Part shown: positions 1 to 64,000 of the stretch, in pieces
Numbering within the stretch: position 1 is the first letter of the stretch
Layout: each line of letters opens with the position of its first letter
Assembly: GCA_022813865.1 (NCBI GenBank)
Contig: JALDZX010000024.1
Span: 248,001 to 312,000 of the forward strand
DNA: 64,000 nucleotides
From: Xylographa opegraphella
Taxonomy: Eukaryota
Direction: 5' to 3'
Program-made: the position numbers and the translations under genes
The notes under the pieces: generated by a model
Seen by the model: the letters and a program-made list of their open reading frames with translations, nothing else
Databases searched by the model: none
What the model was told of the DNA's origin: nothing

Positions 1-314
1 ATACACCGTAGGACTACGGATGGTTAGCTGCGTCTTTCATTCTGGACTTAGAAGTGGGCGGTACACTATTCAAACCCCCTACACTCGTTAGCGATCATCC
101 TTGGAGCATTCGGACCTCTCTTACATGTATGAGCATTGACGCATGCTACCGCTACGACACACACCCAACCATAGCCTCCGTCAGGTGGTATATCAGGTCT
201 TTCATTAGGTTTCATTACAGATTGCTCTTCATCGTTGAAAGTGACGGTTTTCTCAGAGTCTCCACCGTGTTCTTGCTGGGCTTCGAGAGAGTCAATTGCA
301 GTCATTGCCATCAT
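1..314 (-). CDS. MFS transporter, monocarboxylate porter (MCH-like) family; 5' part only, runs off the window start
   Basis: ORF 66..314 contains PPDGGYGWVCV; removing two short GT-AG introns gives NAHTWGLNS-SYGV, the typical N-terminus of fungal MCH-like transporters. Confidence 0.85.
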
Positions 315-1119
315 GAGAGCCTAGTCACGGAACAACTGTTGCAGTTTGAGGACCTTTGAGATTTGCAAGCAAAGTGTGCCAAACGAATAATCCCTGATGT
401 AAAATTTGGCTACCCAAAGGTCTCCTCGCTTTACTCAGATGATGAGGCACCAATGTCAGCACGAAGCAGTAATAGCAAATGAATCTGCGTGCAATACTTT
501 AAGTGTGTTCTTGAGCCAAGAAAATCTCGATTCGGTTCGAGTAGACCATTGCCCAAGTACAGTGGTGGTGCCATCGTGAATGATAATTCTTGGACTGCCT
601 CAATCTGGGGCGAACGATTGAGGTTTGTCATATCGTGCCGTCATTGCCGATACATTCGTAGGCTAAATAAAGCAGGTACATAAGCACGGGTGAGCATTGC
701 CCACCATGCGAATCGTGCGACATCGCTCTTGAAGCTGCGCTGCCTCGGTTAGAGGTGCTAGCTTTCATATGCCAATTCCACGACAAGAGTGATCGCATCC
801 TCTAGAATGCCGCCGAGATATCTCATGCTGTTTCACAAAAGATACGCTCCCGAAACGGCAGGGGTGGGTCTAGACTAGTTCATGCTTAGCTTGCCGTTGC
901 CATGCGCCAATGTTTACATTGAACTTCTTTGTTGGCGATATTGAGAATTTCTCTCGCATATTCTTCAATCCTCATCAGCATCATTCGCTTGGCTGTATAA
1001 TGTTACGTTGTATTTCTATTCCTTCCTCTCCCTAAACTTGTTCATTAACAGCAAATCCGCTCAAGTTCGAGCACAGATTCAAGTCACTATTCGTAGCTAG
1101 TTCTGGTGGTGCATGTACA

Positions 1120-3839
1120 ATGCTGTTGCATCGAGGCAGAAACAGAGACGATAACGTTTCGAAATCACCAGGCCCGACTTTCATGAACGTTGAGCAAGTT
1201 GGTCAGCAATCTTTTGCTAATAGTGCTACTCGCAATTCTTCCCCTTTGAAATTTCTTTTATCTTCTCCGATTGAGCAGCCTGGCAAGATCAAACACTCAC
1301 AGGATACTTGGACAGCTGATTTTCTCACTGACCTACGATCGAAACGCCCCGCTCGGCCCAGCGGGGCACGGCCGCTACCAGTTCGACATGCTCATACAAC
1401 ACCCTTTCCAACCCTCGAACCGCCAGCTCGAACAGCATCCGCCTTGTCAAGGCCTTCGTACTCAATGATACAACCAGACCAGCTTGCTGGTCACTCTGAA
1501 GAAAGGTCGTCCAGTTCGATGTCTCATTGCAGGGCAAAATCTGCTTTGTCGATGCGGGAGCAAGTTGGCAGGCCTCTAGTGCAACAGCCTCTTGCACAGA
1601 TCGATCCCGATTTGACAATCGCGAGTTCTATTTCAGATGAAGCAATTGGTCCGAAGAAGGCGGCTGACACAGTAGTCAATGGGGCCTATATGGAGAGAGG
1701 TCATCGATGGATGGAGAAGCAAGAAGCTCGATCGTTAAGAGCTGCGCTGGAGGATATGGATCTCCGCGAAGAACAGCGGTTACATGCAGCTGCTCAGGAA
1801 GAGGCTACAAACATTATATGGAAGCATCGTAATGCTGGAGTACCATATCGAAACCCTGGAGGCCCTCGCGACTACAAGCAGCATCTCAGAAAAGGAAGCC
1901 ATGCCAGAAGCCAAAGTATTGAAAGGTATGGAGTGCTCGGGAAAATGAGCAATATATGTGGAACAGTCAACCGGTCAGCATCTGACGGTTCAACATCCAC
2001 AAAGAGTGGTGGCGACTCATCCGAACGGAGTCGAGAATCGAGTGGTTCTTGTCCAGATCGCCAAAAGCCTGACGATGCCGAGATTAAGAAATCTGCCTCT
2101 AGAAACGCAACAAAATGGGACTCCCCGGACAAGAAGGACTATACCAATCTCACCTGTTCAATACCGCCGGCCAAGATTTCCAATCGCCGAGCAAGCAGTG
2201 GACCAAGGACCAGAGCCACCGGCTTGACTGGACGGCCGAGTCTTTTCAGAAATCCCGAGGATCAAATATACGAAGAACCGGAGGAAATCGTGCCTCAAAT
2301 ATTGACAGACGATAAGACGATTGCTGAAACCAAACCGCTGAAGCCGACGAACAGAAACCCTAGCATAAGTGCGAAGGAACAAACAAACACCATAAGCAAA
2401 CTTACCTCTGTACCAATAGGTGAAGACAAAAAGTTTTCGCGATATGAAATACACAAAAACCCTCCTAGCAGATCAAGAGACCCGTCTTACCTGCAAAATT
2501 TTCTCACTGCGACTTCTCAAGGAATTACAGATGTTGTGCTTGTGGATACTGGAAATAACAAAACGCCAACAAAACACGGTATAGAGATTCGAAGTAATGA
2601 GATCCGGGAAGCTACAAGTATGCGTTTGAAGGATAGGAGTCCAAAATTGCCAACTCCGACTGTGGTTAGCGATCGTCCAGGACGACCAATAGTCAGCTTC
2701 GACCGTGACTACAAACCCAGAGAAGTTGAACTGCAACATGAGTCTTCGTTCTCCGAGCAACCCTCAAGCCGCAATGAAATGATTCAGCTCGAGTCTCACG
2801 CTGCACTGAAACCACAGCTTCCAGCTTCAGTCAATTCCGCGCCTCTGATACCAACCATCAACGTTCTCGAACCAACTGAAACCGAGGTCTGCAGGCAAGC
2901 TGATGATCCCACTATAAACTTTCCAGATGTTCCGTCAATTTCTATAACCCATTCTGAATATCCTGCCATAGTCTCTGACAATGTTGTGTCATCGGCTCGT
3001 CCGCTTCCTAAACCCATAAACGGAGGTCGGAGTACGCACGGTCATCGTCCCGGGCCTCACCACTCTGCTACAGCGCCAGTGACAGCTACAAAGTCTCACT
3101 GGACACCTGTCCTTCAAAGAGCCACAGCACAATGCGCCGCTTGTGCTCTTCCAATTTCTGGACGCATAGTAAGCGCAGCATCAAAGCGCTTTCATCCTGC
3201 ATGCTTTAGCTGCTTTCAGTGTGGAGAGTTACTCGAGTGTGTAGCATTCTACCCAGAACCAGATCACTTTCGTGACGCTCGCCTTGCTCGCATCAACGCG
3301 CGCCTTAACAATATGCTGATCCCTGACTGCGACGGCCATATCACTGAAGAGGATGATGGTGATGATGGACTCCGTTTCTACTGCCACTTAGACTTTCACG
3401 AAAAGTTTAGTCCTCGGTGCAGGTCTTGTAAAACGCCTATTGAAGGGGAGGTAGTGATTGCTTGTGGCGGTGAGTGGCATGTTGGGCATTTTTTCTGTGC
3501 TGAATGTGGCGACCCCTTCGACGCCAGCACACCGTTTGTTGAGAAAGATGGCTTCGCTTGGTGTGTAGATTGTCACAGCAGAAGGTTCAGCGGAAAGTGT
3601 GCGGGATGCAGGAAGCCAATCACGGACATGGTAGTAAAAGCGCTTGGCAAGGAATGGCATGAAAGATGTTTCTGTTGCAAGGTAAGGTTTTTTCTTGCTA
3701 ACGATGCGGCTCAAAATGCCTATTCTGACTTTTTCCTTAGGAATGTGGTGGAGAGTTCAAAGATGGTAGATTCTTTACCAGGGATGGCAGCGAGAAGCCG
3801 GTTTGCGTCAAGTGCGAAGAGACACGACTGAAGGCATGA
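1120..3839 (+). CDS. LIM-domain (paxillin-like) cytoskeletal adaptor
   Basis: Long S/P-rich N-terminus and three C-terminal LIM zinc fingers (CAACALPI..FHPACFSC, CRSCKTPI..WHVGHFFCAEC, CAGCRKPI..WHERCFCC). Intron 3682-3740, last exon ends at TGA 3837-3839; probable intron 1202-1315. Confidence 0.9.
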
Positions 3840-4591
3840 AGCAGACTGTTCAATACCGGTTCATTGTCGGGAAGGACTGTTGCATTCTCACCTTGAACTT
3901 TTGAATGATCGCAAAAATGTGCTGCGATTTCACGTAGAATGGCCATGTCTGAATGTCTCACGATTCTGAAGTCGCATTACGAGAATCTCCTTTGTATGTT
4001 CGTCAGATAAAATCAATATTAGGTCGTTACAAGCAATTACGAATACGCTTTCGTTAGCACGTACATCGTGACTGTTGCATAGCTGCTCAACCGGGCATGG
4101 AAATTCACATGATATAGGGCATATGTCATGTTTTGCCCCGGGCATTTTTATGTATAATTGGAAGATGAATTGTTTAGCATAATTGTGTCTTCCTGTACCA
4201 CTACTGCGTGAGACAACACCTGATCAGCGGAGGCGTTACGGATCCGTACTGATCGACGCCGGCGGTCATCTACTTTCACGCAGAGCTCCGAGCCCTCACT
4301 ACCTGGGTTATCGATAAATATCAACAGCGGCCATTGGCGCCGCTGAGCACATGAGATACCTTTCTATGGAAAAATTGTATCTTCAGCCTATCCGCAGTAT
4401 CCAATGCTGAAGAAGGAAGCTCCAGCCGCCTGGTCCAAATTTTGGTGATCCTAGGTGTTACGTAAGGCAAGTTAATCCCAACATCAGCGCTTATTGCCAC
4501 CCTCTCCAACTACATTCCATCCTGGAGTCAATGCTCACTTCGGTCATTGAAGGATGTAGGACTCAGCAGAGTTTATTTTTCCCTAGTGGCG

Positions 4592-6177
4592 ATGCTGAGG
4601 ATTGGTCGACCTCCTCATGCTCTTTTTCGGCGGCATGTGCGAGCTCTATGGCGTGCGCACACTATTTTGAGAGACTTCCATGCAACTAAGGACTTTGGAA
4701 TAGTGAAGCCGTTTATCCTTGCTGATATCGGTGAAGGTAAGCCGAGCAAGGTCCGTCAACAAGTTTACTCACTTATCTGGCCTCGAAGGTATCAAGGAAG
4801 TCCAGATCATACAGTGGTTTGTAGAGCCAGGAGCACGCGTGGAACAGTTCGATAAACTATGTGAAGTGCAGTCAGACAAGGCGGCAACAGAAGTAGGGTG
4901 CCCTGCTTGTTGGAAAGTTCGAAGGCCTTCATGTTGATATTAGGTTTAGATTACCTCACGCTTCGATGGAGTTATCAAGAAGCTCCACTATGAGGCAGAG
5001 GACATGGCTCAAGTTGGAAAAGTGAGAAAGACTTCTGCAGGCAGTACCGAAGATTTGCTGAGAAACGTAGCCGCTCTGTGATATAGACATTCAAGGAGAA
5101 ATTTCACCTGAAGACGAAGCTTTAATCACACCCTCTGCGGATCAGGCAGGAACGCCGTCAGACGCTCAACAGCCACAGAAAACTATCCCCCATGAGCTGA
5201 AAAATTCAGTGGAGCATCGGATTGGTGATCCGCTACCCAAACGAGCTGACCCAGGCGTGCATGCATCATTGGCTACCCCTGCTGTCCGAGGCCTGCTCAA
5301 AGAGCTAGCTGTCAAGATTGAAGACGTCGAAGGAACTGGTAAAGATGGCCGAGTTCTCAAGGATGACGTCCACAAGTTTGCAGCGGCTCGTGATTCACCT
5401 TCTCAGAGAATGAAGATACCTTCTGCCACTCCGAAGAGATCATCGGATAGTGGCTCTCAAAACGAGACTGTCATACAACTGACCCCTATTCAGTCTCACA
5501 TGTTTAAGACGATGACCAGATCATTGTCTATACCGCACTTTTTGTTCGCTGACGAGATCAACCTGAATGCTCTTGAGTCCCTGCGTGCCCGGCTCAACTC
5601 TTTGCCCTCAACAGCACGAAGACTTTCCTATCTTCCTTTCATCATCAAGGCAGTCTCTGTTGCTCTTAAAGACTTTCCTTTGCTCAATTCTCGAGTTGAA
5701 TATGACCCTGACATTAAAGGAGTTCCGCCACGTCTTGTTGTTAGAGAGAATCATAATATTGGTGTTGCTATGGACACGTCGCACGGTCTTTTGGTCCCCA
5801 ACATCAAGGATGTCGGAAGTCTATCTGTACCAGAGATCGCGGATCAGCTCAAGCACCTCCAGAACCTTGCTCAGGCATCGAAACTCAAAGCAAATGATCT
5901 TACTGGGGGTACCATCACGGTCAGCAACATCGGGAGCATTGGTGGAACCTACGTCGCACCAATCATTGTGCAAAGCGAGGTTGCTATTCTTGGCGTTGGG
6001 AGGGCAATGGTGGTACCGGCATTCGATAAGGAAGGAGGTATAGTGAAAAAGACAGTAGGGAACTTCAGTTGGAGTGCAGATCACCGGGTGGTTGACGGCG
6101 CCACAATGGCAAGGATGGCTGGTAGGGTAAGGGAGATGATTGAGGAACCAGGTATCATGCTCACAGCGCTGCGCTGA
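4592..6177 (+). CDS. DBT: Dihydrolipoamide branched-chain transacylase (E2 of branched-chain alpha-ketoacid dehydrogenase), mitochondrial
   Basis: Arg-rich presequence, lipoyl domain (LADIGEGI..EVQSDKA) split by three introns, E3-binding domain (ATPAVRGLLKE..GTGKDGRVLKDDV), catalytic WSADHRVVDGA. Confidence 0.95.
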
Positions 6178-6620
6178 GGCAATTTCGAGAACATAGACCC
6201 GAATGGCAACACGTTACAGAATGCCCACTCACTAACCTATTCCGTACGTTCATAGCAGCAATATACAATTCTTGAACACTTCCTCATCACTTTCCTCCTT
6301 CAAGCTCCATCACAACCACAACAACCAACATCGTTTGGCTTTGACAGTCGTTGCTGATGTCTTTGTGCTAGCTGTGCTCCTTCTCTTGCAATCACACATA
6401 GCTCCAAGACCCCGTGTGGTTTGTAGCTGGCTATATGTGCGCACTCAGTCCCAAATCACCATTTTCCGTGACTAACTAGTTAAACTGACAGCAATCTGTA
6501 TTCAAAGGGACCGCCCGTGTTCCTTACAATCTCTCCTTGCACTCAGCAGAGCCTGTGAGCAAATCCTCCACCTCCTATAAGCCTGCGCTATACGCGTCTG
6601 ACGGCCTCTAGCCGGCGCTT

Positions 6621-7142
6621 ATGGCAGACGCGGGAAATCGTACTGCCGGCCGCCGCTGGACCTCGGACCAGGAGGCCGAATTCAAGAACCTGTGTGGACA
6701 GTTCCAGGCGACCCCATCCGACCATCAAGAGGCATACGCCGTCCCTCCTGCCGCTCGAAGCTTCGTCCGACCTCGTGCATGCTCGCCCAACGACCGCAAC
6801 CGCCCGCATCACGTCCCGGAGCCTGGCCCACCGTTCTCGGCCATCGTGGCCTCCTACGAGAGAAGGTTTGGGACGCTGCCTTATCGCGGCCCTCCTGCCC
6901 CAGTCGCCGCAGCCGCCGCCGCACCTGCACCTGCACCTGCACCCACCACCCCGGCCGCGGCCAGAGGATCGGAACCGGACGTATCAGGTGCCTACGCGGC
7001 CACCACGCCTCCAGACCGGGACTTTTTCACACGTGGGCCCCCACAATTTCCTGCGGGGCACAACCACTATCAGGTCTCGGAGGAGGTTCGCAAGGCGTGG
7101 TATACCGCTGGGTCTCCGTCCGATCAGGCCCAGGAGAAGTAG
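6621..7142 (+). CDS. Hypothetical Ala/Pro-rich 173-aa protein
   Basis: ATG-initiated GC-rich ORF preceded by a pyrimidine-rich leader and an intron-like segment (about 6437-6491, GTGCGC...CTAAC...CAG). No family recognised. Confidence 0.4.
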   Translation: MADAGNRTAGRRWTSDQEAEFKNLCGQFQATPSDHQEAYAVPPAARSFVRPRACSPNDRNRPHHVPEPGPPFSAIVASYERRFGTLPYRGPPAPVAAAAAAPAPAPAPTTPAAARGSEPDVSGAYAATTPPDRDFFTRGPPQFPAGHNHYQVSEEVRKAWYTAGSPSDQAQEK

Positions 7143-7563
7143 ACGTGCATCATTCGTAATAGCTACGTGGTGTACGGCTTCTGGAGAATCGTTTGCCCGA
7201 TCGGAGAATCACTTTGTGGATATCGTCAACTTCTGACAGTGAAGGCAGCGTTCCTAGTGTATTGAGAGCGTTGTTTGTTGAGCGTGTTACTTGTTGAGAG
7301 GGTCCCTTGCCGAGAAGATCACTTGTGAAGAAGATTACCACTCATCGGATGCTTCGATTTGCCGAAGAGATCACTTTTGCAAGAACTTTAATTCCGCTAA
7401 TTCGCTCTCCCGTATCACACTCTACCAGTACATATACACACCACCACATCTCTGCTACTTCGGACCTGTCACATCGTATACATACGCATAAACAACATTG
7501 ATCGCGAAACTCGCTACTCCGCACCTGTGTCACATCTTAGCGATACATATCACCATTCTCAAA

Positions 7564-8373
7564 ATGCCACCCCGAAAGAGCAACGTATCCGCTGTCTCAG
7601 CTCCAACAGACGAGAACACCAACGCTCAAGCCGGCAAGGAGAAGGAAGGCATCAACATTGAAGATCTCTCCATGCCGCGGACTATGGTACAGCGTCTAGC
7701 CAAGGGCGTCCTCCCTCCGAACACCCAGCTGCAGAAAGACTCCATCACAGCGTTCAGCAAGGGCGCGACCGTCTTCGTCAACTTCCTCACCTACTCGGCG
7801 CACGCGCACACGGTCAAGGCCCAGCGGAAAACCATCGCTCCCGCCGACGTCCTGCTCGGGCTCCGAGATACGGAGTTCGAGTTCATGATACCCCGACTGG
7901 AAGCAGAGCTGAACAGGTACAACGAAGTGCAGACCGCGAAACGCAACGAGTATCGCAAGAAGGTCCGAGAGGGCACTATGGGTGTGGGACGCCGGAAGAG
8001 TAACGCGGGAGCTACGGCTGCTACGGGGTTCGCGGGAGAAGTGACATTGGATGGCGGGAAGGACGGGGAGAGGGCGGCGAAGCGATCGAAGCTCGACGAA
8101 GAAGGTAATGCAGCGATGGTGGGCGCGGGAGACGACGGCGATGAGACGGAGGAGGAGGAGGAGGAGGAGGAGGTGGTGGAGGCCGAAGAGGGAGAGGGCG
8201 AAGGCGAAGCTGGCGAGGCGGGTGAAGCAGACGAGGACGGTGAGGAGGAAGCAGATACGGGTGACGATGAGCTCGGGATTGAGTATGCCGAGGAGCGGGA
8301 CGATGATGAGGGGATGGGGAGAGAGAAAGCCTTGAGGGAGGACGACTCGACTTCTGACGAGGAAAGCGATTAG
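7564..8373 (+). CDS. DPB4: DNA polymerase epsilon / CHRAC histone-fold subunit D
   Basis: MPPRKS start, NF-YB-like histone fold (IEDLSMPRTMVQRLAKGVLPPNTQLQKD..ATVFVNFL..RKTIAPADVL), long acidic tail; uninterrupted ORF. Confidence 0.88.
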   Translation: MPPRKSNVSAVSAPTDENTNAQAGKEKEGINIEDLSMPRTMVQRLAKGVLPPNTQLQKDSITAFSKGATVFVNFLTYSAHAHTVKAQRKTIAPADVLLGLRDTEFEFMIPRLEAELNRYNEVQTAKRNEYRKKVREGTMGVGRRKSNAGATAATGFAGEVTLDGGKDGERAAKRSKLDEEGNAAMVGAGDDGDETEEEEEEEEVVEAEEGEGEGEAGEAGEADEDGEEEADTGDDELGIEYAEERDDDEGMGREKALREDDSTSDEESD

Positions 8374-9715
8374 GCTTATGCTGTATCTTCTTCGGACGAC
8401 GGAGACGTGGCTCTTGCTGACGAGAGCGGATCAGCTTTGTTGTTTTTAATTTCATTTCTTTCTACACTGACGACGACTCGGCTTCTGCACGTCGAGCGCG
8501 CTCAGCCTCGTGTCTTCTCTGCGCTTACGATAGACATGGCCACCCATGAGCGGGGCTGAACACGAGCTTCTTTCCTCTTTGTTTACAGTCCTTTGACTGT
8601 CGCCCATGCTTGACGCTAGCCGTGCTACGATGCCTGTGTGTTTCTTTCGTGCCTTTCGATGCTATGGCGTTCGCCTTCCTTACGATTCAGACCATGTGAC
8701 TTGCACGAACTCGCTGTGCCCCGCCTGCGGACGGAGTAGAAACCATAAGAGATGGTAGAAGGGATCGTGCGTCTTCTCCTGCTACGAGGCTGCAGTGCCG
8801 GAATGGCACCGCGGCTGTCAAATGCATGGAAGAGGTAGATGGCTAAAATGATGGGGGGGGAAGACCATGGCCCGGAGATGGCGGGTGAGCGATCGGGCAG
8901 AGTTACGGGGTTTCCTAGCGACCACGATCATCGGAGTGAGGAGGGAGAGGAGTGGGTGGAGCCGCAGAAAAGGGCTGCTGGGGCAATGGAGCCGGACTAC
9001 AAGACGAGCAGAAAGTCTGTGAGGGATGAGAGGACGGGGGGGGGGGGAGGGGCGCAGCGGAGCTGGGAGCGGATGCCCATCACGATGGCTCTGCGAAACC
9101 GGAAGACGAGAATCACGGTGAGATGTGCTGCCGGCCGGGTGCTATCCTCGGCCACTGAATGGGTCGAACGCGGGCTTTTCGTCCTTCGTTGGATAGGTAA
9201 TTCGGTGTGTGGGCGAAGACGAGAGTCTCCTAGCGCTTGTGGGGGAGGTGAAGCGGTTGTTGTCTTTGGGATTCGTCGTGCGGGAGAGGATCATGATAGA
9301 GAGGCAACGTGAGCGGAATCTAACATGCGACCAGTGCGCTCCGAGCTGATCTCGCGAATTGGAGCAGCTACCTATGCTCAAATATGACATCGAGGTGAAA
9401 GCAGTTTGCTTTTTTTCTTGCATGGACGAGCGGATCTCGGCGATAAGCGTGATCGTAAATACGGGAGGACCCGCTGGGGTAATACACCCCCCCGACCCCG
9501 ACTACGTAGTCTACGTGTTCGAATATTGCCTATAATATATTTGAGAGCTGAGGCTTCGTACGCTTCGGGCCAATCGCCACGGAGAGCTTCACCATCTTGT
9601 TTATAGAAGTGGTACCTGAGATATAGAGACATAGACATAGACATAGGTCAGCTACGTTACATCTGTGGCGCAGGCGAATCTAATCCATCCGATCAGACTT
9701 TGCGGGCTGGACAGG

Positions 9716-10717
9716 ATGTCGACCGTGACGGAGTCGTTTACAGGACCAGCGGAGGTGCATTCCTTCGCCGGTCTGCTGTTCGACATGGACGGCACCCTCA
9801 TCGACTCGACCGAGGCGATCGTGAAGCACTGGCACAAGTCGGTCATCCCCCTCCCCCTTTGATTATTACAGGAGCATCGTCCCGGCAGTGCAGCCCAACT
9901 CACGAACGCCCGGCAGACTGGGTGCCGAACTCGGGGTCGACCCGCAAGTCATCCTCGCGACCTCGCACGGCCGCCGCTCCATCGACACCTTGAAGGTCTA
10001 CGACCCCGCCAAGGCCAACTGGGCGTGTAAGTGCTCCACCCCCCAACGCGCGACTCCACGATCCCCGTCCCTCCTCCGGGGTCCGGACTAACGCGCGGCA
10101 GACGTCCGCGAGGTGGAGGGCCGGATCCCGAAGGAATACGGTGCTGACGCGGTCGAGATACCCGGGGCTAGGAGCCTGCTGGATGCGCTGGACGCCGCCC
10201 ACGCGCCGTGGGCGATTGTGACTTCGGGCACTAGGCCGCTCATGGACGGCTGGCTCGCGGTCATGAAGCTGGCCGCCCCGAAACACAACGTTGTGGCCGA
10301 GGACGTGGCCGAGGGCAAGCCTCATCCAGCGTGTTATCAGCTGGGCAAGGCCCGATTGGGGTTGGGGCCGGGGGATCGTGCATTGGTCATCGAAGATGCG
10401 CCTGCGGGGGTAAGTCACAGACTCACAGGAGCAAAAGTGTTCGGAGTTTCGAGGCAGGTGGGGCCTGTTACAAGTTGCCTGTCTGGCAAGCTGCAACAGT
10501 TGGACGACACGACTAACTGCTCTCGGGGTTGTAGGTGCGAGCTGGGAAGGCAGCCGGATGTTCGGTGGTGGGGCTCACGACGACGCATCGCTTGGAGCAG
10601 ATCCGAGAAGCGGGGGCGGACTGGATCGTGAAGGACTTGCGGAGCGTGACATTCATCGGCACCGACGCGGTAAATGGGCTCGTTCGCATAGAACTGTGTG
10701 ACACGTGGGTCAGGTGA
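9716..10717 (+). CDS. GPP1: HAD-superfamily sugar/glycerol-phosphate phosphatase (Gpp1/Dog1-like)
   Basis: Motif I LLFDMDGTLIDST, SHGRRSID, WAIVTSGT, GKPHPACY, VIEDAPAG+VRAGKAAG across four exons with GT-AG introns. The family is secure; exact orthology is inferred. Confidence 0.85.
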
Positions 10718-13700
10718 GGGCAGCACCGACGCCCGTGGGAGGCAAGATCGCTCTCATCAGTCTCATCAGATGATTTACCTCTCCTCTCCCATTTGACGAG
10801 TGTACAGCAAGCAGTACGGAGTCATCACGGTGCATGTTGGTCGATGTGGAAAGGGCGAACTGGGAGGTTGAGGTATTATTCTTGGCTCGATGTGCAGTTG
10901 CATGCTGTAGAGGCCTTCGGTTGCATGCCGTGCATGTCGAACGAATTGTGATGACACTTCCGGGGTGACACGATGCCGCGATAGGGCTCCTCGTCAATAT
11001 TCTCCCGCTTGGGGCAAGGGCGGCCCGGGGGGGGCAGCAGCAGCGCGGTGATTCGCCCGGCGGCGGCACCGTCGTCCGCTCAAGTTCGACTGTCAGAAAC
11101 CCGACCACTTGTTTCCGGGACGATCCCATCCATCCCGGTCCATGTTTGGCTGGGGCCCAACCTCCTTCGTGGCGCTGCTCCAGCGAGCTGAGGCCAGCGG
11201 ACCCATTCTGCAGGCGCAAGGCAAGCGTGATTCTACACAGGAGCACCCTGGGAGGCGCAACGCAGGCCCGCATATATCGGGGCTCCCGATGGATGGTGCA
11301 GGGCTCCAAACATCCCAGGGCCCTCGTGACTGCTGTGTGTCCAGGCGTGCAGTCGACCGATCGTCCAAGAATAGTGTCGTCGTTGTTTCCCAGCCCAACG
11401 GGAAGCCCCCCATCGCATTGGGAATTCCGTCGGTGATAACGGAAAGCCTGGCATATAGATTAAGATTCGGAATCGGAACTGGAACTGCAATTATTGTTGG
11501 TGAGTAATCTGACTATCACCTCTGTGCGACCTGCTTGTACGACCCCTTCGGCCCTTCGGGTGGTGCCAGGCCCCGTCGCGTGCTGACCATCGCTTGGCTG
11601 GTCCCGAGTCGAGTCCCGGTTTGCGACGAGTCGACGACAACCAGGACGACAACGATAACAACAGCTAAACGAGGTCCAAGACATTCCAGACTCGAGTTGA
11701 GCCAGCACCGTTGTTCCGCGCGAACCAGAGCCAATCGACAACGGCGGTGGAGTACGGCCGGTCATCACTCGACTCAACTCCCATCCTCCCACGACTGGCC
11801 AGTTTCAGGGAAAAGCAAAGGCCGAGGAGGAAGGTGCATACAGTGGAGTCGCAACTAAGGTAGGTTTTTAGTGGCAGATCCAGCAGCATGCCCCAACACC
11901 GATCGCTCGCTCACCTACGTCCAAAGCTACCAGACCTTTGTTAACGTATGCGGGGCTCGTTTGGAAGCTAGCTGCAGGTACGCTGTTACACAAAAGTCAC
12001 CACTCATACAACCGAGACACCGCTTGCCAGCGAGATTACTAATACCTTTTATCTTAGGTACTCTCACGCCCGGAGGACAGTGCGGCCGGGAAAAGGGGCG
12101 AGTGAGTGGGAACAGCAAGCGGACGTCCGACATCGCGGGTACACGCATCAGGGACACACTCGACATTCAAGTACTTGGACACGCAGGCCTCCCTGCATCA
12201 CCGCAGCTTGTCCGTGGACGCACTGTCCATCGAAGAAGAATGTCTTAGATGGCCGACAGCGTCTCTGCATCGTCACGCCATGCACTCCCGTATCATTATT
12301 GTGGTCGCCAGGGCCGTGATTTCCTTTGCTCTGCGAAGGGGGTTGAGTGGTGAACAAAACCTCATCTGCCGCGGGGAGAATGGGCAAGTGGGCGAATCGC
12401 CGCCAACCACAAGCACGCGCATCCTGGACAGTCTCGAACGTGTTTTGCGACCGGGCATGCTAGCGGCCCTTGGGTGTGCTTCAGCCATCAGCATCCCCCT
12501 ATTTCGATCCCCTTTCGCCTTTTTGCCTCGAGCCCGCGCCCGCGCCCTCGACCGCCTTCGGCCATGGCTTTAGCGCATGTGAGTCGAAGTTGGCAATGGA
12601 GGGGATGATCGGTGCCGGGGCCCTTCCTCTTCCGTTGACTCGGCGGTGATCCCGATCCTTTTCGAGATTCCCCCTCCCAGAGTCCACACCTTATTCCACG
12701 TGGGACGCGGCCCATGCTTTTCGCGGCGAGCAAGGGGATCGCTGGTGAGTTTTCGTGGTCGATCTGCCTTTGCCGCAGGTCCAGTCAGCACGAAACGACT
12801 GGAAGGTGACGATACGATGGAAGTCTCCGTCATCACAGCATGCCTTGGATGTTGAGGGCCGGCTGGAAAGCATGTCTCTGCCAGGCTGAAAGGTTAAACG
12901 GAGGGACGGACACACTGCCGCCACCCATGCCCTGCCTTGCTTGCCACTGACCGCCATCCACTGTAATCTGGACGAACCCGGCGCGAATGCTCACACTTCG
13001 TCTCGCACGTCTTTCAGCGCGCGACAACAGCAGCCGTCACAGTGGTGGAAGCACCCAAGGAACGGGTAGAGCCACACAGCAGCCGTAGCAGGTGGGGGGA
13101 GAGGGGAAGAGGATTTGTGTGGGAAGGGGTCGGGTGTCGAGAGCTTCCGCCTTGTGCGACACAACAGCGGGCGCCAGTGCAGGGGGGCTAGGCTGCTAGA
13201 GTCTCCCCCCTCCCCCCCCCATGGAGCCTGTTCCTGCCCTCCTGCTTTATTACCTCGAGCTCCAAGCGAGATGATGTGTTCGCACTTGGCCGCACTTGCT
13301 CGCTCTCTCTTCTTGCTGATGGAAGATGGACAAAGTAACGCTTTCGACAAGTAATGGCCCCGCGCTACGGCAACGCTGCTGTGTTACTTCGTCGGTCATA
13401 GCGAAGTTGCGAAATACTTCGCTGCCTCCGACTGGAACATTAACCCTATCCTTATTCGCCAGTATTCCGTAGTGGGACCTCGAATAATCCCACCATCCCC
13501 CCCCTCGCCCCCAAACCCCCCAGTCCGCGCCCTTGCTAGCTGTCCTTAGCACGCAATGATTCTCATTCTCGTCCTGGGTACGATACCAGCCAAGTTATCG
13601 TGGCGACGATGCGATGATGTGATGCACTTCGGACGGCGGATACCCCCCTGGTGTACAACGAAGGCGGCTCGGACCCGATGGCTGGCTGGTGGGTGCGACC

Positions 13701-14620
13701 GCCCTCGTCCTCCACTCTGGTCCCAATCGTCGCAGGGTCTAAATCCGTGGCTCTGCGGCTCCATGGCATCCGCCCTGACGGTGTCCGAGAGGCCAAGAAA
13801 GCGCTTCTACCAGGGCCGACTAGAGTGCGATCCGTTGCATCATTGGGTCCTGCACGAACTCTTTTTTCTCCTGCATGCCTTTCCATCAGTGCAGGGTGAA
13901 GGGGTGTCGACTCTCGAAGGCGGCCGTGAGCATCGAGCACGAGGCGTGCTGGATGCTAATCTAGGAGGAGGAACCCTCTCGACCGTCCTCGACTCCTCCT
14001 GACGCCTGAACACTGCATATCCAACAAGGTCCTTCTTTGCATCGACACCGCCTGGCACAGCGCCATTCTTCGTCTTATTCGCCCAAGGTGGGGGGTGGGT
14101 GTCATTGTAATCTTCCTCCTCCTCCAACACCTCCCGCGCTCCTCTTCACTTGATTCTTTGTACCCACGCTGCCTCGTACACTGCCACTGCTCGCGTGAAC
14201 GGCCTGGTTCGGCAGTCGAGAGCTCAAGCGGGCAGGGATCCGAACTGTCCTTCACCCTCCCCCTGCACACACACACACAACAACCTGACTAAACGCCGTG
14301 CTTGATCTTCCTGTCTGACCCCGACCCCAAACCTGGCTCTGCTCTTCTCAACATCTCGTCGCACCGGCAGCAGGCACTCCAGAAACACTCACTGATCAGG
14401 TAGCGGTCGTCGTGCTCAGTCTTTCGTTCCATCCAGCTCACCATCGTGCCCACCACTCTCGTTAAGCTTCCTCTGGACCCAGGCTGAGGCGCGTCATAAT
14501 ATGCTGTGGCCCCACATCCGTTGATTGGGAACTCCAGTTCAGACTCGGGGCCGACACTGTTCCTTCGTTTCATCCGACACACCAGACAAGTCCGAGCCGA
14601 GCACGATTGGACGGCGAAGG

Positions 14621-17036
14621 ATGTATATGGGTGGCGTACATGCAGTGCAGTTGCCGATGGGCAGGCCCGACGAGTGGTATGGTGCCTACGATGCTCAGTA
14701 CCAGCATCCCTACGCCCTCGGCCCGCCGCTGCCCTCCGATATAACGCAGCAATACGACCAAATCTACGCCCCTCACGTCGAGAGTCCCCATGCCTTGCCA
14801 TCTCAACACCAGAGCATCGAGTACGGCGCTTCCCTCCAGCGAGAGGCCGACGAACCCGATCCTTCCAGTCGTCCGCGGCTGACCACTGACCAAACCAACA
14901 TACTGGAGGCCAGATTCCAGCAAGATCCCAAACCACCTACCAATACGAAGAAGGACTTGGCCCTGAAGATTGGACTGACTCTCGACAAAGTCAATGTATG
15001 TGCTCCGAATAAGCCTCTCACGTAAGATTTCGCCTTGCCACATTGCTGACGGTTGTACCTAGAATTGGTATCAAAATCGGCGGGCAAAAGCTAAAAATGC
15101 ACGGAAAAATGTAGAAACTTTTGGAGTGCTCCAAGTCAATGAGGTCCAGAACAATTGGCCGTACCCAGAGTACCAACCTACCCCGAGTTTCGCACGTCCC
15201 CCACAATACCCATCTTCAGTAGCATCCGCATCTCTGACTGGATCTGGTGAGCACGTTCTGCATGCATCACCGCAAAGTTCTCTCGACTGCTCTTCGACAT
15301 TCAAGACTCCTATCACCTTCGAAGGAGTACAGCAACTCGGACTTTCACACGATTCGGCATCTCTCGCAATGTCCCTCATGTCTGAAGGTGGACTGGAACG
15401 TCCGTTGACGACCGAGGAACAAGTGCAGAGAACCTACGAGGCAATGGCGTCTCGATACCCGTCTTTCTGGAATTCCCATGACAATTCGATCGAAAAGGAG
15501 ATGTCCGACTTCGAAGTTCTCAACTTGATCCACAAACTGGACAAGGATACCGAGAATAGCAATGGCATACAAATACCGCATGATTCTCAACCAATAGTGC
15601 GGTCGTGTGTCGCTGGGGAAGAAGTCTATCCAGCCTCGCATGTTGTCACATCTTGGAGCAACAACCAGAGTGCCCTGATGGCATGGGTAACAGCACAGCA
15701 AAACGCCAATTCATTCGAGCAAAACCAAATGCCGATACAGCAGCCGAGTGTATCCAGTTTGGAACAGCGAGGTGAGACCCAACAGTTATCTGATAGTATG
15801 GGAGCGCATGTTCCGAATGCTAGCGTACAGTCGTTTCATGATCCTAATCCAGTCTCACACGTGACTCTGGCCTCGATGGATGAGGAGATTATGAGACGAA
15901 GTCCAATTCTATCACAATTTAACTTAGCTTCCATGGAGGCACCGCCTGAACGAGTTATATCTCGACATGGGTCTGAATCTTCGGATCTAGCCGATGACTT
16001 TGATACCATTCATTTACAGCGAGTTCAGTCACAGCAAACCTCGGACGAAGAAGTCTTCAAGACACCGAAGATTCCTCAGTTGAGCCTGGCAGCACGGAGA
16101 AAGCGCCATCCTGTGGCCCTTGGTCCCATCTCCAATAGGAGTGTCTCGTGCACGAGTCCTCCTGGCACCTCTCCTATCGTCACGACCGCGATCCTAGGAC
16201 AAACATCATCCGTGCGTCGAATCAAATCCACCGGCAACAGCCTCAATGTTATCGGTGGGCGTGTACAGAAGTCCGGTGTTGCTTCTGCGCAGCGATCACC
16301 GCTGAACTTGGCAACTTTCCAGGAAGCTGATGCAATGAATCAAATCAACCGCATTGCAGCATCGTCACCAAGCAATTCGCAAGCCAATTCCGCTAGCGGG
16401 CGTATTCCCATGACACCGCACACTCCCCCAGCAATCGGGCAGCCATCCATGGAATGGAACCGGCCATTAGTGCATTCGTGTTCGAATCCAAATATGATTC
16501 AACTCCAGCAGCACCCTCTAAGTCCGAGGGAGGAATATGTCCATTCACCACCAGTTACACCTTACTTACATCTTCCGTCCTATATCACTCACAACCAACA
16601 GCATTTGGTGGCGCCTCCCCAATCCGCGCCCGCACATCTTGCCTCCTTCCCGCATGTGTCACCTCCTTACCATGCTATGCCAGGCACACCTTCCAGCTAC
16701 TTCCCACCACAAGGCGTCTCGCCGGAGCCTTATCAGTACCAAGCAGCTCCGCCGATGGTAGCAGCGCCTGCATATCCGATTTATGAATACCAGCCTCAAA
16801 CTCAGCCTCCTATGTATGGCTATGAGCAACCGCGCATCATCAATTACTCCCCGCCTCTCGGTGGATATCCAATGTTCTATGCCATGCCGCCTCCTCAACC
16901 ACAGAAGGAACTGGAAGTTGTCATGGCCGAATTCCCGAAACCGATGGATGCCAATCCCGCTTCCAAGGAGCCTTTTCGGCCCAAGCAATTTACGTTCCAG
17001 AATTCTGGGCCAGGGGATTACTATCAGCCTGTCTAA
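14621..17036 (+). CDS. hbxA: Homeobox transcription factor (HbxA/Hbx1/Pah1-like developmental regulator)
   Basis: Homeodomain RPRLTTDQTNILEARFQQDPKPPTNTKKDLALKIGLTLDKVN|NWYQNRRAKAK joined across intron 14996-15062; C-terminal LAARRKRHP, VRRIKSTGNSLN and FTFQNSGP motifs resemble this family. Confidence 0.85.
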
Positions 17037-18237
17037 GTCAACACTTTCTCGAGATCTGTACCACCACTTTTCCTATGGTTTATGCGTTACGATCAACTAG
17101 ATCTCCCGTGAAGGGGTTTCTGCCCTTGCAAGAAACTCGGCTTTCCTATCTCTTTGCTTCGTTCTCGACAAACTGCGACCGCGTCTTGGCAGCATCAAGA
17201 AAAAGTCTAGCGTATTTACAAGGCAACCACTACTTTGATCTGCCCTACGCTGAGCTCTAATTGTAATCTACATTGGTGCGCGGAGGTGGATAAGGCGTGG
17301 GGAACAGCACGTGCTGGTTGGTAATGATATGGCGCCGCAGCTTCCTGCATGACGGTATGGTTTGGAATGCGGATCAGGATACCATGCGATGGACGTGATG
17401 TGTTTATGTGGGGCGCATCAATGCGTACTGTACAGCTTGTCGTGCTGGTGTTGGCTCCAGCGTACATTAGCTTAGCATCCCTTGAATTCAATCGTATTGG
17501 GTGGTTGAGAACAGCCATGTGGCGTGCATGTGAAATCCCGTGCGCGTGTGGCTGATGGACTACCTTGGGTGGGAGGGTGGTGCCTTAGGTACTGTGGTAA
17601 GGTAGTGAGGGCTTTACCTTATGGTGGGCCCCAGTCGAGTGTTGCCGTGGATGAATGTCTGGGCGTAGGTAAGGTACAGTCACATGCACTGGCACATGGG
17701 CCAGCGTCGAAAGTCTCGTGCGTACTAAGTTGCACCGTAAGCAAATAAGCAAACGAAGTGGTTACCTAGGTAAGTAGATGAGCTGGAACGCGAAAATGTA
17801 GGAAGACGAAAATGTTTCTTTACGGTTGTGATGCGGCCCTCAGACCGGCTCGATTAGGAACAGTGGCTTGTCTCCTTGTGTCCGGAGAGACGATCTTCCG
17901 GCTGATCAGTGGGCGGGGAAGTCCTGCCTGAGATACCTCCATACTAAGGTAAATGATACTCACTATATACCTCACCCAGAAAGGCCGCCAGCACATGAGA
18001 CATGGCAGATCATCTCATCGGAGATCGAGGGACGAAAATCTATCCCTCTTTCATGTCAGGAACATAAAATTGATTTGCTAATGCTTTCGCTCAACCAACT
18101 ATACTTTGCTAGTCTGGTGGTTACCTGCAGCCTTCATGTAGACCAACGTTCCTGTTCGTTATTTTTCTACTTGAATCATGCTTCCTTTATTTCAGAAAAC
18201 GTACTGTCGAGCGATATAGTAAAGCAGTCGACGTGAG

Positions 18238-19258
18238 ATGTATTTTCCTAGACTGTTGGGGTTCGCCCTCGGTGTCTCCTCTGTCAGAGCAATTCCGGCG
18301 ACAAGCCAATCCACTACCTCTCTTGCCTGCCAGACACAATCTCAGCCAAACCCCATCGCAGCGGAGTATCCCACCTTGACCACCGGCACCATCAATGGCA
18401 CCGTCGCTGTTCTGCCGATCGAGTACACCCTCGCCCGAAGCATCATCCCTGCTCAATACCCCATCTTGAACGGCTACAAACACCTCCTCCCTGGATTTCC
18501 CACGGATAAATACCCAGTGATGACACCCGAACCTTTCTTACCTTCCACAGCAGATTCTAATTCAGCTAGCTCATCATCGAATCGGTGCTCGACCACGACG
18601 TCCAAGCGAACAGCATCACCATCGCCGATTTCTCTCGCGTCGTCCTCTCTTTTCCTTTCATAGACCTCCTTGGTGACGGCTACTCCAACTTCCGCTATGA
18701 AAAGTACGTCCTCATCACGCCCAACCCGGTGGCTATGGTCGGTGCAGCTGCGTACGGCGAGATTCCTGTCCCGAGCACGTTCGAGCCGCCTTGTGATGGA
18801 TACGCCTTCAAACCTGGATCGAACATGAACATTTTCTTCAACGCCTACCAGGGACTAGACCAGGCACTCGGGAGGCCCCCAACTGTGGCAGTCGAGTTCG
18901 AAGCCACTAGGTCCGCGGGACCGTATCCCCTGAACTTGTGAGCTTCTTGCCCGTGCACCGGAATTGGAAAGGACGCTGACGGCATGCTGGTAGCTACATG
19001 AACGTGACGAACCAGCCATCGTTCAGTACCGGCGTTCTCTGCGATAACTTCATCACACTGTACAATTCTACGGTCACAGAGGGGCAGTATGCGCCGGTGG
19101 TGGTGGTCGGTAACGTTAGTGTCGCGGCGCCTTACCTGCCGACGGCGATGGAGTTCACCGGCATCTATGGATTAAAGATCGATCGGGCTTTTATTGAGAA
19201 TAATTATATGGCGTGTAGTCGTTTGAAGGGATACACTGGGTCAGGGTCTGGTGATTGA
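18238..19258 (+). CDS. Secreted hypothetical protein (3 exons)
   Basis: Signal-peptide-like MYFPRLLGFALGVSSVRA; ORFs 18238-18663, 18585-18941 and 18998-19258 are joined by intron-like gaps with branch/AG signals. Confidence 0.75.
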
Positions 19259-19803
19259 GTTTGAGATGGAAGATTTGTGGGGAAGATGTGGTGGTCCTGG
19301 ATGTACTGTTGTATTGAGGTTGTGGTGGCCGCTAGGGGTTAGATTACATTCTATTCACTCATGGGCGGTAGGTTTCCGTGGCATACAGAAGTTGAAAACA
19401 GGTATATATTAATGATAAGAAGCCTGACTATCATATCGGGTGGTGCATCGTATGAGCGCCTTCGTGGTAACACCTATCCTGCAGTGGGTTTAAAGCCGGG
19501 TGCAGGAACCTGGGATATACTAGTGCCAGTACTTATGCCCACAGCTCATTCCAATGATGTAGCAACACAAGGGCGCTCTAGTACTAAACAAGTAAAGCCT
19601 TTTCATGGTGATTGGTCGGAATGTCAATCAATGACTGTGCTTGAAGTTTTTGGCCCTCTCACAGCGCAGACATGCTCAAGCGACTCGGGAGAATTTCAAG
19701 CCGCCCACCGATGAAATCTTGGCATTCATCCCCACAATATTTTTTGAAGCTCAATGCTCGTCCACCGTAGCAGAGCAGATCCATCTACAACGTTTGAGTC
19801 ACA

Positions 19804-21565
19804 ATGGTCAAACCTGGAAGTGAGGGGAGCCAAGCACTATCCCTCATGCAATCTATGCTGACGACAAGGTTAGAGCCCAAGTCCAAGCGGACGCCAGTAC
19901 GATTGCGCCACAAGATCGAGAAAGCGAGTGCTGCAAAGCAACGGAAACAGCGCAAGATCTCGAAAGCTGTAAGAGCAAATATATGGAGCCCTTGCTACGA
20001 TGAACATTTTACTGAGTGTCTTCCTATAGAATCCAGAGTGGCGTTCGCGATTGAAGAAAGATCCGGGAATACCCAATCTCTTTCCTTATAAAGACCGCAT
20101 ACTACATGAAATTGAGGAGAAGAAAAGACTGAAAGAAGAAGAATTTACAAGGAAGCGAGACGAGGCAAGAGCAGCTAAGAAGGTACCCGGTACTTCTGCC
20201 CCAGAAGATGAGGAGGATATGGAAGTAGAAGAGCTAGCTACGGAGGATGAACTCATTGACGATGAGGAGGCAATGGACACAGATCAGCCCGATGACTCTT
20301 CGAATCCGATGGCTGCTCTCCTTGCCTCAGCAAAAGCTCAAGCTGCTGAGTACGAAGAGATGTCAGACGACGACTCTGAAGATTCTACAGACCATCATCG
20401 TCCTACACACGTCCCTTCCACAAAACCTCAATCTCTCGACTCCTCCCGCCGAGCCTTCAACAAAACATTCGACGCTGTGCTTGATGCATCCGATGTTCTT
20501 TTATACGTTCTCGATGCACGCGATCCAAACGGGTCCCGCTCCCGTGCCACAGAACGCCAGATCGCTTCTTTCGCTGGTGGCTCTAAACGCCTGATTCTCA
20601 TCCTCAACAAGATCGACCTTGTTCCTCCACGCATTCTCAAGACCTGGCTTGTCTACCTCCGCCGCTACTTTCCCACACTTCCTCTCCGCGCCAGCAACCC
20701 TGCTCCTAACGCAAAAACATTCGACCACAAAGCTCTCACCCGAAAAGCCACCTCGGAAACCCTGCTGCGCGCTCTTAAGTCGTACGTGGCGGCGCAAAAC
20801 CTCAAGCGCGCTGTCACCGTCGGTGTTGTCGGCTACCCCAACGTTGGCAAATCCTCGGTCATCAATGCTCTGACCTCCTGCCTGGGGGGCAAGCACTCCT
20901 CTCGAAACAGCAGCACCGCCTGCCCTGTCGGCGCCGAGGCCGGTGTCACAACCACCATGCGGGAAGTAAAGCTCGATAACAAGCTCAAACTACTCGACTG
21001 CCCTGGAATCGTCTTCCCCTCTGCCACCGCCCATCCCGCATCTACCTCCTCGGCCGCGAACGCCCATCTCCATCTCCTTTCCGCTCTCCCACCGTCCGCT
21101 ATCACAGACCCCGTCCCCGCCATCTCCCTCCTCCTCTCCCGTCTGCGCGCCCATTCCGACCAAACACTCCTCTCCGATCTGTACGCCACGTACAACCTCC
21201 CTCCACTCATGTCCTCTCGCACCGCTGACGGTGCCGGAGACGTCACTACAGACTTCTTAGTCCAGGTGGCGCGCAAGCGTGGCCGTTTGGGCAAAGGTGG
21301 CGTGCCCAACTTGAACAGTGCGGCGATGGGGGTGCTGGGCGATTGGCGCGACGGGCGGGTCAGGGGCTGGGTGGAGGCGCCGGTGCTGAAGGTTGTGGGT
21401 ACGGGCAAAGCGAGTGGTGAGGTGGAGATGCTGGATGAGGGAGTGCCGGAGGAGGAGGAGGTTGGAGATCGAAAAGAGATCGTGGCGGCGTGGGGAAAGG
21501 AATTTAAGTTAGAGGGCTTATGGGGAGGGGGAAACGAGGAGGTGGGGGAGGAGATGGTGGAGTGA
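19804..21565 (+). CDS. NUG1: Nuclear GTP-binding protein for 60S biogenesis (Nug1/Grn1/GNL3 family)
   Basis: Basic N-terminus (KSKRTPVRLRHKIEK..KKDPGIPNLFPYK), circularly permuted GTPase motifs DARDP, LNKIDL, GYPNVGKSS, DCPG, and RGRLGKGGVPN; two 5' introns. Confidence 0.95.
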
Positions 21566-22215
21566 GTGCATGGCTTCCACTGGGCTATGTGGGGTAGAGT
21601 GAGTTTGTGGTGAGGCGGAGTTATAGGTGCAGGTATATTGCCTGACGGATAGGTAGACCATTCTCTATAAGATCTTGTTCAATGGATAGGTATTGTGCAA
21701 GGCAGCCACGTGATTCAATCGTGAGAATACCAGGCTAAGTTTTACTTCCCCTATCATGTTATCCACATCGTCTGCAATAAATTACATCTCCTCGAACTTT
21801 CAAAGAACCATGTGACATTTCTGTACTCTGAATTCTGCAATCTCGTCATCGCACCAGAAATTAATCTTGGTAGAATAGGTCTGCTGGTGACCAAGAAAGC
21901 CGAATGCAAAATGGCTCAGAAGGCTCAGAAGGGGCAACTGGGAATCTACAGGTTCTGTACAGGAATAGGGATCTACCATAAAAGCGGTGTAGGAGCGTTC
22001 GTATTCCACCTTGATGGCTGCGCGGGGAGTGAGTGATTCAGGCCTCTGTTGAAATAAATATGGTAAATTGGGACTTCCTTCCGCTTCTTCGTTCTTTCCT
22101 GATCTGATGATTTTTATGCCGATTTTATCGTCTTTTGCATCCTTTGCAAACTTGCATCAAATGTTCTCGATGGTGAAAGCTCCGCTCTCTAAAGAGGCAA
22201 AGTCGCAGCGAATTG

Positions 22216-22315
22216 CTATGACAAGCAGTTCTCAATGCGTTCTTTCGGCTATCGTGTGAGACATACTATGACAAGCAGTTCTTAATCCGTTCTTTCGGCT
22301 ATCTTGTGAGATATA
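22216..22315. repeat. Tandem duplication, 2 x 50 bp
   Basis: ctatgacaagcagttct(c/t)aat(g/c)cgttctttcggctatc(g/t)tgtgaga(c/t)ata at 22216 and 22266; 4 mismatches. Confidence 0.9.
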
Positions 22316-23676
22316 TGTTGCAGAGGTTCTTGTGAATATGCTTGTCGGTCCTCGATCTATGATCCACAAGAAGCGAATCTGTACTATGGTGCTACGATCA
22401 ATACTCGCGCTTTCATTCTCTACTTTTTATACGCTTGCGTTGTAGAAGTTATATCTACGTACGATCTGGAGCACCTCTTTTTCCATATATCGCCGAAGCC
22501 GCATAGTACTGATAACCTTGTTTCACCATGGGAGTGACCCAAGCAGATATCACTGTGGCAAGGACCCAAAATCCGACACTTGAAGCTGCAATAGCTCAGG
22601 TGGTCGCATGTCTCCGAGGCAGAAATTTTGCCGGCATGTAAGGAGATGCAAGGAGCCCTAGCATCCATGGGAGAGGTGGCCAGCGACCAGTGCGCATCTC
22701 AAGATGATCGGGCTCGCGGGAACCTCAAAGTTGTAAGAGCTTGAGGGTGTCCAGAGAGCGCGTTTTTGAGGGGGTATCGCAGGCATCAGTCCAGAAGGTC
22801 AACAGCTACCAAGGACCAGGTGAGGAAGAGTACTACGCCGAGCTTACATGTATGAGGATTGTGCTAAGCTCCAGATCGTGTTGCCAAACCTGAAGAGGGC
22901 GCTGTTCACAAAATTAAGGCTGCTGAGCAGGAGAAACCTTAGCCTCGTCAGGCGGAGCGTCCCTCTAGGCAGAGGAACTCGTCCCTTCATCGAGACCTCC
23001 TTCCAAGACGAAAACCCCTCTACTCAGGCCAAACCTCCCCTCCATTGAGAAAGTCTCCTTTTCTCTAGGCAAACATCCAAAAGCCTATCCCCTTCGCTAC
23101 CATGAGGACAGGCGACGATCGCAACATCCTCATTGGAGTCATCATAGTGCAGCACAATTGACTCAGCAAGACAGATTACCATGCAGGGAAACAACCAGCA
23201 ACGAGCGCCACCGAGATGTGCACCGTGCCGCTGACCTGTTCCTGGCACCCGAGGTGCGAGGTCTGTCGTCGAGCGAAGAGGATAGATAATTAGCCTACAA
23301 ATTTCGAACGCGTCCGAGCGACCTGAAAGGGTGATATAGCATGGACACGCACAGGGCTCGAAGCTTAGACGTGCTCACGGACAAGTACAGAGCGGAGCCA
23401 TGCAATCCTCGCCTTCGAGCAGTCTGGCGACCGACGAGAAGAGGTTTCGGTCCACCGGAAATCCCTGCAAGTGGATACTCGGAACCTTCGGTCACTGGGT
23501 TGCATGGTAAATGAGCGAGTAAGCTGTATGCTTTTGGAATAGCTCCCAAGGCGGCTTTCCTACTCGGCTTCTCCATTGTGCCAGATGGGAGCTGTACTAT
23601 TCATTGCAACCATAAGACTGTATAAATGATACAGGAATTCCGACGGGTCGATAACAATTTCGTGTCCGAGCATAGT

Positions 23677-24806
23677 CTATCTACGTTTTCTATCAATGCC
23701 GTTCATAGCTGGGCGCCGTGAAATGTCGGGGAAGCTCCAGATCGACGGCCACACCAGATCATATTCCTCCTGTCGGCCATTCAGACAGTGCCGGAGCCAT
23801 ATACCCCAGACGATGTAGTAGTAGGCGCCGATACCTGTCATAAGATGCCTATTGCCGAATCAGCATCGAGTCTGCAGAAGCACCTTGTCTACTTACCACC
23901 AGCCATGCCCCTCAAGCAAAATCCCCCACGGCAGTCCGATGTTCCTCCTCCATATGCGTAGCTTCGAGCAGTAAACGTTGTCCACATTCCAAATTAAAAA
24001 GCCGCCCAGGAAGATTGAGATCCCGTATGCTATCATCCACCACATTGTGTGCAAGATATCCAGATTCCTGCGATGCATAGCCACGGATGCGGTCTTGTCC
24101 TCCGGAGTCATCGGGCTCGTCACTTGCAGAGCGGCCTCGTTTTGGTTCATCCTGGGTGATGGGCGGAGGTTGAGCTCCATTATGAACATGCAGCGGATTA
24201 AGACTGTAGCTGTGAGTATTGCATAGGCATTCTGATGGAAGACAGGATCTTGGAGATAATGGTAGTAAGCTGTAATGAAGGCTGCTAGTGCCACCAAGCC
24301 GATCGCGAGCGAGATTCTGAATCGGCGGGATTTTGCATAAGAGAAGGTTGCGTAGCACATGATGCAAGTAGTGTAGATCATAGAGAGTTCATCAACAAGT
24401 TGCATAGGGTCTTTGCATGGTATGAAATTATGTTAGCGGAACTCAGGCGACAAGAGCGCTGTAAGATGGTAGGCCCGACGTACACTTGAGTGTGCTATGG
24501 AAAAGGAAGCTCCCGGTTCCGACCACGAGATAGCCTGCGAATGAGATGAAGAATATGACATCATGCCCATTCTGTAAACAGCTTCTCATTCCCTTGACTG
24601 CCAGGTACACGAATATGAGATTCGTGACACTATTCACGATCTCTGCGGAGTACTGGGTGGCATAGTAGTCCTAGGCACGGTCAATTATGCCAGAAGGCTC
24701 CTCTGCTCTTGCATACCTCTTCACACCAATTCAACGTCGACGTGACTGGACTCCAGTAGCCATCCTGTGATAGTGGATATGGAATCCCTGGAAGCCACGA
24801 AAGCAT
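23677..24806 (-). CDS. Alkaline (dihydro/phyto)ceramidase, Ypc1/Ydc1 family
   Basis: GYWSPVTSTLNWCEE-DYY, GTGSFLFHSTLK, MQLVDELSMIY, LEGHGWW|HLMTG (CREST His motifs); 4 exons, ATG at 24806, stop 23677-23679. Confidence 0.93.
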
Positions 24807-25140
24807 TGCCGCGTTCGTAGAACTTCCTTGTTGAGGGGTACTAAGTGATGTCCCATGAAGCTTACTGATTTTTGTTTACCAATGCTGAATCTTAGCCATG
24901 ACGTACCGAAATGACATGGGTCCTAGGCGGCTCGGCGGGTACAGCCGTAGCCGATCGGATGGAATTCAGGTGTGGTGGGTTGATTCGCCTGGCAGGGTCG
25001 CCAGCCTTGCATTTCCTAACGTCCCACGATCTCCTTCTATTGTTTTAAAGCACCTTGGGACAGTATCCGGGAGTTTGCTCACCTCTATTGAAATAGGCCA
25101 GGATCAAGAACAGGGTAGCGTTTCAAAACCACTTAACAAG

Positions 25141-25613
25141 ATGTCTATCCCCAATGAAGCTCTCCAAAAGGTCTACCATAGAATGTCATCATCCACGAAT
25201 GCGTTGCTAACATAGTTACAGCTGGTCCAGGAGATTGAAACTCAAGCTATATCGGCGCAGCGTGAGATCAATGTAGTGAAGACTACTATATCAAGCAAGC
25301 AACGAGACGCACGTCTTCTTGAGCTCACCTCAAGCGAGCTCAAGATCTTACCGAAGGACACCAAAGTATACGAGGGGGTCGGTAAAATGTAGATCGGATC
25401 GGGAAGGTTCTTAGCGAGTCACGACAAGACTGATCGCTCATCAGGTTTGTTTTCAAGCCAACGGCAGAAGTAGAGAAGCGCCTTTCGTCGGAGATCACGG
25501 AGCTGAAATCGGACGTATCTAATCTGAATAAGAAGCTACACTACTTGGAAACGACGCACAAGAACAGCCGCGAGCATATCGATCAGATCTTTCGATCCAG
25601 AGGACGTTCCTGA
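25141..25613 (+). CDS. PFD1: Prefoldin subunit 1
   Basis: MSIPNEALQK|LVQEIETQA..TKVYEGVGKM|FV..KKLHYLETTHKNSREHI; two introns. Mostly missed by the ORF track. Confidence 0.92.
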
Positions 25614-27120
25614 GCTTCACTGTCAGAAGGGAGCCAATTACTAGCAGTACAAGCACTGCGAAAAGGCCCTGAAGAAGACCGAAGAGGACAATCTTCGCGG
25701 GAACATGCACCCCAGCCCATTGTTATCTGATGGGCTTAACGGTGTGGAATTCTTACTACTTTGCTCATCGGCTCTACACATCCTAGGCACCAATTGCAAA
25801 CATTTTTACCGTGATGTGTGCGTCCGATGAAGGGTTTCACGGCCGCTTCTGGGATTGCAGCGTGCGTAACGAAGAGTGTGATATGGTATGTGCTGGGTGT
25901 TTGGGTAGTTGCAGCACGGACTCTGTGGTTGTGGGCTGGGATTAGTTTCAGCAAACTGATGTCCTACGGTACTCAATACATCAGCGCATGGCTTCGTTGA
26001 CATACTTTCATTCTCATGCCAACTCTATCCTCTCGAAAGGTTGGCTCGATTTGTCAAAAGCTCGCTCAAAAATCAGCCACTTCACCGAGGTTTTGGCCTG
26101 GCAATTGAAGCGTTAGGTAGAGGAATGGATGAAGTTAAGCTTCCAGTCGGACGAGAACACCTGGTAATATGACGTGCTCTATCTTCCTACTCATGCGATG
26201 ATGTTCAGTATTACCAAGTAGCAGCTGCATCTTATCACAATACCTTATGGAAGGAATCGCTATACGCAGTATTCCGTCTGCATGTCCGAGACTTGTTTCC
26301 GCCCCCAGACAAGGCCTCTGAGACGAGACTAACTACCTTGGGGCAGCCGTCGCGGAATTAGCCGCCAGCGACTCCACTCTCATTGGCCACATGTCTGCAG
26401 CTTATGCCCACACCGGTACCACAGTAGAAAAAGACGTTTTGCGATCCAGAAAGTGAGCCACAGAGCGCGCGTTGGCAAGCCGATGTTGCAAATCTCTCTG
26501 CACTATACTGACCGGCGCTTTCAGCGATGTCTGCTCTGTGGTTGCCCTAGCGTCTCAGCTTGCGCATGTTGCGTGAAGGAGGCCACTGACTGGAACATCA
26601 TGCAACTCCCTGCTGTCCGGCCTAAATAAATGAGAGAACCAGGGACTTGTGCATATCGTAGGGCTAGAACGCGGCAAATCAATTGGATGCTTTCCCTCTA
26701 GCATGCCGACGCCCATTAAATTAGGCCGATTTTGACGCACCGTCTGTGGTGAAGCTCTGAGAGCTGAAAAGAGAAGGTCTGGCTGAAAATGAGACGGCCG
26801 GCCACTGACGGAGCAGGGCAGCCACCAGAAATGACCGGCGCCGAACATTACTTCAAAAGCCTCCCCACCTCCGGCTGGGGATCACTTTTCCTATGTATTT
26901 CTTGTTCATTTATCGCGTGATATTACGACTCTCTCTCACCACGGACCGACTCGTGCACCATTTCGTCCGAGCATAGTTGCCAATTTACGCTGCGAAGCGA
27001 AGCCACTCTACCCGCTCCAACAAATCCTTCACGCCTGAAAAACTATTCGTGCCTCAAAACCCTGCCATCAATCATCCGACCACACGCCTCCATTCTGATC
27101 GAAAGTGCCGATTGTGGCAG

Positions 27121-28325
27121 ATGGATTGGCCGGGCTACGACACTCCTCCCCCGGTTGTCATCAACGCTGGCCGACCAGGTCACTTCCGACCCCGCCAAGC
27201 CAGCGCCCACATGATGCCTCAACAACCAGCTTACTACACAGGTCCAAATGGCCAGCTTCTTGTCCCGGCGCAAGGAGCCCATCACCGCTCCAACTCTGCC
27301 TCTGGGTACCAACAGCCCGCGCAGGTGATCATTAACAATGACAATCAGCTCGCGATGATGGAAGAATACGGTGCCGGAAGGCCACGGAGCAAACACGACA
27401 GTAGGCATGACCACCACCGTGTCACTTACTATCGTGAAGACGAGTATTCGGATCGAGAAAGATCGCGGTCACGATCCCGAGTCCGTCGCCGGACGCCATC
27501 ACCTTATTATGAGAGGGAGAGCGAGTACGAGATAGCTATACGATTGAGGCGGCTTGATGAGATGGAACGGAAAGAAGAGGATGAGCGACGCAAGAAGCGT
27601 ATTGAGGAAGAGCTCATTGTCGAAGCGGCGAAGAAAGAGGCAGCAGCGAGGGCGCGAAAGAAGGAGGAGGAGGAACTGAAGAAGCATGCGATCGAGGAAT
27701 ACAACAAAAAGCAAGCGGAGGAGAAGGAGAAGAAGAAAAAAGCAGCGGAGGCAGCCGACAAGGAGTACAGAGAACGTATGACGAAGACTTTGCATGCGAA
27801 TGGCTACTCCGATCATGAAATCGAGGAGATCTTACGGAAAGGGGACGGGAAGCACCACGAACATGTCCATGAGCATCATTCAAATGAGATCATACAGGTT
27901 GGGCATGGTGGACACGGTGGCCATGGTCACGGACCGGAGATTGTACATGTGCATGATCATGCAATGACTGTCGTGCCGCTGAACCGACCGACGCATATTA
28001 AAGTCAACAAAAAACACCTGGATATCGAGACACTGGAATTCTACCAGTACCCCTGGCACTGGGATCAGGCAAGCTTTCCTCCATTGAACTTCTACCTAGA
28101 GATTGTTCATGTACTAACTTTATGTCCCAATAGGATGACCCAGACTTCATCATCATCAGACAATGGGTTCCGGAGCATGAGCAAGAGATGCTCTTTGAGC
28201 ACACCCGCAAGCGCCGTGAGACAAGACTTATGATCACCAGAACGGAGCTTAAGAAGGAACACAACCAACTCTTACTTGTCAGGAAAAGGGAGCACGTGCG
28301 CAAGAAGTCGCCCGCGAGGCACTGA
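27121..28325 (+). CDS. Conserved fungal hypothetical protein with charged coiled coil
   Basis: RSRSR tract, E/K-rich coiled coil, His-rich linker; C-terminal block RPTHIKVNKKHLDIETLEFYQYPWHWD|DDPDFIIIRQWVPEHEQEMLFEHTRK across one intron. Start codon uncertain. Confidence 0.8.
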
Positions 28326-30421
28326 AGATCTCCCGCGCTCCGGAGAGATATTCGAGACGAGACTATTGACGTTTATGAGTTTCCTGCAATCTAGAATATC
28401 GATGTGAAGTGGATCGGTGCATCAAGGTTTTGGATTCCTTAGCGTCAGCTGCGTGAGGTAATCTGTTCAATCTGGTCCATCTTGGCTTGTGATCTTGGGT
28501 CATGATATGTTTAGAGTCTGAATGCATAGTGCTTTCCTTTCAATTATGCAAATAAATCTTCTGCCAATGCCGCTTCCAGTGAGCTGTCCATACTTTGCCG
28601 CCCGGAATTGATGCACACTAAGATTTGCATTTATATACTTTGCTTCTGTTCACAACAGGGTTTACGTCCGAGCCTTTCTAGCGATCCTTGGTATCTTCTC
28701 TGCCAATCTAGTATGAGGTGTTTCGAGTTCGGTATGCAGATACAAAAGTTTCGATTACTCCACCACTTATTAATCCGACCAGGATTCATGGTTCCTTGCG
28801 CCTTTGGGTATGAAATCCAATCTATGTATCTTCAGAATCCTTACATCCAAAGTCGATGGTGACTCAACTGTACTTAACTTTGACCTTGGAAGAGCCTAAA
28901 CTGCTGCGTGGGACGACTGCATGGCTGGCGGGGTGAGCTTTGCAATGGTTTCATGCCAAAATGTGATCCTTATTCTCATCAGCGTTTAATGTTTGCATCA
29001 TTTTACCAAACTCAATGTCACAAACAGCCTGCTCGAGCTTCGAAGTCAATTGCTATCTCTGTCAAAACTTCTCAAGGCTGCCAGCCTCAATGGCTAATAC
29101 AAGTTTAAGTTCGTGATCGTTCTGCACGTGTGATCTGAGTCTTGCATCATTCTCATACATAAAAAGGCTCCAATTCCCAACTTCCTTTTTCTTCGCACAC
29201 AAATCTCCTGACTTTCTCCACAGCTTACAAGTCCAGTCGTTCCGCCTCATCTATCTCTTTCATCGTAAGCACAATTCAATCTTCCTCCCTTCACTTTACC
29301 AATTATTATACTAACTGTCTCTTTACACCTATTACACTCCCACTGTTTTCATTTGCACCTCTAGGCCGCACTCGGACGTACACCAGCGTCTATACGTTTC
29401 CTACTGGATGAGCGCCCCTATGCCGCTCTTGGATAACCAACCTGTGTCTATCAATTTTGCACTGGCATCTTCCTCGATCTGGACTGGAACGTCCGTTGAT
29501 CTAGGCTAGGAACTTCTCCAACTGAAGCTGGACTTCATTACCCCTGAATTGGACTTCCGTAGATCTGGACTGGATTCTCTATCGACGGGCTCAAATAGCA
29601 TGAACACCACTCGAAGATGACCAAACCAAAGGGAGGTGTTTCGAGGCTAACGAACAATTCATCTATAGTAAGCCTAGCCCTCCAATATTAGATAAATCTA
29701 AATTGTTTATTTTCAAAATTGACTACTTCTCCAAAACGGATTTCTGTTCCTTGCGTCTTCAAGCCACAACTTCGTCAGCATCAGCTTGATTCGGTTCACC
29801 GGCGCCCCTAAGCCGCATACCGATGGACTCGAGACCAGCTTCTACGTTACTGAATCGCGGCCCGAATACCAAACCTTGATCAGTGGGGAGGCATCTTAAG
29901 GCCAGCACAAGAGAAAGCAACAGTAAGCATCCCTTACTTTTATACAAAATCTGGCGCTGACCACCTCGTATGTACTGATTACTTCACTGACATCCAATTA
30001 CCATATACTATTTCAAGTCAGCTACTTGGACATGATATATGATCATCCACCCTCATGCCATCCACCACTCTCATATAGCCGCAGTATAACCTCTAGCACT
30101 TGGACTCTCATCCCCTTCTAGCATTATTCCCTTCCCGAATCGAGAGCGTGTTCGAAATCTGTTTGCTGACATTAACTGGTCTACATTGTTATTATCCGCC
30201 AGCTTATTATAGGGCTGGAATTATGAATCGTGATGGAGTGGGTAAAGCGTGCGAGGTGGCCGAGGGTGGGGGCAGTAGTGGAAGATAGCATTGTGTGGGT
30301 GGTGATGGAGCTGAATGCCTCTGATGGGAGCGATGCAGAGGTGGGTAACGTCCAGCGTTATAGCGGTCGTTTTGGCATTTCCATACAGTTTGACCATTAT
30401 TTGCAATTAGGGGTTCACTTA

Positions 30422-30462
30422 ACGTCCCTCCCTGCATAGCGAGACACCCTCCGTGCCGAGAC
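30422..30462 (+). repeat. Left terminal inverted repeat
   Basis: acgtccctccctgcatagcgagacaccctccgtgccgagac, preceded by TA. Confidence 0.95.
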
Positions 30463-31338
30463 GGATGAGTGGTACTTCGACTTTGAGCAACTCGATATCC
30501 TTGCACACGATAAGATTCGCTGCAGTTCGGAGTAACTTACGTGCCATGACTCTCTATAAACACCTTAGGCCTCTCTTGCGTAAAAATTACCTCTGCATCG
30601 TTGCCTTCACGCATAAGTTACAAACAGCCTTCTTTGTACGCGTAATAATGTCCCTTCATTGCAGCAATACATATGAGCTTATACTATTAGATACACCTAC
30701 CAAGAACTGTTCTCCTGCAGTCAGAGTCCTATAATCGCGCGGAAAGCCATAATCTGGCTCGCGTCCGTCACGAGGCCTGTGTTCATGCAAGATCGCGACG
30801 TCGATCGGTACCTCGGCTACTGCCGTGCAGCCCCATACCTTTCTACGTAATCATCGTGTTGTAATTTACTTGCCGTGGCTGACAGATTTGTGGCTTTGCG
30901 GTTTGGAAGCAGGCGTTCGCATAGCCCCGGTTTTGAATAACAGTCTAAAAAGTCAACGCTATACTCTGCTAGCAAACAGAGCATGACTATATTAATTTCA
31001 ATTTTCCTATTCCTTCCGATCACCAAACAGCTTGCGGCACTTCAATAACGATAGGCTTAACTCGTCCCAGGATTCTCAGTGCGCAGTCCATAGGCTACCC
31101 GTAGAGTGAGCGATATTATGGATGTCTCTGTGAACTGTGGCTGTCTTTGCCATATGACGGCGAGCCTGCGCCACGAATGCAGCTTCGTGTGCAGCGCCCT
31201 CTACCACCAGGCAGTCTTTTCGTGAGCAACACATCTTTCCGTCGATGCTTGAGATATAGGTTTTGCACCAATATGCTCAACGTGTTACTCAAGTAGCGTC
31301 TGTCCGAGAACGTGTCTACCCGCTCCTTATGCCTCACG

Positions 31339-33853
31339 ATGCGCCTCTTGGAGCGCAAACCTAACGGCGACCTCGTCTTTCGCGAATTCACTGATAAAGA
31401 CGTCCCAGCCTACGCAATCCTCTCTCATACTTGGTTAGCAAACAATAACGAAGAGGTTAGCTTTCAAGATGTAGAGGCGGACACCGGCAAGAGCAAGGCT
31501 GGGTGGGGGAAGATACAGTTCTGCGCGGACAAGGCTGTAGCTGATGGTCTTCGATACTTCTGGGTAGATACCTGCTGCATTGATAAAAAGAATAGCACAG
31601 AGCTCTCTAAAGCTATCAACTCCATGTTCCGCTGGTATCAGAAGGCTGCTCGGTGTTATGTCTATCTCATAGATGTCTCGGCATATGATGGCAAAGAGAC
31701 GCCTCAGCAATACGTCTTTCGTTGGGAGGCGACCTTCAGGAAAAGCCGATGGTTTATGCGAGGTTGGACGCTTCAGGAGTTGCTTGCACCCACATCAGTG
31801 GACTTCTTCAGCTTAGAGGGCGAGCGATTGGGTAGCAAGCTATCATTGGAGATCATTATCCACGACATTACCGGCATTCCAAGGCCAGCTTTAAGAGGAA
31901 AGCCTTTAGATGGCTTTGGCCGTGATGAGCGGATGTCTTGGGCATCACACCGGCAAACCAAGGAAGAAGAAGATCAAGTCTATTCCTTACTTGGCATTTT
32001 CGACGTTTCCATGCCGCTCATCTATGGAGAAGGGAAGGAGAAGGCTTATAAACGACTCCAGGAAGGGACTGAAAAGATCTACAAGGGTAGGTACTCTTGA
32101 TTCAAACACTTACCGACCGATGGAGCTGACCGAACTAGAGGATGATTCCGATCAATTTGCCGTCGGTTTCGATCTTTTAGCCGTTCCCGAAGCTGCGCAA
32201 TTCGTTGCAAGAGAGAACGAGCTAGCCGAGATGCGCCGGTTGTTGCACGGCCACAAGTCTCGATCGGCTGTCGTTCTTCATGGTCTGGGAGGGATCGGAA
32301 AGACTCAGCTGGCCATTGAATATATCACACGGCATAAGGATAAATATACGGCGGTCTTCTGGTTTGAATGCAAATGATGAGGATTCTCTTAAGTTAGGTT
32401 TTCGAGATATCGCCCAACGTGTCCTCGAGGACCAGAAGGACAAGCCTTCCACCAGTATGCTTGCCAGCGTGGACTTGAATGAAAACCTCGATCAAATAGT
32501 TACGACAGTTAAGACCTGGTTTAACCTCCAAAGAAACACGCGGTGGCTGATAATCTATGACAACTACGACAACCCCCGGACACCTGGCAATCTCGACCAC
32601 TCGGCATTCAATATACGCGGATTCCTCCCCCGAGCTGATCACGGTTCGATTATCATTACGACAAGATCGGCCAAAGTCAGTCAGGGTCATCGCATCCACG
32701 TTCAGAAGTTGCCAAATATTCACGAAGGCCTTGAGATTCTTTCAAACACGTCCAAACGGGAGAATATCGAAAACAGTAGGTTATTTAAGAAATAAAGATA
32801 TAGTTTTAAGCGACGCTGATCAAAACAGACTGTAATGCTATAGCGCTAGTTAAAGAACTAGACGGCCTGCCTCTTGCTCTTTCTGCGGCTGGTGCGTATT
32901 TGGAACACGTGACCACGAGTTTCTCGGATTATCTTCGGCTTTATAAGGCGTCGTGGTTGAAGCTTCAGATGACGAGCCCACAATCAAGTTCCTATGAGGA
33001 TCGCTCACTGTACACGACATGGCAGATCACCTTCGATAGGATCGAACAACAGAATGCTGCATCAGCCAAATTGCTTAAGTTGTGGGCATATTTTAATAAA
33101 CAGGACGTGTGGTTCGAACTCCTTCGATATACAAATTCCGCGGACGATAAATGGATACAGCATCTCGCTGAGGACGAATTAAACTTCGACGAGGCCGTTG
33201 CGCTGCTGTGCAGCTTTGGACTGGTTAATATAGACCGGTCTCTTCAGCAGCAGTTCGCGTCTAAAAGATACAGTGTGCACAGCTGTGTACACTCGTGGAC
33301 GGTGTTTGTACTTAATAAGAAGTGGGATGAGGGCTTAGCAAGGCTGGCCTTAACTTGCGTAGCCTCATCCGTTCCTAGCACAAATGAAAAGGACTGGTGG
33401 CTCTTTCAACAACGACTCCTTCAACACGCGACACGACAGGACCTCTTTATAGTGGATGGCAAGGTAGATATAAAGGGACTGGATTGGGTCTTTCATAACC
33501 TGGGCAATCTTTACTTCCATCAAGGTAAGCTGGCCGAGGCGAAGAAGATGTACATTCGAGCGCTGCAAGGCAAGGAGGAGGCATTTGGACCGGACCACAC
33601 ATCGACACTTGATACGGTCAACAACCTAGGCATTCTTTACTCCGATCAAGGCAAGCTGGCCGAGGCGGAGAAGATGTACATTCGAGCGCTGCAAGGCTAC
33701 GAAGAAGCACTTGGACCGGACCACACATCGACACTTGATACGGTCAACAACCTAGGCATTCTTTACAAGAATCAAGGCAAGCTGGCCGAGGCGGAAAAGA
33801 TGTATATTCGAGCGCTGCAGGGCTACGAGCACGCCCTCGAGCATCTACTTTAA
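31339..33853 (+). pseudogene. Fungal NLR: HET domain - NB-ARC - TPR repeats; one +1 frameshift (true lesion or sequence error)
   Basis: HET motifs YAILSHTW, YFWVDTCCIDK, AINSMFRWY, SRWFMRGWTLQELLAP. NB-ARC Walker A GLGGIGKTQLA, Walker B WLIIYDNYD, IIITTR, DGLPLAL. Then 42-aa TPRs. Introns 32087-32138 and 32776-32828; extra T in the TTT run at 32363-32365. Confidence 0.92.
33494..33853 (+). repeat. 126-bp (42-aa) TPR coding repeats, about 2.8 copies
   Basis: Units start at 33494, 33620 and 33746; consensus NNLGILYxxQGKLAEAEKMYIRALQGYEEALGPDHTSTLDTV with near-identical DNA. Confidence 0.95.
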
Positions 33854-33883
33854 CATGTTCTTATGAAACCTACGCAACTCCTT

Positions 33884-35708
33884 CTAATACATTCGCGCCA
33901 CTGGTGCCCTCCATGACTCTAGAACCTTGCTCACCCGTGTCACTTCAGTCTCTGTCTCTGGCACACCCTGCTCTGGCTCAGCACTCTGGCGCTTACGACT
34001 GCGTTTTTTCTTGCCCGAGGATGTTTTCTCTTTCACAGCACGTTTCGCTTGTGCCTCCTCGAGGTCCTTATAGCTCATCACCTTTGCCTTTCCTAGGACC
34101 ACTGACCTTGTCGACCGGCGAACTTTGGCTTCGTTGTTTATTTTGACCAAGAATTGATTTTGATTCTTGAGGAGGGCACATTCGGCAAAAGATACTCGAG
34201 CAGCACTTGCAAGCTTCTGTACGTGCTTCTGTAGGCGCTGTTTTCTTATTTTATCAAGCGTATGAGCGTCCTGTTTGATCAAATTATGCAATAGTATAAG
34301 AGCCTCTGCTGTAATTGGTGTTACGGGTGTTTGCGGTACCTCGTCTTGCGCATAAAGAACGACCGCTACCTTATCGGCTCTTGATATGGTCAGCTAAGCT
34401 GGGGGCTTCGGTGTATCTCTAAGTACTCTCCCTGGGTTAAATGGAAACAAACCGGTTGCGGCCCAGCCGGCCTGGATGTTCCTCTTGTTTATACAGAGAA
34501 GTAAAATGCTCTTTGCCGACTGTATACACGCCTCCTCGATTTAGCCGTTCCACCTGGTCACGATAGGCTGTCTTCAGGGGGGCAAAGGGTCCGACGTCAC
34601 AGGGCTGGAGCTTGTGGGAGGTGTGAGATGGGAGACGGCACAGAATAATGTTATTTGCAAGGCAAAACTCCAGGATCTCCAGCGTTTCGTGTGTCCCAAA
34701 GTCATCGCAGATAAGCACTCGTGGTCTCCTGTTAGCCAGTCCTTTGGTTTGAGGATCAAAAACACGCTTCTGTCACTCTAAGCTGATCTTTGAGTCATTG
34801 TATCACTTTTCAGAATGTCCATAATGCCATCCAGGGGTTGGGTAAGTGGTCCAGTTGCTTCGGTGGGTTGCAGCTGGCCAGATTATCAGAGGTAGCAGCG
34901 ACCTACCGTCAGCGCTTATACACTCGATTGCAGTCACCATGGTGCGCTTAAAACCCGCGCCTCTATAGTCCCGGAAATCATCCTTACCCACAAGGACTTT
35001 CACGGAGCCAAGCTTGCTTAGCATGACTCCCGTTTCGTCCATGTTGTAAACATTGTCTGGTAGTACAGCTGGATCCTGTAAGACCATGCTAACCATCTGG
35101 AACCACTCTACGATCTTATCATATATATTATTCTCGTATCGTTTCCAATCGATCGCCCTGACTCTTCTCGCCCTGACTCTTCTCGCCCTGACTCTTCTCG
35201 CCCTGACTCTTCTCGCCCTGACTCTTCTCGCCCTGACTCTTCTCGCCCTGACTCTTCTCGCCCTGACTCTTCTCGCCCTGACTCTTCTCGCCCTGACTCT
35301 TCTCGCCCTGACTCTTCTCGCCCTGACTCTTCTCGCCCTGACTCTTCTCGCCCTAAGTGTGGGATGGCGTTTCTCGAAGACCCGAGCCCAGTTTTTGCCT
35401 GAAGGCTTGATTGGTTTATTCGTTGCGGACTGCCGGCGGGCGATACTAAAAGCTAGTGAAGGTATAACCTTTTTTCGCACAGGGTGCCCAAGACTAGACA
35501 GTAGTAACAAAAACTTAATCATCGCTTTCTCTTCCTCTGGAGTAAGGTATTGTTGGCGTTGGGCCTTTGCTTCTTTTGACTCTCGACCACGATAACGATG
35601 TTGGAGAGTAGAGTGAGAGACACCGCTCTTGTCTGCTAGGGCACGGTATGATCTAGATTTCTCGTCTGCACAAAGAACTTTCGCCAGCACCTGGCTGGCT
35701 CGGTCCAT
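33884..35708 (-). pseudogene. pogo/Fot1-like transposase (HTH + CENP-B-type HTH + DDE_1), inactivated
   Basis: YLTPEEEKA, GKNWARVFEKRH, YNMDETG, LICD(D)FGTH, LPSHTSHKLQPCDVGPF (35 residues between 2nd and 3rd Asp). Stops at 34803-34805, 34773-34775 and 34394-34396; frameshift near 34490. Confidence 0.93.
35154..35354. repeat. Perfect 15-bp minisatellite x13 inside the transposase, encoding (RARRV)13
   Basis: cgccctgactcttct repeated with no mismatch over 201 bp. Confidence 0.97.
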
Positions 35709-36224
35709 AATAAATGAAGTAAGAATGCGCAGTTACGAGCAACAGTGAGCGCGCACTCTGCCGCTCCGGTCTGCTCCCAAAATAGCCTACACGTGACATC
35801 CATAGAAAGTTCGAGAAGAACGCCACAATTAGATGCATCTAGCATAGTGTAGAATATGATACAGTATTATTAAGCGCACTAAGTTTGTCTGTCAAGACTT
35901 ATAATCCACCTCCTGGTCCGGACAAACTCGGAGTATACACTTTTATTATCTAAGTGTCTTCAAAATAAAGGGCAAGATTCTGTGATAATAGGACTGTCGT
36001 TAAAAGAAACCGAGATTCGAAATTATGTGGATGGGCATAGTAAAGTAGGGGTGTAAAGCTGAAATCGGTTTAAATGCTGTAAATAGAACGAGCGATAACA
36101 TGACCAGCGTCGCTGTTATTTTCTTGCTGTAAGCTTGATTTTCAAGGACGAATGTTTAAAGAATAATATTATGTTAAACGTAACCTTAAATTTCGACGAG
36201 GGAGGGAGTTTAAAGAGTCGGTGT

Positions 36225-36265
36225 GTCTCGGCACGGAGGGTGTCTCGCTACGCAGGGAGGGACGT
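36225..36265 (-). repeat. Right terminal inverted repeat
   Basis: gtctcggcacggagggtgtctcgctacgcagggagggacgt followed by TA; reverse complement of 30422-30462 except C36251 versus A30436. Confidence 0.95.
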
Positions 36266-36430
36266 TACGGGAACTGTTCGCTGGAACCCCGCTAAGACTT
36301 GGCACTAAGACGACGTAACTGCTCCGCTAATGGCCCACTAATAACCATTTGACGTTGAGGAGTATTGGTCAGTCTTTCCACTCTATTTTGTCCCCTCCCA
36401 GCTTCCAACATCAAAGAAGACACCCATATA

Positions 36431-37226
36431 ATGACCACCACTACCATCGCCGCAATATCTTCCTCCGATTCCTCCAACGCTTTCACCTTTCCGCCTTCAC
36501 ACTCTTACCCTCCCTTCTGGACACTGCAACCCACCCTCTCCACCCGCGCCGCCCAATTTCGCAAATGGGCTGCCCTCATCCTGGCCTACTGCCGACATCA
36601 GCGCCTCTTCTCTCTGACTCTTACCGACGCGCTCCAAACGCCTCTATTCCATAACAGCACTCTCCACAAGCGTCTTACGCTGGGCGAGGCCCGCGAGGTG
36701 ATCGACTGGATGTGCTCGAAAGGTGGGGACGGGCGCGCCGAGTGGATAGGAGCAGGAGAGGGGCGGAGCAAAGAGAGGGCGTGGATCTGGTGGCGGTCTG
36801 TGGAGGAGTGGGGGGAGGGGATACGGGAGTGGGTGCGTAGGACATATCCTGTTGTTTTTTGGTGCATGCGCGAGGGAATTGCAAGGACTTAATGGCTTTG
36901 GACGAAATCCCGGAATTGAAACGTCCGCTGACATCTTTTCCGGTATAGGTGGAGGCCACGGGCCAGAAGAACACAGTCCTTACACTATACGAGCTCACTG
37001 AGGGCGAAAGCACAGTCGATCAAGGTACCACCTCCCTAGACATGCGCCCACAGCCACCATCTACTCTCACAACCCTTCACCTAGGGGCGATCCATCTTAC
37101 TAACTGCCCGTAGACTTCCATGGTCTCGACTCGGAGGTGCTACAGCGCGCGCTAGCGGTGCTGGTGAAGCGTGGCAAGGCGCAGGTGTTTGGCAGCGCAG
37201 ACGAACAGGGAGTGAAGTTCTTCTAG
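36431..37226 (+). CDS. VPS25: ESCRT-II subunit Vps25
   Basis: FTFPPSHSYPPFWTLQP..KWAALILAYCRH..LFHNSTLHKRL..WIWWRS|VEATGQKNTVLTLYEL..|FHGLD..GVKFF*; two introns. Confidence 0.95.
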
Positions 37227-37451
37227 ATGAAGCGCAATACGGCTGAGCTTTTCGGTAACGGGAAGGGGGTCATAATAGATCGGCTTTGCTACAACTGATC
37301 GAGGCAGGGAACGCTTTGCACTGCGGGCCGATACGAGGGATGTGAGATATTCGAGCCGCGGATGCCAGAACACGGACAAGGGGACAAGAGGACAGCCGTT
37401 ATGCATTCCATGAGCCCATCCAAACGCCCAGATCCTATCCTGGACAAACGC

Positions 37452-40209
37452 CTACGCCTCAGTACTGGACCCCGCCTCCCCGGCTGTTACCTCGTACGTA
37501 TCCTCCCACCGCGCCTGCTGTGACAACGCTAGGTCCAGCATCCAATCCGTTCTTACAATCCTGGGCAACTTACCGACCGCCGTCACCATCTGCCTGAACT
37601 TGGGCCACAGGCGCTGCTCCTCAGGCTTAACCCCACTGATCAGGTAGATATACTCTAGTTCCTCGCTTCCCTCCTCCTCCTCCTCCTCGTCCAAACTGCC
37701 CACTTTCGCGGCAACGATGGAGCCAGCGCGCGCGCGGTACAGCATACATTTGCCGCCATTGACCTCGACGATGGCCTTGTAGGTGTCAAAGCCACCGTAG
37801 ATGTGCTCGGTACAGTAGATGGCCTGGCCGCGGAGCAGATGGCCATCGTTGGTACGCGCGCGAGCTGTCACGGCGGTAAGGGTGAGATTGTGGCGCGCCT
37901 CGCCCTCGGCGTCGTGGAGCGGATAGACTTCTGGGGCGAGCAACTTGTTGGCATCGAGGCATGCTTCGAGGAAATCCGTGGAGAGAATTATAGGGGCATG
38001 GGAAATCGCACAGATAAATTTCTGGGTACGCAGGATCTTGGGGGCGGCGAGGTGTGTGCAAGTGAGATAGTCGGGGGTGATGAGAATGCCGAGGTCGCGA
38101 AGACGTATCTAGGTAAAGTTAGTTGCGGAGTAAGAGATCTACGATGGGACTGACCCTGTCTTCATTCTCCTTCTTTTTGTTGTTGGACCATACCGAATAA
38201 CCTGTCACGAGCAAGCGCATAGCTGGAGCGCCCTTGGCTTTCTTCGGTCTTTTGGCAGGCCTGCTTTCGTCGTCCACATCCTCCTCTGCTTCCCGTGATA
38301 TAGACCTCTTTGGGACGAGCTCTGCTTCTCTGTTCTCGCCCTTGGTACGACCATACATGACTCCACCAACGCGCTTTCTCTCCTTCTCGTAAAGTGCGAT
38401 GTCTGGAGCCAGATTGTGGATCTTGGCCGCGGCACGATCCTTCGCCCCTCGGCTGCTAGTGGTTGAAGGTGTCTCATTTTCCTTGCCCTCAGCTTTGAAA
38501 CGGGAAGTAGCAGGTGTCCTGAGTGGAGGCCCCTCACTAAGTCGACGAGGCTCTTTGACAACCTTGGGCGTCGTGCCTTCCGAATTGCGTGACTTATGAA
38601 TTGGAAGCTTCTCGTTCGATGAGCTTGGCGGTTGTACTGCACTACTGTTCGATATCTTATTCTTTGCAATAGCCGGATCCATGATCTCTACTGGATCAAG
38701 AAGACCGTCGTCCTCCAAGCCCTCTTGAGGCTTGCCCTCTTTCGGAAAGAAGTTCCGCTCAAGCGACTGACGATCTATTGGGGTTTGTCCAACTACCTCA
38801 CTCAGATTTGTCCTTGGTGGGAAATGTGTATACCGTGTGTTCGTTAGGCTTTGTATCTGCCACTTTGCATAGCTTTCCTCCAACCACAGATGGTTGATCA
38901 TGTTGATATTCCACTCCTTCGCTGCATCGCACTTTTCACTAACCTGGTGAGCTGTTATCAAATGTGTGTTGTCTTGCTTCATCGTCTTCGTGAATTCGCA
39001 GCCAGCCGCCTTAGCAAGATTCTCCAAGTAAATACGAGCTTCGCCATTGTAGTTTGATAGACTGATACGGAACTTCTTGAAGCCCGGTAGTCCACCGCGT
39101 GCGATAGGGTAATGTAGCAAACGACGTAAAGGTGACGTCCACGCATTATGTGTTATAAGATGATAGAGCCACGGGAGGTTTCCGACAACTTTTCCCTCCC
39201 ATGACGCAGTCTTGTACTCGATTCCTTCACGATAATGACAGATGTAGATATCAGCCTTATTGACGCTTCCAGCGATACTCCCGCCGGCACTCTTGATCAG
39301 GTCCTCGATCGTGCGACGAAGATGACTTCCAATCTCAAGATCCTTAGACAACGTCACAGATTTGTCTTTGAAGACATTCAACCGTCTCCTCTCTGGACTT
39401 GGAGACCCAGTCTGAGTTGGAACAGGACCAGGTTGTGCTGATATGGCGCTTCGCAGGTCTGGCCTTGCCGTCTCAGGGATACGATCTGTAAGAGCCTTTC
39501 GCATAATCTCAGGGTTGGGCAATATGTACGGACCCTCGTCGATACGTCTCCCAAGTCGCAAGCAATCATCGAACCTAACGAGTCAATGAAAGTTCAAAGA
39601 TTGATGATTCCAAATTCCTCACCAATGTGGTAGCACGATCTTGCAATCTAGATTCTTGGCCACTGCGATCTGGCAGGCCGCCGGGTCCATATTTAAGGCC
39701 ACCATATGTGTCACGGCCTTGGTGATGGCACTCGAGTAAAGCCCTCCCATCGCAAGCACACCGCCCACAATAGCATCTTTGTCTCCGTCAGGCAGATCGG
39801 CTGTGCACACCACCAAGCCCGAAAAGAACAGTCGCGGATCTGGGCTGTGAGAGCGAGGATTTGCATGTCGCCTCTTCGCGACCGAAGCGTCAACCCAGCT
39901 CGGGGTTACCACGGGTACCAACAAATCCTCTGCCTTCTCGTATCCTTCAAAGTCGATTGTTGATGAAATGACATGTGTGAGACCATCAAAGGAGATGTTG
40001 GCATTATTGGCGGATGGAGCATGCTGAACAGCTCCATTGTCTTTGAGAGCCTTAACAAGCTGAGGGATGGTCAGTCTGGATATGTCCCTCTACGGGGTGT
40101 GGTATTGTACCTTTGTTGCCAAATTAGGTCCAAGTTCCCCGCTCTCTACAATATAGAACTGTATCTGGGAGAAGAGGGGCACATTTCCTGGTTGATTAGG
40201 GTCGGCCAT
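37452..40209 (-). CDS. RTT107: Multi-BRCT DNA-repair scaffold (Rtt107/Brc1)
   Basis: Repeated BRCT signatures (VVTPSWV, GGVLAMGG..VTHMV..IVLPHW, SPLRRLLHYP, ISLSNYNGEARIYL, NHLWLEESYAKW, DWMLD); ATG at 40209, three inferred introns. Confidence 0.92.
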
Positions 40210-40921
40210 GATCCAGAGGCTTGCACAACGTCACAAAACCACCGACGACGAAGCTGTACGCTTTTGGTACTTCAAGATTGTTGCGTCGCGAGATTGTGAC
40301 TCGGCACGTCAAGAGCGCGGCTTGTCACGCTAAAATAATAACTTACGTGATATATTCAGCCACGATAGGTGACAGGGACTTTTTGTGCCACCTCATCCAA
40401 GGTAATCTACGATACACATATTGTCTGGCGCCTTTGGACTATCCGTTATACTGCTCAGTATGAAAGGATCCTGTGGTTGGTTCTTTGAGGCGCTCTCTAC
40501 ATGATCGAGTTGATGCATATGGAATTAGAGCAAGATCCGAGATACCTTACCCGAGATACCTTACGACTGCGAAAAGTTTTGTGCGACTATGAACCCGATC
40601 AAACCGTAAAGAGGAGCACAATTTAATATCACAATAGTCACAATATCATTGCAAAATGTCGAAAGATATTGATAAACCGGTTTCTGTTACTGTCCTTTCA
40701 AAAGCAATGACCATCGCCTTACCCTACACACCACACTCTTGTTAAAACCATAAAATTCCGTTAGTACCACATGTATTTGGATGGTATTTGTGGCATTAAG
40801 AATCATGGCTATTGTCAAATTAGCTTCACTCTCACGCCTAACCTGTTCTATGCTTTCCAGATATTCGCTCTACACCTCCACTCGTTTTGACTGGTGCCAA
40901 AACGACCCGCTTCCATATCCA

Positions 40922-41635
40922 TTACCGATCTGAAGTCGCTGCTGTTTCCAATTCAGAGAGTCGAAACTCCAAATATCTTTGAGCAAGGATGATAGCCAAC
41001 GCAGACATTTGATCGGTCGGAACTCGGCCTCCGTTGGAAGCAGACGAGCTGGGAGAGTTAAAGCAGGAGCAATGGTTGCACCTGCACGAAGCTGGAGACG
41101 AGCTATTAGAGCAAGTGTTAATGCTGGGCTCGACGGCGGTTGGACAATCGCCCAATGAAGGAGAAGCCCCTTCAGTGCTCGAATGGTCGTTAAGTTCTTG
41201 GACTGTTGGCCTTGAGTGACTGTCGCATGGAATCTGATCGAGCAGTGACCGCGGAAGAGCTATAGCTTCGCCTGGAGACGAGGGCGTATAGGCGCTGTAA
41301 ACGCTCGAGGATTCCGTTGCAGCGGACAGACTACTCGAGCGGATTTGAGTGGTTTGCGACAGAACTGAAGAAGCATCAGCTCCGTGATCGTCATCGCACT
41401 CCTTGTTCGATTCGCAGTGAAACGGGGCGATCTTGAATACAGTGATCCATAGGAAGCCGAGTCCCAGTACGAGCCAGAAACCGATGACGCAAGCGATGGC
41501 GCGGGCGAGTTCAACACATACTGCACAGATGGAGAATGGGGAGGTTAACGATGCGTACCGATGGGGTGATTCGGCACCATCACGCATGACACTTGCAGAG
41601 CGAGGGGTGGCAGGCTCAGGGGAGCCATGAACCAA
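40922..41635 (-). CDS. Hypothetical Ser-rich protein with one hydrophobic segment
   Basis: 237-codon ORF containing IACVIGFWLVLGLGFLWITVF followed by a Ser-rich region; start unclear (track uses TTG); no family recognised. Confidence 0.35.
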   Translation of the reverse strand: MVHGSPEPATPRSASVMRDGAESPHRYASLTSPFSICAVCVELARAIACVIGFWLVLGLGFLWITVFKIAPFHCESNKECDDDHGADASSVLSQTTQIRSSSLSAATESSSVYSAYTPSSPGEAIALPRSLLDQIPCDSHSRPTVQELNDHSSTEGASPSLGDCPTAVEPSINTCSNSSSPASCRCNHCSCFNSPSSSASNGGRVPTDQMSALAIILAQRYLEFRLSELETAATSDR

Positions 41636-43424
41636 GCTTGAGAACTCAGGGCGTGGCGTCTGAGGGAGGCGATGCGTTGGAACGAGCTGTATGTTGGCAA
41701 TTAAAATTGGAGCGGTGCACCGGCGGTGGAAGATTTAAGAGTGGCGTGACATCTCTATGTTGAATTGGTTGAGAAGTTAGACAAAGGACTTGAAATCGAA
41801 TGCTAGCTGTTGGTAGTGATGATTGAGCAATGCTGTGTAAGAAGTCGACAGATGTCAAGGCTGAAAAGGCTCATAGTGAGATGAGGAAGACAGGCAGAAG
41901 AAACCTCTTATATGCAGGATCTGGACAGCGGACAGAAACCACTATACACAATAAAGCCATTGTATTACGACGAAGACTTTGTTATCCTTAAATCCATGAA
42001 AGACAACAAAAGAACTATTGAGCGCGAATGGACGATACTCGTTGTCATTAACACTACTTCTACTCAATGCCATGCTAATGACCAAAGAAAGCCCACGAAC
42101 GAAAACCGATCCCTTGAATCCTGGCTTTGTTGAATATTACGTAGCATTAGAAGCTCTTTCGCGTTTCACAGAAAAACATGAAAATGATATTGCTCTGATA
42201 TTGCTCTGTGGAACGTGCTAGAAAATAGGTATTGACCGGTACAAGAATGAATTAAAGAACACTGGTATGCTCGATATGCACGAAACAGAACCATTGATCC
42301 TCGTGCTGTGGATGTTAATTGGAGGGCGGCTGGCAGTGCGAGTCAGGCTTGCTTGACTTCTGACCTTCTATTCTGGTATTCTAACAGGGAGGAACGCTAG
42401 ATAATAAGCTATAAGTTAATGGCAAGACTATTTCAGGTACATACAGTATGGAGCATCAGGTTGCCTCACCGTACCACGTGCTACGAGGCTGAATCCGCGC
42501 CCGATGTAACTTTCCCCTTTATGTGCTTGGTACATGAAATATTCTGACCTTTCCTTTCCTCAAGCCCGCAGCCCTTCGAGCACCAGCCCCGGATCAATAA
42601 TAGCTATACGGCGCACTGGTAGTTCAAAGTATTACGCCCACATACATCACAAAATCAGGATAAACAGCGACAGCGCAGCTGCTTTCTCAATGACTGCAAT
42701 ACTAATTGACTAAGTAGACAAGCGCACGATAGTTATTTACCATGCCAGCACAGCCCTCGTATCGTCGCAGTCAGTCTTTCATTTCAACCGAAAAGCTCAG
42801 TCCTGATCCATGTGGCCATTATCTGACTCTCTCTGCCTCCGATTTTCAGATGCGTGCACTTGCGCCTCTTCATGATTTTAGTGTCTACATACAGAGAAGA
42901 GCCCATCTCGTTGTAGCATTTCGAGGTGTGTGATGCGAATTTGCGGTAGAGCGATCAAAAAAAGGCGGTGGTGGTAATTATTGTTTCCGGTTCTGTAAAC
43001 TAGCATAGTAGCTAGAATACAAGCCTGCCGTGACCCTAAGATAAGGTTACCTTATCGATAAGAGCTTGCAACCTGAGAAGCGTGTAAGTTCTTGGCGTGC
43101 ATGATGCGATTCTGATCGCTCAACACTTTGCGCCTGCCTCAGCTTTCCTCTTTACCGTCACCACCACAATCCCCTCCCTTGTGACGAAACAAGTAATGAT
43201 CAGCACAGAGGGCAGTTTGCGGACCATCGTGTAACGGTATAGGGTTCACGCTCCTCAAATTTCACAAAAGGCGCGGTGCCATCTAGGCATCGGTAAGTCC
43301 AACATGTGAGAGGAGGTGGGATACCGGACCAAGGCAGGCGCTCTTTTTCATTCGGACTGTCTCTCTTCTCTTGATAGCGATGATCACGGGAGCTAACACG
43401 TTATCTTTACGTGATAGTCGCTGG

Positions 43425-43590
43425 GAAAGGGATGGGAATACTAGGATATGAACACAGGGATAAGAATAACTGGATAGAAATACAGGAATAGAGATGCTGG
43501 GATATAAACACAAAATAGGAACACCGGGATAGAAACACAGGAATAAGAACACCAGGATATACATGTGGGACCAGGAATACTGGGATAGCA
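43425..43590. repeat. Degenerate purine-rich ~14-16 bp repeat array
   Basis: About ten imperfect copies of a GGATA/GGAATA..(A/C)AC motif, e.g. ggatatgaacaca, ggatagaaataca, ggatataaacaca, ggatagaaacaca. Confidence 0.6.
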
Positions 43591-44084
43591 ATACTATACT
43601 GGGGCTACCGGGGTTGGGAGAGGCTTGAGAATGGCCTGCAAGAGGGGGCACCGGTGGTGGAGCTGGCTCCTCGACTGGAGCTCACTCTGGGATGCAAAAT
43701 ACTGGAATCTGCAGAGCGCGGAGAGAGGTCTGGGAGCGGAAGCATCAGCTGATGAACTTGGTCCCTCGGCCGGAAGTCTTGAGGGAGCCAAAGGCTAGGC
43801 CACTTCGAACGGTGGTGTCCTCCACAAATCTTGAACTGTTGTTGACAATAGCCTCCATGACGATCATGACGCTGCGAACGTGATAAAGCGAATGCGATTT
43901 GACTGGGTTCTCGACTTCGTATCGATCAATTCTCATCTTTGCAAGTAGCTGCAAACATCATATTGCCGTTTTCCTATGTTGGCTATTCGGGGTATAGAAA
44001 TGCAGCGTCCACACCATTGAAACACGCACACTATCATCGCCCGCTCGTCCTCCACACCAACCGCTGTTATTGCAAGCAAATCTC

Positions 44085-46354
44085 TCAGACCGACAATTCA
44101 TGGCTCTTGTCCACAAACGTATCGCTCGAGTCATCTTCGGTCTCGAATTTGTATAGCTCTGGACAGACTGCGTCTTTCTTGAAGAGGACCCATCGCTTGA
44201 TCCACCACGGAAGTACCTTCGTCAGCTGGTAGTGTGCGTGCGTACGTGTGGGCACTGCGAATACGTAGTCCAGTTCTTCGAGTGTGCGCTTCATGGTCTC
44301 TGGAAGGAACAGGAAAATCATAACGAGAGCAAGAACATTGAGCGCAGCATAGAAGCCGAAAGCACCTTGGATGGTCATTGCCTGGATCATTCGCGGAAAC
44401 GTCAACGATAGAACTGCAGCCCAAAAATTGTTCGTTGCCACAGCCCAGGACATGCCCACTTCACGATGGGAGAGCGGAAATACTTCGGCGGAGTAGGTGA
44501 ATGGCACTGGCCCCTCGCCAGGGGAATAGAAGGCGTCGAACAGGTAGATAAACAACGCCACGGCACCCAGTTGAGCGTTGCTCCCAGTTCCGCTTGAGGC
44601 TGGTATGAAGAAACACATGCCAGCGGCAAGTAAGGTCCAGAACATCTGAGGGAAGGTGAAGATAAGGAGACCGCGGCGTCCAAAGGTGTCGATCGTCCAC
44701 ACAGCCGGCCATGCAAAGATGAAGTTAATCAACCCAAAGCCCCATGACGCAAGAAGTGCACCAATATTGGACGCACCAGCTTGCGCAAATACCGTAGAAG
44801 AGTAAAAGGCAATGATGTTAACTATATTCATAACCATTGTCAGCTTCCGCCTGTCGTGAATATGTGACCGTGCGAAGAATGAACAGACTTACTTCCGCAC
44901 ATTTGTTGAGCAATCATAACTATACCAGAGGCTTGAGTAGCACGACGAACTCTCGGGATCGTAAATAGCTCCATGAAACGTGTGAAGAAATTCGAGTGGA
45001 CTGAGAGACCGGATTCCTCAATCAGCAGCTCTTCCTGGACAAGTTGAGCATGAATGAAGTAGATATCTCGTGCCGCTTGAAGAGGAGTGTTTCGCAGTCT
45101 GTCAAGTGACTTGAAAGCCTTAGAATGCTTATTTTTCTTCAAAAGCCATCTTGGCGACTCAGGGCAATACCAAATGCCTAGCACGAGTGGTATGGCTGGG
45201 ATGAAAGCAGAGCCCAATTGCAGGCGCCAAGTAATGTCACCAACGTTGACAACTACGAGATTGGCGCAAGTCCCCAAGAATATACCAAATGCGGTCCAGA
45301 GTTGCCACGACATTACAAGACCTCCTCGAATATTTGTTGGCGCGATTTCGGAGGAGAATACGGGAACCGTAACCTCCTTCAGACCCATACCAATGCCGAG
45401 AAGGATACGGCATGCAATAAGCTGGCCATATGTTTGTGAGCAAGCCATACCGATAGGCGCTAACAGACTGAAGATGGCTCCTAGAAAAATCGTTCCTCGG
45501 CGACCCAGATAATTATTCAGAGGATCCGACATCCAGCCAGCGCTACGAGGACGAGGGGTCAGCATGATCCTCGAGCATGTGAATACTGCGAATGCATGGC
45601 TTACAAAAGAGCAATTGCGATATAGGGACACGAGTTGATGAATCCCACCAGCCAAGCATTTGAAGCGCAAGTTCCAGCGGCCGTGCACGCGTCACCGCTG
45701 TCTGGAATGCCCAAGGCGGTTGGGAAGGAAAGATTGGCTCCGTTGGATCCTATGACTTGCATCAGCAATAGACGTACACCTCCACCAGCGCTGTACCGTA
45801 CCGGTCTGATCCCATCCTTGAATGGCCGCAGCTATAGAGTTCAAGATGATAGTGAAGTAGAGAATCTTCGGGTGTTTCCACCGATGCGCTGTTTCGTTAC
45901 GTAGAGCGTCACGTTCATGTTCATCGAGTTCCGGCATACTCTCGTAGCCATGAGGACGCTGTGCGACCAAGGCACCCTTGCGAAGGATCGGAAGGATATC
46001 CATAAGCTGGTACTCCTGGGCGTAGTCTTCGACATCTCGCATCAGCTGGGCCTTGGGGATACCGATCAGAGGATTGCGGATCCTGTGTCAAATGTGAGCG
46101 ACCATGATGGAACGGCGCCTGGTTGACCTACTCTCCGGTGACGTTCGAGTTCAGTTGAGCGACACTTTTGCGGCGGCGCTCCTCAGCGTTGACGGTGGAG
46201 CCGCCAGTCTTCGAACTGACATATGCCTGGTCATGGTCGGAGAGCTGTTCCGGACTGTATAATGAAAGCAGTAGTTAGTGATCAGCTCTCCTGTGCTTCA
46301 TCTGTGATAAGGAGGCTTCGCTACGAACGTGGTTATCTCTTTCTCGGCCGACAT
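44085..46354 (-). CDS. MFS sugar porter (polyol/myo-inositol transporter-like)
   Basis: MSAEKEIT|..|[87 protein letters not shown]; about five introns. Confidence 0.93.
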
Positions 46355-47785
46355 TCTGGTAGTGTGCGATTGAAACTCTGCCGGGCCAACTTGAATATGG
46401 CAGGAAACGGCTGAAGCTTCGGGCTTTTGTATTCCAACCGATGAGGCAGGGATTACGCCCGGGCGAGTTTAGGTAGTCTAGCTCAGCCGTGCCGCTGTGC
46501 TACCCCGCACCAACCTGCCCACCTCGCCCTAGTCGATCCGGACTGTGACCGGGGTGGCCGACGAGTGATGGCTGACGAGTCTCTGGGTCTGAGTGACTCG
46601 AGGGGCTGAAGCACAGTCAGCTGCTTGTCGAACTATATCAAGTTCCCTATTCCTTTCGATCCCGTGACGTCGCGATGGATGAGGGCTGCGCGGATGTGGA
46701 ATTCCCCGAATCCTGACTGGGGAGTACATAGTGCAGTATACCGGATCAGCAAGCTCGGGACAGGTTCGTCTTATAACGTTACATTTCGAGTTGGGCTTGC
46801 GTCAACGATCCCATCATCCCAGCGCTTCGTTTCGGAAAAGGATGTTCGCGTGACTTCCGTTTGCAGCCTACCTTACCAGCCAAGCCAGCCAATCGTACGA
46901 TGAGACTACGGCGACTACAAGTACTACAGTAGGTATGGGTTCGCGGTCAGAAAATGTCAATGCTGACCGGAATAAGGTAATTGACCACTCTCCGCTCTTC
47001 CACGGTAGGCTTCATATTGGCTTGCAAAAGGCGTCGGTCGTTGGCTACCCGGAGTGAAGCGAGCCGTTGGCTGCCTTACCTAAGGTAAGGTAAAGTACGC
47101 TAATAGATGACCACTCAGATGCGCTTGTCTTATATTGTATTAGCTCGATGCGGTGGAGGTGCAGGGGCCACCTGCTACCTGACGACCACCTTACCGTATC
47201 TCCCGCCTTCAACTTTGCCTACCTACCTTGAGGTAGTATAGTAGGTACCAAAGGTTCTAATGCTTACTACCTTCCCTAGCAGTCGCCGTTTGTTGATTTA
47301 TTCCTAAGGTATTCCCTGCGCATGGTCCGTTTCCCAGCTTTTCCTGCCTCCAACGGTAAGCTCGATCTCGATCGAGCATACTCCGTACATCATTGTGGAG
47401 GAGTGGGTACGAAGCAGAATGCTTTATGCAAGCATTAAGCTGATCGAAAAGTGTTGCGGAACACCATGCCTGAGGTAAGGCAGGTATAACCGAAGCAAAA
47501 CGCTACGAGATTGATGCATCCAGGACGATACGAGAGGGTGTACTACTAGATGTGCCTTGAGAGCACTTGCGATTGATCTAGACTTTCTCGAAGCCCGTGG
47601 TCCTCGTGGGTCTGCCCTCCATTATGCATCTGTGCCTAGATTGTTTCTCCTGCTTGCATGAAGTGCTAGCATACTAGTATTACACCTCCAACATGAATGC
47701 AATATGTGACTTTGAAGACCCATCGCGCCCGAAAGATCCAAAATTTACCTCCGTGGATACGCCGCGGTCATTTTATTGATTTTTG

Positions 47786-47897
47786 CTTCGGTCCCTCAGA
47801 CGTGGCGCACTTAAGGTGCCTGCTCCTAACTTGTTCGTCAGCAAAATAAGAGCACCAATCCGTAGGGGCTTAGTGCGCCACGTCTGAGGGACTGAAG
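47786..47897. repeat. Inverted repeat / hairpin with 26-bp arms and 60-nt spacer (MITE-like or structured RNA)
   Basis: cttcggtccctcagacgtggcgcact (47786-47811) versus agtgcgccacgtctgagggactgaag (47872-47897); 25/26 complementary. Confidence 0.85.
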
Positions 47898-48274
47898 TTA
47901 GTAGGTACTGTGGTAACTCGACGTACTGGGGCTTACATGTAGGTTCTACACATATTATTTGTGTAGGTTCTACTTTAGGGTACCTCTGATATCAATTGTT
48001 CTTTTGTCCCAGTGGGTAAACCCTCCGTTAGTCCCCATGGCGCAAAGTACTGAGGCAAACCGATTTCGTGCTTCATCTCCAGCTTAGTCATCTAATGTAT
48101 ACAAAGGAGCTAGCCAAGAAGGTATTAAGGTGAGTCCCGCAATCGAAATCTCGAATGTGGTGTCGCATGGACCATTTGCACCGAGCTTCCGCAGATAGCT
48201 GACCAGCTAAACAAAGAGGACTCTCTGGTGCATTCCGCAAACTGCTTGGTCGTACTTCGCCCTTAGCCACCACC

Positions 48275-49227
<953 letters not shown>

Positions 49228-49986
49228 ACAGTTTCTAGTCAATAATCTGAACGTATCACAGTTGAACCATCGTGGAGTAGTGGCAGCTCAACTCACGATG
49301 TTCACGGAATCACATGATATTCTATACAGAGGTAGACAAAGGCAGGATTACAGTATCTTTCTTTTCCACCTCCTCAATATGGGGATCACCCTATTACCTG
49401 CCATGTCTCGCTATCAAGTTTGACGTCGAGGAAGCGAACCTATTCGCAGTGAAATAGTTGGACAGCAGAATTCGGCCTTCGACAGGGGTCCCTGGCAGTT
49501 GGTTGTGCGCGTTCCGCCAGTAGAGTTCGAGCATGCTTCCCTCTCCGTCTGCTTCGGCAAAGGTAGATGATTTCATTCGTGATAGTTGTAGCTGCAAGCT
49601 GTTTCCTGCGCTTCCTATCAATGAATCTGCTATTGTCAGCCGGTCTGCCTCGACTATTATCGTGGGCCCCTATGATAGGGTCTACTTCCTCCATTGTAGC
49701 GCTTTGGCGGTGATGGCTTTATCTAAACCACTGGATCCATTGTTGAGATCGTTGTCTGCAGACTGGCATCATTGTAATTATGGGATCTTAGTTCATAGGT
49801 TCCTGCGGGGAACCACCATAAGGCAATGCGCATTCACACTTATAAATCCTTTGTGTTATTGTGCTTTCTATAAGATCAACATGTTCTACGATGATTAACT
49901 TAGTCACTTTTCAATCATCTGGTATTGCCTACCAGTCACATTCATTTAGTCTGTAGGAACCTTCTGTATCTTTGTCTCTTTACATC

Positions 49987-51453
49987 ATGCAGTTCAACAG
50001 GATCCTTGCTTTTTCTTTCTTGGTGGGACTCGTAGCTGCTCGTCCCTCACACTCCCTTTACTCCCTCAAACATCAGCACAAGCATCAAAAGCGTGTCTCA
50101 ACGCCGGACAATACATGCGGTGTAAAAGTTGCGGGCGACAATAAAGGATACGTCTGCGATCCAAGCGATCCGTGGGGAGGATCGTGCTGTTCACAACATG
50201 GATATTGCGGTAATGATATTCGAGCCGATTTAAGGTGCAATCTTCTAATATTCGATAGGAAATACTTCCGACTATTGCGGACTGGGATGCCAGGATGCCT
50301 TTGGTACCTGTGACGGCCCATGGGTCTCATTTGTATCGGTCGCAACGACGTTCTCTACTCAAGCACTCATCACCTTCTCACCTGCTGCAGTTGTTAGTAC
50401 ATCAAGCACGATGTTACCCAGTACCTCTATCACGAGCACCAAGCCTTCAAGTGCATTCACAACCTCCTCGAGTACAGCCAGCTCTGGTCAATCCGTGACA
50501 ACATCTACAAGCACGTCCACCACCAGTTCTACTCTCATACCAACCACTGGTTCTCTGGTCACCTCTGCCACTCTTAGCCCCGGACCTAGCTCCGTGAGCA
50601 TCTCTCCTGAGCCCGTTCAGTCAGGATGTCTCTGGGTGGTAGCGGGTTCTGGAACCTTTACACACGCTCAGACATTTGACTTCACTCAAACCAAGGACTT
50701 TCCTACTGCGGATCTGGTGATCAGCAATTACGGCATCAAAGCTGGAACAGCACCTCACTCACAGATGTACACTAGCGACCAAGTATCTATATACGATGGC
50801 ACACTACAGTTGAAGGTACCAGGAGGTCAGACCACGAGTCCAATATATGGAGCAGAGATCCAAACCACTGTACAGGATATATTGTATGGAAGTGTCCGAA
50901 CGACTGTCCAGATTAGCGAGGTGCCTGGGACTTGCCACGGTAATACTCGAGATACCTTTCTTGAAACTGGATTTTCTGCTAATGCTCTACGCGAACCACA
51001 GGGTTATTCTACTACAAGAGCGACAATCAAGAATCAGACATCGAGATTCTTACCGCCGACCCAGAATCGGGTATCCACTACACCAACCAGGCCACTGTCC
51101 CTGGCCAGAAGTCTACAACTACTACACATCCACTGCCATCCAATGCGACCGTTGTCATGCACGAGTACCGCCTTGATTGGCTCCCTGGAAAGACCGTCTA
51201 CTATCTTGATGGAGTGGAGCAGCAAGTTCTGATGTCCAACGTGCCTGATGTGCCAGGTTCGTGGATATGGAACAACTGGAGGTACATGACCATTCTCTTC
51301 GTTCTCTACTGTATATAATTTGATTGCTAATGAGCATGTGACAGTAACGGAGATGCCGGATGGAGCGCCGGTCCTCCCGACTCCGACAACATTCTAAAGA
51401 TAGAGAAGATCGAGATGTACTACAACCGAACAGGAAGTGCTGGCACCTGCTAG
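49987..51453 (+). CDS. Secreted GH16 glycoside hydrolase with N-terminal chitin-binding (CBM18/hevein-like) module and Ser/Thr linker
   Basis: Signal peptide, KR site, CG..CCSQHGYCG|NTSDYCGLGCQDAFGTC, S/T-rich linker, catalytic ESDIE motif, HEYRLDW, WNNWS|NG; three introns. Confidence 0.88.
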
Positions 51454-53401
51454 AGTGATTCCGAGGCGCGATGTTCAACAGCACGGTGGATTGTCTTGGA
51501 GCGGTACGAAGTCGGGATTTGTGTAGAATGTAGGGTTTCGAACACGGTCTTGTTGGCAACTGTGCAACACTGTACAGGCACACTACGATGTTGTTGCTGG
51601 CAACCACATGCACATTAAAAGACTGCTTCATCCATGTATATATATGCTACTTCTCTGAAGCCTTGGAGCTCCATGTAGAATCTAGATAACCTTTGTCCCA
51701 TTTAATACAATGATGCTATGGCAGTGAACTAGATGTATATCAAAGCACTCATAAAACAGGTAGACTACGCAGATGTTACAGAACATAATGCTTTCAGCTA
51801 CTACCCCTCCCGCAGAGGCTGCGCGGAATTCGAATCATCACTAGGTATTAGTTATACCGATCACTTTACTAATTCGCGTATCCAGGGAATGTTCACTATC
51901 CACCATCATACCAAACTCATGGAGTGCAAAAGAGTATATTTATTTTCTAGGCAAAGGCAAAGGCGGAACAACGGAATTGCTCTGGCATGGTCACGACCGC
52001 CACATCTCCGCTTTGGCTAGGCGGAGACTCGAGACAAAGTAAGGCTATTATATCGCACTCCAAATTCTTTGAACCTGAAAAGCTCCATTGTGACTACAAC
52101 CAAGAGCGAGAACCGGCCGTACACCCCCAAGCCGTCCGGCGCTCGATTCCCTTGGACTATATTCGAGCTGAGTTTGGGAGCCACCGGAGATGTCGATGAC
52201 CATGTGCCTCTCGCGTCCCATTCCTCAAAGCTGTGCAAGTTTCATACCGAGATCTCAATGGGAAAGAGACAAAGGGTCATGGCCGATGTCAATTTCTGAT
52301 TCACCAGCCTTGCATCAGTGGAGGGTCCTGTTCGAACATGTATCTTCGGTACTGCGGCTTCAATGTGTGCAGCGAGAACCGTTGGATGACAAGGCGAGCA
52401 AACAAGGATGCCGCAATATCACGGCGTGTAAGGATTATTGTGCCTAAGGCCGAGAGATACCGCTGTTGGTGGAAGCTCTTTGTGATCGCTGGTCAGGACC
52501 AGAGCAGGGCCTTTCGCTTCTTGAGAGCGATCAGCACCTCAGGCTCTTCCCAGACTGGTTTTTGTCATCCAACATAATGACAGATTCAGCCTACTTCGTA
52601 TTGTATTATGGCAATACTATGATAAGTGTTCTAAAAGTACTCTTCACCATTAAAACCGTCCCACCGAAGATTCATCGTTCGACCATGTCGTGGCTCTCTG
52701 ATAAATATGCGGGAGCTTGCTCCCATGCTGAGATGCTCGAACACCTCTCCGCATGTCTCCAATTTGTCTTGCAGCTCTTTCTAGACTCGCCTCACTTGAG
52801 ACCTTCGCGATTCGTATTCCTGACGGTACGCGCTCATCGAGTAGCGGCTGATGGAAGGGTTTTATTTGTCAATACAGCATCATTGACTCAACACTGGTTA
52901 CTCTGACATCTCCAGGGATCGTTCACTGGTCCACTGTGACCTTGGGCTACTTTGCCTTATTCAGGGTAGTATAATTTTCTGGGGACTATTGGAATCGATC
53001 AGAGAGTCGCCTTTTGGTTCAATAGGAGAGTTACGCTATTGACTGCTGAACATAGCCTATCAAGTTCGAAGGCAACCCTTTTCATATAATCGAGGACTTT
53101 TCCCTTTCCCTTGGGAGGTACCCAATGAGAAAGTGCCACCAGGTGACCCGAACGGTGATCCTTTGCGGTCCATGTTGCGAGAGGGATACATCGTATAGGG
53201 AAAAAATCATGATGTACATCATTCCACTATTAGGTAGGGTCATTGCTTCATAAAGCACTGAGACGTTCTCACTTCGTTATGCTCCGCGAAGCTCAGGAAC
53301 AGTCGCTATGTTCTCCCACAGTCAAGGTTCAGGGTGACTTGGTTCAAGACTAATCGCCACATTGCAGTTATTGGATGTTCGTTGCATCCAGTGTTTTTGA
53401 G

Positions 53402-54863
53402 TCATAGTTTTGGTCCTTTTGGCTTCTCTCCTCCCGGCCCTGGCATTAGCCTAATCCACTTCACCCACTCCTCCCCAACTTTCAGATCACCCTCCCTCCC
53501 CCTCCGCTTTCTTGTCTCCAGCCATTGCCGCTCCTCTTCCACCCACCTCTTCAGCTCCGCTCCCAACCACATCGCACTCGCCTCCGCAGTGTCTTCGACC
53601 GCCTCCATGGGCACCAGATGGCCAACCCCCTCCAATACCACTTCCTTCACCCTCCCCTCCTTCGCTCCGCCACTCCCACCGACTCCAATTCCCGTAGTCT
53701 GCATCTTTGCCCTTCGTCCTTCCGGGAGCGACATATACGACGCTCCTCCGAAAACATACAACACTGACGGTCGCAGTGACGGCAGCTTACTGTAAATACT
53801 CGCCGCCTCTGGCCGGTAGAATGGAAACACTCCTTTGCCGCTCACTGAGAGACCTGAGCTCACGTCTATATCCGGATGGGTTCTTCGATCTACAATCGCA
53901 TTCCCATCCGCGTCTACGCCGTGAAAATTGGGGCGTAGAAAAGTCCACACCTCCTGGTGTTTGGTCGTCGTCAGAGTTACTGGTAGGTTGGTCCCCTCTG
54001 CCAGTTTCTCAGGGTATATCGATGTTGGCGTATCCCGCAGGCCATACTGCAGCCAGCGTTGTAAGACGCGCGGGTCCCAACGCTGGTAGAACGGAGACTT
54101 GCCGAAAGATGCTGCGGCGAACTGACGTGAGGGCCAGAGGTCACGACGGAAGGTGGATGCTTTGGCAACATTGTACTTCTCGCCGGGGAAACCGATGGCT
54201 GGCATATCGCTTATGACAGGGTCCAGCAGAATAATCGAGGTGAGGAGGCGAGGATGCATGATAGAGAGGTTGACCCTGATTTGGTATTAGTTTAAGAGAA
54301 GAGTGGATCGAGGTGTGTGACAGACAGCTGAGCGCCACCCATTGAGTGGCCAATGCCTACAAGGGGGCGGGACATTTGCTGGCGGAAGTGGTTCGTCATG
54401 TGGAGAAGGTCACGAGAATGGTCAAGCCAGGAAGCTGTCTGTGAGTGAGCCAAGTCAAACAAGAAGATGGCAGGCCTACGGTCGTTGCCGAGCTTCTCTT
54501 CGTTCAGAACGGAGCTGTGACCTTGATGGGCCACATCAGCGATCCAGATCGAGCGGATCGAAAAGCCGAAGCGCTTCGCTCGCCTGTATATTTCATCCCA
54601 CAAAGGCTCGTAGAGCTCCTGAAAACAGTCAATACCGTACACCCATTGAGACTAACACATAATAATACTTTAGGGAAGCCATTGGCATGAGCACCGATAA
54701 TTGTGACCGCCCCAGGTAAAACCATATCAGTTTCCAATGGGGTATATTGTTTGACATGAACTTTGAAGGCCTCCTCTTGGTTTTCTCTCGTGGCACCAGG
54801 ATATTCGCGAATATACTGACTTTCAATGACATGTTCTTGAATATGGAACAATGCCGAAGACAT
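53402..54863 (-). CDS. Alpha/beta-fold hydrolase, probably peroxisomal
   Basis: IIGAHANGFPK|ELYEPLWD, IWIADVAHQG, nucleophile elbow GHSMGG, LLDPVI, GHLVPME, C-terminal PKL (PTS1-like). Confidence 0.9.
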
Positions 54864-57800
54864 GATGTATAGTTATCAAACGCCCGCGGTTCAGACAAAG
54901 TATAAATTCACATATATAAGAACAATAGTAAGGATAGTAGTACAGTTTACGACGATAATTGAATCAATATTAGATAATTGCAAGGAACTCTGAAAATAAC
55001 GTAAACCTTTGGACCTCGGCATGCATATGGAGCATAGGCCTATATTAAACACGTGACTGAGTGTACCATCATCCTACCTGTATTTCGCTGCCTCTAGCTC
55101 CAACCTTGGATATTTGGGATTCTGGGTACGCTTCTAAGAACTTGGATAGTGGCATTGGCAAAGCATGTATCAGTACGTACAGAATTACGGATCTGCATAC
55201 TCGACTAACACAAGTACAATGTGCGTCGTTCTGCGGCTTTACGAAGCTACCGTGTGACACAACTCTTGACTTAACTTCCTTGGTCAGCACATTAGACCTT
55301 CGAACCACCATATCCTGTAATCATTACTTGACCATTGAATCTTGGTCGTCCCGCCGATCTCTCGCTCGACGTCGGGCTTGATACACTCGAGCCTTAAGCT
55401 CTCTAGAACCTAGCCGAGCTTTCCATTCCCGTTACCCTTAGATTTGTGGGGAAGATCTCCGCCTCCGGTTTGTCACTCAGACACATTAGGTGACGAGCTT
55501 CAACTTTCGGGTCTGCCTGCTTGAGGCTATCCTTCCCTGCCGTCGCAAGATCTCTGGCGTTGTGGTTGCGTTCCTGGGTCACGCTGCTAATCTCTGCCCC
55601 AAGCACTACGACTTTTCATCAACAGCCTGTTTTTTTACTATAAGCTCGTTGGCAGCTTGTTCATGCGCCACTGTAAAGCTCTGAGCCGTGGCTTCGAAGT
55701 TGTCGATGCCGTTGTATCTCGTTAGCTTGTTCAGTGATCTCTTCAGGAACAGGGAAGATCTTATAAACGAATCGATCGCAGTCATTCGCCCATTCGAGGG
55801 CATCCAGCTGTTCTTTACGAGGTTTCGCCAATAGCGCTAAGCGCCCCTGTAGCTTGTCCTCCTTATGCTGAACCAGCTTTCTCTTTATATCCATTTCTTC
55901 CCCTGTGCAAGTATCTTGTTTTTGGACAGCCGACAGCTCGGCATCGTATGCCTTCCTTACCCAGTGCCCAGCTCTTTGCGCACGGCCACGGATGTGGTGG
56001 TGGCCTTCGATTGCAGATGTCCTAGTACCTCATGCTTATCAGTTTAGTCGCATCGGCGGATGCCATTGCAATTGTCTCGGTACGCTAGCCATTCTACTAC
56101 CCTGTTAAATGTGGGAAAGGGATGAGATAGATGGTGAGCCAACAGGGGGATTATTGGTGTTCGGGCAGGCTCAAATAAAACATAAATCGAAGCTGCAGCC
56201 TTCAAGATCTCCAAACCATTCTGATATTTTCGACGGTGAATACAACAGATTTCGCATTCGAAGCCAGCGGATTGTTCGTAACGGGAGGAAATGAATAGAA
56301 ATTTAAGGCGAGATTGGAGAGATGTAGTACCGGCGGCTCCCGCTCAGGGCTTCGGATATAAAGGTTAAATATCACAGTTGAAGATCGCCAGCGCACAACG
56401 CAAATTATAACGAGAAGCTCATGGATAATTGGGTTAGCACTATACACAGAGGAAATATATACAGATCTAGTGCAATAGAGCTACCTGAACCAATCGCCTT
56501 CCATAGATCCAAATACTCTCATTCTGGCACCTCTTCCATTGCCTCCTCATAAAGTCGTAGATGATGTGATGGGACCTTGCTTTTCTCCAGTCTCCCAGAA
56601 GTTGCGCTGTCTCCACCTTCTCCGCTTCGAGGCCCAGCTCCCGCATGTCCAGTTTAGTATCCAAAAGCTTTTGCCTCGAACTCCAATTGCTTGTCGCGCC
56701 AAATTTGTCTGCTACGGATCGCAGTATCCGCCTGTAAGAGTTCCACAGTTTCGTTGTTCATTTAGCTTATCAAGTCTGTGCTCCCCAAAGTTGCTTTCAC
56801 GGAGTGATCCTAGTCGAGGGAGCAGACGCTGAGGGCGGTGTGGTTCTTACTGGCGGCTAAAGCGTGACTGAAGCAACCACCACCTTTTATGTATCCCTGA
56901 GCCTATCAGTTAAGTAGCACTCCAGCCGTGGCTGCTTGGCTCATGTTAAAGATTTGATATATCGCAAACTGCGTGATACGGCACCTATCTTTGTGTTGCA
57001 TCTTAGAGATAGCCTGCGCGAGGTTCATGATGGAGTCGGAGCTTCGGTGCTGTTTCTCCTGCTCCGGTCTTTCTTTTGGCGATGCCGCCAAAATAACCTT
57101 GATTGTAGGATATGCAAATGTGGGCTCCATCACTGCGCATCACGGAGATTGCTATGGCGGTTTTCCGAGTTGGTGACGAAGGCTTCAATGTTGGTGATGT
57201 GGTAAGCGGCGAGCGGGAACTCCATTGAAGGACCCCCTTCAAATACTTGAGCTTGACACGATGGACGCCGGCGTGACAACATATGGGATTGCAATCGAAA
57301 GCGGTGTCAACCTGCACAGCCTGTAGGATCTCATCAGCATAATCCATAGATTTACAACAACCGCGCATCTTCTCACTTATCTCGACGAGCCTTTCCGGCG
57401 AAGCAGAGCGCCGGAATGATCCACAAGAAGCTCTGTATAAGGTATATGGCCGATTGGGTATTGCCCTTGCGAATCATTTTGCTTGAATATCCTCTAGAAG
57501 CGGATTTTGAGTTGATGCTGGGGCCAAGTTTCCTTTGAAAATTGCGTACCGATAGAGTCCTTCATGGCCGTCGGTATCGGTATAAGCATCCCTCAATAAA
57601 ATGTGACGCAAATCGAGTCGCCGCATTTTGGAATGTCAAATGCGACTGCCGTTGTCAAATCAATCAGGCTGGAATCCAATAGCGTTTGATATCTATGCCG
57701 AACTTTTGTCCAAGAATCAAGCAATTGGACAACCTCCGCGGCACTAAGTACTTCCGTCACCCCAGAGATATTCCTACCTAAGTTCGGCTTTCATAGTGAC

Positions 57801-58342
57801 AGCCGCCTGATCACTTGCTCGACTTGTTCTGCAGCATGTTCGTCCTCGTCGCGTGTCACCCCTATTTCGAACTGATCCGCGGCGACCTAAGAGCTCGCGA
57901 TGAGGGTTTCCGGGAGCATTATGCACTTTAGTCATGCGATCCTGAGAAGTGACACAATTTTTGATCACAGACGGCAGAACTTCGAGTCCATCCAGTTCAA
58001 TATCCTGGTCAAAGTAAGCACTTGGGCCAATGAAAGGTGGCGACCCTTGATCCGGAGACGTCTTAACATCCTCATCTTCGGTCATGACCCGCCATGGATT
58101 TGAGGTACTATGAGGTGGGTTAAACTCCTGGCATTCATTATCAAGGTGCCCGCTCGGTCCTTCGAATATTCATTACATATTGGAAAGAATTGAACGATCG
58201 AGAAGTACTTTGATCTTGCGCCTTCAGAGGAGCTCTGAAGGTCTTAAGCTTTCGTCTCGGCGCAGTGGTACACTTGTATCAGTATCACGTGCTTGAAAGC
58301 AGATGTTGGTGAGTCCTGACGAGTCTTGGACACTTCGAATAC

Positions 58343-59359
58343 TTATTGCCATTGAATTTCTGCCCTCCGCACCAGTTCCTCATATAGCGTCCAAGCTAAT
58401 GCTGAACTAGCAGCCTTCCTCGCTATTCGAAGACCTAATCCATCAAAGAGGCTGCGAAGCCCTTCTTCCTGCACCATTTGTCTCCCAGCACCGACCATAT
58501 GCCCATATTTCTGTGGCATAAGTTGCAACCGTGTCTTAATTGCATCAAAGGGGTTTGTCATCGCCGTTGCAAAACCCGCCGCCAAAACCCCAGACACGAA
58601 GTTGATTGGTGCAGAAACACGAGTCTTCATTCCTTCTTGCGGTTCCGAAGTTTCCGGTACGATACGAGCAGCTCGTAAGGCGCTAAGGCGATTCTTCAGT
58701 TGCTCATAGAAGAGTACATAGAGACCTGCATAAGGTGCATCACGAATAGCAGTTGCACCAAAACCAGAGAAAAATCCTCTTACACCTTCTGTATGTAGAA
58801 TAGCTGTACCAGCGCCCCAGAGAGATTTGTAGGAATAGAGGTCCGATTCGTAACGGACCTTGATGATGGTAAGGGGCATCATCACAAAACCCGCGGAAGC
58901 ACGAGCTATTGCACCCGTTGTGAGGTTTGCAAGATTAGAGAGCTGGGGCAAAGAGGACGACGAATATTTCGCATTAGATACGGTCGTTGACACGATCAGC
59001 GTGGAAGCAAGGAGGTTTGAGCGAGCTATACGCTGTCGGAGAGCATTGAGAGTTGAGAAGTATAAGGCCGAGCCAAAGCCAGTACGAATGACGGAGGGAA
59101 GAGTACCGCGCCATAAATGGAGGAGTGGGGCTGGACCAGAAGTGATCTCTTTCAAGGTCGACAGAAGTGTAGATGAAGGAGATTGCTGAACACGGGTTTT
59201 CAGGAGGTCAGCAGGTTGAAGAAGAGAGGCAGATAGCATGCCAGTTGAAAGGCCGGCGAAGAAGTGGAACGCTGCGAACAATGAGTAACAGACACGCAGG
59301 ATGTTGCATCGTGATATTGACATACATAGCGAGGAACGTGGTGGACCGCCATTTGACAT
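58343..59359 (-). CDS. HEM25: Mitochondrial carrier, glycine transporter (SLC25A38/Hem25)
   Basis: Three carrier signatures ([31 protein letters not shown]), [29 protein letters not shown]; short 5' intron. Confidence 0.9.
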
Positions 59360-59760
59360 CTCTTTCTACTAACTTCACACAGGTACGAAACACTGCCTCT
59401 TAGGCCCGGACATCCTACCAGGGCTTAATTCGCAGAACCGACAGTCTGTCTCTCCAGGAGAAGATTGATTGTCGAGGAGTAGGAGAGAACGGAGTGAGAT
59501 TGCGGTTCGGAACAGAACGTCATTGCATTCTGATGAAGCACGATACTCATTTCACAAGGTAGTCTACTAGATAGGCTGGACTAGTCTACATATGACTAGA
59601 CTAGAGTATCTTGCACAACGTTCCCATCTGAAGTACTTTGTTCGACCACATCATTCCACTATAGGCCTTGGCAGGTTCGTAGTCAATGCTAGGAATAGGA
59701 TAAGCTAATGCTAAATGACTTCAAAATGAGCGCGATCTCGAACGCTGAAGCCGTCTCACC

Positions 59761-62700
59761 ATGGATGGCTATCCGGCGCATTATGTCTCCCACAACTTAC
59801 CCCTAGTCATCTTGTTTGGTTTGGGGTCTACAGACCCAAAGCCCCGTGACAATATTGAGGAACAGTATCCGTTGCTGCAGGAGAAAGGAATCTATATTTC
59901 TTCCGATCTTCCTAGCGTTACTGGATCGGCAGGGCAGGAACTTTTGGATTGTTTCCATAGTTTTGATGCCAAAGATGCAGCATGGAACAACAGGCCGGGC
60001 AAGGCCAAAATGGGAGCAATGGGCTTTACCTACAGAAACGTTGGAAGAGTATGTCGAATGCTATCTCGGTACTGCTATTTGAGTGATTGATAGACCACTC
60101 TATGCTTTTGTTTCTGGATACTCTTATAAACGAAACAATCGAGTTGGACAGTTTCGGCTAGATGCTGTCCGTCTCATGTATGGATACATACTAATGATCT
60201 CACAGGCTTTCACCTTGCCACCGCATAAGGCCAAACCTCCTTCAGCATTCCCATCCCCTACCACCGAGGATGGTGGTTTACGAAGAGCTTCCCTGACACC
60301 TATCCTTCATTCTCCACTATCCCCATTAAGCTCAGATTCGCCACTGTATCCCGATGGAATCATGTCGTCATTTTGGTTTTCCAAGCATCAATGGTTATTG
60401 CCATCTGCTCTAGTTTCATTCTTCAACTTTTCAGTTGATCCAAACAGTAGCATTCTCCAGGATAACAAACTCAAAACCGAGATCAATGCTTTGAGAACAT
60501 CTATCACGTCTTCTTCATACAAGATCCGTCTAATTGTGGTACTGGTATGTGAAGACAGCGGTACGGACCCGAACCCGATTGAAAGAGTTGCAAATATACG
60601 AAGAGCGACGTCAATGGACTCGAAATATTTGTTCTACGTACCGTCACGTCTGTCTATTATTGAGACGCAGGCATTTGTAGGGACTATCCTCGCATCCATA
60701 CAGCCATCCTGCCTCGAATATTATCGCGATCTCTCCAAGCATGCTAGGAGAAAGAGAAACCGTACTACAGTCCCGCTGCCGACTGTGCCTCCAATCTACG
60801 GTACATCTCAGACCTTGTCAAGTCAGGGATGGACAGTGCGATATGAGACAAAGCTTGGGTTCTTTGCAGAATTTCGACAGGAGATGGATGCTGCATCCCG
60901 AAATTACGAGACGGCTTATGAGTCGCTCCTCGACAGAGATGTGTTTGAAAGTATTGCAAGCTGGAGCCCACGATTTGATGAGACCAGATTACTTGCGGAT
61001 GTTTTAGCAATACGTATCCTCCGGTGCTTGTTGTGGACTGGTCAGACAACATCGGCAGTCCAGTCATGGTCAAATCATAGGGCCTTGATACAAGATCTGG
61101 TTAATAGGAAAGGTAAAGGCTCAGGTACTTACGGCTGGGAAGCTTGGGAAGCTAGGTGGTCCGCCATCATGGCTGAATTGATTGACAAAGTGGATGTACC
61201 TATATTTCATGTGCCAGATCAAACCATTCCTTCCGAGACTGCCTTATCGGAAGTTCCAGATATTTATGCGATCCCAGAAAAGGCTTTTTCTTCAGACGAG
61301 CGGCTGCCACCGTGGGATTTACTCCATCATGAGGGGTATTGGTTGAGACGTTCTGCACAAAAGACGAAGGCGCGACGGAAGCTCGCTCTATCGATGCCTA
61401 AAGGAGACCGGAGCTCTCCTGGACAGTCTCCTGCTTCACAGATTGCAAGCAAGTCTCACCTGTACGACACGTATCTCTGTCCGGAGCCCCACGAAGAATA
61501 CGGCTTACCTGGCCATACAAGTTTCGATCACGGTGCTCTCTTGATAGATACATTTCGGAAAGCTGCTGGTCAGTTTTCCCAGAGGCATCAAAATCGGGCT
61601 GCAACGAGAATGGAATTCGAAATGGCTCGGGAGTATATGAGAGCTGGAAGATGGGAAGAAGCCATGGACCTCATCAAGCCACTTTGGCAGAATTTGAGCT
61701 GGCGGAAAGAAGGATGGTGGAAATTGGTGGAGGAAATAAGCTGGGCCGTGCGAGCGTGTGCCCGTCACTTAGGAGATGGCGAAGTCCTAGTTGCCGTCGA
61801 ATGGGAGTTGCTAAGTAATTGTAGGTACTGGAAGAATGTTTTTTATGCTATCAATGCCTCCAGCTAACTTCTTTATGTTATAACAGCATTGACACCTAGA
61901 TCGAGCTGGCAATATGATATACTGAAATGCCTAGATGGACTAGACATAGAAGAAAAGCCTATTGCAACAATTCCTTGTGATAGCACCGCGCCAAGTCGTA
62001 TGTGTAATATACTGATTGGGTATTGAGGCAGAAGTTACAGAAAGGCTAATAGATGTTAGTGTCGGCCGTCTTCACATTTAAAGCGACTGAAGTTCGTGTC
62101 GGCGAGCCGATGCAGGCACAACTCACTATACACTCCCATCTGCATCCAGATTCTGCAGCCATCAGATTGTCCGAAATAGCTCTTATGCTTGAAGGCGGTA
62201 TTCCTGGCTTAGTTATTGCAGATGATTCAAGTCAAAGAGCTCCCTTGGATATCACCAAAGGTTCTACATTTCTTTATCACATCACCTTCGATGAAGCTTC
62301 TAAGGAGCCAGGGACCGCTTCACCGCCTCCCTCGATGTTTGACACAACTAAGCCGCTTTCTGGTTCTGCAGATCTCATATTCTTCCCAGGTATTGATAAA
62401 GTTTTTTTCTTCACCATTGTGCCACGCCATGCTGGTGAGGTTGTAGCGTGCAGAGTGTGTCTTGGCATACGAGAAGAACAATTTGATCTTAATATCATAG
62501 TACCATTACGCGATCATATATCTCGGACCAATTGGTGGCTACAGGGGCAAACTGGTCTATTGAGAGAAAAGCTCGATCTTGAGCATCCCTGTTCCATAGT
62601 TGTCCGGCCAAAACCACCAAAGATACAAATAGCATTTCCTGGGTTGCGCAAGGCTTATTATACAGATGAGACTGTTGAGATTAAGGTCGAAGTGACGAAC

Positions 62701-63813
62701 GAGGAAAGGGAAGATACAGATGTCGGTTTATCGGTTCAATTAATTTCCAATGCACAAAATGTTCCTATGATACATTGGACATCTCCTTCTTACCCCGAAA
62801 GTAGCAATAACACAGCAATTGATTCTGTACCTTCGGGCACCATTACTCCGGAACACTCCTTAGGGCGACTTCAATCATCTGCAACTCGATCGAAGGCCTT
62901 GATGTTTCAGGCTTCATCAGAAACTGCAGAGTACACTCTGGAGCTCAAAGCGCATTATCACCTCGTCTCAGATCCCCATACTTCGATTGTGAAGGCCGAG
63001 ACAAAGGAACTCATCTTCATGAGGCCGTTTGACAGCAACTTCGAATTTAAACCACATGTTCATCCAGATCCATGGCCTAATTATTTCCAGCTACACGACG
63101 TAGACTATGGAAGAATCGTATCGAAATCGACTGGTATCATACAGGAATGGTCTGTAACAGCAAAATTCACCTCATTTGCACTGGAACCGCTGCTTATACA
63201 AGCCATGTATCTCATTGTCCGAGAGATTCGCCACGATATCAGTTGTCAAGTAGTTACAAGCGATGATGCAAGTCAAACGGCAATCACATTGGATCCTACC
63301 GGTTCTATCGATCGAGATTTCAGGTTCATAATTCAGGATGCGGCTCTTGAGGACCGTCGTCCTTCGACTCTCCGATTTGAATTGGAAGTACTATGGAAGC
63401 TGAGAAGCGAAAGCGCAAAGGCAATCACCACTTTCATGCCTCTGCCACATCTGACGGTTCCGTTGGGTGAGCCAAGAGTCCTTGCATCTGTCCAAAAACA
63501 AACGATTTTATCCCCACTCGTCCACGTCTTATATACGCTGGAAAATCCCTCCATGCATTTACTTACCTTTCAACTTTCAATGGACTCGAGCGAAGATTTC
63601 GCGTTCAGTGGACCCAAGATTGTCCGGGTCCAGCTACTTCCACTTACCAGACATACTGTCAGGTACAGTCTCCTGCCTGCCCGGAGTAGCACTTGGATCA
63701 GACCAAATTTGAAAGTGGTAGACATTGGATTTGGGAAAACGCTGCAAGTCAGCGCGGCTGGTAGCAGCAAGAGTGATAAACTAGGGCTGGCAATCTGGAT
63801 AGACGCAGAATAG
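59761..63813 (+). CDS. TRAPPC11: TRAPP complex subunit 11 (foie gras / Gryzun domains)
   Basis: MDGYPAHYVSHNLPLV, LHSPLSPLS..LYPDG, EYYRDLSKHARRKRNR, GWTVRYETKLGFFAEFRQE, LENPSMHLLTF..FAFSGPK; three inferred introns. Confidence 0.9.
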
Positions 63814-64000
63814 AGCAACATTTTTGATCACCCATGAAGAACGGGTCGAAAATTATGATCGTGATGTATGGAGTCAGTGTTCATTCCAGGTAGTCCACCG
63901 CCTCTCCCGTCCTTTGAAGGGCAAGGGCCGACCAAAGAGCGCCATGATACCATTTAGTTTGGAACGAAGTATTCCTTGGTGCATAAAATTCACAAAGCCA

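What the first reader, a model, noticed from the sequence alone, without database searches (positions are those of the whole stretch)
30420..36267. Cut-and-paste transposon carrying an NLR immune-receptor gene as cargo
Seen: 41-bp TIRs (1 mismatch) with TA on both outer sides bracket 5844 bp. Inside are exactly two genes in convergent orientation, a HET-NB-ARC-TPR gene (+) and a DD35D transposase (-), each with its own upstream spacer running in from a TIR (about 880 and 515 bp). The cargo keeps two spliceosomal introns. Established: ACGT-starting TIRs, TA duplication and DD35D mark pogo/Fot1 elements, which are normally about 2 kb and encode only a transposase; HET-domain NLRs mediate fungal non-self recognition and regulated cell death. 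Inference: the NLR was captured at DNA level and moved with the element into a housekeeping neighbourhood, making this a compact mobile immunity or allorecognition cassette, far smaller than Starships. It offers a mechanism for NLR dispersal and presence/absence polymorphism. I cannot tell without a search whether this family has been described.
Basis: partly seen in the sequence, partly recalled or inferred. Interest (0 to 1): 0.92.

Follow-up and report, generated by a model that had tools for sequence, protein, structure and literature searches.

The report
Small transposon carrying an NLR gene
A 5.8-kb cut-and-paste transposon in a lichen fungus carries, besides its own now broken transposase, a now broken immune-receptor-like (NLR) gene whose closest relatives are in another fungal class, and related transposons hold other NLR genes in the same place.

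Summary
TA-flanked 41-bp TIRs with one mismatch (30422-30462 and 36225-36265) bracket 5844 bp. That stretch holds a HET-NB-ARC-TPR gene with two introns, convergent with a DD35D pogo/Fot1 transposase.

The NLR has a 1-nt frameshift and lacks about 100 C-terminal codons. The transposase has three in-frame stops, a 23-nt deletion and a 180-nt tandem expansion.

The two ends belong to one element. The right end matches the family's 5' end; the left 245 bp match its 3' subterminal region. The cargo therefore sits between the transposase 3'UTR and the 3' end.

Relatives in metagenome contigs include:
- cargo-free forms, with 0.69 kb from stop codon to tip;
- forms with 2.3-6.5 kb there, holding other NLR-type genes (an NB-ARC-TPR gene with a hydrolase-like ORF; PNP_UDP-NACHT-ankyrin) or a kinase-like ORF.

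The host is a Xylographa. The NLR groups with Chaetothyriales NLRs (81% identity, against about 57% for a housekeeping protein). The transposase is 92% nt identical to a metagenome copy.

Not shown: an empty site, or a second copy of this exact element.

I found no description in print. Verdict: a real, decayed, cargo-carrying pogo/Fot1 element, a new variant of a known kind.

The parts
30420..30421 (.). TA flanking the left (3') end; presumed half of a TA target-site duplication
   Evidence: duplication itself not shown (no empty site)
30422..30462 (+). left TIR (the 3'-end TIR in the transposase's orientation)
   Evidence: 40 of 41 nt match the right TIR
30422..30666 (-). 3' subterminal region of the transposon, including the TIR. 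It carries the family's 3'-end motif GGTACTTCGAC at 30471-30481.
   Evidence: 66-67% identity to the 3' ends of L023, L015 and L018 (E from 6e-14 to 8e-6), and 70-76% to L028; alignment of 13 family ends.
30667..33855 (+). cargo segment of about 3.2 kb (boundaries approximate): about 670 bp of upstream DNA plus the 3'-truncated NLR gene
   Evidence: Lies between the transposon-homologous stretches. No other copy at 80% likeness or more in run X1 for 30517-32833.
31339..32086 (+). NLR exon 1, HET domain
   Evidence: PF06985, 1e-11; 80% identity to Exophiala xenobiotica P0130
32087..32138 (+). intron 1 (GTAGGT..CTGAC..AG, 52 nt)
   Evidence: Read. The frame change fits the colinear homologs.
32139..32775 (+). 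NLR exon 2, NB-ARC N-terminal part with Walker A. It is broken by a 1-nt insertion in the T-run 32363-32365, giving a premature TGA at 32375-32377.
   Evidence: The pieces align to residues 251-324 and 325-461 of P0363 with no residue lost.
32776..32828 (+). intron 2 (GTAGGT..CTGAT..AG, 53 nt)
   Evidence: read
32829..33853 (+). NLR exon 3: rest of NB-ARC, linker, and three 126-nt TPR_10 units (33497-33874 by the repeat finder). It ends ...YEHALEHLL with stop at 33851-53. About 100 C-terminal residues of the homologs are missing.
33856..33883 (-). remnant of the transposase 3'UTR (motif GGAGTTGCGTAGGTTT, shared with L001 and L022). The junction with the cargo lies at about 33835-33860.
   Evidence: tails printed; for where homology ends
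33884..35708 (-). pogo/Fot1 transposase pseudogene (HTH_psq weak, HTH_Tnp_Tc5, DDE_1, DD35D). Its natural C-terminus ...WRAPVARMY is kept. Lesions: TGA at 34805-03 and 34775-73; TAG at 34396-94; 23-nt deletion near 34488.
35153..35354 (-). in-frame 15-nt tandem array, (RRVRA)n, 13 copies. The closest relative has one copy, so this is 180 nt extra.
35709..36224 (-). 5' leader of the transposon
   Evidence: 80-85% nt identity to L001 and L022
36225..36265 (-). right TIR (the 5'-end TIR)
36266..36267 (.). TA flanking the right end

Best explanation
Window 30422-36265 is a single, now dead, member of a pogo/Fot1-type (Tc1/mariner superfamily) cut-and-paste transposon lineage. It carries a passenger gene between its transposase 3'UTR and its 3' subterminal region.

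The passenger is a nearly full-length HET-NB-ARC-TPR NLR gene with its introns and about 670 bp of upstream DNA. It was therefore taken up as genomic DNA. It is cut off about 100 codons before its natural end.

Inferred history:
1. The gene was captured in another genome. The NLR groups with Chaetothyriales NLRs; the transposase groups with copies from Dothideomycete-like sources.
2. The 5.8-kb unit then entered a TA site 164 bp upstream of the VPS25 ORF in a Xylographa genome, moved by a family transposase acting on the two TIRs.
3. Both genes have since decayed.

The element is one example of a wider habit in this transposon clade. Cargo-free members have 0.69 kb between stop codon and 3' tip; others have 2.3-6.5 kb there, holding different NLR-type or kinase-like genes.

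Shown here: the anatomy, the identity of the two ends, the gene lesions, the phylogenetic placement, and the cargo in relatives. Inferred: capture elsewhere, movement as a unit, horizontal arrival. How capture happens (gap-repair copying, or use of a second element's end) and any benefit of an NLR to the element are guesses.
For: One element, two proper ends:
- Right end, 5' leader and transposase are 80-92% nt identical to L001 and L022.
- The left 245 bp are homologous to the 3' subterminal region of L023, L015, L018 and L028, and carry the 3'-end motif. The right end carries 5'-type sequence.
- There is no third TIR in the window.
- All transposase alignments stop 0-2 nt past the stop codon. 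A short 3'UTR motif is kept.

Integration is real:
- In run X1 one contig runs without a difference from the left flank through the TIR to 32878, and reaches 19 kb further left.
- Another contig runs from inside the right TIR into the right flank.
- Depth is 153-179 throughout.

DNA-level capture: two GT-AG introns and colinearity with homologs.

Foreign cargo:
- The HET exon is 73-80% identical to five Chaetothyriales NLRs and 60% to the best Xylographa protein.
- In the tree the window NLR sits in a clade (SH-aLRT 99) with 5 Chaetothyriales and 1 Lepidopterella, with 81% identity over 671 columns to E. xenobiotica.
- The host's NUG1 is 100% identical to a protein labelled Xylographa opegraphella, 90-91% to three other Xylographa species, and 57-65% to other classes.
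- The NLR stretch 30517-32833 has no second copy at 80% likeness or more in X1.

Family context, from the 80 loci:
- L015 and L018 are cargo-free: 0.69 kb from stop to tip, and their flanks differ straight after TIR+TA.
- L006=L007 is a TA-flanked 7568-bp element holding the transposase, an alpha/beta-hydrolase-like ORF and NB-ARC/TPR_10.
- L003+L004 show the same arrangement at 87-91% nt identity with a different upstream flank.
- L023 has PNP_UDP-NACHT-ankyrin between the transposase 3'UTR and a 3' TIR+TA at 8547.
- L009=L010 is a 5925-bp TA-flanked element with DUF7587 and kinase-like ORFs.
- L023 and L026 share transposase and TIR at 87-93% identity but differ inside.
Against: - No second copy of this NLR-bearing element was found. 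It is single-copy in X1. None of the 80 metagenome loci holds this NLR; the best is L019, at 57% aa in the HET domain.
- No empty site. Runs X2 and X3 do not cover the flanks, and no host genome is held. The TA pair is not informative on its own, because every end of such elements abuts a TA.
- The closest transposase relatives (L001, L022) show sequence unlike the window in the 200-338 nt available after the stop.
- Both genes are broken, so no present activity can be claimed.
- The enrichment of NLR-like DNA 3' of near-clade transposases is modest. It is 6 of 16 distinct loci with at least 1.5 kb downstream, against 0 of 11 in the far clade (one-sided Fisher p about 0.03, computed by hand). 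It does not differ clearly from the near clade's upstream flanks (2 hits in 49 kb against 6 in 82 kb). The source organisms may be rich in both NLRs and transposons.
- L006's right end is an inverted copy of its 5' end, so that case may be a composite of two elements.
- Codon GC3 of the cargo (0.55) lies inside the host range of 0.42-0.73.
- The transfer inference depends on database sampling, and its direction is unknown.
Confidence: 0.75

Rival explanations
1. A cargo-free element inserted here first. The NLR fragment was copied into it later, at this locus, by gap repair or ectopic recombination from a copy elsewhere in the Xylographa genome. The NLR never travelled with the element.
For: Internal replacement is what gap repair produces. 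About 400 nt of the canonical 0.69-kb 3' region are missing where the cargo sits. No second copy of the loaded element is known.
Against: No donor copy exists in run X1 at 80% likeness or more. The NLR groups with Chaetothyriales, not with any Lecanoromycete protein found. Relatives with different cargo in the same position suggest that loaded elements persist and spread.
Confidence: 0.1
2. Two separate family elements happened to insert on either side of a resident NLR. Deletions then removed their inner ends, so the outer TIRs only appear to bracket one unit.
For: TA flanks carry no information about pairing. Nested and adjacent copies of this family occur (L023 702-728, L028). L006's right end is an inverted 5' end.
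Against: It needs two insertions in the same orientation plus two deletions that spare the NLR. The ends are one 5' and one 3' end with 40 of 41 nt TIR identity. The NLR is not native-like. No inner TIR remnants exist.
Confidence: 0.06
3. The association of this transposon clade with NLR genes reflects where the elements insert (next to NLR genes, in NLR-rich and repeat-rich regions), not carriage. The window's case is then a one-off capture.
For: NLR-like DNA also lies outside elements: L008 upstream, L015 upstream, and L037 and L053 just outside their TIRs. The downstream and upstream rates do not differ clearly.
Against: In the window, L006/L007 and L023 the NLR lies inside the element's ends. 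No 3' TIR lies between the transposase and the NLR in L019, L023 or L027. L003+L004 repeat the L006 cargo at 87-91% identity.
Confidence: 0.09

Closest known systems
Fot1/pogo-type transposons of Ascomycota (Tc1/mariner superfamily; DDE_1 transposase with CENP-B-like HTH). Member names such as Fot1, Pot2, Flipper and Molly are recalled, not from a call.
   Same: DDE_1 with DD35D spacing, an HTH_Tnp_Tc5 N-terminus, TIRs beginning ACGT, and TA on both sides. Transposases are 80-84% identical to annotated proteins of Bipolaris, Alternaria, Pyrenophora and Curvularia.
   Different: It is 5.8 kb instead of the 1.8-1.9 kb of distant members (L031-L077) or the roughly 3 kb inferred for cargo-free near relatives (0.69 kb from stop to tip measured in L015 and L018). 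It holds a second, unrelated gene in the 3' region.
Starships carrying NLR genes, including Tangerine of lichen-forming Xanthoria (bioRxiv 10.1101/2025.11.25.690456, passages read; Gluck-Thaler et al. 2022, PMC9156397, search listing and abstract start only).
   Same: A mobile element of a lichen fungus carries an NLR whose relatives are in Chaetothyriales (Exophiala xenobiotica is named in both cases). NLR as passenger, with a horizontal-transfer signal.
   Different: Starships move by a tyrosine recombinase 'captain' and are tens to hundreds of kb. Here the enzyme is a DDE transposase, the element is 5.8 kb with 41-bp TIRs, and no captain-like ORF is in the window.
ToxhAT, the 14-kb TIR-bounded class II transposon that carries ToxA (PMC6737239; search listing and abstract start only).
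   Same: A small TIR-bounded DNA transposon with a host-relevant passenger gene, implicated in transfer between fungal species.
   Different: Different transposon family, an effector rather than an NLR as cargo, and larger.
Pack-type transposons of plants (Pack-MULE and similar; recalled, no call).
   Same: Host DNA with introns held between the TIRs; capture at DNA level; the gene is cut at one end.
   Different: Pack elements usually lack a transposase and hold small fragments. Here there is a near-complete gene with upstream DNA next to the element's own transposase.
Fungal HET-NB-ARC-TPR NLRs (architecture class of Dyrka et al. 2014; cited inside passages read, paper itself not read).
   Same: Domain order HET, NB-ARC, TPR_10/12. 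The window copy is colinear with Chaetothyriales members at 74-88% identity per piece.
   Different: It is frameshifted, lacks the C-terminal roughly 100 residues, and lies inside a transposon.

Membership tests
pogo/Fot1 (Tc1/mariner superfamily) transposon | DDE_1-type transposase with a DD35D catalytic triad | tested here: met
   DDE_1 at 1e-14 and 8e-4 on two pieces. NMDETG, CDDFG and QPCDVG motifs, with 35 residues between D2 and D3. The gene is broken, so the motifs are present but activity is not.
pogo/Fot1 (Tc1/mariner superfamily) transposon | CENP-B/Tc5-type HTH DNA-binding N-terminus | tested here: met
   HTH_Tnp_Tc5 at 2.3e-5 (24.7 bits, cut-off 22.2). HTH_psq at 0.0079 is below its cut-off.
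pogo/Fot1 (Tc1/mariner superfamily) transposon | terminal inverted repeats shared with family members | tested here: met
   40 of 41 nt between the two ends. The ends align with TIRs of L006, L008, L002, L022, L023, L026, L028 and L010.
pogo/Fot1 (Tc1/mariner superfamily) transposon | TA target-site duplication | tested here: inconclusive
   TA lies on both sides, as at L006, L010, L015, L018, L023 and L026. No empty site was available to show duplication.
pogo/Fot1 (Tc1/mariner superfamily) transposon | encodes the transposase only, in a compact element | tested here: not met
   There are 3462 nt between the transposase stop and the 3' tip, holding an NLR gene. Cargo-free relatives have 0.69 kb.
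Fungal NLR, HET-NB-ARC-TPR class | N-terminal HET, central NB-ARC with P-loop, C-terminal TPR repeats, in that order | tested here: met
   HET 1e-11; AAA_16 and ATPase_2 below cut-off on the short piece; TPR_10 2.7e-36. Colinear with proteins that carry PF00931.
Fungal NLR, HET-NB-ARC-TPR class | intact reading frame (a working receptor) | tested here: not met
   A 1-nt insertion at 32363-65 gives a stop at 32375-77. The C-terminal roughly 100 residues are absent. The insertion also stands in the X1 contig (0 differences).
Starship | tyrosine-recombinase captain (DUF3435) at the 5' end; tens of kb or more | tested here: not met
   Pfam on 22 large ORFs of the window gave housekeeping families only. 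The element is 5.8 kb.
Mobile as a unit (cargo-mobilizing element) | the same loaded element at two or more unrelated sites, or an empty site | tested here: inconclusive
   For the window's element there is neither. For relatives, L003+L004 against L006/L007 share transposase plus cargo with unlike upstream flanks, but L003's outermost 246 bp are missing.

The most novel reading that the evidence does not exclude
The window shows one member of an undescribed lineage of small (3-8 kb) pogo/Fot1 cut-and-paste transposons with a 3' cargo bay. This bay repeatedly holds NLR-type cell-death or immune genes of different architectures: HET-NB-ARC-TPR, a hydrolase-like ORF beside an NB-ARC-TPR gene, PNP_UDP-NACHT-ankyrin, and HET-NACHT-WD40. 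The lineage moves these genes within and between fungal classes. That would be a second route for NLR mobility and patchy NLR distribution, independent of Starships, and possibly one in which the NLR or HET module helps the element to persist.
Probability: 0.45. Interest if true: 0.85.

Novelty: new variant of a known kind. Interest (0 to 1): 0.78.

Why it matters
Fungal NLR repertoires turn over fast and are patchily distributed. Papers I read in passages link this to transposon-rich flanks and to capture by giant Starships (PMC13449251; Tangerine preprint).

An ordinary DDE transposon of a few kb that carries whole NLR genes would be a much simpler and probably more common vehicle. It gives a concrete mechanism for NLR presence/absence polymorphism, for domain-architecture shuffling, and for cross-class transfer. 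Here a Chaetothyriales-like NLR sits beside a Dothideomycete-like transposase in a Lecanoromycete.

It also gives a testable model of cargo capture by Tc1/mariner-type elements, which are usually thought of as carrying only a transposase.

Tried and rejected
- Own genome: not held, so other copies could not be searched directly.
- Sequencing runs: only one holder, X1, the possible source, plus two other organisms from its study. X2 and X3 do not cover the flanks at 80% likeness, so no empty-site test was possible.
- Earlier findings of this scan: nothing by place, by sequence (2 tries) or by words.
- Third TIR copy in the window: none.
- Longer inverted repeat between the two ends of the window element: only the 41-nt TIR.
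- Spacer ORFs 30423-30734 and 31116-31409: no Pfam hit even at E up to 1.
- Codon GC3 as a sign of foreign origin: uninformative.
- TIR pairs in short metagenome contigs L001, L022, L019, L027, L002, L004 and L026: none found by the repeat finder; the contigs end too early.
- 3' ends of L008, L020, L025, L012, L014, L024 and L028: not found.
- L026's 2.8-kb interior and L011's and L012's unknown ORFs: no Pfam family at a meaningful level.
- P0130 (751 aa) ending at the same TPR phase as the window's NLR first suggested a shared truncation. I rejected this because P0363, from the same species, is full length.
- Literature: seven searches and passages of eight papers. None describes a pogo/Fot1 or other Tc1/mariner element carrying an NLR. 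Supplements were not opened, and subscription journals are not covered.
Full report
**Observation.** The inverted repeat is real. Arms 30422-30462 and 36225-36265 match at 40 of 41 positions, with TA directly outside both. A 27-mer of it, with up to 3 mismatches, occurs only at these two places in the window; 100 shuffles gave a mean of 0.00 matches. The interval is 5844 bp.

It holds two convergent genes:
- A HET-NB-ARC-TPR gene on the + strand: ATG at 31339, introns at 32087-32138 and 32776-32828, stop at 33851-53.
- A pogo/Fot1 transposase on the - strand: ATG at 35708, stop at 33886-84. It has HTH_Tnp_Tc5 and DDE_1, with 35 residues between the second and third catalytic Asp.

- The NLR carries a 1-nt insertion in the T-run 32363-65. 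The original frame stops at 32375-77, and homology goes on in the next frame with no residue lost.
- The same letters stand in the independent contig of run X1 (record 1, 0 differences). That run may be the source of the window.
- The NLR ends after three TPR units with ...YEHALEHLL. Full-length relatives go on for about 100 residues (P0363, P0131, P0133).
- The transposase has in-frame TGA codons at 34805-03 and 34775-73 and a TAG at 34396-94.
- Against its closest relative, L001, the transposase also has a 23-nt deletion near 34488 and 180 extra nt of a 15-nt tandem unit.
- Its differences from L001 are skewed: 71 G>A or C>T against 34 A>G or T>C.
- The transposase keeps its natural C-terminus...WRAPVARMY, as in all five homologs read.

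**Host and context.** ORF 20030-21562 (NUG1) is 100% identical to an NCBI protein labelled Xylographa opegraphella. It is 90-91% identical to three other Xylographa species and 57-65% to other classes. The rest of the window holds ordinary genes: LIM, 2-oxoacid dehydrogenase E2, HAD, ceramidase, VPS25/ESCRT-II, BRCT proteins, a sugar transporter, a mitochondrial carrier, and Foie-gras/Gryzun. There is no Starship-type gene. The right end lies 164 bp before the VPS25 ATG at 36431.

In run X1, contigs bridge both junctions at even depth (153-179). Stretch 30517-32833 has no second copy at 80% likeness or more. Two contigs run up to 36267 and then go on unlike, so other TIR-ended copies exist; one of the two could be this element's own left end laid in reverse.

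**One element or two?** The decisive evidence came from relatives. A scan of metagenome contigs with the closest intact transposase, P0002, matched 598 stretches. Of these, 365 encode a relative, and the best 80 were kept as L001-L080.
- The window's transposase, 5' leader and right TIR are 80-92% nt identical to L001 and L022.
- Every transposase alignment ends 0-2 nt after the stop codon, apart from a short shared 3'UTR motif.
- An alignment of 13 family ends shows two kinds of subterminal sequence: a 5' kind and a 3' kind (motif GGTACTTTGAC about 50-60 nt in from the tip). The window's left end has the 3' kind.
- The left 245 bp (30422-30666) are homologous to the 3' subterminal region of L023, L015, L018 and L028.

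So the window holds one 5' end and one 3' end in the right mutual orientation, each continuous with transposon-internal sequence. About 3.2 kb of foreign DNA lies between them (about 30667-33855).

**Cargo in relatives.**
- Cargo-free: L015 and L018 are 89% identical up to the tip. They have 0.69 kb between stop and tip, and they diverge straight after TIR+TA. Distant members (about 30% identity, L031-L077) are classic 1.83-1.89-kb TA-flanked elements.
- L006=L007 (99.96% identical over 15.7 kb): a TA-flanked element of 7568 bp. It holds the transposase, an ORF with weak alpha/beta-hydrolase matches (PGAP1/DUF676, E about 5e-4 to 2e-3, below cut-off), and an NB-ARC-like region with DUF7779 and TPR_10. 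Its right end is an inverted copy of its 5' end (84% over about 500 bp), so it looks like a composite.
- L003+L004 (99.8% identical in their overlap): the same gene order at 87-91% nt identity, with an unlike upstream flank. Their outermost 246 bp are missing.
- L023: a PNP_UDP-NACHT-winged-helix-ankyrin gene lies between the conserved 3'UTR and a family 3' end whose tip is at 8547, followed by TA. That is 6.5 kb from stop to tip.
- L026: it shares transposase and TIR with L023 at 87-93% identity, but has a different 2.8-kb interior without recognisable genes.
- L009=L010: a 5925-bp TA-flanked element with an intact transposase, a DUF7587 ORF and a kinase-like ORF.
- L019 (HET-NACHT-WD40), L027 (HET-NACHT) and L012 (HET, ankyrin): NLR-type genes lie 0.5-3.5 kb after the transposase, with no 3' TIR in between. 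These contigs end before any 3' end. The L019 and L027 NLRs are homologous to each other (68-73% nt), as are their transposases (75%).
- On the transposase tree the NLR-linked loci are scattered, not one clade.

**A rough control.** I ran tblastn with 121 NLR proteins against all 80 loci and found hits in 12.
- Downstream of the transposase, hits occur in 6 of 26 distinct near-clade loci. That is 6 of the 16 with at least 1.5 kb downstream.
- They occur in 0 of 51 far-clade loci, or 0 of the 11 with at least 1.5 kb downstream.
- One-sided Fisher p is about 0.03, computed by hand from those counts.
- Upstream flanks gave 2 hits in 49 kb (near clade) and 3 in 75 kb (far clade).
- The statistic alone is therefore weak. 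The TIR-delimited cases carry the argument.

**Origin of the cargo.**
- The HET exon is 80, 79, 78, 73 and 70% identical to NLRs of Exophiala xenobiotica, Cladophialophora immunda, Fonsecaea erecta, E. spinifera and a Chaetothyriales sp. It is 74% identical to Lepidopterella and 60% to the best Xylographa protein.
- The other pieces give 68-88% identity to the five Chaetothyriales proteins. The Xylographa soralifera protein gave 31% and 23% in the two pieces it matched, and no hit in the third.
- In a 40-row tree, the window's NLR lies in a clade with the five Chaetothyriales rows and Lepidopterella (SH-aLRT 99). Inside it, the window groups with the Chaetothyriales rows (94). This was a quick search, with one gappy row.
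- That is far above the 57-65% identity of a housekeeping protein between these classes.
- The transposase is 91.6% nt identical to L001. The protein cluster of L001 holds a fragment labelled Cenococcum geophilum. The transposase is also 80-84% aa identical to Pleosporales proteins.
- Both parts therefore look horizontally acquired, from different sources. Direction and timing are not shown, and GC3 gives no signal.

**Mechanism.**
- Shown: a pogo/Fot1 element whose 3' region holds a DNA-level copy of an NLR gene.
- Inferred: capture happened in another genome. The loaded unit then inserted at this TA by transposase action on its two TIRs, and both genes later decayed.
- Guessed: two routes of capture. 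One is gap-repair copying into the 3' region; the window lacks about 400 nt of the canonical 3' region at that point. The other is use of a second element's end, as in the L006 composite.
- Whether NLR or HET modules help such elements is open.

**Known kinds.**
- The transposase, TIRs and TA place the element in pogo/Fot1. It fails that family's 'transposase only' habit.
- It is not a Starship (no captain gene, 5.8 kb).
- It shares the theme of the Tangerine preprint: an NLR in a lichen fungus with a transfer signal to Chaetothyriales, there carried on a Starship (passages).
- ToxhAT is the nearest small cargo-bearing TIR transposon in fungi (listing only).
- Seven literature searches and passages of eight papers gave no description of a Tc1/mariner-type element carrying an NLR. 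Supplements and subscription journals were not covered.

**Verdict.** This copy is a fossil. Its movement as a unit is inferred, not seen. I rate it a new variant of a known kind, with interest 0.78.

Noticed in passing
window 35153-35354 (- strand coding): A perfect 15-nt tandem array, 13 copies, lies in frame inside the transposase and reads (RRVRA)n. Relatives have one copy.
   Followed up: partly
window 30413-30421 and 36266-36274: The host flanks themselves are partly palindromic around the insertion: GTTCACT-TA ... TA-CGGGAAC, 7 of 9 complementary. This made the repeat finder report 50-nt arms. It may be chance or a target preference.
   Followed up: no
window 36266-36431: The element ends 164 bp before the ATG of the VPS25 (ESCRT-II) ORF, so it sits in that gene's promoter or leader.
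   Followed up: no
L010 5029-5093 and 11202-11266; L006 14665-15693; L010 11339-11812: The L010 element lies inside a 65-nt perfect inverted repeat of its flanks. CHAT (caspase-like) domain ORFs lie just beyond the right end of both L006 and L010.
   Followed up: no
L010 6002-6475 (-) and 9377-10210 (-): The cargo of this 5.9-kb relative is a DUF7587 ORF (1.2e-22) and a kinase-like ORF (Pkinase 6.5e-6, below cut-off), on either side of an intact transposase.
   Followed up: partly
L023 702-728: A second family TIR in right-end orientation abuts the 5'-truncated transposase, which starts at residue 114. This looks like a nested insertion of one family member into another.
   Followed up: partly
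run X3, laid on window 33827-36474: Another organism of the same study holds many contigs 80-90% like the transposase and right end. Five contigs end at 36267 with unlike flanks, and none lies on 30186-31509.
   Followed up: no
L075 11-2569 (-) and 3134-4417 (+): A distant family member (30% identity) lies next to DNA with tblastn matches to a hydrolase-like ORF, NB-ARC and TPR, in that order on the opposite strand. Its TIRs were not found.
   Followed up: no
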